Positions 1-64,000 of a stretch of 64,000 nt of DNA are shown here, one piece after another. Location: positions 11,160,001 to 11,224,000 of the forward strand of contig CP075495.1 in assembly GCA_021613535.1 (NCBI GenBank), in the 5' to 3' direction. The stretch comes from Adineta vaga. Taxonomy: Eukaryota > Animalia > Rotifera. A program made the translations under genes and the position numbers. The notes below the pieces were generated by a model. The model was not told where the DNA came from. It saw only the letters and a program-made list of their open reading frames with translations, and did no database searches. How positions within the stretch are numbered: the first letter of the stretch is position 1; every line of letters begins with the position of its first letter.

Positions 1-180
1 GACCAATTCTGTTCGTTAAGAACAAAATATACGAAACAGACAACAACGACGACGACAAGAATAAAAAAACCAAACAGACCAGAAATACACACACACAACA
101 TTTAATTTTTATTTATTTTTGTCTTTTTTTATTATTATTAATCTTAATATTAAAATTCAACTTTTCGGTACTTGTTTCTT

Positions 181-3100
181 TCAAACTTTCTTGGGCCCAT
201 ATTCAATAGCGGCATCATCCCATTCTAATTGATGATCGATTTTTCTTGGATCTTTTGAATGAGGCTGATAATCTTCTTCATCATCTTCTGATGAATATTC
301 ATTACGATTTTGACCATCATTTTGATATTCATCATCATCATCATCCGAACTTGAAGCTGGATACGTATTTCTTGTTTGTTCAATATTATGAATATTCACT
401 TGTGGAACGGATTTCTATGATAAACAAAACAAAATCAAAATTGAATAGAATTATTAAGAAAATCAATTCACTTTTGTTTCATCTAATGGATTAACAGTTA
501 TATTAAGTCCAATATCATCTTCCCATTCCATTTGTGAATGCATATCATCGGTTGTATTTGTTGATGGATGATGTTGTCGGTTATTTGAACGCATACGAAC
601 AACAAGATAAAGAACAAGTACACCAACAAGACCGATTGATCCACAAATAACAACAGCAATAGGCAAGTCTAAAATGAATTCAAATTATTAATTAATCTTG
701 TTATTTATCTTATCTTGAACTTTTTCTATTAACTTAAGCTCATCTGTCTTCTCATGATAATTGTCTTCTTTTTGATGGCTTGTGTAATCGATTTGTATTA
801 TTTTCTTTCTTATCACTTGTTGTTCTTACTAGTCAGTTAACGTAACTTTTGCTTCTGTTTATTATAAAGAATATATGTAAATTGAGCAATTATATAGTAA
901 ATAATGAGAAAAACACGGAGAAAAAAAGAAGACAAGATTGTAAACTCACTGTGAAGTAAAAGTTCATCACCTGGTGATGCTCTTTGCATCCTATATGATG
1001 ACAATAATGACAAGAATGCTAATTGATTATACATGTACGATGGGGAAATAGTTCAACGATTCTTTCTGATATATATCACAGCATATATGCAACAAATTGA
1101 CCATCAAGGATAGTTTACTGTGATGTGTAAAACATCTGTCATTTTACTTTTACTCAAGGTCAACAATGCCATTGACCGATTGATTTCTTTAACAGTAGAG
1201 AAAAAAAAAAGTTCATGTGAACTTACTTAGTGCTGGTGGAAGAAACATGGTAATAAAGTTTCGTTGTCAATAAAACAAGATAAAAAAAGAAAGAAGTCGT
1301 TTGGACGAAAGTTGTTGTGTTAGCTATCACTCTCTAAGTCGTTGTCGTCGATAATGATAATGACAGCGGTTGAAAGTCTGTTTGACGTTGTAGGACAGGG
1401 AGAGAGAGAGAGAGAACAGAGATTCTTGACGACAGCGAAGAGAAAAAGAAGAGAAAAAAAATGCCGGCCAGCGATGAGATGTACGAGAGCGCGAACACAC
1501 ATATACGCCCAGTCAGACAGCAGATAATTTTACAATAGAGTTACACTCATTTTTCTCCTTTTTTCCTTCTTCTACGCATTAACTCGAGAGATGATTAGAA
1601 GCAGAAACGAATAGAGAAAAAACGGCGCAGCAGGGAAAGAAACTTTTTTCCTTCTGCTGCTATTTTTTTCCTTCTCTGTACGATGATAAAAAGAAGAACA
1701 ATCTAAATGATTCATCCAATAATCTCGTTCTTGATTCAATGTCTAGTCTAGATTTGCCTGTTTCGATTAATAATATATGTGAGCAGTCACATCTGTTTGT
1801 GTTCAATCACTCTCTTGGATCTTTTTGTAAATAGAAAATCATCAGTTTATATTGAACAATGACAACGATATAAGACAACAACAAAAAATCCTATTAACAT
1901 TACTACAAAAAAAGACAACAACAGAAGACTTTTATGTCTTTTTCTCCTTTCCGTTTTGCTTATTCATTGACGTTTCTCATTTGCTTGTTTTACTAGAAGA
2001 TATATGTCCTTCGATATCGACTGTATAAGCATAAATATAAACACAACAGAAATCATCTTCTAGCCTCTAAGAACTATAAGTTAATGGAATACCACGAGCA
2101 AAGTATTAGACGATACAATCATCACTCTTTCTCCCACTTTGTTCGTCTTTACAGCCGTTAGTCAATAATAACATTATCAAGCAATGATGACGACAGATAT
2201 CTACTGATATAAAAGATTCTTTTATCGATGATCTGTGTGTTGTTTTTTTTCGCCTACTTGGTTAACTATATTCCTGAGAATGATACACATGTTAGAGATA
2301 CAGTCTATCTTTTGATTACAGTACTTCATCAATCAAATTTGTCTTTCTGTCTCTTTATCTACTGAATTAATTTACCTGATACACTTCGTTTGGTTGTATA
2401 GATATCTTCATCAACATCGATCAGATTTTCATTGATGCCATCATTGCTGACTACAAATTTATTCGATAAAGCAGCAGCAACTGGAGCTGGTAGAGCTATT
2501 TGTTTTTCCACATGAATCTATTTGCATAAAAAGAAAGAAAGAAACAACGAGTAAAAATATCAATGAATACGGAGGAAAAAACGGAATTATACTCGAACGC
2601 GAATTTCATTTGTTACAACACGATCATAAACACCATTGCATACAAGTGTAAATGCTCGATCAACATATGTAACTGGATTTCTTGAAATATAAGCAATTTG
2701 TCGAAGTAAATATTGGTAGGCATCAATCGATCCGATACCTAATTTGTAAAACAAAACAAAAGTATTTCATTTAAATGAAATCATTTTACATACCAGTAAT
2801 TACGGCACCTTCCGTAGTAATTGTATGATCAAGATTTTCATCTTTTGGTATAATTAGTTGTTCACTATTTGATAGAGCTGGTTTTGCTCGTAAACTGCAA
2901 TCACTTATATCACCTGTTGTACATAAAAACAAAAGTAACAAATCACATTGTTTAGAAGAAGAAAAAATATGATTTGTACCTTGATTTCGTTTGATTGCAT
3001 TTGTATAGATCGATAAATTTCGGTATAAATAAATACCTTGATTCATAGCTTTTTCTGGTACAACATAACTTGTATCAGATTTCAATTCAATTTTAGTGGG

Positions 3101-6100
3101 TATTTTTGGAGCAATAATTGATACTTGTCGAGTAAATGTAGGTAAATCATTTGTATGTCCTTCTCCCGAACATTTTACTCGTGTATTAATTGATACAGTT
3201 CTTTGACCCTGTGGACCAAGTGGTTGGAATGTATTACGATAGACAACATGTTTTAATAATTTTGCATAGGCTTCTGTATTATCTGTACGTATTATCCACA
3301 TTGAACGATTGACATTACTCATAAATTCCTATGGAAATCAATATTTCGTATGTATATCTACACCATTTGATGATATAAATAAGTTCTACTTACAATACCA
3401 GCTTCTTTTTGAACATCAGGAATATCAAGATATTGTTGACAATCTCGAATACAATTGGATGAACGTGGTAATTCTTCTTTTTGTGTAATAATAAGTCCAG
3501 ATAATTGACCGCGAAAATGTTGAACTAATCGCGATGCTCGTGCTGAAAAGAAATAAAACGATTATAGAGTAGGTAATTATACTATACATCTATTGATTTG
3601 TACTTAGAAGTTATAATTATCATAGTCATCATCATCATCATCATCAAATTCACATTTTCATTATTGAAATCGATTCTCACCTGTACGAATTTTTTATTTT
3701 ATAAGGATAAAAACTACGATATTTATATACAAACGATACAAAATATTCGAAATAATTTCAATAAGTAGTTTTATGTAGCACAGTATGTGTCTAACCTATC
3801 TGAAAGGGCAAGGTTTTGTTCTAATCGTCTGAATCTTAATGATACATGAATCTGTAAACAAGAACTGAACTTGACCTTATAATATTTCATTAGCACACTA
3901 TATTAAACATCCTGTTGAGAAAGATTAACAAATATAGATCTACTCAAATTTCATATATCTATATATCTCGATTGTACTTACCGTGCCAACAGGCGCCCAA
4001 TGCAAAGATTGTATCTTGTGTTCCGGGAATTTCACTTAATGGAAGATCTTCAATAATTCGGAATGTATCTTTTGTTGGAACAACTAAACGCTCATCAATA
4101 TATAAATCAATCTGAAATGAGAAAAAAATAGGAGAAGAAGAGATCAAAACATCGTTCATTACTTTATCAGGATAGTTAACAAGAAATTTATATGAATGCC
4201 ATTTATTATCGTTAATTTCAGAAATTTTCCATATCCATTCGGATGCATATTTTATTTGAGATTTAGATGATAATGGTCCTTTACGAATTAATAATTTTAA
4301 ATAATTATTTTGGATAAATAAAGCTGTATGATGACGATTTTTCACTAAAAACATATATTTATTCTCAATTAGTATAGCATTCTATAAGTGAATTTAACTT
4401 ACATTTTTCATCACTTTTACAAAAAACATGTTCTTTCTCGTTGCCGTTGTTGTTGTTATTATGATTACCGTCATTGGCATGTTTCATCCACATCTGAATG
4501 GTAAATTCATTATTTAAATGGCCAGAAAATTGAGAGTGATTAACAGTTAATGCTTGATTATAACCATTAAAGGTCATTATTTTCGACGAAGGTATTCCAT
4601 TTGTATGACCATCTTTTTCTAATAAGATATATTCACGATCAGTTGATGCTAAAATAAAATATTTTATGTTTTTCTTCTTCATTCATTTCTCCTGGAAAAT
4701 ACATACAACATTGATCGAGTTTACAGCCACTATCCAATCCATTACTATGTAATTCAACAGTTCCAACAATATCTTCAACATTGCACGATTCAACACATGT
4801 ATTCACATTAACACTATCAAAGAGATGAATATGATCAGACTGAACAATTAATTCTGATGGTGCATTGTCTAAAAAACAGAAGATTCAATTCATTTTTGAA
4901 CAATGTTTGTTTTTGTAAGTTTTATACCATTGATATTTGGTTTACATGATTTAATAATTTTAAAAGTTACTCGAGCTGGTTGACTAACTTTTCTTGAATT
5001 ATCACTTGCTGGAAAACAATCAATAGCAATAACTTCAAAGTCATATTGATCAGTATCTAAAGGTTTAGTAATCGAAATTGAACCATTTGAATCGATTGCA
5101 AATGGAACATTAGATGTAATAATTTCATAACCACAAACACGATGATCAACATTTGCACAATCATCATCAGTTGCTTCGATCTAAATCAAAGCATTTAATA
5201 CAAAAACTATTTGTTTCTATATTGGAGTACAAAGGAAGGAAAGTTGCTTGGTATGCTTATCTTTTCTTTCCATCAAAACATGTCTTATTCATATTTATTT
5301 TAACCATTGTTCTGCGTGTCGAAAATCCACTATAGATTAAGAAAAATAATTACAGTAGTATTTTTCTATTCATTTTTCGCTCTTTTCTTTCGATGATAAA
5401 ATTAGAAGAGAAACTTTATTTTTTTAACTTACACGACACGATGATGCATCACAAGTTTCATCTTGATGTAATTTAAATAAATAATTGCTATGTGTGAATA
5501 CTGGTGCATATTCATTAACATCATCAACAGTAATTATTAATGCTGATCTAGAAAAAAAAAGGGAGATGAATCATTACGTTTTCTTGCGTATTTTTATTTT
5601 TCTCGATATTTATTTGTTCGCAGTCATTCAGACGATCCGACACAATATCCCTCGAGGTAAACTACCTTTAAATACAAAATTTTTGCCTATCTACCTTTCT
5701 GAATAACGACGTTTTTCTGTTGCTGCACAATCGTATGCACGGATAAATAAACGATGAATTTGTTTTATTTCACAATCAAGTGGATCAGTATTTGATTTCA
5801 ATTGTATAACAGGTTGATTATTAAGAATTTCAACCGTAAATGGAATGCTTTGAGTTATTTCAGCAAGAATATCATCATGTTTATATAATGATAATTCATA
5901 ACCGCAAATTTTACCTTTGGTAAATATAAAGGAAAGAAAATTAAAGTAAATAAACACTTGAAAAATCGATTGATCAACAAACCATTCACAGTTTTCGAAG
6001 GATCAGCATCAGATGCAGAGAGGCGAGGTTGAAGTTGAACAATACGTTCATTTTCTTTGACATGACCAACATAAAGATTAGCAGAAAGTACTGGATCGAA

Positions 6101-6263
6101 TAGATTCGGTTTTGCCCTTGGAGATTTCGTTTCTGTTGACACTTGTTGTGTATTTGTCAAGGCTATTTAATCGATAAAGAACGAAAAAATATGGATATAA
6201 CCTTGGAATGAAAACAAAATTAATCTTACCGATAAAAACCACAAGAATAATCGACCAAATCAT
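181..6263 (-). CDS. CLSTN: Calsyntenin (multi-exon: signal peptide, 2 cadherin repeats, LamG-like domain, TM, acidic tail)
   Basis: N-terminal MIWSIILVVFI signal. Cadherin motifs (GHVKENERIV, ASDADP, LDCE, IRAYDC, DVNEYAPVF). LamG-like FTIQMWMKH. TM segment IAVVICGSIGLVGVLVLYLVV. Tail has two W-acidic motifs, MEWEDDIGLNITVNPLD and LEWDD, typical of calsyntenins. Exon boundaries set by hand. Confidence 0.9.
1227..1248 (-). CDS. Candidate alternative first coding exon of calsyntenin (MFLPPAL + 1 nt)
   Basis: Minus strand reads accATG TTT CTT CCA CCA GCA CTA A|gtaagt. The phase-1 donor is compatible with the phase-1 acceptor at 668. Confidence 0.55.
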
Positions 6264-6913
6264 TGATATTGATCGTTTGTCTTTGAATATCTGTAAAAAC
6301 GAATAAATGACTAGCTTTATAAATGAAACATTAGTATTATTAATATATTTTCTTTTTCTCTTTTTTTTTCTTCAAAAAAAAAACGCAAGAAGTAACACGG
6401 TGATGACAAAGTATGAAAATGGTAGACAAACTACCATTTTTTTACTCTTACTTGTAATGTAACGAGAGTAAGAGAGCGAACGAGAAAGAAAAAAGAGAGA
6501 ATAAGCTCGATTTTTTTCATGGCTCATTCCTTGCATTTGTCGACTTTCTCGTCGTTTTTCTCCTTTCCTTTCACTTCTTTCGCGTCGATTTTTTTTTTGA
6601 ATTCTGTATGAGATGTATACCATTGTAGGCTTTGTGCTTAGTATTTTTCCTATCGATCCTCTTTTTATTCTTTACATACTTGCATATAAATATATATTTT
6701 CTATACTCTTCATGTCACCAAGAATAGCAAAAGTGAGTGAGAGGATAAGAAAGAGAAAAAGATCCATGTACTATCATTACAATCAATGGTCTTGCCTTCC
6801 AGCTAACGCCATATTGAGAACATAGAAAAGTCAAATCTGTTTCTCTCTTTTTTATTTATATTTCGTATACAATATAACAATTCGAAAAAAAAGCAAATGA
6901 AAGTTCTAGAAAA

Positions 6914-9900
6914 TTAATTAAAAGATCCAGTAACACATGTAACAACATTTCCATGAGAAGTGTAGGATGTTTTTGTAAATTGAAATGATGAAGTTTTCCG
7001 TGTTGATTCGAGATTATCGTCATCATCAGATACATTCGAATAATCTGTTGATGATGAAAGATTTGTATTTGAGATTGCTAAAACATTTGCTTCTTCAAGA
7101 AGATCTTTAGATAATAAAATCATTTGTCCCTCGTTTGTTGTACGAATAAGATATGTTTTATCTAATTGCAAATTATGTCGATAGCTGGATTCTAATGAAA
7201 CTCGACATCTTTTAGCTTTTTCAATCGTTTGGTATCGTTCGGTTGAATAAAAAAGTTTCCGACGATGTCGTTTAACTAGTTTCAATTGATTTGCATCTTC
7301 ATGGTCATTTTTACCATGACATGTAGGTGATGTTGATGATGATTGAGAGTGATGACGACGGCGACGATGATGGGAAGAACTTGAAGATGTGAAAGTTTTT
7401 TTTAATGAATCTAAACGTTGAGTGAGAATTGATGAGGAAGAAGATGCTGAGTGTGAATTTAATATTGTTTTCGATCGATTTTGAAGCTAAATATTCAAAT
7501 AAACGAATACACATATAAATATATATATATATATATAATTCTTGTTTACTACTTTTAAATGTTAGCCCTTAGTTAGGAAATAACAAAAATGTCCTTGCTT
7601 AGAATTCTTTCATCTTCAGACATGAACATTTTAAATCAATGCAAAAAAGAAGCTGCGAAACACATTTGAAATATTTTTCTTTTAACTCTTCATAAATAAA
7701 ACAAAGTGTTTGAGTATCTCAAATGCACTTTGAAATTATTTTGATTTATTTATCGAATCCAATGATTTTTGAGGATTTCGCTATAGACATGTGATTGTCC
7801 ATTAACAAATATAATATCTCGAAAGAATAGAATGATTACTGTCATATCAATCTGGTTAACATCGGCTTATTACAAAAAGAAACAAACTCACGAACTTGTC
7901 AACAAATAATAATTTAGAAAATCTTACGTACATATTGTGACATTTTACAATGATAATCTTTGTAAGAAAGATTTTGTCAAATAAATTGATTAGAGTACCG
8001 TTTTCTATCCGAAATTTTGTCTCATTTTTTTTTGTTTAAGAAAACTATTTGACATTTGAATATATTACCAAATGAAAAACATACACATATTTTTTTGATT
8101 GATGATTATTACTCGAATAAAACCCAGTATGACAGTTTTGTTTATTTCACCTATGATTTGTTTTTCTCTCTCAATATATCAAATGACAAAAATCTACCTG
8201 TTGCATAGTTTGTTTCATTTTTAGACATGCATTGATTTGTGCAATGAATAATTCAGCATTTTCACGTTGTTCCAGTACGAAATCAATACGTTTTATTAAA
8301 GGCATTGCTCGATTAAATTGTCGTTTATTAATCCAATATTCATAAATTTTTTTCGATAATATTTCATCGTAATCTTGTGGAGATTCTTCATGTAAATAAG
8401 ATGACGATATAAACGTTGAAAATTTCTTATAACATTCATTCATCCATTGTTCAGTTCTGAATCGATCGCGTTGATAAATAGTTAAGGGAATTGTCGAAGG
8501 TACTGATGATGAACATGAGGAATCATCCTCGTTATCTTTATGAGATTGATAGATGAGTGGTTCTTGTTCGGAACGTTTTCGAGCTTCATCAGAGTGTTTT
8601 AAACAATAAGCATTAAATTGTGAACGAGATGTTGATGATTCTCTTGAAGTTGTTTGTTGAATATCAAGAAAATAACCAGCAGCAAGGCCACAAGTAACCT
8701 TAAAATAGAAACAATAACATTACAGAATTAATGATCAACTTCAATTTTATTCAATGTAATGAAAAAAAAGAAAGAAAGAAAGAAAGAAAGACAAATCATC
8801 TCCTTGGTTCTATTTTCTTCCCTATATTTGTTTGGTTTCATTAGTCTTTATAGACAGAGATCTACTCTATTTCATCATGAAACCATAATACTATCTATTG
8901 GGATTGATTACATCTTCGTTTTTATAACATCTCTATGTCTTCATCTGATTACATCGAACAAGAATGAGTACATACATGAAAGGGTGTTCGACAATTTTTA
9001 TGTGCACATTGTACACAAGCACCTTCTAATGTTGAACAAATGACACAACGAAGTGACCAACGAGCATGAGAGATTTTATCCAGATATAAAACTGGTTCCT
9101 ATTCAAATAGAAAAGATAAGTTTATCTAGTTATTATATCAACACTCATGTCATCGTACCATTTTGGCGTAATCAACAAATTTCAATTCAGGTAACCAGAG
9201 TGCACATGTTAAATGACACCAAATTGTTCCACTTGCAGTACATTTCATTGGACCGCCAAGTCTAAAAAAAGGACGCAAATTTTTTGTATATTAGTAAATG
9301 AATATAAATTACTTTGGACAAAGAATACATGAAGGTCGCGTAAGATAGAGCACGGGCGACAAAGCCATGTTCCACTTGGTACAAAAGAAATTCCATAGCA
9401 ATTTTGATGAACACAACAATTACAACGTTCACAAAAAACCATTTCATTTCCGTCATCAGCATCGGGTAATAAACATATATCACAGACAATATCTTCATCT
9501 TCACATGATTTTTGTTTTAAATACGAACGAATTTTTTCCGCCGTTGAAAATTCTAAGATAATAATTGCATTTTCAAATTCTTCTTCAGTTACAATTCGTT
9601 TGTCTAAATAGAAAATTCAAATGAACATAAAAACATAAATCAATTTTTATACTTCGAATTTGATTCGATTGATTCAATTCTTGAAGAAATTTTACATCAT
9701 TATCATCGATATCATAATCTAATTCATGCACGACTGTTTTCATGATCAATTGTGTTGTATCTCTACATGAATAGAAAAATTCATCAAAACGATTGTTGTA
9801 TTTTTTGGACATATTCATAAAATCTTATCAATAAAATCAGATAACATACGTTGGTTGATCAATTTCATCTTTATGATTCAATTTACATTTCTTTCGTTCA

Positions 9901-10387
9901 GATGTTTTAGATAATTTTCTATACGATGTTAATTGTTTGATATGATCTGATGATGATAAATTGACAGGCATTGCTAATTTATACCATTCAGGTTCTCGAT
10001 CAGTAACTGACCAATACGATGATTTGGAATTTGCTTTTGATGTTGTAGTAAAAACGAGATTATCGGAAGAAGGTGTTGAAGAACATTTTTCTATTTGTTG
10101 ATCATTATTTGCATCTAATTCATCAGTGTTGATATGGCCATTTTCATGAAGAATAGTTGTTGTTAATGAACTCGGTCGCATAGATGATTGAGGATTCTAT
10201 AAAAGCAATTTATCAAAAAAGATTTCATAAAATCTGTATATTTTACTGTTCGACGTCGTTGTGATCGTCGGTTCGTTGATGAAGTTTTTGATAGTTTAAT
10301 TCTTATTTTAAGTCCATCATTTGATGAGGATGCTGAGGATGATATTGATAATGGTGAAGGTATATTAAGATTACTTGTCTCCGTCAT
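6914..10387 (-). CDS. JADE/BRPF-type PHD-zinc knuckle-PHD (PZP) chromatin protein
   Basis: EPc-like [14 protein letters not shown]1 [28 protein letters not shown]. Second PHD with [33 protein letters not shown]. Downstream [18 protein letters not shown]. One apparent 1-nt deletion near 9340. Confidence 0.8.
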
Positions 10388-11592
10388 TTTGTTTTCTATT
10401 AGAACAAACAATTCATCTTCAAAAAGCAATTTTGTTTATCTTCTTTAAAAACACAAACTTTTGTTTTAATCACAGATTGCCAAATGTATGTAAATATAAA
10501 TAGATTAGAAAGCAATAAAAAGTGAGAAATAATTGATGTGATAATAACATGGATAAAAATATTCTATTGAATTAAAACAAAGGAACTAAAAATCTGAAAT
10601 GAAATGTAAAATTATGTTTTGTTTCTCGATTATGTAAATAAAAATCATTCGTAGCGATGATTGATGTTCTAAACTTTATATTTGTATGAATCATGTTTAA
10701 GGTAACAAAATTCCTCTGTAAATATCAAAGTAAAAGCAAGGCAAATTTTGAAATTTATTGGTTAAGATTTAATTCTTGAGTATTATTCTAGAAATCATGA
10801 GACATGATTGTTAATATTAATTCACGAAATTAACAGCTGTATTTATTACGATAGATGTGGAGACAAATTTAACATTTTTTAACTGATGATTTTGAACTCT
10901 ATTATCTTTTCGTGATTAACAAAACATTTGCTATTAGATGCATGCTGAATACGTTTATTTCATGTTTATATTACAACAATTGAGATATAGAACAAATAGT
11001 TCATTGAATTGCTATTCAGTTTTAATATTCATTCACTATGCACACTGTTACATGATATGAAAAATGATTGTCTTACCTGGCTCTCTGATAGATAAAGAAT
11101 AATGTTAGTATTTCATACTCAATGTAATATTAGAAAGAAATAGTGTAAGTGCAAACAATCTTTTTCTTGAATGAGATGTGATTTAAAAGAATTAATTGAT
11201 ATCTATCAGTAGTTCATTGTTATAAAGTTTTATTTCTAAATTCTAATGAATTAAATTCCATTCTACTATCTTACTTCTAACATTTGTCTAATTCTCAACA
11301 ATCCAAAGCTCAAATAACACACCATTTATTTTTGTATTATATTCGTTGACGATGATGATCATTTCCAGATGATGTTATATAAATGTTTCATTGATCATAA
11401 CTCTACCAAATCGATATAATCTAGAATTATAATTAATTTTATTCAACAATTCTCTTTTGTTTTATATAATCCTTTTTTCAAAACTAGGTCGAAAATATAT
11501 CTGACCAAGAAAATAAAATAAAGACTTTTACTTTAGTCAACATACACACAAACATATACATGTAGAGAAAAAGAGAAAGAAAAGAAAATGTT

Positions 11593-14500
11593 TCATCTGA
11601 CTAGATTTGATTTTGTTACCATACAAGCGACTTGAATGATAAGATTTAGTTTGTCACTATTACAATTACTATCGTATTGATTAACTGTTGTTTGTAACCA
11701 TTGATAATGTTCATCTGTAAGAGAATTTTCGGATGAAATTAAGATGGTTCGTACAAGTGAAAGAACAAATTGAAATAATGATAAGGATTGAGATTGTAGA
11801 AGGATTAAGGATTGTTTTGATGGAGGATTCCATTGAATAATACTCATTGTTGATGATGGATGGTTTGATTGTGAACATGAAGAACGAAGACGTTTCGATG
11901 CATGTGGTTCATCATTTTCATCACTTGGACGTTTATCAGCTACCGATGGAACAATTGGAATATTACTCATCGTTTCATTGACATTTGTACTTTGCATTTG
12001 TTCTGATAACGAATGATTTGTTTCAACATTCTCAATAATTTCATCGGATAGTGATGAGATTGATGCTAAAAAGACAAAATTTAGTGTACAGAATATCGAG
12101 GATATCAATATATCTGAACTCATCGTTAAATTTCACACATACTCAGACTGACACCAACAATTACATTCACTATCATCTCCCTCTCTGATACCCAAAAAAA
12201 AATCGTTAATCTTTTGAAAACTAATCGAAATATTTACCATCATTATTTTTAATTTTAAGTATTTGTGTTGAATTTACATGTTCTTTTACATGACTAATAT
12301 CATTCAATAATTCATTCAATTGTTTAACATATTCATTCGATTTCATGTTCCATGCGTGAATTTTCTTTTTATTCATTTCTAATTTTCTTGTCATGAATTC
12401 TTCTTTTCTATTTATAACTAATTCAATATTTGCTTGTTGAAATGCTTGAAGACATTTTTCTTGAAATGTTTTATTTTCATCATCATCATCACGTTTTTCA
12501 TTGATTAATAAAGGCCAAATTTGTTCCAAATAATATTTGATATTTTGAACTGTACAATTCGAACCTTTTAATACATGTGTACGTTGTTCGTCTAATAATT
12601 TCTTTTTCCATAATTCACTCATTAAATTTGTTGAACGATTATTACGTACACGACGTTCGAATAAATATCGAAATGGTAATGTTCGTGTAAATGGATATCC
12701 AAATGGATAGATTTGATTTTGTTCAAGAAATGATAGAACTATGGAAGAAAGTACTGGTAAACGTGAACAAAGAATCAGAACTATTGGACAATAATCTGAA
12801 TTTGAAATCAAATTTGTTCTTCGATTAACGAACGATTGTTCAATCCATAATTGAAATATTTGTGGTGTTAAATGACCTAATTCATTATAAGCATTCTGTT
12901 TATCATTGATTGTATCATCATGAAGTGAATTAGGAAAAATAAAGAATGGTTCAGTAGATTGTCCATCATTTGAAAATGCATAGATAACAGTTACTTTTGG
13001 TGTTAAATTCATTGGACGTAATTCATTCCATTCTGGTAATTGTAATATTGTCGATTTTTTTGTTAATGGAAATTCGAATGTATCAATAGTCCATAATTGT
13101 GCCTAAGAAAAATACAAAATAATTCAACTAATAAACTTATCTTTTCATAAAAGAAAATCTCTTTACTTTTTCACAATTGATCTCTTTATCGAATAGATAT
13201 TGTTGAAAATCTTCATTCCATTGTTTATCATCAATGACTGATTCGTTATCTAATTGAATTTGATGAATATCTTCGAAAGCTCGCCAAAAAATTCCAGGTG
13301 ATTGCTGATCACAACTTCGAATTGAACCCATATTATTATTTCCACAGATATTCATCGAACGTTTTCGTGTAAATATACCAGTTAATTGATAGATTTCTCG
13401 AAGAAATAATTGTTTTGCACAAGACCAAAAATATAATGAACGTAAGTGACGTAACCAATCAATTGTTGATTTTGACTGCATAAATGTATTCAATTGTACG
13501 AGATGAGCACCAGTTATATACGATGAATTCATTTTATACGATAAACAATATTTGAAATAATCTAATTTCATTCCACCAAGAGATTTACTTGCACGTGATA
13601 TTGATATTTGTCGATTGATAATAAAAGAAAGAATTTCTTCTGGTTTAGAATCAACAGGTAGATCAGATATCATCGTTGTTGGAGGAGGTAACTTTGTTTT
13701 ACTACCTAGACAATAAAAATCAATAGAATATAACTTTCATTGTCTTACAATTTCAATGTGAAATATTTTACCTGTTTTAATCAGAATTTTCTTCTTTTTC
13801 TTTTTGGGTAATGAATTTTGTATTGGTGGTTGTAATGATTGTACATATTCTTGATCATTTGTTTTCCATAAGATAGTTTGATTGAATAATTTCATGATTT
13901 GATCATTTTGTTTCAAACTTCGTAATGAAAACCATAATGTGTAAATAATACGTTGGATATTGCCAGATGATTTTAAAAACATTTTATCAATTCGATTGGC
14001 TTCTGACCATTGTTTATCGAATAGAGTAAAGAATGGTACTAAGATATGTGTGTTATATGTATCAACATCAGTCGTTAGTAATTCTACATTGTATTTTTCA
14101 CAAGATGCTTGAAAATCTGGTGTTATAAGAGTGGTACGTGGATCGATGAGAAGAGCACTTTAAAAATAAAGAAAAACGAAATCAGTACTATTATGTACCA
14201 TGTTTATCATGGAAATTTATATCCTTTTTTTTCTTCTCGTTAAACTTATACTCTGAACATGATTTTCTTGTGTATCACTTTTCAAATCATATCTACCTAT
14301 TCTTGGTTATAAATGATGAAGAAAGAAACTCTTCCAGCCATTGTTGAACATATTCATATGTAATAACTCCAGTATTTGTTTCAATAATACGTGTAAATGT
14401 TGATGATGATGCATTGACTTTAACATATCGTCCTGGTTTACATATAATCAATTGATTCGAATATTTTCCACTTGGTGTTACAGCAAATATACAATGTAAA

Positions 14501-15082
14501 CGTGTGGCACTTGTTTTCTTATATTGTGTTGATGAACGTGTCGCATCATTATCTAATATTGCAATTTCTGGTATTAATGAAGAACCATTCGATGGTAAAA
14601 GCATTGAAATTGAAGTAAGAAACCAAATTTGTTCGATATGAGTTAATGAATGAAGAAATTGTAGAGGTTTTGTTGAAGGAGATAATTTTATTAATTGACT
14701 AGCTGGTTGAAATGTTGAATAACGTAAAGAATTGATTGAAAAATCATTTTTATTATCATCATTTAATAATAACCATCGATTAAAAGAATTAAATGTGATA
14801 GTTGATGAATAGTAACGTTTAAATGATGTATATAATATTGATATTGGATCAATTGAACCTTGTTTGGAAAGATTCAATGCAAATGAACGACATTGTGACC
14901 AAAGTAATTCATTGATACCTAAACATTGAATAGGTGGAGGACATGATTGATGTGTATATTTATCAAATAAATTTGTTGGTAATGGACAAGACAATTCCGA
15001 CCAGTTGATTCTATGAAAAATAAACGATTGACTCTTTTTCTTTGTTATTTAATTAAATTTACTCGGACGAATTTGTATTCAT
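11593..15082 (-). CDS. Intron-containing gene with two degenerate pogo/DDE_1-like transposase modules (probably domesticated)
   Basis: Module 1: RLHCIFAVTPSGKYSNQLIICK, TGVITYEYVQQWLEEF, ALLIDP. Module 2: KVTVIYAFSNDGQSTEPFFIF, GHLTPQIFQLWIEQSF, PIVLIL. Both follow DDE_1 motif order. Start modelled as ATG 15082 (MNTNSSE) spliced to the exon at 15010. Confidence 0.6.
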
Positions 15083-15315
15083 TTTCACTGTAAAATTCAA
15101 ATGAATTTTCGTCTTTGTTTGTCAACAAGAGAAAATAAAACCGATAGTAATCTTCTTCTTCTTCTTCTTTTTATTTTCAAATAAATAAATGAATGAAACG
15201 AATGTTAACAAATGATTTGTTCGATAAAGAACAAATAAAGTCTCGAATAGATGTCGTCTAAAGAAACGACATCGAATATGTTTTTTTTCCTGTTTCTAGC
15301 CACGATCGTTTTGAT

Positions 15316-15329
15316 GTTGTCATAGAAAT
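15316..15329. promoter_or_regulatory. RFX X-box
   Basis: GTTGTCATAGAAAT; its reverse complement ATTTCT-AT-GACAAC fits RTHNYY-WT-RRNRAC. Lies about 54 nt upstream of the DNAL4 ATG. Confidence 0.6.
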
Positions 15330-15382
15330 CGTAGTGTAGAAAAATGGTTATTTCAAAGATTACTTTCTATTCAAGTTAGACA

Positions 15383-15936
15383 ATGGCCACAGACGGTGCT
15401 GATGGAGAAACTCAACAAAAAGAAGAAACAAAACGACATACCTATCCACTTATTCGTGTAGGAAATATTTTCGAATGATAATCGTTGCAAATTTATATAT
15501 ATATATATATTTAGACAAGTGATATGAATGAAGAAATTAAAACTGAATGTATGGAATTATGTGTAACAGCATGTGAGAAATTTTCTCAAAATAACGAAGT
15601 TTGTTTCTGTTTTTGTGATTGAAAAATAAAGAATTGAGAATAATTTATGCTTTAGAATGCTGCACGAATGATTAAAGAAACGATGGTTAGTTCGATAGAA
15701 AAACTTGTCATTTTGTTTTATTGAAAATAATGTTTTCTTTTTTTCGTAGGATAAAAAATTTGGTCCAACTTGGCAATGTATTGTTGGTGAAGGATATGGG
15801 TAAATAGATAAGTTTGAAGAGAAATAGATGTATTAAACATATTTTATTTAGATTTTTTATTGAACATCAAGTAAAATCACTACTATATATGTTCTTTGGT
15901 GGTACTACGGCTATCATTGTATGGAAATGTGCTTAA
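15383..15936 (+). CDS. DNAL4: Axonemal dynein light chain 4 (5 exons; absent from the ORF track)
   Basis: Spliced translation MATDGADGETQQKEETKRHTYPLIR-TSDMNEEIKTECMELCVTACEKFSQNNE-NAARMIKETM-DKKFGPTWQCIVGEGYG-FFIEHQVKSLLYMFFGGTTAIIVWKCA, closely matching DNAL4. Confidence 0.93.
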
Positions 15937-16299
15937 AAGACATGTATTTCATTTTTCTTTCGTTTTTTTCTTTTCTGAATATTTTTGTTTCAAGAGTCAT
16001 TTTCTTGTAACAAATGACATAGATGAAATGAACATTAACGACGTTTTAAAATAAACTATTCAATTCAAATCAAACAGCTGCATGAGAGCGAAAAGCAAAA
16101 TGAAAGATATGCTCGTATTTTGCATATTCAAATGAAAATAGATGAATGATCACGAAATGAATAGAATGTTTCTAACTAGTTTTCATGAAATTTCTTATTT
16201 ATGAAGAAGAAAATTCTTCTCAAAATGATCTTTGTCATTTCAATGAAACAATAACACGCGCATTTTTTCATTTTTTTAAATTATTTATCCTTCTCATTT

Positions 16300-16629
16300 A
16301 TGTCTATAGATTCATTTAAACTTGATCCATGTGATCTTCGTTCAAATAAATTTACTAGAATTTTATCTAAACCATTAGATAATAAAATGCTGTATAAACT
16401 ACCTGGCATAGGAATGAATACGTTTATAAAACTACAAAAAACAAAACGAATAACTAAAGCAAACGATTTATTACGTGAATTTATACATAGATTTCGATTC
16501 GATGATGAGCAATTTCGTTTATGGCTTATGAAAGATTATGCATTACCGGAATATCGAGCGACCGAATGTACATTGGCATTAATTGATTATATCGATCAAG
16601 CAAAGAAAAATCATTGGTCATTACCATAA
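16300..16629 (+). CDS. Divergent barrier-to-autointegration factor (BAF)-like protein, intronless
   Basis: SNKF..ILSKPLDNK....LPGIG (HhH motif), KANDLLREF, DDEQFRLWL, ATECTLALIDY parallel BAF SQKH..FVAEPMGEK....LAGIG / KAYVVLGQF / DEDLFREWL / SRDCFGCLREW. Confidence 0.75.
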   Translation: MSIDSFKLDPCDLRSNKFTRILSKPLDNKMLYKLPGIGMNTFIKLQKTKRITKANDLLREFIHRFRFDDEQFRLWLMKDYALPEYRATECTLALIDYIDQAKKNHWSLP

Positions 16630-16790
16630 TCATATCTTTTTTTTCGTACATGGTGAAATATTTATATTGGACAATCCTTTTACTTTTCTTTCCTATATCT
16701 TTGAAAGTGTATCAATTGAAAACATATGTTTTGTAATAGAAATGAATATCGATGAAAAAAAACATTGTAGAATAAGAATAGATTCTAATA

Positions 16791-18728
16791 ATGTTGATAG
16801 TTGTATTTTTTTTTATAAATTGTATACAAACGATTGTAATGAGTGATCAGTTATATTCAACGAAACCACAGAAGTTTGAAAATAATGCTATTGTTTGTAT
16901 ACCTGATGATATTCATTCACTAAAAGCTATTGTTATATATTCTACTTCTCGTTCTACTTCGATAATACTTAAATCAATTGATGGAAATGTAATCGATCGC
17001 TTGAATCCACGTGCTTATCTTTATATTCATTTTCCAATATCATCTCTCTTATTCGATGAACAGAAATGTTTTCAAATCGAGTTAGAATCATCAATTCAAT
17101 CTGGACGAATTCAATTTATTTACAGATCGATTGATATCAATGATAATGCAATAATTCGTCGAAGTTTGTATAAGCATTTGAAATGAAATAAACTCTTTCT
17201 TTCCTTGTCTCTCTTTCTCTTTCTTGAAAATTATATAGTACCATCTTCATTGATTGATCCTTGTACAACTCGGCGAGTTAGATGTAAAAATGGTGGACAA
17301 TGTCAAGTCTTATCTGATGGAGAAACGAAATGTATTTGTCCAGATCATGTTACCGGTAATAATTGTGAATATGGTAAGTTTTAAATGAAAAGAAATTACT
17401 TTTTTCTATTCTCATATATTTCAATAATAGTTGGTATTCGATGTGCAAATCAGATCTGTATTAATCAAGCTCTTTGTTCTCGTGATAATCGATCATGTTT
17501 ATGTCAATTGGGTAGTCAAGGTCGTGATTGTTCAATAAGATGTGGTGAATCATATATTCAACCGAATATTTCTACAGATCGTATAATCAATGGAGAAACA
17601 GCCGTTAAAAATTCTTGGCCTTATATAGTCTTTATTCAAATTAGTGAACGAGGTTGGTGTGGTGGAAGTTTAATTGATGCATGGAATGTTTTAACAGCTG
17701 CACATTGTACACATGGAAGAAATATTGAAGAATTTACTCTATGGTTTGGCGTACATAAATTAGATGAACGCGAATATGAAATGAATTTAGGTATAGTTGA
17801 AAAACGTTTCGTCCGATATATATTTAATCATCCAGATTATAAAATCTATCCAATAAAAACATATAAACATGATTTAGCAATCATACGTCTTTCACAATCC
17901 GTACAAGAAACAGTGTATATTCGATACGTATGTATTTTACCACATCTCAATCCTTTTCAAGATGTTCAATTGAATGATCAAGTTGAAATTATTGGTTGGG
18001 GTTATATTAATAGAATGTTATCAGATGGAACATTTATTCGGCAAACAAATGAATTACAACAAGCAACGATTCGAATTCTTCCAGATTATGATTGTAGTGA
18101 ATATAGGAGAGATGATCTCATACTTTTTCAATCAAAACTTATGATTTGTGCTGGATCAAATGATTTTAAAACAGATTCGTGTCAAGGAGATTCAGGTGGT
18201 CCTTTATTAATGCAATATAATAACCGCTGGTAAGAATCAAAATAGATTTTATTTTCGATATTGCCATCTCATGAATTAAAGGTTAGTCAATATTACTTTT
18301 TTCGAAAAGACAAATACAAAGTTTATCGACATATAGTAATATGCGTATCTGTTGTGATTTATAGAGCAAATACCACAGTTGAGAAATGATCTTTTCAACA
18401 TGTAACTTACATTAATCAAGTATTCGAAGCTCGTGTAAAGTTTTGCGATCACATGTCAAACTGAATAGTACATACTCTATTTCTTACTAATCTTTTTGCG
18501 TCAGTAAAATAATACATCATAGAACAAAAACAAAAGATTTTGATCAACTAAAATCTTCGTTATAATCGATCTGTGAAATTAAATATCAAAATTTGGTAAT
18601 GACTTTTCTAGGTTGCAATGGGTTTAGTTTCTTTTGGTTCTACTGAATGCGCTAAGTTTGGTGCAGCTGGTGTTTATACTCGTCTTTCAACCTATTCCAA
18701 ATGGATATTTGAACATATGATACCATAA
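16791..18728 (+). CDS. Secreted EGF-domain trypsin-like S1 serine protease
   Basis: Signal-like N-terminus, two EGF-like Cys patterns (CKNGGQC...C.CP...TG.NCE; CINQALC...CLC..G..GRDC), activation site R-IINGE, catalytic TAAHC, HDLAI and TDSCQGDSGGP (Asp at S1). Last exon GVYTRLS.Y.KWI. Confidence 0.9.
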
Positions 18729-19286
18729 CTATCTTTTTCTCTGTATGCATATTTAAACATGTATATCAATATATAAACACTCGCACAAACATGTATTTGT
18801 TTCAGAGAAAAAAAGGTAGTATAAATGGTTTTTTAATAAACACGATGTACAACAAGAAACCATCGAGTCGAGAAGAGGAAGAATAACGTAGAAATGAACC
18901 AATCAGAACAAGAGAGAAAGAACCGGCAAGGAAAAGAAAGAAGAAACAAAAAGATGACAAGAAAAATTTCTTAGAGTTTTTAATATGCTTGAGTTAAACA
19001 ACCAAAATGGTATCACAGAGAGACAGACGCAACGTGAAAAAGAAATGACAAAAGAATACTTATGACAATACAATATGTATATTTATGCACATATATATAT
19101 ATATAATTATGCGGAAAAAAATCAACAAAATAAAAGAAAGATAGTTTACTATCTCGCTTTATCTATTGAAATCTTTCGTGACGGCAAAAATGACTATGGT
19201 TTTTTTTCACAACTGATGAGAAGAAAGATCGAATTGAAAAAGCAATTCTTATTTATACAGTCTTTATAATATCGTTTTGCTTTTGT

Positions 19287-20953
19287 TTAAAGTTGCCGAT
19301 TACGAATCATATGAATAATTTCGGAATCAGCTGAACGAGCTGCACCAGCGAAAAATAAATTTTCAATTCCTTTAATACACCAACCACGTATAGGTGGCAT
19401 TCGAAGAAGTAATTTAGCAAAACGTGCTACATCATCGCTATGGACCTTTTTACAATATGAGGCTAATGACATACAAACTTTTTCACGTAATTCCGATACT
19501 CGAGAAGTATCAACAACATCTTTCGCATCTAAGAATAGGAAAATTTACTTTTATAGAATGATGAATATCTAGATACATACCTGGATCAAAAAGAAATATA
19601 GCCTTGAGACATGTTATTTCAACTTTATCAACATTTAATTCACGCATAATTGTTACAACATCATGATAGAGGCGTGTGATAAAAAATTGAAGAGATTGAT
19701 CTACAGCTGTATGTGGTCGAACATAAGAACCATCCTAGAGAAATAATATATATATATATATATATGAGATAGTTAAACTATGATTAAATATTAAATTAAA
19801 TAACTAACCGATAGAATAAGTCCACAATCTGGTGCCATAATAGATCTGTAAGCAAGTGAACAACAAAGTATATCTCTCCATGAAGCTCTGACTAGTGCCA
19901 CTTGATCATCAAGAGATAAAGTAGAAAAATGAGGTACGCGCTTGGCCCAATCCGTTAATTGTGCTAATTGAGAATTAGTTGTTGATAAAAGACGATCGTA
20001 TGAACAATCTTCTTCGTGGAATGAATCAATTTTTGGTTCAACAGATAATTCAGCAGCAATCAATTTTTCAACTAACATTTCATCATCTGTATGAGAACCA
20101 GATGAACCAATACCCGTATTCGTATTTGTACTACCACTGCCAATACTTGCACTAGGTGATGAAGGTGATTCACCATCACCACTCATACCAGACTTTTGTC
20201 GTTCTTCTTGAACGGCTAAATAGAAAAGATTTTAGTACAAAAATAAACATCGTCGATTTATTGACTTCTTACCTTCTTTTTTCATACCAACAGTGATGCA
20301 TTTTTGATAACGACAATATTGACAACGATTACGTTGTCGTTTATCAATAATACATTCACGATTATCTCGACATGTATATGTTAAATCTTTTCGTACCGTA
20401 CGTTTAAAAAATCCTTTACATCCTTCACAACTAAACATAGAGAATAATTTAAAACTCAAGAAATTCATTTCTTTTGTATATTTTTCACAAACCTATGAAC
20501 TCCATAATGTTTGCCTGACGCTTTATCGCCACAAATAGCACAAGCATATTTCGATGCAGCATTTAAACTCATTCCACCACTTGTTGTAGCTGTTGGTGTT
20601 GAACTAGTTGAAGAATTTGAATTACCACCAATTCCTCCAAATTGTCCACCGCATGACATTGGTACTAGAAATTCATAACAAAGTATTGTCTCTCTCTCTC
20701 TCCGTAGATATCTTGTTTCTGTTTCATACCTGGACTTAACGATGTTGGTGAATCACCTCCTGAGCCACTGGAATAATTCGAATTACCACTTGTATGTTGT
20801 ATAGCTCCATTCTGCAATTGGTTAGTAACATCCATCGGCGGTGAAAATGTTCCATTATCACCATAACTAAAACCTATGAAAAATAAGAATATTGTTCGAA
20901 AAATATGTTGTCTCTTTTGTTTTATATAAATATTTATTACTTGATTCCGACAT
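19287..20953 (-). CDS. RXR: Retinoid X receptor (NR2B) with divergent ligand-binding domain
   Basis: [64 protein letters not shown]-box [33 protein letters not shown] and [10 protein letters not shown]. Start modelled at 20953 (ATG TCG GAA TCA A|gt). Confidence 0.92.
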
Positions 20954-21079
20954 CAGTTTAATTCATTAGATAATAAGAAAAATCAATAAATATAATCTAA
21001 AAAAAAGCGAATTACAATCAAAAAAGCTTGTTCCCAAATGATTGCGAGAAAAAAAATGAATCAAATTTTCTTGAAATAT

Positions 21080-21745
21080 CTAATAATTCGATGTAGATGG
21101 AATGTCTTTCATTAAAGCAATACCGGATGATGTTCCAAGACGTGTAGCACCGGCTTGAATTAATTCTTTTGCAAATGCACCATCTCGTATACCACCAGAT
21201 GCTTTTACTTGCACATTTTTCGGTGAATATTGCCGTAATAATTTGATATCATCTAATGTTGCTCCACCTGTTGAAAATCCGGTGGAGGTTTTTATAAAAT
21301 CGGCTCCACCATCTCCTACTATTTGACATAGCTTTTGTTTTTCACCTTCACTCAATAAACATGTTTCAATAATAACTTTTAAAATTTTATTTTCACCGGA
21401 TGAATGAACTAATTTTGCTAATTGTTCAATTTCATTTTGTACGTATTCAAAATCACCATCTTTTACTTTACCAATATTAATAACCATATCAATTTCTTGT
21501 GCACCATCATCCAATGCTTGTTGACATTCGAATAATTTCGTTTGTGTCGTTGTTGCGCCAAGGGGAAAACCAATAACAGTACAAACACGGACTTGATATT
21601 TTTCGGTAACATATTTCACGTGACATGGTTGAATACAAACAGTTGCAAATTTATGCTCCGTTGCTTCTGAACATAACTGATCAATTTGTTTTAATGTTGC
21701 ATCAGGTTTCAATATAGTATGATCGATGTAAGCGCTTGTCAACAT
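21080..21745 (-). CDS. deoC: Deoxyribose-phosphate aldolase, short bacterial type, intronless
   Basis: IDHTILKP, VCTVIGFPLG, GAQEIDMVINIG, LKVIIET, ADFIKTSTGF (Schiff-base Lys), VKASGGIR, GATRLGTS and C-terminal Tyr; 221 aa. Confidence 0.96.
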   Translation of the reverse strand: MLTSAYIDHTILKPDATLKQIDQLCSEATEHKFATVCIQPCHVKYVTEKYQVRVCTVIGFPLGATTTQTKLFECQQALDDGAQEIDMVINIGKVKDGDFEYVQNEIEQLAKLVHSSGENKILKVIIETCLLSEGEKQKLCQIVGDGGADFIKTSTGFSTGGATLDDIKLLRQYSPKNVQVKASGGIRDGAFAKELIQAGATRLGTSSGIALMKDIPSTSNY

Positions 21746-21847
21746 AATTACTTACTTTGACTTTTTTTTCTTCTTCTCCTTCTATTCCCCAAGAATTCTT
21801 TTCTTTGACTGGCTTTCTTTTGAAGGTCAACAAGGACGGGCATCTTC

Positions 21848-21884
21848 ATTGGCTGATTTTTAATTACCAATGAATTTCAATTGG
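21848..21884. promoter_or_regulatory. Three CCAAT boxes, putative shared deoC/RXR promoter
   Basis: ATTGG at 21848-21852 (AGCCAATG on minus strand), CCAAT at 21867-21871 and ATTGG at 21880-21884, about 100-140 nt upstream of the deoC ATG. Confidence 0.45.
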
Positions 21885-23873
21885 ATCAATTTTATTCGAC
21901 AGTAGAGGGCGCTTAAGGAAGTTAAGATAGAAATGCTTTTTTTTCTACAATGTTTAATAGAAAATAAATGGTAAAAGGCGTTTTTCTTCAGTGTGATAAT
22001 AACTAATAGGTACTATTCGTTATTATAAATAAATAGAAGAAAACCAACCATAGGTTGAAAGAATGTCTATCCTATATCTCATCTTTGTTAGGTAAGAGAG
22101 GATAAAATATTAAAAGAAAAGAACAGAGACACTAAATAAGAATGATAATGTAATGTCTTTTATTCTTCATAACAGTCATTTTTAATAAATTGTGCTATTA
22201 ACATTTGTAAAAGGGATAAACTATTACTTACATGTTCTTTTTCTCCTTCACATCATACTTGAGTGATGAAGTTTTACTCTATAATCATGTTTGGTATACA
22301 TCTGTATCAACTATGGAAATACATTTTAATCAATACAAGAGCCAAACATTTAAAAAAAGATGTTCTTTGTCAACTTTCTTTTAAAACATCAGAAGTATAT
22401 GAAAAAAAAGTTTCAACAAAATTGATTATAATTTAGAAATAATTTTTTTTGAAAGTGTAAAATGATGTTTTAATTATATCTTCACAAAGAAAGAATCTTT
22501 TAGGCGTTAGTTAATAAATATCTTCTTTTATATTAAATTTATGAAGAAGAAAAGTATGCTATATAGGAAGTTCACAAAGAAGGTTCATATGATAAATTGC
22601 GAACGGGTACAATAATAATAACCATGTTGTGAAAGAAAGAAAGAAAAGAGAGCTGCTAAAATTTCTATAAATAATAATATTTTACCGATCTTTTGTTCAA
22701 AATTCGTCATACGAAATGGATTAAACTATGAAAGCGATGAGATTAGTCATTCGTCTATAATTGAAAGAAACGTGACTTAGTTTTCACTAAATATTCTCAA
22801 AAAAGATTGATGAATTCCTACATATTCATTTATACCTCATTATCAATTTACAAAAGACAGGAAATTTTTGTCAGATTGAAAAGAAGACATGTATAATCTA
22901 TGAACAAAAAGGCATGACATTTTAATAACTATTTCTCATAAGCATGCGCTTTCTCCTAAAATAAAATTTATCTTTCAAAGAACATCATAGTTATATGTAA
23001 CTTTGAAAATACCTAAGTATATAGATGCTTAATTAAACGCAATATTGTTCAATAATAAGTTAAATTAATAATAATGTCAGTCGAATAAAACAAATAGAAA
23101 ATGTGTGATTTTGTTTTTTTGAATTTCATAATTGATATTAAATTCACAAAAAGTTCGCTTAGTTTGTTTCAAATGTGTTTCATGTCTCACTGGGGTTATT
23201 AGTAAGAATCTACTTCTAACTTCGTTGACAGCTTGAACACTTGTTAATAGGAATTATCGAGATAAATATTATTCTTTTTCTTTTACTGTACGTATCTTCT
23301 AATGACGACGATGATAATAAAAATGAACATAAATCTTCTCAAAATAGAATAAATTTTTTTATTAATGAATCAACGCTAATCTTTGTATGTAATAAATAAA
23401 CATGCTTATTTATTGAACGAATTTTATTGCTGCACTTACATCCAATTTCAATGAGAGGAGATAAACTAGATGGATTACTTGTATTCTCAAATATTTCAAT
23501 AATCGTTAACTAAGTCACAGAAAGATGACAGAAAATATCTTTATCGTTGCACTTAAATTTCACTTTATACGATAAAAAATGAAAACTAATGTTCATTGGC
23601 ATTGAAATCAAACGATCAACTCATTTGTATTTTTTATCTTTTATGTCAGTTTTCATCGAGTCATTCAGTTGTATTCACGTTAACCTTGTTATGCAACAGA
23701 TAAATATCGCTACTAAACATGAGTGATTCATCGATACAAATCATTATCCCATGCATTTTTCTTATCGTTCGTCACTTCGAACGACATAAACAAATGTGAA
23801 AGATACCTCCTAATAGCATGATATACGAATATAGATAAGAAAAAAAAACTTCAATACAGCTATACATATTGCA

Positions 23874-26426
23874 ATGAATAAACTAACATTCATAAACACT
23901 CATCCTGAATGTTAGTATTTAGTCTTTTTTTTCCTCATTAATAATTATTTACCTGTTTTGATTAGATGGATACAACGGATTAATCGATCAAGTCTATGAG
24001 AAAGAATTTTCATCTCGTCTTCCTGTTGATCGAATATATCTCGATCATGCAGGTACAACATTATATACTCAATCTCAATTAGATACTCATTTTGATCAAC
24101 TTCGTACATCAACATTAAATAATCCTCATAGTGAACAAGATGATTCGAAAACATTATTATTAATTCAAGAATGTATGGAATTTATCTTGTCAATATTTGA
24201 GACATCAAGTCGAGACTATTCAATTATATTTACCTTAAATACCACTCATGCATGTCAATTATTATCGACATTATTTCCATTTTCATCTCAATCTGAATAT
24301 GCTTATATGATTGATAGTCATAATAGTCTCATTGGTATTCGACAACAAGCTAAATTACATGGAGGCTCATTTTCTGTTATTGATTATCCATCATTTATTT
24401 ACAATCAACAAAAAGATCTAGATCATCATTCATCTTTTCACTGTGTTGGTCATTCATCATCATCTCTACCATTGAATTCGGAATCTACAATTCCATCCTA
24501 TTGTTTATTTGCATGTCCAGCTGAAAATAATTTCAATGGACTTCGACCAGCATTAAATCAACTTTTAGAACCTTTTCTAATTGCACGAGAAAATCTTTCA
24601 GAATCTTTTCCAATACCAGTAAAACGTCAACCATCCAAATCATGCCATTGGTTAACATTAGTTGATTGTGCAAAATATCTTTCAACAAAATCTTTTTCAC
24701 TTTCAACATATCCTGTTGATTTTCTTGTTCTTTCATTTTATAAAATCTTCGGTTATCCCACTGGTCTAGGTGCATTAATTATTCGAAATGATACATTGAA
24801 AATCTTGAATAAAGAACATTATTTTGGTGGTGGTAGTGTTGAATATGTTTCACCTTATGATGATTCTCGTGTTGATTATAAATCGAATATAAATGCTTTT
24901 ATTCATGGAACAATTCCATTTACGAGTATTCTCTCTGTTTATCATGGTTTTCAATTAATTACATCAAAATTAACATATAAATCGATATCATTACATACAC
25001 AATGTTTAATTGATTATTGTCGAAATGAAATGTGCCAATTAAATTATTCAAATGGACAAATTCTTTGTCTATTTTATGATCAAAGAAATGATTTGTTGAG
25101 AGAACATGGTTATTCTTATGGGCCAATTTTAAATTTTAATTTATATAATAAACATGGTCAATTTCTTTCTTGTCGTTTAATACAAAGAATTGCAGCTGAT
25201 CATAATATTATTTTACGAGTTGGAACATTTTGTGCACCAGGTGCTAGTCAAGCTTATTTAGGTAAATCTGTAAAATAGACGATTGAAAAAAGAAGATATT
25301 GTTTTTAGGTTCGAGAAAATCATTTGAAACAAATCATGAATGTCGTCGAGGATTATTCTGCGGAACGAATCATGATGGTGAAGATGTCATTGATTCTGGT
25401 CAACAACCACTAGGTAGTATTCGTTTAAGTCTTGGTTGGATGAGTCGTTATGAAGATATTCAAACATGGATTAATTTTCTTCGTCAAATTATTTTACAAG
25501 GAATTGGTATAGCACCATTATTACCATCATCAATAGAGAATAATAATGTTTTTAATGAGAATATAAACTTGATGTTAACTCATATGTATATTTATCCAAT
25601 AAAATCTTGTGCACCGTTGTCAGTAACAGAATGGCCATTGACATCAATTGCGTTTCTTTATGATCGTGAATGGATGATTATTGATCAAAATAATAATCCA
25701 TTAACATTGAAGCGTTTACCAAGTTTATCTCAAATAAAACCTTTTATTGATTTAAAACAAAATCAATTAATACTCAATGCGAATAATCATTCATCTTTCA
25801 TTATTAATATTAATAATGGTTTGTCTTCGGAAAGATATTATCTTTGTAATTCACTTGATTTATATTTAGATTTCGAAATTATTAAATCATCTGTCAAATT
25901 AAATGATGGAATAGCTTGTCATATTTATTCAGGTGAAATTGAACAATGGTTAACTCGTGTATTGGGTATTTATGCAACATTAGCACGACGTACAGTAGAT
26001 AGTCAAATGACGTTAGCAAATGAAGGTGCTTTTCTTCTTGTATATCAAGAAAGTGTTCGACAAATCCAATCTGAATTGACCAATAATGAAAAGATTACAC
26101 ATGAACGTTTTCGACCAAATTTAGTTGTTGATAAACAAAATTTTGATCAAGTTTATTCAGCCTATAGTGAAGATTTGTGGAAACGCTTGATTATTTCTAA
26201 CGAAAATCAAATTGAATTGAAAACAAGTGGTTTATGTCAACGTTGTTCAGTAGTTAATGTTGATCCATTGACTGGAAAAAATCAAAGTCATCTATTTACT
26301 CGTTTACAAACACAACGAAGAGAAATGAATTCATTACGAGCAAATTTTGGAATTCTATTGAATCTTTCGAAAATATATAAACTTGCTTTCATCCGTGTTG
26401 GAGATCGTATTCAAGCATTCAAATGA
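23874..26426 (+). CDS. MOCOS: Molybdenum cofactor sulfurase (NifS-like PLP domain + MOSC domain)
   Basis: IYLDHAGTTLY, NPHS, HNSLIGIR, LSFYKIFGYPTGLGAL (PLP Lys), GSIRLSLG, MOSC IYPIKSC, YDREWMI, RFRPNLVV, CQRC. The first exon (23874) is a hand model. Confidence 0.93.
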
Positions 26427-26872
26427 TTGAAATTGATTTTCTTATATAGATTTTGATATACAAAGACTATTAAAGATATGAATAAAATGATTCTAGGCCG
26501 ATAATTTTAAACAGAAAATGATCGAGTGCACATGATTCTAGATGTCATATCGATAGAGAATAAAAGTATATCTATCCCTGGATGAAGAGAATTTTCGAAT
26601 CAATTTATAGATAGAGAATGAAAAGCAGTTTCTTTCGTTTCTACGCAAAAATTTTAAAAAGTCGAATTTGAACTGATAGTATCTGCTCACATTCACACTT
26701 TTGATAAAGCAACATGCGAAATATTTCTTATCTTTGTTTCATTATTTGCTCTGAGATAAACTATTAGTCTATATTTTCTATTCGTACTCACGTTTAATTA
26801 TATAAAAATACAGAAGGCTGAGAGAAACAGAAAAAAAACTGATTAAACTTGTGTGACTTGAAAAGAAAAATA

Positions 26873-29800
26873 ATGGTTAAAGAAACAATACAACAGTCCA
26901 CACCTCCACCAGTAGATTACCTTCTATTCTATGTTAATGGAAAACAAATCATTGAACATCATGTAGAACCTGATTGGACTCTCTTATGGTACCTTAGAAA
27001 TAGTAAGTATAGTATTGTTATTTTTTCAGTTGATGATGATTCGATCTTAAACTTTCATTTATTATTAGAGTTGAATTTAACTGGATCGAAATTAGGTTGT
27101 GGTGAAGGTGGATGTGGCGCTTGTACAGTAATGATATCTCAATGTATGGATCGACATTCGGGTTATCTTGAACATCGAACAGTTAATGCTTGTCTAGCAC
27201 CAATTTGTTCTGTGGATGGTTGTCATATAATAACAGTTGAAGGTTTAGGTTCAGTTGCTAAATCAAATCTTCATCCAGCACAATCACGACTAGCTGAAAT
27301 GTATGGATCACAATGTGGATTTTGTACACCTGGTATTGTTATGTCATTATATGGAACTGTAACATCATCGAATCATCCTCATTCATCATTAACAATGCAA
27401 GATATTGAAGAAGCATTTGATGGAAATCTTTGTCGTTGTACAGGTTATCGACCTATTCTTGATGCTGCTAAATCATTTGCAAAAGATACTAATAAATTAC
27501 CATGTAAAGATTCATTCTCATCATCAAAGCCAACATCAACAACATTGGATAAATGTCTTTCATTCGTGAAAAAACTTGATAAAGAACCTCATCAAATAGA
27601 ATTTCCCAATGAATTACGTCAACATATTCCACAATCAATTCATATTAAAGGTTTAATGATATTTTTGCTTCTCTGATCAAACTATTTTTTCTACATTTAT
27701 ATATACATATATATAGGCTCGATAGTTGAATGGTATCGTCCGATAACTTTGAATGAACTACTTGAACTTCGTTGTACGTATCCAGGTGGTGCATCAAAAC
27801 TCGTTTTTGGTAACACAGAAGTTCAAATTGAAACAAAATTCAAACGTTTAAAATATCCACGGTTTATTTCTGTAACACATGTCGAAGAACTTCAACAAAT
27901 GAAACGTACATCAACAGCTTTAATTATTGGTGCTGGCGTTACCTTAACACGTTTACAAACTAAACTTTCCGAATGGAATGATCAGAAGTTAGATGGTGGC
28001 ATTTGTCAGGCTCTTATTGATCAATTAAAATATTTTGCTTCAACACAAATTCGTAATGTTGCTTCACTTGGTGGTAATATTGTTAATGCTTCACCTATGT
28101 AAAGATTAGTTTTTCTATTCTGTATTTGCCAAACGAAAATTTTTCTATTTCTAGTTCCGATGTTAATCCAGTTCTTCAAGCTGCTGATGCTGTTTTAGAA
28201 TTACATCGTGGTAATCTGATTCTGTTCGGCTTGTTCCTCTACGAGAATTTTTTCTGAGCTATCGTCGTGTGGCAATGACTGATGATGAAGTACTAGTTAG
28301 TATTCATATTCCATTGCCATCAACGAATAAAACATTTATTCGTTCATATAAACAAGCACGTCGACGTGATGATGATATTGGTATTGTTAGTGCTGGTCTT
28401 CATGTTGAACTTGAATCTATAGATTCTACGGATAAACAACAATGGCGTATTGTTTGTGCACGATTTTCATTTGGTGGAATGGGACCAACAACAATCTTAA
28501 CAAAAAAGACAGAACAAGAATTAATTGGACAAACTTGGTCAAAATCAACTATTAATAAAGCATGTGAATTAGCATTGAATGAAATGCCATTGAATGATTT
28601 AACACCTGGTGGTCAACCAGAATATAGGTAAGATATAAGTATAAAAAGATCATAGTTGAATGTTAGAATGTTTCTATTTAGACGTACTTTAGTTCAATCA
28701 TTTTTATACAAGTTTTATGTTTATATTTGTACGGAATTGAATCAATCAAATGTTGATACAAAAGAACTTTCAATTACTCATCCATATCATCGACCTGTTT
28801 CTCATGGTCAACAGATAATTCCAGAACGACCATCATCACAAAAAGTTGTTGGAACATCATTACCTCATCGTTCAGCATATCTGCAAACAACAGGTGAAGC
28901 AAAATATATTGATGATATGCCTTCATTACCTAATACACTTTATGCTGCACTTGTACTTTCAACGCAACCAAATGCTCGAATTAAGAGTATTGGTAAGCTG
29001 ATTTCCTAGCCGCTTGACAAAATCATAATCATACACTTTCATTGTTCTATAGATCTAGGTGCAACTTCGAAAGTGCCTGGTTTTGTTTCATTTACTAATC
29101 ATAAAGATATTCAAGGTGATAATATGACTGGTGATATTGTTCATGATGAAGAAGTCTTTGTTTCATCAATAACTCCATGTGTTGGTGCGGTCATTGGTGT
29201 CGTTCTATGTGAAACAGAACGTGCAGCATATGCTGCTACTAATCTTGTTCAAATTGAATATGAACTTTTAACACCAACTATTTTCACAATTGAAGATGCT
29301 ATTGAACATAATTCATATCTAGGTGATGAACGATGTTTGAAACAAGGTGATGTAGAAAAAGCTCTAACAGAAGCTGAACATACACTTGAAGGAACTATTT
29401 TAATGGGTGGTCAAGAACATTTCTATCTTGAAACAAATTGTTGTATGATTATACCATCCAATGATGATCAAGAAGTTACTATATATTCATCGACACAAAA
29501 TCCAAGTAAAACACAAGAACTAACAGCATTAGCACTTGGTTATGATGTTAGTCATGTTATATGTCATGTTAAACGTATGGGTGGTGGATTTGGTGGAAAA
29601 GAATCAAGATCGTATGTTTAATAAAATAAAATCGATGTCTAATCCTACTTTTTTTCAATTTAGAATTGCTCCATGCATTGCTGCAGCCGTCAGTGCTGTA
29701 AAAGTTGGTCGCCCTGTTCGAATGAATATTGAGCGTGATGTTGATATGAGTGTTACTGGTCAACGTCATCCATTTAAATTGACATATAAAGTTGGTTTTA

Positions 29801-31431
29801 CGAATGAAGGTCAATTTACAGCACTTGATATTCGTTTATGGAGTAATGCAGGATGTTCATTTGATCTCTCACTACCAGTGCTAGAACGCGCAATGCTTCA
29901 TATTGATAATACTTATCGATTTAATAATATACGAGTTCGTGGACGTTTGTGTAAAACACATTTACCATCAAATACAGGTCTGTTTTGTCATCATATTTTA
30001 TTTCATCAAAATCTGATTCGAAATTATTTTATAGCATTCCGTGGTTTTGGTGGTCCACAAGGTCTATTTGGTTGTGAAACAATTGTTGAACATATTGCTG
30101 CCTATCTTAAACTTGATCCTCTTATCATTCGTCGTTTAAATATGTATAAAGAAGGTGATGTAACCCATTTTGGTCAACCATTAGAACGATGGAATATACC
30201 TCGAATGATCGACGAACTTTTAATATCCAGTGATTATCAACAACGACAAAAAACAGTGGAAGAATTCAATCAATTGAATACTTTTAGAAAACGTGGTATT
30301 ACTATTCTTCCAACAAAATTTGGTATTGCATTTACAGCTAAATTTCTAAATCAAGCTGGTGCTCTTGTTCATATCTATAAAGATGGGTCAGTTTTAGTTA
30401 GTCATGGAGGTAAAGAAAATACAAGAGATTACTCACACATCTTCTTTTCTTTTGCTTTCTAGGGACTGAAATGGGTCAAGGACTTCATACAAAAATGATT
30501 TCTATTGCAGCAGAAATTCTAGGATGTGATGTTAATCGAGTACGTATTAGTGAAACAGCAACCGATAAGGTAGCAAATACAAGTCCAACAGCAGCATCAG
30601 CATCATCCGATTTAAATGGTATGGCAATAAAAATTGCATGTGACCAAATTCGTGAACGTTTAAATACACCTTCTTGTTGGTGATGATATCAATATATCAT
30701 GGGAAAATCTTGTTAAAAAGGCATATTTTTCACGTATTGATTTATGTGCACATGGCTTCTATGCTACACCTGAACCATTAGGTGCAGATTTTCTGACGAA
30801 TGAAGCTAATTTTAATTATTTTACACAAGGTGCAGCTGTAACAGAAGTCGAATTAGATACATTAACAGGTGATTGGCATATATTACGTGTTGATATTTTG
30901 ATGGTAAATTCAAGAGAAAGATTTTCATTTCTTTTTCACATTTTTGTTTTCGAATTCTAGGATGTTGGAACATCACTTAATCCTCAAATTGATATTGGAC
31001 AAATTGAAGGTGCTTATGTTCAAGGTGTGGGTTTATTTACAATGGAAGAACTTATTTGGGGTGATCATAATCAACATAAATGGACAAAACCAGGTGCTCT
31101 TTTTACTCGTGGTCCTGGTACTTACAAAATTCCATCCTTCAATGATGTACCACTTGATATGAGAGTAGAATTACTTTCGAATGCAGCTAATCCTCGTGCA
31201 GTTTATTCATCGAAAGCAATTGGTGAACCACCTCTATTTCTTGGTGCTGCAGCATTTTTTGCACTTCGAAATGCTTGTATGGCTTATCGAGAACAACAAG
31301 GTTATAAAGAATATTTTCCTTTAAATTCTCCAGCTACTGTGGAACGTCTTCGTATGGCATGTGCTGATGAATTTACTCAACGAGCATGTATTCAACAACA
31401 TGAAACATTTCAAGCAAAAGGTTCTTATTAA
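26873..31431 (+). CDS. XDH: Xanthine dehydrogenase/oxidoreductase (multi-exon)
   Basis: Fe-S motifs [39 protein letters not shown] domain [21 protein letters not shown]. Moco domain [36 protein letters not shown], with the XDH-type Glu/Arg/Glu retained. Apparent 1-nt indels near 28213 and 30670. Confidence 0.96.
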
Positions 31432-32528
31432 TGACTTTTATCTTTCGATTTTTCCTAGTTCTTTACCAATAAAATGATTGCGTAATGATATAAAAACTAA
31501 AAGTATAATCTTCTTCTACCATCATTCATCTTGCACAAGTATAGTACAAAGAAAAACGAAACTGTAAAAATTTTTTTCGAATCATTTTCGGTTTCATATT
31601 TCAATGTTTATCAATGGAGCTATTATAACGATAAACAACAAACTTTAATTATTTATCCACCTGGTAAAAGAATATCTTTACGATTGATATTACCTATACA
31701 CAAAACATATTCACATGATGAATGTCAAGTTTAACCATGTAGGTTTTAGTAAAAACAAAAAGTAATATCTATCGATAGAATTCAATATGTTCATAGTATA
31801 AAGACAAAAAGAAAACACTTTTCTTAGTATATTTACAAAGGCAATTCATTCAAGAAATAATTAGCGCTGTCTTCGTATTCTTTCGAATGAGACAAACGAT
31901 TGTTTACGTTTGAATGATTTTGAATGACGATGTCACACGTAAAATGTAGTTTACAATGATAATTTCAATAGAAATATTAGTTTTCCTTTTGTTGTATGTT
32001 ATTCAATCAATTAATTATATCAAATAATTCTAAATTATTACACTACATAAAAGAATTTTGCCAAGACAAGCAGATTGAAAAGAAAAATATTGTTTTACGT
32101 TAACTATTATAGTTGAATAGAAAGTCCTTGAGATTTAAAATCAACAAAAAATATTTCTAATTAACTTCTAATGATGTATAAATTGTAACATTCAAACTAA
32201 TGAAAAACATACCTGTAGCAAGAACACGCGAGAAAGAGTGGTAGTAGGTGTTCTTTCATAACATCAAATCATCGTGTTTCGATATGTATGCGTATGTATA
32301 TATATATATACTTTTTTTTTTACAAATATAAGTTATCGTTGACCAATGTATAATGATGAAGAAACAGGCAAAACTTTGTTAATAATAAATGATCGTTCTT
32401 TTCCTTCTTCTTCTCTCTACTGATACTTGTATTCAAGTTTTTTTTTTCATTTTATTTCTCATTAGTTATAAATAATATTGTCTATTGATAACATATTGAA
32501 TACGTCGAAACAAATATATTGTTTTAAC

Positions 32529-34770
32529 ATGCAATTCCTTTTGTGTATGTACATAGTGAGTCTTTCAATTTTTTCTGTAATAACAACAACATCTTCAAAT
32601 TTAACGGCAAATTTCAACATAACAATCAGAGCACCTTATACAATATCATCACCTCTTCCAATACCATATGTATATATATATATATATAGATATTGTCTTT
32701 ATTCTTCATATAAATCTTCTTCATTTTGTCTCTTAGAAATCGGTGCATGTACAATATACAGTACCAAATGATAAAGATCAATGGAATATCAGTAATATTG
32801 TTTTCCTTGCCAAAGAATACATATGATATCTTTTCAATTGAGACTGATGACCGTGAAAAATAGTGATATACCGTTAGAATAGAATCATTTCATGCATATT
32901 GCCCTAAATTGATACGGTTTTTCGATATGCCCTATGTTTCTTAAGTTTCACTTAGTGCTAGGAAATCTTTCTTTGATAATTGTTTTAGTTTCTATTGAGC
33001 CATTGATTCTAAAAGCAAACCGTACAATTCGACAATTAAGTGTTCATATTTGTCAGTTTACGAATAAGGTCTATCTTCAAAAGTCAATTTGGTAATTAAA
33101 AACGGATATTTTGGAAATCAACAAATCTCAATATAACTTGTATCATTATTATAGGTATGATGATCAGACAATTTGTCGTGGTGGTTCATCGATGTTAATC
33201 TATCACTGGGCAGCACTTTCAATAGGAACTTCTTTTCGAGGACTGAATGGTAAGATTAAATTACTTATTCACCTAGTGATATTTTTCTATGTAAATGAAA
33301 TTTTAGATCTTGGCATTCAAATAGATAAATCAAAGTCAATTGTACTTACTGTCACTTATGTTCACGAACAATATGTGCATAAAGAACAGCCAGGCGTTGT
33401 ATTACATATCTCGACTCTCATGTATGTTTGATTTCCTTCAAATAGTAATGTACTCTTCAGATTTTACGACTTTATTTTATCAGATATATATTTATTGATT
33501 TGTAACCTAGCAGAGTTTTATTGAATTCAGCTTTTTGATAAAATAGTGTAACTAAAAATAATACTTTTTCATATATCTGATAACCTGAATGCTATGTTGA
33601 TTTCTTATCTCATTTATAATCTGTTTTATAAACGAAAAGTAAGACTATGATGATATACGATGATATCAATTAATTATTTTCGACATTTGTTTTTTGAAAC
33701 TATACTGAAATATTCACCTGTGTATATCAATGCAATTCTTTCAGGTGATCAAGAAAAAACGATCAACTAAAGATTTTTAGAATATATTTATGTGTTTATC
33801 TATTTGTACTTTATAGACCGCGATTCCATCTAGCTTCATTAACAGTTGGAAATAAATATCGAGCAACACGTAAATATCATTGATTGTTGGAAATAAGAAA
33901 ATTGATCAATATTATTTTCAAGGTTTTTCATGCCGTGTATTGAATTATCCACGTTTATTATATTCAATAAAACCATTATTTCCCAAAACGAAACGCACAT
34001 GGTGGCGTATTTATGTAATACGTAATCGTAGTTTTGGTCGAAAACTTGTTCAATTTGTACTCGATTCAACAATGTTCTTAAATAAAAATAGAACGGAGAT
34101 GGAAATTCTTTCATCAGACATATTTCTTATATCTGGAGATTATATCATTGTCGAATGTGATGATCATGATCAAGATTCAAATTGTAATTTTTTGATTTTT
34201 TATGTATACAAAAATGTGAATTATAAATCATCGATTGAAAATGTTCATAGCTGTAAACACAATAGTTATCCTGATTTATTCAAGTTTGTTTTATTCAATT
34301 TTCTGCTCTTCTTATTCAATGTTTTTTTGTCTTATGATTAGATTAATACCAACAAAAGCATCACTTTCAACGATGACCGTTCCACCAATGATGTCTAATG
34401 TAGATTCAAGCACAGGTAATAATTATATCGATTTTGTTTTTACATAAAAATGTTTCTTTTCTTCTATTGATTATTTAGTATTTCTACTGATCTGTTTGTT
34501 ATTATTTATTATTTGGATATCGATAATTGTCGGTTGTGTAATAATGCGTAAGCAATAGATATTTTATTTAGGTATTTACTTAGTATGATATATGTAGGTC
34601 GTATACGTGGATTAGTTAATTTTCGTACGGAACCATTCGGTTTAATTGGCGCTCAACCAACAAAAGCAATGTATGATCGAAGAGCGAATGATGCCGGACA
34701 ACAAAAATTAGCGGCCGAAGCAGATCATATAGCTCAATTGGATATTGAACATATGGGTTTAATGAGTTGA
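32529..34770 (+). CDS. PHM/copper type II monooxygenase-fold type I membrane protein lacking metal ligands
   Basis: Signal peptide. Motif order RQLSVHIC, ICRGG..LIYHWA, SIVLTVTY, PGVVLHI, GDYIIVEC, NCNFLIFY resembles PHM. C-terminal TM segment VFLLICLLLFIIWISIIVGCVI. Confidence 0.55.
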
Positions 34771-34849
34771 TAAAATCATTTTATTTATTTCTCTTTTTTT
34801 TTGAAGATAGTTATTACATGTGTATAATATAATGATTTTTTTCTCATAT

Positions 34850-36034
34850 TCAATAGAGAGTAGGACCAGCTAATGATTCGATCCAAGATTTATAAGCTGA
34901 GAGACGTGTATAAACACCACCATCACCACATCCTATACCCCAAGAAGTTAAACCAGCAAGAACATATCGACCACTTCGTGATGCATCAGCAACCACAAAT
35001 GGACCACCAGAATCACCCTATAGAATTAGTTATGTTTGAGAGAAACAGTAAAGATTATCTCTTACTTGACAAGCACCTTTTCTACTTCCACCTGAACATA
35101 TTTGATTTGCTGTATTGATCATATTTGCTGAATAACGTGCTTTACAAGAACTATCCGTTAATACTGATGTTGCGACTTCACTTTTATAACGTAGTAAACC
35201 ACACTACCTGAAAATGATTCAATACGCTTTATCTTTCAAGAAATTCTTATTCGAATGTTTTCTTACCATAAGCTGCTGCACCCCATCCAGTAGTAATGCC
35301 AGTTTCACCTGCAAATGTTTGAGTAGCAGTAGGAAAACAAACAGGCATATAATATTCAGTATATGGTTCGACTTTTGACTAAATACAAGATAAAATATCT
35401 AATAAACAAAAATATCTTCTTACTGATAATTTCATCAAGGCAATATCATGTGTAAAAGTTGAACCAACATATGATGGATGAACAATGACACTTTCAACTG
35501 TTCGTGTAATAACCCATGAATCAGATATTGATCGATCATGTAAACCAAAAACAATGCGATAGATATTTGGAGTTAGATTCCTAAATCAAAATAATTAATT
35601 GTAAAAGTAATTTATTCCAATCACCTACCCAGATACGCAATGAGCTGCAGTAACAATCCATTGATCATTAATCAATGATCCACCACAGATATGATTTCCA
35701 TTGCGTTGCATAGAAATCTAAGATTCACCTGTAAAAAGAAACAAATTCTTTCATTAAACTCACTTGCCATGGCCTAGAAAGAATAAAAAAAGATTAAGTA
35801 ATGTATAAAAATTCAACTACAATAATTCTTACCAATCACCTCGTGTTGATACTTTACCACCAACTATTCTCGATGAAGCATTCGGTGCAGTAATCAACGG
35901 ACGAAGACCACAAGTATCTAACCAAGTAATTATAGAAATTTAATTCGAAAGTGTTAAAATATACCTTTCGAATATTCTTTAGCAAAGGTGAATTGTCCTA
36001 AAACTGCTAATATAACAGCAAGTTTGCCCAACAT
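34850..36034 (-). CDS. Secreted S1 serine protease with Gly at S1 position 189 (absent from the ORF track)
   Basis: [13 protein letters not shown] signal, [63 protein letters not shown]. One apparent 1-nt deletion near 35200. Confidence 0.9.
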
Positions 36035-36722
36035 TCTTCTCCGTATGCTTAGATGGCTAATCGCGTATTCTTAACTGATATCTTGTTGAGAAAAATATAA
36101 TAAAAATAAAAATAAAAATCTATGATGAGAATATTTCTCAGCTGTAAGATGATCAAAATACGACAATATGCACTTTTTTCTCTATTTTGTTTTTATTAAT
36201 ACACGACTTTAGTTGGATAAAATACTCAATCGATTGATTTCTTATCATATTGATGTCCTATGTGTTTTTAATCAATAATTTCAAAGATAAATATTTTAGG
36301 TTTAGATTTACAGTCAAATATTGTCGATTGATTTGACAAATTTCTGTGAATCTTGTAATTGAATTAAGTATTTCTTTAACATTTCAATAAAAATGTTTAA
36401 TTTGAAAATGTTGCCGTCAATCCACTAATCATCGATGACATTTCTTTTCATTAGGAAAAAAAAATACAAGACAAATAAATTTACAAGAAAACGTGTTATA
36501 CACATGTTATAGTTTTGTTCATGACATATATAAGAATAACCGGCTTGATTGATAATCTTCTATTAGACGATGGATAAATTCATCAAGCGATTTTGAATTC
36601 ATTTGGATTGAAGAGAATTTCATAATTGGTTCTTTTGAATAAAGATATACAATTGATATCTTAACTTATATCTATATCACAAATGAATTATAAACATGGG
36701 TATATCATTTAATCAAAAACAA

Positions 36723-38071
36723 CTAAGATACCGATGATTGAAGCTGATTAATAGCTCGTTGAATTTCATCAATATCGTCGCTTTGTTTTTCTAACTCTTT
36801 TCGAATATGAAGTGCTTTTTCTAATAATTCAAGAGCTTGTTGTTTTCTTCGATGCACCATATGAATAAGAGCTGAACGAAATGCATATGTTGCCCAATCA
36901 AGTGTATTATCCGGTGTACATATCATGGCATTTTGAAAACTTTCTAAAGCACCATATAAATCACCCTTATCTGCTAATGATGTTGCTAATCGAGCATGAC
37001 CATAAGCAGTTTCAATCTGTTCGTTCATTGGTGTTAATGCAATTGAAAGACCAGCTAAATTCGATGCGATCGTTTCATCATTTTCCACCGTTCCCTTACG
37101 TTTACTAACAACACGTCGAATAGAACAACGATTTTTCGCTTTATAAGTTAATAATAATTGTTCGATTTCATCATCTGTTTTGCGATCAAATGGCTTTTGT
37201 TGTGCACGATTATGTTGAAGGACATCAAGTACACTTGGTCGCATTTCTTGACCTCCATCAACATCAGCTTTACATTGTTGAAGTAATTTTTCGACGAGTT
37301 TTAAATTACGACGCGCAACAGCATAATGTAGACAAGTATCGCCAAATTTATCCTAAAAAGAAAAACAGTCTTATAGAATCATATATCATGATGAAATTTA
37401 ATAGAAATTACTTCTAAATTACAATTATTAATATTCATTTCAATTAAATAATCTAAGCATTTTAAAGATTCATGTTGACATGCTAGCATAAAGACAGTTA
37501 AACCATTTCTTTCTGTTAGAACTAATGCACGGCAACATTGTTCATGTATCTTCGTGATTTGTTCGTCAGGAATGGGTTTTACTTGCGGATGAAATCGAAG
37601 TGTCAATGCTTTGAGCATTTCGACGTCATCCCTTTCCACAGCATAATGAGCGGCTGTATAACCGTCATAATCCTGTGCACAAGTGTCACATCCCCGTAAC
37701 AACAAGAGACGAACCCAAATATATTGATAAGCATGAATGACCAATATGTGTAGTACGGACTAAGAAAAAGAGATCAAATTAACAAACAAAAAAGATATAC
37801 TTTTTCATGGATAAAAATTTCTTACCTGGCCATGATCATTTCTCATTCGAATGATATCATTATGATAGATATCTAATGAACGGCGGAATGCATCAAAATT
37901 CCCGTGCCTGAGCATGGAGAATATATCTGAGGGCACGTTTGTTGGTGGTGAATAGAGTATAGATCCACATACACTCTGATGGTATACTTGTGTATTTGGA
38001 TTATTAGTTGTTGTGGTGGCTTGAATTAAGTGATTAACATCTGACGAGAGAATTCGATCTGCAACGGACAT
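36723..38071 (-). CDS. Ankyrin-repeat protein with C-terminal TPR-like helices
   Basis: DGYTAAHYAV, NGLTVFMLAC and FGDTCLHYAV ankyrin motifs; GDLYGALESFQNA and QALELLEKALHIR TPR-like segments. Apparent missing A near 37288. Confidence 0.8.
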
Positions 38072-39662
38072 GTGATGATCTAAGAATAAAACAAGTGTTC
38101 ATCTATTTAATCGAAATAAAGTTCTTACCTTCGTTTGATTGGCTTTCATTATTATCGAAGCGCAAACGCTTATGTTCCATCTGTTCTGAAGCAAGTAAAA
38201 AAAAGAAAGAGAAAAAAGAAAGAGAAAAAGGAAGAAAAAAAAATCAATCGTGTTGTACCTCCTCCACAATTAAAACATGGTATTACCCCCAAAAAATTTC
38301 ATTTTTCTCGCTTTCGATTTTTTTCTAATCATGTGCGGTTAACTTTATACAGAATTCTATTTTATGAATTGTTTATATATACCAAACAACATCTATCAAT
38401 GATTCATTTCAAATGGGATTTCACTTAATAGGAGAGAATAGGAAAATCCAAATGATGTAATATGGGTAAATACAAAGGACAATAAAAAAGAACACATTCT
38501 GATTCATTTCAATAGAAATGGCTATGACTAATGAGATAACTAATACAACTAAATTTTACAAATATAACGCATCGTAATTAAAGGTGTTTCCTTTTGATTT
38601 ATCCTACGATTAAATATTTTAGTCAAACGTCACATGCTGTCTTAATTTAATATGACATATTCTAGTTATCATATAGCTAGAAGCTGTTTTTATGGAGAAA
38701 CTATTGAAAATATTTTGATGAAAAATAGAACATGAATGTTTGCTCTTTTTTTTAACGATAAGCTTTCTATCGATTTTGTTCTTATTGTCCTTTGTCTTTT
38801 TTCTTTTCATTGATCGGTTGTAAGTAAAGAGAAAAAAACGTCAATGGTTGTTCGCTAAATGTTATATGCTATCGGCAGGAGTGAAAAAAAAAGAGGAACT
38901 GCAGAAAGAAAAAAAAACATTTTTCGTCAGGTTTAGCAAATATTTTGATAAGAATCTCGACCGTTTAATCATTATTTTTTCGTCATATTTCACTTCCTTT
39001 CTTTCTTTTTGAACTTCGAATGTCAGCCTCTATTGACGAGAGAAACATTCGAATTTGGTTTTGATGTCGTATCTCATTACCTTATCAATTACATGAAAAT
39101 GATGTGCTTTTTTACCTTGAATTCAAATGTACTTTTCAATGCGAAAAAGATATAATTGACGTATAATTTTACTCTACAGGTTACTTATTCGCAACGATTG
39201 ACGTGTACCTCATTATTTATCTGAGCTTGAAAAATAACGACCAAGGAAAAATCAAAGCAAAATATCTTCCATGTGATTAAATATCATCTTTCTATAACAG
39301 AAGCATTTAAAAGAAGAAAGAAAAAAGGAAGTATTTTCAAGCTATCATGACGCTTCTTTTTTTTCCCTTTTGACATCTAATAATGAATAATCGTTATAAA
39401 CAAGAGGAAAAAACACGATAAGTTTGAAGTATGGAAGCACAAATACAGTGAGAGTGAGAATGAGAAAGGAAGATAATAAACAAAAACAATGCACAATAAA
39501 GACAAGAAAAAAAAATTTCACAATGAATAGATGTAGAATACAGCTGTTATAGGCAAAAATAAGCCTGAGTAAATGAGTGAAATAAATAAGTTTATCTGGT
39601 ACGTTTATATTGCACACGTACAAAACTAAACACACACTCACGAATAAATATTCTCATCATCA

Positions 39663-42600
39663 TCATCGGGAGAGAGAGAGATCAAGTACACCTTCAATTA
39701 GTGTTGCTTTCGTAGTTACAGTTTCTTCTTTATTTTCAATTGAAGTTGTTCTTTCATATGTATCTTCAAATGAAGATGAACGATTCGGACCAAGAGATAA
39801 ATCAAGTGGTTGTTGATTAGTTGGAGGTGATAATGGTGGTAACACATTAGCTTGACGTAATAGTTTTAAATCATGTTCAATAATTCGTCGATTAATACGA
39901 GTATTCGGACGATGAGACGGTAATTGAAGTGCGAGACGTTTCTTGGGTGGTGAGCTTTTTCGACGATTTTTCGAATGATTACGAGCTGCAGCTTGAGCAC
40001 GAGTTGTTATGATCGATTTACGTCCTGAACGCATTATGGAACTACTGTCACGTTCATCATCAACGTCTGCACCCTCTTCGTTTTCGTCTTCGTCTTCTTC
40101 TTCTTCTCCTTCTTCTTCACTTTCATCACTCGATGGATCATCTATAATTTATGACAAAAATTTAATTTTAAATAAAAAAGTATTAATTACTGATACCGTA
40201 CCGTATTCAATTGAATCTGTAGATCTCGTTTTTTCAAGTGGTAAGTGTTTTCTTGACGAATTTTTCGCTTTTTCGGATTGAAGTAAATAATTATGATCCA
40301 TACTGGGACATGGTGTTACAACTGTTGGTACTTTTGATGAACGAGTTTCAGAATTGGACCTATTGAAAATAAGTAAGATAATCTTACAACGAAACTATTC
40401 AACGTATCCATCTGACCTAGTGCACAACTATATCAGAATGAAAGCTAAATAAGTAAATTATTATGAATAGAGTGAAAGTGAACTCATTTAGATCCAAACT
40501 ATTTCTTTACTGAATTGAGTTCATGTGAACTGTTATATTAGATTATTTTCGAAACAGAAAGACATGTTTTAAATCTCTTCCACATCTTCCTCTGTCATAC
40601 AATGAATAAAACATTTAAATGCTGAAATCAGTCTGGTGTAATACCTGTAAAATATCTCTAGTTAATACGCAAGATCATCGAATGAGAGTGAACAAGTGTA
40701 CATAGTCTACTCAGGTACATCTGAAAGAGTAATGAATATATGAAAAGACGGTGATATGTGCTTTTTTTCCACTATGAAACTAGTTTTAGAGTTAAATTGA
40801 AGAGAATCGTTATACCCTCTATTTGGTGTTGATGTTTTGGGTTCAACATCTGAAGAACGATGATGTCGACGTTTATGTCGTTTGAGTATTTTTGATGTCC
40901 ATGGAGATGTTGATAAACGACGTTTTCCATCATTATCTATTATAGTGATATATACAAATAGAGAACAAAAATATTCTTTTTCTATTACCTTTAACAGATA
41001 GTCGTCGACCTGATGATGAAGAAGAACGAGGACGTTTACGACCTAAGAAATAAATAAAGCATACATTATATATATAGATGGATAGATATAGAGAGAGATG
41101 AGCAATCTGTCAAGACCTATGCTCTCTCACTCTTGATGAATGCTGTCGTCACCGACACCTTGAATAACGGAACTATTTTCTACAATTATTATTCGGTTTG
41201 GAAAATTTTTTTCAATGAATAATTTATAAAATCGTTTGATTTCATTCAATCTAGGATGTGTTTCATTAACTGAGATACTCTAGAAATTTTCATCTATCAA
41301 ATATGAGTAGGATTTCTCTCTCTATTGATAGTTTACGTTGTCACGCAACATTTTTAAGATGATGATTCTTATTTATATAATAGATAGCAGAAGTTTCGAC
41401 GGGTGCTTAATTTAAAATGTTACGCACATATTTGTACATTAGATATATTGTCCTATATAGCTGACAATTTGAAACCAATTGAGAGCATCTTATCTGTCAT
41501 CGAATTCAATCAAGGACAAAACAATCTAGATATTTCGATATGTATATCCATAACAGTTTTAAACTTTACCTAATGTTAAACTTCGATGACGTTTACCAAC
41601 ACTACTTGAATCTGCTTCATCACCTTCTTCACCTACGTTTTCTTCACAAAGACGTTCATAAAGTCGTGGAAGAACTAATAACAATCATAAAATTATCGAT
41701 AATAAACAATCATCCAATATGTCTATATTCACCTTTTGTTTTCACTGTTGCTTTTGGTGCAAAGTTGCTTACAATCGATTGAGTTGAACGATTGCCTTCT
41801 CTGAAAATGATAAACAAATATACATAATATTAGATAAAATGCAGAAAATTATTTTTACAATTGATCATCATGTCGATTAGTTGCAGCTTCTGATAAAGTT
41901 CTACGAAGAAAAAGAAAATGAATGAATCAATTAAAGATTATATTTCATCAATTTTAATTCTTTACTTATTTGTTGTTGCTGATTGTGCTGGTGGAATTGT
42001 TAAATAAGATTTAGTTAATAATGGTCGATAATATGGATCAATTGTCCAAAGAGAACGAGATTTTAATAAATCACGTTTTGTTTTAACGAAACATGGAATT
42101 GTAATTAATGCTTGTCTTAAAAGATTTTTCCATCCACGTTTATTGGTTATTTGTTTTGTATTTAATTGAGCATATTCATATAATTGTTTAATTGTTAATG
42201 ACCATGATAGATGTTTTTCATCACGTTTTGAATAGAGTGCAAGAAATATGAGTATACCAAATGATGTTGTCGTAATTTTCGTACTTTCATGATCATAAGA
42301 TTTTAATTCACAGATTAATTTAGCTAAACGATCTTCATCATTATTATTTGATTCCTGTTGTTGTTGCTGCTGCTGTTGTTCAGATGATAATGGAAGCTTT
42401 TCATTTGAATCTTTTTCTTTTGTTTCATTGGAATTTAAATCATCTTTGAATTCTTTCAATTTAAATGTATTTAACCATTTTAATTCAGTTAAATCATCAG
42501 ATACGGAAACTTTTTGAGTATGATTCGTTTTGACAGGTGATGAACTTGCTAATGATGCAAAACATGAACGACTTAAATACGGTTTAATTGGTGTTGAACG

Positions 42601-42816
42601 TGTGTTTGGATTTGAAATAATGAGTTTTTTTTCCTGTGGTAATTGAGTAAAACGTGCTAGAAGACTTCCATCCATAGAACTATCTTCATCATCACTAATG
42701 CTCGATGTAACACGTGTAATTTTTCCTGCTTGTGAACGTAAAAAGGAATTCACATCAGATTGAGTTGCAACAGTAAATAGACTCGCCGAGTCACATTCAT
42801 CATCTTCATTAGACAT
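39663..42816 (-). CDS. Divergent FoxN-like forkhead protein (multi-exon) with PLDLS motifs
   Basis: SFGILIFLAL...LTIKQLYEY...GWKNLLRQAL...CFVK...SLWTIDPYYRPLL parallels the FoxN2/3 forkhead domain. Downstream exons on the same strand lead to 39663..40034; their linkage into one gene is inferred. Confidence 0.65.
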
Positions 42817-43854
42817 AATTAATTTATCTAGAAAAAAATAAAAATTACTATATATCAGAATCAGATCGGATTCATTTGAAATAATGTGACCTTTCTTTCT
42901 CTCTTTCGTCCCATTTATTCATTAATCGAGGAAGAAAAGAAAAGTCATTCACTTGACGATGATGCCATTTTGTTGTGATGTGTAAGCCTATTGATAAGGT
43001 TATGTGAATTTTATCATCTAATTTGCACTTCTTTTATTTTTCAGATTTACAGTCGAAAAATAAGATTTATTATAATAGTTGATTCGAAAATAAATCAAAT
43101 CAATCAGATTTGAGTGACATCTAGAGAATCAATGATTAGAACAAATTTTGGGTATTTACGTCTAACAGACGATATCGCATATCGGATAAGTACAATGAAA
43201 AGATTCTACACTGATTCGGTGAATATTGCTACAATTCAATTCTGTATGAGAAAATTCACGTTGTTGATGGTTATTTCCGTATACAGAATCCTATATACTG
43301 TATGATGAGTTGATCAACTCTAGATAAATCAGATAGTTACAAAATGAATAGTAACATTTTAGTAAGTCTAGAACGCAACGAAATCAATATCACAATGGTT
43401 TATCAAAAGATCGATGGATACATCACAGAAGAAAAACAAACCATATTTATTACAGATTCTTTCAATGGGCTTACTACCCTGTATTTATATAATTTAATGA
43501 ATTTTGTAACAAAAAAAGAACTTTCTCTTTTCTATTTTGAATATCATCTTTTAGAATATAATTTCTTAGAACAGATTATATAGTAATTTTCATATTTTAT
43601 TTACCCCTTCTTTAGTTAGTGAATACAACATATACAAAGAAGCAAATGGAAAAAACGAAAGTAATGAATACAGAAAAAAAACTGAAAACGAACAAAACAA
43701 CATTCTGATGAGGTGTTTCTATTTTCTTTTTTTATATAGCTAACTACAATATATGATGATTATGTACACACTAAATGATTTTCGATTGTTTTCTAAGAAT
43801 CATCGGAATCATTGTTATATACGTAGATATACGTGGGTATATATTGATATTGAA

Positions 43855-44121
43855 TTATTTGCCACCACCTTGTTGTTTATAAGCAGCAATTTCTCGATCA
43901 TAGCGTTCTTTTGCTTGCCGAGCTTTTTCTTCATAATGACGTTTTTTCTCTTCACCTATTGAACGCCATCGTTCACCAATAAGTTTAGCAATATCAGCAA
44001 CTGATAATGATGGGTTATCTTTTTTTATTTTTGGTCGTTCATCTTGTGAAAACAAGAAAAATGTTGATAATGGTCGTTTAGGAGCATTTGGATCTTTTGG
44101 TGATTTACTAACACGAGGCAT
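43855..44121 (-). CDS. Single-box HMGB/Nhp6-like protein (88 aa)
   Basis: KDPNAPKRPLSTFFLFSQDERPKIK..NP......IAKLIGERW....EEKK..YEEKA...KERY. Confidence 0.93.
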   Translation of the reverse strand: MPRVSKSPKDPNAPKRPLSTFFLFSQDERPKIKKDNPSLSVADIAKLIGERWRSIGEEKKRHYEEKARQAKERYDREIAAYKQQGGGK

Positions 44122-44346
44122 TATCTAAAGAGAAATTAAAAGTTAGCAATTTAAATTCGCGCTTAACTAGATCATTATAGATTGATAAAAGTCTTATTTT
44201 AATTAAGGAAACTAATTAGTTAATTTTAAAACTAAGTAGATATATCTAGAAAATTCTTCTTCTCTTTAAAAATGTCTTCTTTAAAAAGTAGATGTCGTAA
44301 TAATCGGGTAGAAAATATGTGTATGTATATATAAATATATATATAC

Positions 44347-44381
44347 TGCTTGGTTTGCTTGCTTGCTTACTTACTTGCTTA

Positions 44382-44412
<31 letters not shown>
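44347..44412. repeat. (GCTT/ACTT)n tetranucleotide microsatellite
   Basis: gcttgcttacttacttgcttacttgcttgcttgctt... visible directly, upstream of the HMGB gene. Confidence 0.85.
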
Positions 44413-44414
<2 letters not shown>

Positions 44415-47400
44415 CTTTTGCACAGTGTGCGCGTCAGTCAGTCAGCAATAGCAGTATATGCGTTTGTGTATGTGTGTGTGCGTATAGAGCGGTAGTGGTA
44501 GTGAATAGAAAAGGAGAGAAGAAACTATGTGAAAGAGCAACAGCGAGTGTGTGTGTGTCTGCCTTTTCTTTCCTTTTGCTTAACGTTGTATATATCGTCG
44601 TCGGGCATGCAATGTCTTGTGTGAGAGCAAGCGCAAACACATAGACAGACAAGGCACATATTTTCTTTCCTTTCTGTTGCACGCTGCTGCTTACTTGCTT
44701 ACTTGCGTGTGCTTATGGTAAAAAGAGAAGCAAAAGAGAAAGAAAGAAGAAAGATAGAAAGAATAAATTCTTGCTACCCTCATTGCCTTTGCGAGTGGCA
44801 TATATATATATACATGCATGCTTATGATGACTAACGTTCATTGTTTGTAGACGAGAGTACAAGGCAAGTAGCAGCCGATTCGATTTCCTTCTTATTTCTC
44901 CCGCTGTTGCCGTTATTGCCTGCTACAGCGATTCAAATGACAACGACAATCTAGTGCAGAAATAGTAGAGAAAGAAAACGACATCAATGGCAGCAACAGC
45001 AATTGAGAGAAGAGAAGAAGGAAAAAACGACAACGTCACCGTTATTTGTCAGGCAGTGATGACATCAGAAAGTGTGCATATTTGCTTCAAAAGATTCTCC
45101 GATAAGAGAAAATGTATAGTTAAAAATCAATAATAAAAATATCGATTGTATTCATTAAATTTTCAATTTTTGTTTCAAAATAGATGTTCTTTTCTTCGAG
45201 ATAAAGCTATTTTTTTACAAGAATATCATAAAATGAAGTCAATATTGATACTCAAATTCATGCAATTCTCATCATGATGAATTTGCTCAAACGATACTAC
45301 ATGTTTACATCAGTTAATTCATAGTTACAATTGCATGAAAGTAATAGACTAAAGAAAATATGTAGCTCAGCGTGATATCGATTTGAAAACACAACGCTAC
45401 AGTAGTTAATATCATCCAAATTGGAACAGTTATCCATGTGACAAAAGATGATTGTTTTTGCATCAGATCAAACGTGAAGAAACTCAATTTTGGAGAATTG
45501 TTTTTCAAATTATTATTATATAACTGAATTGCAATCTCAAAACAACATAATCTATTGACAAGTAGATCTGATAGAGAAAAGACGTTTAAACATGAAATTG
45601 TATACTGTCAAAATCGATCTATGTGATAAACAGTTCATAAATAATCATAGTCGATGTTGTAGACGCTCTATATATACGACGAGAGTTTGATCAATCGATT
45701 TAAATCAAAATAATATCATTTGAAAAACGAGATAGATCTATTTATGTTGAATTTTAAATCCTATACGTAAGTATTTGAGTAGATTTTAAATAGAGACAAA
45801 AATGAAATTATATATATAATGAATGGTCAAAAAAAAGTGAATGAAATATTTATTTATCTGACATTTTGATCAATTTTGCTTTTTCATGATAGAATCTAAA
45901 GTTCTTTTTCCATTCACTCATACGTTTTGAATTTTGATCATTGAACAAGAATTTCGAAGAATGAAAGAAAAAGAAGAAGAAGAAAACTTGACGTTTATTT
46001 CAATGATTTTATTCTTATCTTGTAATTTGTAGTCTTTCAACCTTTTGCTTTATTAACATTTCGATCCTTGTCAAACATGAAGGTCTCATTAACTATCTGA
46101 TGATTAATATTTTCTAACCTTAATAGTAGAAATAATATATGTGTATACATTCATTTCAAATGATCAATTCAGTCCCAGTTTGAATGACGTTAACTTTTTT
46201 AATATCTAATGTTAACTAAAACTGACAATGATTAATGATGTATTTTTTTCGATCGAATCAATGAAATAAAAGAAAATGAGAAAATCTCATACATAATGTG
46301 TTTTTCTTGTCGAATAAATTCAATATCAAACGATTTGAATCTCATCAAAATGCACCTGTTCATTGCCATGATATTATATAAACACATTAATTATCACTTT
46401 TAAATTTCACATTTTCGTTTTTACCACTTCTGCAATCAAGGTTTTCCTTGTCATATCACCATTCTTCTTCATATCATATGTATAAATTTCAAAACTCATC
46501 GACGTGAAAAATTTTTCTTCACTAATGTTCTTACTTATTCTTAATATATACGAAGATGTTCACCTACATATATGTGCATGCATATATATATATATATCAT
46601 ATGATCTATATTTTTATATTGAATCATTGATATACAATCATTTGAATGCATCTATATGACGTTTAGAAGGGTTATGAGTATAGATGAAATGGGTACAATA
46701 TACAAAGATGTCTCGCCATTATCTTACATATAAGAGCATGAAATGCTTGTATATTCGTTCGATTCATTCAATAAATGTTTCAATTTAAGATATGGTCGGT
46801 ATGAAGCTGATTGCTGTACGCTTTTCTTTTTCTTCTTTCTCTGTGTCCCTCTCTTCCTTCATTGATGATAGATCATTTTCGCATTGTACATCATTCGGTT
46901 TGAACGATGATTATCGTCAAAAACGAAAGAGAAAGAGAGAAAAAACGTAGATGTTCAATCAGGCAGAACCTCGAAAAAAAGCGAAAAAGAAGAAAAGAAA
47001 TTTCGTTCAAATAAGGAAGAAGAAGAAGAAGAAGAGCGACTCACCAACGATAAACGAATGGTATGTACGATCATTAGAGATAAAAAGGACGAATTTCATA
47101 AGAACATTTTCAATTTATATATGCATTTTTTTATACATATAAAAAAAAGATTTCTTTCTCCTTCATCAATTTTTAATGGTAAAGGAAATAAAGCATTCAT
47201 TCAACTGATATAAGTGATGACATACTTGCTGTTACTTTCTCTCTCTCTCTCTCTCTTCCTCTCTCTTCCGCCCCTACTGTCCCTCTCTTAGTATCTATCA
47301 AAATGACTTTGAATAAAAATATTAGTCATCATATGGACATTTCAATATAGATACATATGAGAGAAAAAAAATAATTTTAACGAAAAGATTCATTCAATAA

Positions 47401-47935
47401 TGTCCTTGAGCATTATGTATCCGATGACAGTATGTGTATATATATTTTTCTTGCATCTTTTCTTGTCTTTTACCTTTCAATTCAGTCGTCCGGAACATGT
47501 CTTCTATTATTTTATATAGTATATATCTACCTACATAAGAACGCATCTATTTGCTCTTTGACATTATTATGTACTAATAATAAGTATACATTGTTCAACT
47601 AGTCTTTTATTTGTTCTTTTTCTCCCTTGTCAAATGGCACCTAAAGATTTTGTCAATATTGATCGGGTATGTAGAAAAAGGATTTATTCTATATGAATGT
47701 GAAGTGTTAATCTCATGTGACTTTCTCGCAGTTTTCTCTTCTTCTTTTTTTCTGTATAAAATCAATCGATTGAATTGAGAATAAACATTGAAGAAGACTA
47801 TAAGAATAGGGCGTAGAACCATAGCTAAGTAAGAAGATAAAGAAAATGACGATGATGATCGGATGAAGTCAAGATATGTTTGAATGAATGATGAAATTTT
47901 CCTTTTAGACTTATTTCAATTCTCATTTAATACAA

Positions 47936-50900
47936 ATGGATTTTGAACGTGAAGAAGATGATGAAATGAATATACCTGTATGTATGAAATCTTTTATTTG
48001 AATACAAAATCGAAATTTTTCTCCTTTTAGAATATTGAACGTGCATCGTCTATTGATTCTCTAGAACAATTTGATTTAATTTCAAGTCCAAATGAAAGCC
48101 TTCAATTGATAAGTGGATCTCACAAATGGCTGAATCGAAATGATAATCTTCGTGTTGATAAATTTATTGATAGTTATCATCCAATCGATTTTCTTATTCA
48201 TAGTTCTGATGATAATGATTCAATGTATCGTAAGGTTTTATCAATGAACGATATTGAAATAATTTTTAAAACTGATTTCGAAAACGAGGAGGAAAATGAT
48301 AGTGATGAGTCGAATCTAAGTCATATGGATGTATCTTTGAATCATTTTGATGTACAACTTCAAGTGAATCATGGTCACTTACAACCGGCTACTCGTTATG
48401 GAGTTTTCTCCTCGATTCTAAATAATAATTATTCAATTGAAAAGATTAGTTTATTTAAAACTAATCAATCTTCTCAAACAAATGAAATGGATATGGATAA
48501 TGACGAGAATCATTATGGAACTACGAATGGATATACACAACATCGAAATGATAATAATAATAATAATAATAATAATGATGACGACGAATCACATCGAAGA
48601 TATCGTCGAACGAATGGTTCGCCGAATAATCATGAAAATGGAAATGGTAATGAAAATGGAGGCAATCCAAATAGAAATAATAATAATTCAAGAAGGTATG
48701 TTTAGTTCACTTAATGAGAAGCGATTTATTTTGAAACGATATGAAGTACTAAATATCATTAATAGATGCTCTTTTGGATTTCATTTTGAGTATAGCTATT
48801 TGCCATTGATTTTACACCTATTCATTACTAATGAAATTTGTATAAAACCGTAAAATTGTTTAATTAGAACGAAAAATATACGTAATATCAATGGACGTAC
48901 TAGAAGAAAAGGAGACATTGAAACTTGTTTAGATGTTTTCGGTATTTCAGATGCAACAAAAATAGGTTTGTTTTACTTACCTATATTTTTCCTACGCCTA
49001 AATATCATAATGATTTTCTGGAAAACATTTGAAGGATGTCTAACAAAACACATTTTGCAAAACGAGAATAATTGAATTCTAATGACTAGACAGTATATCA
49101 ATTCCGTTAGTTCTTCATGCATCTAGAGAAAATTCGAAATATTGTTGACAAATATTTATGCAATTGATCATGAATTTCTATCAAGGTAGTAGAGGCAACA
49201 ACAATGATTGAATAATTTTTTTCTTTGTTATTGCATAATATTGATATGTCATTGTTATTGTGTTATTGACTTAGGATGAAAAATACTCAATTCATATTTT
49301 CGTATGAAATGAAATTGAAATAGATTTTGTTTTTTTTATCCTATTAATTATTATTTGAACAAATATGATTTATTTCTTAGATCGAACGATGAAGATAATG
49401 ATGATGATGATGATGGTAGTGATGAAAATAATGATAATGATGACAAAGATCACAGCGATGAAGGTGATACGGATGATGAAAGTGATGAAATGATTGCTCG
49501 ACGATTAGGTTTCATTCCATTAGATAATGAAACAGTTAATCTAATTGGTCGTTTACGTCATTTATCAAATAAACAATTATTTGATCGACGAGATTTTGAA
49601 GTTCTTCAATCATTAATCGATGAATTAATTCGTCTACAACATTTAGAAACCTTTTCTAAAGAACAATTAAAACGAGTAATTCATTATTTAAAATTATATC
49701 GTCCATTACAAACAAGATCTCGTGCATTAATTTTTCTTCAAGAACGTATACCACGACGTGCTGTGAAATATAATGTTATATCAGCTAAAGCCGAAAAGAA
49801 TTCAAATGTATTTAATATTTGGCGTGAACGTGAACGACGTGCTCGATTAGATTCAAAAGATAGTTTAGAAGAAGAAGGACAGAATACGAGTGGACAACTA
49901 CGTGATGTGATTGAAATTAATAATCCAACTCCACCAATTCTTCTATCAACAACTTATTCTTCTACTCCACAAGTAACATCCAAAGTTAAACAAATGGCAA
50001 AAGATATCGATACACGAACAGGAACAGCACGTTCAGAAATTAACTTACGAACAGGTGAACGATTTAGTGATCATGCATATTTAACAAGAAGTTCATCACC
50101 AACATATCCAGGACTCGTTTCAGTTGCACTCTATGATGTGAAATCAGCGAATACAAGTGAAGGTAACTTATTTAGTGGATAGAAATTTTATTCTCTTATT
50201 TCTTCTATAGTTTTATCTAACGAAAGTCTTAATGAAAATCGTTTACGTCCAAAAACATATCTGAATACATCGAGTTCTGTATCACCGACACCATCGGATC
50301 AAAGTCGTGTACGACAAATGATTGTTCGTCTTGAATCATCAACATCATCACCAAGTTCGAAAGTTGAAAGAAAAGTTTCCATTAAAAAACCATTGCATGA
50401 CGATCATTCTGATGGTTCACCAAGTTTAACATCATCACCACCGATCAAACGTATTGCAAGAAGAGAATATAATGAAAAACTATTAATTAATTCAAATGAA
50501 ACAAGCAGAAATGAAGATGGATTTGTCTATCAAATTAATGAATCTAATGATGATGTTTTTCTTGACAATCATAGTATATCGAATGGAATTAAATTTGAAT
50601 TTACAAAAGAAGATATGGCAAAAAGTTGTCAACGTACGGCAAGTGGAGCAACTGTAAGTTTTAGTTGATTTTGAATTCTATCTTATTATCAAACAATCGA
50701 ATATAAATGAATAAATCTTATATAATTTCATATATTTTTCTTAGATGGACGAATACATTACGACACTTCTACCTGGAACAGAAACATCTATCTCTATGGT
50801 TCGTGATGTTCGTGCTTGTGTTTATGAAGATAAAACTGCTCTTTCACGAACCGATATGGATAGTATTCCAATTAAAGTTGATCTAGAAACATTGTATATA

Positions 50901-53467
50901 TTGGAACAAAAATCGGACAGAAAATCTTTACCACCGATGATTAATATTCAAACAAGTGATCATGAACAAAGTCGTTCATCTTTGACTGATCGACAAGATT
51001 TTTCTGTTCAAACAACTATACCAATATCAATCATTAAACCACCACATCGTCCTATTGGTACACAAGTAGATTATCCTGTTGAACAACATACAGTTGCTGC
51101 ACAGACAACTGATTCATTACATCGACCTGTTCGAGAACGACAACGTTTATCACTAGCATCATCTTCTTCAGATGATGAAACCAAGAAGACAACAATGACG
51201 ACAACAACAACAACGGTAACAGCACGTTACGAAATTAAACGACGTCTTTCAAGTCGTCATAGTAGTGTGAATGATGAAGAAAACAGTGGTGTTACTCTTA
51301 TAGATGAAAAATCAAAAAAAGAAAATCAATATCAAGATAATTTTGAATTGAAACGTGAACAACGTCATTCAGGAAGTGATGATCATCTTCCAATTGTACC
51401 TGAACAACGACCTTCATTTGGTCAAGTCACATCACGCATACGAATCGATCAATTACGTGATATCAATCGTCATGTTGTTCGTCGTCATGTACAAGATAAT
51501 GAAACGACTGATGATGAACATCGTTCAACAGAAGTTTACGAAATTCATACACGTGGTGCGTGTAAATGTCTTGTCGTTTCCTTTGAAGAAAAAACTCAAT
51601 ATGGTGCAGAAACACGTTTTGAAAAACAACTTCATCGTATTGAACGAACATATACGAATGAAGATTTAAAAGCAACAGCATTACATGTAATTGTTTCATC
51701 GTCTGATGCTGATTATCAGTTAGTTAGACGTGATTATGGTTTAAGTAAATTAGATGATGACGACAAAGAAAATGAAAATATTTCTGATAAACCAAAACAA
51801 CCAATTATATCGATACACTACTATACAAAAGATGGAATTCGAATAAAAACTGAACATACTAGACGAATTGAACATTTACCAGTAGTTATTCGATGTGAAA
51901 TTGAATATGAATTAAATCATTATGGTACGTAATGTAAAATCAATGTCTTCCTGTTGTTTTTTGTTCTTTATATTATCGAATTCTTTTCTTTCCTATTTTT
52001 TTTCTATAGGTAGTGCTCAATTAATTATTTTATCTGTAACAAATAGTGAACGTCGTCAAATGTGTACATCACTGAAGAAAGAAATCGTGAATGAAATTGT
52101 TTTACGTTCAGGTGGTCGTCTATCAGCGAAAAGTCCTGAATTAGAACAAGAAATTACTCGACAATTTGCTGAACCAACTAATCTTTTACGTCTTGTTGAT
52201 TATTCTTCACGTGATGATTGTACGCAAACAAATTCAACTGATTTACGTAGTGTAACACGTATTGATGTTACAACATCTTTACGTCTTGTACAACGTTATC
52301 GTACAGTTGTTCATCGTCTTTGTCAATTATATCGTTCACATTTATGTTTAACACCACAAGCCGAACAACAACGTCATTTAATCTTAGTCGCTAATGATGA
52401 CGAATATTATCTTAGATTTAGCTGCTCATATAGCAGGTTTAACAGCAAATATATTGAATATTCGACAACGACAACATGATATATTCAAACGAGAAGTTAA
52501 TAATGTTGTTCATCCACCATTTGATTATGCAAAATATCGTCGTGATCTTGAACAACAACAACGTATACTTGAACAACAATTTCAACAACGACAAATCGAA
52601 CAAAAACGACAATATCAACAAACATTTAAAAAAGGTCCACCACCACCTGGACATCCGTCTGAAGCAGAATTTTATCTCGGTAAAGTCTTTAGTCGAATCA
52701 AATAATCAAACAATTCTTTCTTTTTCTTTTCTTTTTTTGTATTCTAAAATTTCAGGTTCGGAACGTCGCGCATTGATTGAACGTGAAATTCATTCTATGC
52801 GTGAATCGATTCGTCCACATGAACATGCTCCACCACGTTACAAAAATGAACCTTCACGTCGTTCATTATCTATTGGTTATACAGGTGGACAACGTTATGT
52901 TCGTGCACGTATAATTCATGTGAAAGATTTCTATGATGAAAATCAACAACGTGAACAAAAACAAAAACAACGAGATGCCAAAGAACAAGAATTATTTGTT
53001 CGCGTCGATGATTTTATCAATGAATCAGCAGCAAATTCTTTACGTCGATCATATTCAACAGATTATTTACAGGAAGATGGACCACGTTCTCGTATTCGTT
53101 ATATACGTATACCAGGAGAAACTATTCGAATTGAAGAAAAAACAACTTATGAATCCAAGGGAGTCATGTACGCAAATTTACCATATTCATTGAGATATTG
53201 GAATATACTTTATATTCTTGATCGTGAAGCTCGTCAAGGTCGTCCACTTGGTTCATCACTACCACATGTCATCGTCAATGATCCTTATCGTACCGTAATA
53301 CCACCATTAACTCAACAAGAAATTCGTCAAACTGCTCAACAAATTCTTTCATCACAATACAGTGCAAAATCATATACAGATCGAACATTACGTTGGTTTT
53401 TATCACGAGATAATCGTACTGAAATCGAATCAAATAAATACCTACAAACACTCGATCAATATCGTAC

Positions 53468-53498
<31 letters not shown>

Positions 53499-54155
53499 CG
53501 CACTGTGAGTATTCAAGGTGGTGGACAACCAGGAGCATCAAATAAATACTATGTTACGGAAACTGTTGTTCGTTACGAAAAACTGCCTGATCGTCTTGTG
53601 CCAGTGCCTGTACCATCTAATGATCGAATACAATCGAAAGAAAATCTTCATCAACAATCTCCATCAATTCCACGTATACTTCAAGCACCTAATCTTCCAT
53701 CAAAACCCTTAAAACGTTCACAATCTCAACCAAGACAAACACTTGAATCTTCAATAGCATCTCGTGCCTCTAATTTTCCATCATCACTTCCACTACCAAC
53801 GGTACCATTAGAACCACAACGAATTCAACTACCACCAATGAATATACCTTTATCTCGACATCAATCTGTGCACGAATTACATGCAACAACTGCTTTCTCA
53901 CATCCACCATCACCTACATTATCTCTTCATAGTTTACATTGTAATCAATCTCTTAACCAACAACAGCAACAGACTCGACGACCCGTTGCATTTAATAATC
54001 GATTTCCAACGCCACAAAATCGACCCCCTCAAAATCCTTTATTTACAGAAATAATTGACAGTCAAACCGGTCGTCGAATTTTAACGACCAGTCAAGAACA
54101 ACTACCGAGCGAAGTTCTCGGTCTTTTAGATAAATATAATCTACGACAATTTTAA
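47936..54155 (+). CDS. Large multi-exon uncharacterised protein (acidic/Asn-rich N-terminus, Gln/Pro-rich C-terminus)
   Basis: Chain of long + strand ORFs (48106, 49355, 50318, 50745, 51922, 52394, 52476) joined by GT-AG introns; no recognisable domain; apparent indel near 52405. Could be two genes. Confidence 0.65.
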
Positions 54156-54779
54156 TAAAGTTTTTTTTCTTTTTTTCTCTTTGCTTTTTTTGTATTTATT
54201 TCAAAATAAAACTATAACTGAACTCAATTGACTAGAGAACAAAAAATCATATGTTTTGATTGAACAAATGTTTTGAAAGAAAGTTTTGAGTAAAAAGCAT
54301 TAAAATCGATCACGCGTTGTTCTTACTATTCTTTCATTTCACCTAGCATCTCGTTTATTAGTTGTTCTATTTGTTTCAATTTTTGATTATTCTGTGAATA
54401 TATTATCCAAGAATGTTGTTTTAAAAAGAAACCAAACAAATCATTTTAATCACAGTCGACAAGGAACAATACAGATTTTTTAACATCGTAAAGACAAATA
54501 AGAAAAAAAAGTGGAAAAAGGGAGGGAGAGAGAGAGAGAGCGACGACAACGACGACGAAGAAGAAGAAAAAAAATATTGCTTTGGATAAGAAGTCATTGT
54601 TGTCATCCAAAAATATGGTATTTTATTTGTATAAGCGCATTTATATGTATGTGACGTGTTCTGAAGAAAATTTTTTTGAGAATTGAATGCCACTTGAAAC
54701 TCATCAGTTAAAAATTTGTCGACAAACATACTTCGCGACGAAAAAAAAAACAATAACGAAAACGAACTGAATTGAGTAG

Positions 54780-55251
54780 ATGAAAGCACCACGAATCGTT
54801 AATCGCGGTCGAATCGCGCCTTCATCCCCCAAACCCGTCATTGATTCTGGACGGACTTCATTTTCGTCTGCATCAGCTGTTAGCACTATCGATGATATCG
54901 ATCCAGAATCAGAAACACATGTTCCAGAAAAAGCGATTCAGAAGTAAGTCGAAAAAGAACTAAGATTTTCCTCATAGAAATCTTCTCTTCTCTTTATTAG
55001 ATTAGAACAATCTATCAAAGCATCATCTATAAAGAAAAAAGTGATTTTGGGTGTTGTTATTTGTGCAGTATTTGCGTTACTCTTTGCTATCATTTTTGGT
55101 GTAACGTATTCACTTACAAGGGATAAATGTAAGAAGATATATTATTGTTCAACACAAAGAGAGTTACAATTTTCTTCTTGTATATTTTAGCGTGACTACG
55201 ACTACAATGCCTCCAGAGCCCGTTACTAATACAACTCAAATAAAAATTTGA
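54780..55251 (+). CDS. Small single-pass membrane protein (3 exons)
   Basis: MKAPRIVNRGRIAP...EKAIQK-LEQSIKASSIKKKVILGVVICAVFALLFAIIFGVTYSL; frame of the last exon is uncertain. Confidence 0.55.
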
Positions 55252-56517
55252 TAAGGAGAAAAAAAGAAATTCTCTTTTGTTTTCTTAATAGTTTTAAAAA
55301 TCTATTAACAAATGTAAAAATTACAGTTTTTATTGAGAATATATACATATATATATATACACAAATATACTGGACATTTTGAAAACTTACCAAGTGATAA
55401 TTTATATTAGTCTCTTCGAATCAAATTTATCTTTATAATATGCGCATCGATCGAATATATCAGTTTCATAGAATAACTGCTATTCTCTCTTTGCGCTCAA
55501 GGTATGTACGAATTTATGATAAAAATATTTTCGAACATGCTCAGTTTCGAATTAGAAATATAGAAACTTTTCTTAATATCTTCAGTAATGATTCCATATA
55601 GAATTATTCTGGAAGAAGTGAGACCCTGTACGTGTCGAAATTTTTTATCACCTATGTCAATAGTAATTTCATCGCCATATTATTAATGAAACAGAACTTT
55701 GTATGGATTTATGAATATGTAATGTATCGTAAACCGAATAGGAACTTTGGTATATTTGTTTTCTATTAATTAAAAAAATTCTCTGCATTCTGCTACTTGT
55801 TTACTGAGAATAAAACATATTTTGTATACATCAATGCGCATATAGAGCTCAAAAACATTTCATCATATAGAGATCTTTACGAATATCTTAGCTAGTTTCG
55901 GTTTAGTTTTAAAATAATAACAAAACAATAACATAGGATCAGAGATTTTTCAGTTTTCATCGTGTTCTACTATCTGATATAATACAAAGTCACTTTTATT
56001 CTGTGTCAAATTCGTTGAAATATTTGTATCATTTATAATGATCATAACTTGTGCTTGAAAAATTCATGGAAGGAGAGAAAAGCTATCATTAGTTTCGTTT
56101 ATACATACTGTGAAATCATTAGCAAATATTTCCATTTGAGTCTTTCTTTCTGAAAATCGCACATTTCATACTCAATATTTATCAGAAACAACAAATCGTC
56201 TGCGCAAATGTACATAAATTGATAGAACCATCATAGTTAGTTTTAATTGTTAATAAAGTGATATTCATTGAAATAATATTTTGTATGTGTGATTGTTTTT
56301 ATGATTCTATGAGCTTGGTATCTTATAATTTAATTTCGATATGAAAGTGGTTCATGAATGAATATTCGAATACATCTATGAATCAAACTTCTATAGACCA
56401 TATATATATATATATATATATAAAACGTGCAAAACGAATGAAAATACAATGCTAAGTTTATTCGTGATTAAATATATTTTCATGCAATCGCAAACGCTAT
56501 TAATCAAGTATATGAAA

Positions 56518-56832
56518 TTATCCTTTGGGAGGTTTAAAGAGTTCTTTGACTTCATCAGTCTTTGCTTCTTGTTCAGCTGTATTACCATATCCATTACGAG
56601 TATGTACATTGGCACCTACTTCTAACAAACGTTTGACTATATTAGCATGTCCAAAATAAGATGCGGCATGGAGAGCGGTACTGTTGTTCGATTCTTCAAT
56701 GTGATTTATTTCTCTCGTTGTCATCGTTTTCAAAAGTCGATTTACTATATCTAAATCACCTTCTCGACATGCCATATAAAACTTACTAGCATGGCCGGTA
56801 GTACCATGTTTTGGTCGATCTATATTGGTCAT
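56518..56832 (-). CDS. Small intronless ankyrin-repeat protein
   Basis: FYMACREGDLDIVNRLL, STALHAASYFGHANIVKRLLEVGANV, GNTAEQEA. Confidence 0.85.
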   Translation of the reverse strand: MTNIDRPKHGTTGHASKFYMACREGDLDIVNRLLKTMTTREINHIEESNNSTALHAASYFGHANIVKRLLEVGANVHTRNGYGNTAEQEAKTDEVKELFKPPKG

Positions 56833-57677
56833 TATGTGTTTCTTTTAAATAGTGAAAGTTGAACCACGTTGATTCTATTAGATTCTGCGAAGTAGGAAAT
56901 TTTGAAAGTGCCATGGCAAAATATTTTGTCGTTGACAACACCCTTGAAAAAAGTCTTTTTTTTTCATTCTGTCTTATCTTTATTTTGACAAATGTCATCG
57001 ACAACAAGTGACATCAAGCGAAACTTCTATTGATCATGTATTATATAGGATTATTTGAAATAGATAACATATTTTAGTTTGGGAATTTTACGACAGAGTC
57101 ATTCGGAATTGATTTTTAACTGATAAACTAAATGTACAAATATATTGTAGAATCGTTACACAATGTAATTAATTAGAATGTGATTTTTTCATGCATCGTA
57201 TGCAAAAACTATACTCGTGTACTAAATGAATTGGGATCAAAGTACATTACACGTTCAATTAAAAATTTAATCTTATAAATAAATGAAGTCGATATAGTTT
57301 AATGCAAACAAACATAACTGAAATCAATTTTAATTATTAACATAATTTAATTTAATTAAATAAATTAGATAAGCATTATGATGTCCAAAACATTATTATC
57401 TCTTATGTCATACTAAGAAAAACTGGTGACATATCTGAATTTTTCTTTTGACGTCAATATGTGATGTAAAACACAAAGTCCACGTTCGTTTACTTACTTC
57501 TTTACGTCATTTTGGATGACAGTGCAGTTTTTTCTTCTTGCTTTCCTTTCCTTTAAGTTAAGAGACTGTCAATTATGTCGTTTCTTCTTCTCGTCAAATA
57601 CTGACATTACATTGGTTGGCATTGAGTATCGAATGAGTTCGAACTGAGTCATATGATTACAATATTTTCTTTCACAA

Positions 57678-59006
57678 ATGGCTATAATTTGGGAGTGGTT
57701 GCGTCAGATTTGGATTCCGACATCAGCTATTCGTTTAGCTGAAGCTGAACGACGTGTTTTATCTATTGTTAGATTTCCATTTGAACAAACCCAAGTTTCT
57801 ATAGGTGATGACTTAACAATCAATACAATTCATACACATAATCCGAAAGCAAAACGACTTGATAAAAATCGATCACCGTTAGTTCTTCTACATGGTTTTG
57901 GTGCGGGTATTGGCTTTTGGTTACTTAATATTGATGCCTTAGCTGAACAACATGAACACGTTTATGCGATTGATTTAATTGGTTGTGGACGATCGTCAAG
58001 ACCACGTTTTCGTGCGAAAACAACTGAAGAAGCTGAACAATTTTTCGTTGATGCTTTAGAACGCTGGAGAATTCAATTAAATCTTAACAAAATGATTTTA
58101 TTAGGTAGTAACATCTTTTTCTTTTTTGTAAAGTCATATACCAATTGATTGTGCTTCTAGGCCATTCATTTGGTGCCTATATTGGTTCATGTTATGCTAT
58201 GGCATTTCCATCTCGTGTATCACATTTAATATTAGCATCGCCTGTTGGTGTACCGAAAGAACCTGCACAAGCTGAAGCACCTGGTCGTCATCGTACTTCA
58301 CTTGCATGGCGTCTTCTACGTGATTTAATATTATTTTTATGGAATCGTGGTTATACACCTTTATCCGTTGTGCGAATGATTGGTCCAGTAGGTCCAAAAC
58401 CTGTAACTTCTTATGTAACAAAGCGGTTTTTAATTGGACCAGCTGTCGAAGAAGAAACATCACCTGCCACAAGTGAAGCTGGTTTAGAAACATCCGCAGC
58501 ACTTGCTGATCAAATTGATCAAGGACGATTGAAACTACCTAAAAGTGATGTTGCCCAATTAGTATGCATTTGAATTATATTCGAAATTCTTTTACAGTAA
58601 ATCATTTACCTTGTGAATCTATTTTAGTATCATCTATGTGCTCAACCTGGCAGTGGCGAATTTGCTTTACCCCGTGTTCTTAAATCAAATGTTTATGCAT
58701 ATAATCCATTAGAATGTCGTTTGGGTGATTCTGATGTTTCACGTGTAACATTTTTCTACGGTGACCATGATTGGATGGATACCGAGTAAATTGATAGATA
58801 GAATTCAGTTTTATTTTCAGTATTTAAATTTTTTCTCTTAATTTAGAGCTGGTCAACGAACTGTCAACTTTTTAAATAAACGACCAAATGCTTCAAAATC
58901 AGCTCGACTTATTGTTATACCTCGTGCTGGTCATCAAATGATGATTGATAATCCTGATGGATTTCATGAAGCTATTCAACAAGCATTGGAAGATCATACC
59001 GAATAA
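57678..59006 (+). CDS. ABHD4/ABHD5-family alpha/beta hydrolase (Ser-active type)
   Basis: PLVLLHGFGAG, VYAIDLIG.GRSSRP, AEQFFVDALERWR, GHSFG nucleophile elbow, LASPVG, SGEF, FYGDHDWMD, AGHQMMIDNP (HX4D). Confidence 0.9.
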
Positions 59007-59433
59007 AAGAAATCTATCTATTTTATTCCTATTTTCTGTAATAAAATTTTTTTATTTTCTCAATAAGATCCTCTTCATCGTTTTTCTTTGATGTTTCAAC
59101 CTACATCTATAAAGATTCTTAAAAGTATCAATGTCGATAGATGTCTCTCTTACACATACAAATAAATGCAGTCTGCATAGATGACTGAGTATTACTCAAC
59201 TAATAATTCGATTCTTTCGTAAGGACATCGACCATTGGTATGGCGAAATCATCAGGCTGAGTGTGTATATCAAATATATTCTCACGGTCATCAGATATTG
59301 ACTCATCTTTGTCAACAATCATTTGCATTACTTCATATTCTTATTTCAATATTTCCGTTCTTTTTTTCTTCTTCTTAGATCCATTTCTCTATTTTCTTTA
59401 TTTCCATCACGTAAAATCAGATAAATAAAAATC

Positions 59434-60928
59434 ATGGATTTAACAGCAGTTCCAAATTCATCGTTACATCTGTCATCAAAATCCGAATTTCTCATCGGTG
59501 GTAAATATCGTTTAGTACGAAAAATTGGTTCAGGTTCATTTGGTGATATTTACTTGGGCATCAATATTACCAATGGCGAAGAAGTTGCTGTCAAACTTGA
59601 ATCAGTCAAAGCTCGACATCCACAATTATTATACGAATCAAAATTATATAAAATTCTTCAAGGTGGAATTGGTATACCACATATTCGATACTATGCTCAA
59701 GAAAAAGATTACAATGTTCTCGTTATGGATCTACTTGGACCATCGCTTGAGGATCTCTTTAATTTTTGTTCACGACGATTTACTATGAAAACTGTACTGA
59801 TGCTTGCCGATCAGGTAACATAATTATGCTTTTATTTTTCGACAAGAAATATTTCTACGAAAAATTTCATTCAGATGATTGGTCGTATTGAATTTGTTCA
59901 TAACAAAAATTTCATTCATCGAGAGTAAATCGTTTTTTTCTTCTATATTATCTTCTTCATTATTGATTATTTATATATATTTGTTTAGTATCAAACCTGA
60001 TAACTTTCTAATGGGCATTGGTCGTCATTGTAATAAGGTTAGTTAAAGTTGTAGTGAAGAAAACGAAATTATGAATTGAACTTTTTTTTTCTCTTTGCAT
60101 AGGTGTTTTTGATCGATTTTGGTTTAGCTAAAAAATATCGTGACAATCGAACTCGACAACACATTCCTTATCGAGAAGATAAAAATTTAACTGGCACAGC
60201 TCGTTATGCTTCCATAAATGCTCATCTTGGTATTGAGCAAAGGTAAAAGGAGAAAAAGAAAAGGATTCGAATATTCTGATAAATGTATTGATGGATTATT
60301 TTTAGTCGTCGCGATGATATGGAATCATTGGGTTATGTTTTAATGTATTTTAATCGTGGTTCCTTACCATGGCAAGGTCTGAAAGCTGCTACTAAAAAAC
60401 AAAAATATGAAAAGATATCTGAGAAAAAAATGTCAACACCAGTAGAAATTCTTTGCAAAGTAAATCATATGATTAAGATTAGAAAACCTTGTTATACTAT
60501 TGTTTTTTTTCTTTTTTAACTAGGGATTTCCAGCGGAATTTGCTATGTATTTGAATTATTGTCGTGGTCTTCGATTTGAAGAAGCTCCTGATTATATGTA
60601 TTTACGTCAATTATTTCGCATTTTGTTTCGTACATTAAATCATCAATATGATTATACATTTGATTGGACTATGCTTAAACAAAAAGCAGCTAATGCAGCA
60701 TCAGCATCAAAATCAACATCAGCAGCAGCTGGAGCGAATACTGCGACGCCAACTGTTGCCGGAACTATTCCACCACAACAAGCATCAACAACACAAATGG
60801 CTACAGCGCCTACGACGACTACAGGCAATAATGGAGCGACACCAGGTAAAGGAGGAAAAGCAGACGATGGCGCAGATCAAGACGAGCACCAAGCACCAAC
60901 TATATATTCATCCAACGGACGTGATTGA
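59434..60928 (+). CDS. CSNK1A1: Casein kinase I alpha
   Basis: [96 protein letters not shown]. Confidence 0.96.
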
Positions 60929-61927
60929 TAGAAAAAAGTAGAGAGATACAACCATATGATAGCATCATTAACTAACTGCCAAAATTCTGCTTTCTACTAC
61001 CTTCCTTACTGCTTTTTTTCTGGTGATAGACGCTCAATCATTGACTTTTTCTTATCCATAAATGAAAGAATTTTACTAATTCGTTCGTTTCTTTTTCTCA
61101 TTTAGACCTACAAAAGATGAACAACGATGAATAGAAAAAAACGTAGGATAATTCATACACTTACAACAGCGAAAAAGCAGCTGCATATATAACGTGTCGT
61201 TTATCTTTCTTTCTTTTTCTCATTATCTGTACTCGCTCTGCTCTTTTTCTTGTTTCTCTTGATTGAAAATGTAAATGCCGTCAGCTTCCTCTACTTCTTT
61301 ACGTTTCTTCTATTATTTTGTCTTTTTTTTTCTCATGATTATGATGATGAACATGATCGGCAGCAGTGAATCGTTTCAGAACAAATCAACAGAATTCAAC
61401 AGATTCAGAATATACAATAGAACTAAATTATGTACAGAAGATTAAAAAAAAAGTATCCACTTATTCTTTTTCTCTATCATATCAAAAACTTTCTAAATTC
61501 ATAAATCATCTTTTCATATTGTTTACTTGTATGGCATATGCAAGTAGTTTTCAATGAAAAAAGACATTTCACGAACAAGGAAAATAAATAAGATAAAATT
61601 GCTAACTTACATGCATTTCTCATTGCTATAGATTGAATTTACACATACATGTAGGTATGACATCGTGAAAAGATGTTTAGAAAATTATTCCCATATGATG
61701 AAGAGAACAACGTCTAACATCCATGATAGATTATGAGAAAAATTGATCAAATAAACAATTTTCTAGACTCATAATAGATCAGTCCATATATTTTTCTATT
61801 CCAGAAAAAAATCAACCAATAGAAAGTACTACATATGTCTCCTTATGTAATCAAGTCAAAAAGTACTTCTGTCTCTATTACTATCAGTCTATTTCATATC
61901 TATTTTAGAGACAATTTCAACGAAAAT

Positions 61928-62371
61928 ATGTGGTTGTTGATATTTACTGCATTCTTTCTTGTTGTTGATGTAAGTATTTCTAAGAATGAACAAATCAATG
62001 TACTTGGTAAGCGCCTTAAACAATGTTCTACATCGCCATTAACTGGCTATTATCGAAGTGGTTCATGTGAATGGTCTGGCTCACATGATTATGGTGTACA
62101 TACTGTATGTGCACAGATGACAAATCAATTTCTTGAATTTACTCGTTCACGTGGTAATGATCTTTCGACACCACACAATAGTAGTCAGTTTCCTGGTTTA
62201 CGTCAAGGTGATCGTTGGTGTTTATGTGCTGCAAGATGGAAAGAAGCTTTTCTAGCTAAAGTCGCTCCACCTGTTCTTCTTCAATCAACTCATCGAATTA
62301 CTTTACAACATGTCAAACTTGATGATCTTCAAACATATGCATATCGAAATAATACCCAACGCCGATTTTAA
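61928..62371 (+). CDS. DUF2237-family protein with signal peptide, intronless CDS
   Basis: NVLG..L..CS..PLTGYYR.G.C...D.G.HTVCA.MT..FLEF..SRGNDLSTP....FPGL..GDRWCLCAARWKEA....APPV.L..TH, preceded by hydrophobic MWLLIFTAFFLVVDVSIS. Confidence 0.88.
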   Translation: MWLLIFTAFFLVVDVSISKNEQINVLGKRLKQCSTSPLTGYYRSGSCEWSGSHDYGVHTVCAQMTNQFLEFTRSRGNDLSTPHNSSQFPGLRQGDRWCLCAARWKEAFLAKVAPPVLLQSTHRITLQHVKLDDLQTYAYRNNTQRRF

Positions 62372-62810
62372 TACAAAAACATCATGAACCAGATCATTTA
62401 GATTTATAAAGTATTCGAAAAAATTTACTATTCTTTTCCATGACTTTATTTATTCTTGCTAAAATACTACATTTCTGTTTCAAATATATTATTCAACATT
62501 ACAATCTCAACATTGATAAACTAATCTCTGTAAGCCTAGATAGAAATATTTAATAAGAATGAGATGAAGCTGAATATTCATGATAAGTGCGTCATATGCT
62601 GATAAGAAATGTTTTTTTTGCAAGTAATAATATTTGAGTCAATATGATAATAACAAAACATTGTCGTTATTGTAGCCACGATGATTGTAATATTGACTCA
62701 GGTTGCTACAGATACTATCACATCGATAGAAAAGCATCTCGATATAAAACGAGGTAACTTCAGCCTTTTACTATGCAATCCACTATTATTAGTTATTTCT
62801 GTTCTACAAC

Positions 62811-63527
62811 ATGAATACGTTCACTCTTATTTTACTTGCTACGGCAGCAGTTTTAAGTACTGGTCGACCATCTGATTTACCAAACTGGGTAGGTATATAT
62901 ACTATCGATGATAGTTGCAATCAAGCTGAATGTTGTTGTGTATCAAAACAAGCGGTTATATCAAAAGTTCGTGATACTCAATTATTAATCACAGCAAGTG
63001 TTGCTGGCGCACCATGTCGAGAACAATTAAATGGTTCAACAACAATTTCTGTAACATTACCCATTCCTCAAGATAAAGGTGGCTATCAAATCACAACAAA
63101 TTTTCTCGGTACAAATAATCGATTTACTCTCAATTCTGATAGTCAATATATTGCTAATGTTAATTTACAAAGTCCAAAATGTAGTGGTGCAGCACAACGA
63201 GCAGTCAGTAATTGGATAGGAACATTTAATATCGATGACAGTTGTGATCAAAATGAATGCTGTTGTTTATCAGGTCAAACAAAAATTACGAAAATAAGTG
63301 ATACACAACTCTTAGTTGCAGCTAATATAGTTGGTAAAACATGTCCATCAGACTTAAATGGTTCAGTTGAAGTGCCACTTGCCATACCACAAGATCAAAA
63401 TGGTTTTCAAACTACAACAAATTTTCTCGGTACAAATAATCGATTTACATTAACTTATGACAATCAATATATTGCCAATGTTAATTTACAAAGTCCTAAA
63501 TGTAGTGGTATGGGACGACGCGCATAA
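62811..63527 (+). CDS. Secreted Cys-rich protein with two ~105-aa tandem repeats, unknown family
   Basis: Signal MNTFTLILLATAAVLSTG. Repeat NW.G...IDDSC.Q.ECCC.S.Q..I.K..DTQLL...C...LNGS...IPQD..G.Q.TTNFLGTNNRFTL..D.QYIANVNLQSPKCSG occurs twice. Confidence 0.85.
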   Translation: MNTFTLILLATAAVLSTGRPSDLPNWVGIYTIDDSCNQAECCCVSKQAVISKVRDTQLLITASVAGAPCREQLNGSTTISVTLPIPQDKGGYQITTNFLGTNNRFTLNSDSQYIANVNLQSPKCSGAAQRAVSNWIGTFNIDDSCDQNECCCLSGQTKITKISDTQLLVAANIVGKTCPSDLNGSVEVPLAIPQDQNGFQTTTNFLGTNNRFTLTYDNQYIANVNLQSPKCSGMGRRA

Positions 63528-64000
63528 ATTTTCGAATTAATGTGAAAAATTTTACTTAAAGAACATAGTTTGCTTTAATCTAATAACTATGTACTAATTA
63601 TCAGTATATCACAAATAAATTGACATATATTATATCTTTTCAGTTCTAATTCACCAAAATATTCAACAAAACTACTGCCCTCTATAGTATTCTTTACTTC
63701 AAATCTCTAAAATTATACCTTCACTTTAAAAGATATTTCATATCTATGATAACATTAACCGTTGAGTTTAGTCAGAAGATGTACTTTGAAATCATTCTCA
63801 ATCTAATGAAATTCAATCGATCCATATCATCATCTCTGAAATGAATAAGAATTTCCTATTGATCAATGAGCCACATCTTTGACAAGTATAAGTATCGTAT
63901 CATATATTTTTTCATTTATTCATCTGATCAACCAATTGTTGTTTTTCGATTCTTGATATGACATGATAAATGACCATCCATGTTTATATTCATGAATATA

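Follow-up and report, generated by a model that had tools for sequence, protein, structure and literature searches.

A bacterial-type deoC gene that appears to lie inside the 5′ transcribed region of RXR in bdelloid rotifers

The deoC and RXR-A genes and the sequence between them

The window, a stretch of 64,000 nucleotides of the Adineta vaga contig CP075495.1, comes from the genome of a bdelloid rotifer (Adineta). On its minus strand, deoC (21080–21745) is located directly 5′ of RXR-A (19287–20953). The distance from the deoC stop to the RXR ATG (20953) is 126 nt; 83 nt lie between the deoC stop and the acceptor AG, and 43 nt between the acceptor AG and the RXR ATG. The locus had been described in a sequence-only reading, and all the coordinates of that description proved correct when the minus strand was read again.

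The deoC gene is an intronless ORF of 666 nt encoding a deoxyribose-phosphate aldolase of bacterial type with 221 residues. The protein matches PF01791 in Pfam (E-value 1.8e-17) and the DERA structure 8qps in the PDB (1.4e-64), with the KTSTGF and VKASGG motifs aligned. The full-length domain together with the Schiff-base lysine motifs predicts that DeoC is a class I aldolase of the DERA type. Its closest matches outside rotifers are bacterial (54–60% identity), and the bdelloid DeoC sequences form one clade among bacterial sequences in the tree. With dN/dS values of 0.03–0.11, deoC is judged to be under strong purifying selection. The portion of the deoC 5′UTR with RNA-contig coverage is 21746–21769 (-), where the contigs X1, X6 and X20 have their 5′ ends (21769, 21768 and 21752, respectively). 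The 3′UTR contains the motif CGCAATCATTTGGGA (21032–21046, minus strand), which is found as GCAAT[CAG]ATT... in all A-type loci, the RXR loci that contain deoC; the RXR loci without deoC are called B. When at most 2 mismatches are allowed, CGCAATCATTTGGGA is matched 111 times genome-wide, versus 23 for the reversed control. The deoC of Didymodactylos (L006) is interrupted by a 767-nt intron, with RXR absent from the 600 nt that follow the gene, and was set aside as uninformative here.

RXR-A has seven coding exons on the minus strand (20953–20941, 20873–20730, 20664–20493, 20430–20273, 20215–19809, 19734–19581 and 19528–19287), whose junctions were taken from RNA contigs and refined to GT..AG. 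The six introns between them are 67, 65, 62, 57, 74 and 52 nt long and were all confirmed as RNA-contig junctions. The start codon and the 13-nt first coding exon (20953–20941) are backed by such junctions and by conservation. The exons match PF00105 (zf-C4) and PF00104 (ligand-binding domain). For the protein searches, the joined A. vaga exons were replaced by a natural intron-free orthologue (L023:884-2155), which showed 83–87% identity to rotifer proteins named 'Retinoid X receptor', 50% to Brachionus RXR and 42–52% to animal RXRs. By the C4 zinc finger, the ligand-binding domain and the best hits, the downstream gene is assigned to the RXR/USP nuclear receptors (NR2B).

The RXR 5′ leader extends over 20954–20996 (-), and the RXR contig of the X5 run reaches 20978. 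A two-codon uORF, ATGAATTAA, precedes the RXR ATG at 20966–20958 (-), and a leader uORF of the form ATGAAWTAA/G or ATGAACTAA is present in every A-type taxon compared. Immediately upstream of the leader is a 3′ splice site (20997–21020, minus strand) composed of a branch-point-like TGATT (21020–21016), a pyrimidine tract (21010–20999) and the AG (20998–20997). The nine T followed by AG, which the sequence-only reading had called a strong acceptor, are present. TGATT, the pyrimidine tract and AG/AT are kept in every A-type genomic locus (A. ricciae, Rotaria, L007/L008, L009, L015, L019–L021 and L036), despite a synonymous divergence of deoC between the compared taxa that is near saturation (dS 0.6 to >2). 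Because the acceptor, TGATT, the leader uORF and the promoter blocks described below are kept while deoC dS is near saturation, these features exceed chance expectation.

The promoter region and RNA continuity across the junction

Several conserved elements were found upstream of deoC on the minus strand. The most distal one, AAGCGCCCTCTAC (21902–21914), contains GCG.CCTCTA, which is invariant in the five A and three B loci of alignment A3 (B loci: own genome C5, L030; environmental L024, L025) and is also found in A1. It is followed by a group of CCAAT, ATTGG and CCAAT boxes (21848–21884). The CCAAT boxes, which had been noticed before, are at 21884–21880 and 21852–21848, and the inverted ATTGG at 21871–21867 lies between them; the proximal C(C/G)AATGA is conserved and C.AAT is invariant in A3. 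The third element, TTGACCTTCAA (21820–21830), contains TTGACC.T.AA, invariant over the A and B loci of A3. Read on the opposite strand it is TGAAGGTCAA, a candidate extended nuclear-receptor half-site; we take TNAAGGTCA to be the known consensus behind this assignment. Further downstream, an initiator-like CCAGTCA (21806–21812), whose CAGT block is kept in A loci, marks the putative transcription start region. RNA contigs extend 5′ to at least 21769, and fragments to 21783.

The same genome contains an RXR copy without deoC, RXR-B, on chromosome 5. In A3, the three blocks 5′ of deoC are invariant and occur in the same order as blocks directly upstream of RXR-B, which supports their homology with a putative RXR-B promoter. 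Since the blocks that are directly 5′ of RXR-B are those found 5′ of deoC, the ancestral RXR-A promoter would lie upstream of deoC. The order deoC→RXR is kept in Adineta, Rotaria and environmental bdelloids; the environmental deoC contigs L007, L008, L009, L014 and L015 are genomic, not RNA, and served for comparison only.

The RNA contigs are consistent with this arrangement. Two A. vaga contigs from different studies, X1 (2633 nt) and X20 (2638 nt), lack all six RXR introns and are unbroken from 20939 through the intergenic region and deoC, to 21769 and 21752, respectively. Such bicistronic contigs with the RXR introns removed were assembled at good depth, and the same intron-free bicistronic layout was found in two other bdelloids, L023 (JGI) and L036 (Logan). 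The k-mers are continuous over the deoC/RXR junction in four independent data sets. These results support that deoC and RXR form one transcription unit, with the caveat that overlapping transcripts may become merged in De Bruijn contigs, and a bicistronic contig is hence not proof of a single molecule that starts at the deoC promoter. The proposal of the sequence-only reading that one promoter serves two unrelated products gained support from the bicistronic contigs, the homology with the RXR-B promoter and the conserved linkage, and we infer that a single promoter is used for deoC and RXR.

The caveat on contigs also bears on a different explanation, that deoC and RXR-A are two independent genes, in which a weak RXR-A promoter would lie in the deoC 3′ region or the 126-nt gap, and the bicistronic contigs would be read-through or merged products. 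It would hold whether or not a leader is added at 20996. Consistent with it, separate contigs for deoC (21700–21027) and RXR (up to 20978) were obtained in the X5 run, the motif at 21046–21032 in the deoC 3′UTR is conserved, and contigs cannot prove single molecules. However, the blocks resembling the RXR-B promoter are upstream of deoC and not in the intergenic region, the deoC stop is just 83 nt from the acceptor, the k-mer continuity holds in four independent data sets, and the tight linkage has been kept across genera. Independent genes are therefore considered unlikely.

If the two genes are transcribed together, the mature bicistronic mRNA might itself be the functional RXR message, in which ribosomes would reach RXR after deoC through reinitiation or internal entry. 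The depth of the intron-free bicistronic contigs and the conserved two-codon uORF before the RXR ATG are compatible with such a message. Nevertheless, RXR-only RNA contigs exist (L031–L035 of the L023 lineage, and X5), the deoC mRNA ends at the acceptor AG, such a message gives no reason for the conserved splice acceptor, and reinitiation is inefficient after an ORF of 221 codons. Translation of RXR from the bicistronic mRNA is thus very improbable.

Processing of the RNA at the acceptor site

The sequence-only reading had suggested that the deoC poly(A) site be mapped. The X6 contig runs from 21768 to 20996 (-) and continues with 18 non-templated A (T18 on the plus strand), which places the poly(A) addition site at 20996–20997, at the first base after the acceptor AG. 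In this one contig, the tail is located exactly at the acceptor. As was also claimed, no AATAAA or ATTAAA occurs between the deoC stop and the acceptor AG. The locus hence has two features of an operon-like pair, an A18 tail after 20996 beside the AG at 20998–20997 and a short stop-to-ATG distance. A more specific idea is that splicing itself makes the deoC 3′ end at the RXR acceptor AG, and that the released upstream RNA would be polyadenylated without AAUAAA; we regard this as quite unlikely.

How the RXR 5′ end is formed at the same site can be explained in two ways. One of them is cis-splicing from 21756/21755 to 20997/20996, with the unspliced RNA serving as deoC mRNA, as in nested cholinergic genes. 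The donor proposed for it, GTAAGT at 21750–21755 (-), is a perfect one; it is followed by aatt and the deoC ATG (21745), 10 nt downstream. Together with the strong acceptor it spans 759 nt (-), from GTAAGTAA to TTTTTTTTAG. A. ricciae and L009 have the same GTAAGT with the same flanks, and the sequence in L007/L008 is almost the same (GTAAGC). This conservation in Adineta-like taxa despite saturated synonymous divergence hints that the donor is used. Furthermore, in RXR-B of another lineage, a homologous donor (GTGAGC, L024) and acceptor bound a 5′UTR intron of about 55 nt, which is cis-spliced out in the RNA contig L037 when compared with L024.

On the other hand, the 21756→20996 joint was not found in the RNA contigs of four runs, each from a different study, in which all six RXR introns were seen, although contigs drop rare isoforms. 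The donor position has GTTAAT in Rotaria and no GT in L015, L019, L023 and L036, while the acceptor and the deoC→RXR linkage persist there. The putative deoC-spanning intron would also exceed the confirmed RXR introns of 52–74 nt about tenfold in length. Of the 759-nt intron put forward in the sequence-only reading, the boundaries around deoC were thus recovered at the sequence level, but its junction was absent from the contigs; likewise, the linkage and the acceptor were conserved across genera, whereas the GTAAGT donor was restricted to Adineta-like taxa. Selection to keep some GT donor in every A-type 5′ region was also considered, and was rejected as evidence because, by our estimate, chance alone would give about one GTRAG-like hexamer per ~90 nt of this purine-rich sequence. 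Taken together, cis-splicing is a rather unlikely source of the RXR-A mRNA as a whole, and a minor cis-spliced route at this locus is possible.

The other way is trans-splicing of a spliced leader. The bdelloid spliced leader, whose sequence was taken from PMC3795323, has a length of 23 nt, and the genome contains 42 copies of the spliced-leader RNA gene ending in ...CTTACCAAGAG/GT. In L023, the 11-nt CTTACCAAGAG, the 3′ end of the leader, is joined without a gap to the RXR leader at the homologous junction, where it replaces the pyrimidine tract; L023 is an environmental contig that may be of DNA or RNA origin, and the match covers 11 nt only. The whole 18 nt GGCTTTGCTTACCAAGAG of L023 was also considered as a decayed full leader, and this was rejected because the GGCTTTGCTT part aligns with native 3′UTR sequence in L036 and other loci. 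An RXR-only contig of the L023 lineage, L031, begins with AGAG/ATTT. Metagenome contigs gave no match to the exact pattern of leader tail, RXR leader, uORF and ATG, a pattern that was too strict since L023 differs from it by one base and a longer leader. A leader joined at 20996 was not seen in the A. vaga contigs, from which short leader tips are likely clipped. Trans-splicing at this position had been named in the sequence-only reading as the sign of an operon-like arrangement in place of the intron. That arrangement fits the data better than cis-splicing and has the leader end of L023 on its side; leader addition at 20996 in A. vaga is what we infer.

We consider it somewhat more probable than otherwise that deoC and RXR-A are an operon-like pair without an intercistronic gap, which is resolved by spliced-leader trans-splicing. 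The ancestral RXR promoter (the GCGYCCTCTA, CCAAT and TTGACCTT blocks, 21914–21820) would drive transcription through deoC into RXR, and the conserved 3′ splice site at 20998/20997 would act as the switch point between the two mRNAs. Cleavage and polyadenylation exactly at this point would produce the deoC mRNA. Splicing at this acceptor would turn the RNA 3′ of it into the RXR mRNA, whose 5′ end would most likely be provided by the 23-nt bdelloid spliced leader. In Adineta-like species, GTAAGT in the deoC 5′UTR may add a minor cis-spliced route. The operon-like pair is built on the sequence anatomy, the RNA continuity, the poly(A) position, the promoter homology with the paralogue and the conservation, all of which were established here; the donor conservation in Adineta-like taxa, the cis-spliced homologous intron in the paralogue and the possible merging of contigs count against it.

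Comparison with known systems and meaning for bdelloids

Operons without an intercistronic gap are found in C. elegans as the 'SL1-type' class. Gapless operons with a single spliced leader also exist in Ciona, with a median of 1 bp between cistrons (PMC7986045). As in these operons and those of Oikopleura, deoC and RXR-A are a same-strand pair with a putative common promoter region upstream, and the upstream poly(A) site is 0–1 nt from the downstream acceptor. As in Ciona intestinalis and Oikopleura, the organism has one spliced leader, which serves monocistronic and downstream genes. Unlike in these animals and the 'SL1-type' operons, leader addition at 20996 in A. vaga is predicted. The gene content also differs from that of usual operons, since the upstream deoC is a horizontally acquired gene of bacterial type and the downstream RXR encodes a developmental transcription factor. 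A 2021 review states that operons were not reported in rotifers (PMC7986045), which counts against the operon-like pair.

The sequence-only reading had drawn an analogy with the cholinergic locus, in which VAChT is nested in the first intron of ChAT (unc-17/cha-1). The likeness holds in that an unrelated ORF separates the first acceptor of the downstream gene from a promoter and 5′ non-coding region that both genes would share, and is flanked by a donor and an acceptor, although here at the sequence level only. It does not extend to the spliced products. The shared-exon splice is documented at the cholinergic locus, whereas the cis junction was not found in the A. vaga contigs. Moreover, the cholinergic products act in one pathway, and at the deoC–RXR locus the donor is not kept across genera and the deoC mRNA ends exactly at the acceptor.

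In trypanosomes, all genes are polycistronic and poly(A) sites are located upstream of the acceptor; in contrast, the deoC poly(A) site falls on the acceptor itself, in a single gene pair of an animal with ordinary promoters. A similarity to coupled trans-splicing and polyadenylation is nonetheless apparent: in a preprint on trypanosomatids, the upstream 3′ end is described as lacking AAUAAA and as being placed by the pyrimidine tract and acceptor that follow it (bioRxiv 10.64898/2026.10.18.760011), and the deoC 3′ end also lacks AAUAAA and lies at a downstream pyrimidine tract and acceptor. The partial leader at the acceptor position of L023 and its intron-free RXR resemble the relic spliced-leader genes of dinoflagellates, which are recycled cDNAs, but differ from them in that the L023 match is only 11 nt in a contig of either DNA or RNA origin. 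No description of spliced-leader relics in rotifers was found in the literature search.

Bdelloids are unusually rich in foreign genes and also employ spliced-leader trans-splicing. That the two are connected has been proposed, though not demonstrated (PMC6053224), and the deoC–RXR locus offers a concrete, testable case. The bacterial-type deoC appears to lie inside the RXR 5′ transcribed region across bdelloid families and to use the RXR promoter, and the host RXR was apparently rescued by the acceptor immediately 3′ of deoC. If confirmed, the locus would be a documented operon in Rotifera, and an animal case outside tunicates and nematodes in which the poly(A) site coincides with the splice acceptor. 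If splicing itself does make the deoC 3′ end, a foreign intronless gene could become expressed by landing in a host outron or 5′UTR intron, deoC and RXR would depend on each other as products of a single processing event, and the arrangement would have become fixed prior to the duplication of the bdelloid genome, as the first documented rotifer operon. The operon-like pair would also imply that the expression of deoC and RXR is transcriptionally coupled, which would bear on the regulation of RXR in bdelloids.

Organization of the deoC-RXR locus

The window belongs to an assembly of 100.8 Mb in six contigs. The coordinates of the sequence-only reading were all right when the sequence was read again. 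On the minus strand, a GTAAGT donor-like hexamer (21755-21750) is followed by the deoC ORF of 221 aa (ATG at 21745, stop at 21080), the t9-AG acceptor (20998-20997) and the RXR ATG (20953). The sequence places donor and acceptor 759 nt apart, and a scan from the deoC stop to the acceptor AG found no AATAAA or ATTAAA. Six introns of 52-74 nt interrupt RXR, as defined by RNA-contig junctions refined to GT..AG.

The downstream gene (RXR-A) encodes C4 zinc-finger and ligand-binding domains. The window exons were left unjoined, and the natural intron-free ORF of an environmental bdelloid orthologue (L023:884-2155) was used as the homology query. It matches proteins named Retinoid X receptor, with 83-87% identity to rotifer RXR. 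DeoC matches PF01791 and solved deoxyribose-phosphate aldolases (1.4e-64), and its KTSTGF and VKASGG motifs align with the latter. Its top match is from Adineta ricciae (90% identity), which together with the rotifer RXR identities places the genome in the bdelloid genus Adineta. The nearest relatives outside rotifers are bacterial (54-60%), and a quick tree placed nine bdelloid DeoC proteins in a single clade (support 99) amid bacterial sequences. The gene is single-copy in the A. vaga genome, its GC content matches that of the host, and dN/dS between taxa is 0.03-0.11 (dS 0.6 to >2). Sequence comparison thus indicates a functional, long-resident gene.

The deoC of Didymodactylos carnosus (L006:5001-6499) is 60-62% identical and contains a 767-nt intron. 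The gene upstream of it encodes an ILVD/EDD dehydratase of bacterial type, and no RXR was found within the next 600 nt downstream. It represents either the same ancient transfer in a different context or a separate transfer. A divergent MOCOS-XDH pair (23874-31431, plus strand) adjoins deoC-RXR, so that deoC, a nucleoside-catabolism gene, sits next to purine-catabolism genes. MOCOS is also beside deoC in A. ricciae (L002:1-3267) and Rotaria (L003:1-416).

Transcription of deoC and RXR

Logan contigs from four A. vaga runs of four studies (X1, X5, X6 and X20) were used. In such contigs overlapping transcripts may be merged into one, and rare isoforms and short tips, as a 23-nt leader would be, get lost. 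The X1 (2633 nt) and X20 (2638 nt) contigs have every RXR intron removed and are therefore RNA-derived. Both run unbroken from 20939 across the intergenic region and deoC, up to 21769 and 21752, respectively. The X6 deoC contig spans 21768-20996 and then carries 18 non-templated A, showing that deoC mRNA is polyadenylated directly past the acceptor AG. The acceptor AG thus also serves as the deoC poly(A) site. In X5, the deoC contig (21700-21027) is separate from the RXR contig, which reaches 20978. The four-run contigs have no coverage at 21932-23671, which indicates no other transcription upstream.

One transcription unit for deoC and RXR, as first proposed from the sequence, is well supported. 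That a functional bicistronic mRNA yields both proteins, as the unbroken X1 and X20 contigs might be read, is very improbable, and an internal promoter driving RXR, with which the separate X5 contigs could be reconciled, is quite unlikely. The other part of the proposal, a 21756->20996 cis-splice that removes deoC, is not supported: the joint is absent from the contigs of all four runs and the donor is not conserved. GTAAGT or GTAAGC occurs only in Adineta-like taxa (the window, A. ricciae, L009 and L007/L008); Rotaria has GTTAAT, and a GT is missing here from L015, L019, L023 and L036. Such splicing is unlikely to be the dominant source of RXR mRNA.

Spliced leader and conserved junction

The reading we lean towards is a leader-resolved deoC-RXR operon, with leader addition proposed at the A. 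vaga acceptor. A minor cis-splice route in Adineta would be compatible with this operon and would explain the GTAAGT conserved there. The rotifer spliced-leader sequence is known (PMC3795323), and the A. vaga genome has 42 copies of its gene, ending ...CTTACCAAGAG|GT. Most of the copies (G000:C5:9884354-9925971 and other sites) form inverted pairs, head to head, with a spacing of about 156 nt, and there are large clusters on C5 and C2.

The L023 contig (JGI24214J29971_1013966, 2914 nt) contains a 5'UTR, deoC, a 167-nt spacer, intron-free RXR and a 3'UTR. After the deoC 3'UTR, the 11-nt leader 3' end CTTACCAAGAG (L023:799-809) is joined straight to the RXR leader, at the site of the pyrimidine tract and AG of other taxa. 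It could stem from the assembly of an RXR mRNA that bore the leader, or be a relic left in the genome by cDNA recombination; whichever its origin, in one lineage the leader is placed at the deoC/RXR junction. In a 99%-identical organism, five contigs with RXR alone have their starts 39-80 nt ahead of the RXR ATG, and the longest of them opens with AGAG|ATTT. Coincidence of the deoC poly(A) site with the RXR acceptor resembles Ciona operons, which lack an intercistronic region and use a single spliced leader. Their median intercistronic distance is 1 bp; according to the same paper, no operon had been reported from a rotifer (PMC7986045).

The gene order MOCOS <- -> deoC -> RXR is kept in A. 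ricciae and Rotaria socialis, and deoC -> RXR also in environmental bdelloids (L007/L008, L015, L019-L021, L023 and L036). All deoC-containing loci readable in the compared region keep the branch-point-like TGATT, the pyrimidine tract, AG|AT, the 13-nt first coding exon of RXR and a 3'UTR motif, GCAAT.ATT.... This motif (CGCAATCATTTGGGA, 21032-21046, minus strand) has 111 genome-wide matches with <=2 mismatches versus 23 for the reversed control, and is a candidate signal for 3'-end formation or processing. A two-codon uORF, ATG AAT TAA (20958-20966, minus strand), lies 4 nt ahead of the RXR ATG. As ATGAAWTAA/G or ATGAACTAA it is found in every deoC-linked RXR leader and in none of the RXR-B (deoC-less paralogue) leaders, and may control RXR translation.

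RXR paralogue and the position of deoC

The A. vaga genome contains a second RXR on C5 (G000:C5:8212630-8213743, L030), with 82% identity across the hinge and ligand-binding exon and without deoC upstream. When five deoC-containing loci were aligned with three deoC-less loci (L030 and the environmental L024 and L025), GCG.CCTCTA, C.AAT and TTGACC.T.AA were invariant and co-linear. These blocks indicate that the sequence upstream of deoC is homologous to the promoter directly upstream of RXR-B. By this alignment, deoC appears to be located between the RXR promoter and the first RXR acceptor. The block TTGACCTT(C/G)AA (21820-21830, minus strand) is invariant, also in L030, L024 and L025. Its opposite strand reads T(G/C)AAGGTCAA, which we take to be a candidate ERR / FTZ-F1-type extended nuclear-receptor half-site, and both RXR paralogues have it upstream.

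At the column of the Adineta donor, L024 (L024:520-590) has GTGAGC, then aaga, then ATGTTGACAA. The last stretch agrees at every base with the 10 nt that open deoC, and an acceptor follows about 40 nt later. This short 5'UTR intron is spliced out in an RNA contig of the same lineage (L037:1-50). The L024-type donor is absent from A. vaga RXR-B and L025. In L030 the shared promoter blocks precede an acceptor by about 90 nt with no GT donor between, and its upstream region is likely a leader-dependent outron. We infer, with moderate confidence, that a 5'UTR intron or outron with the same acceptor is older than the A/B duplication. The deoC-like 10 nt in the L024 intron suggest that deoC was deleted from copy B; with similar confidence, deoC was probably already inside the pre-duplication intron or outron and was lost later from that copy.
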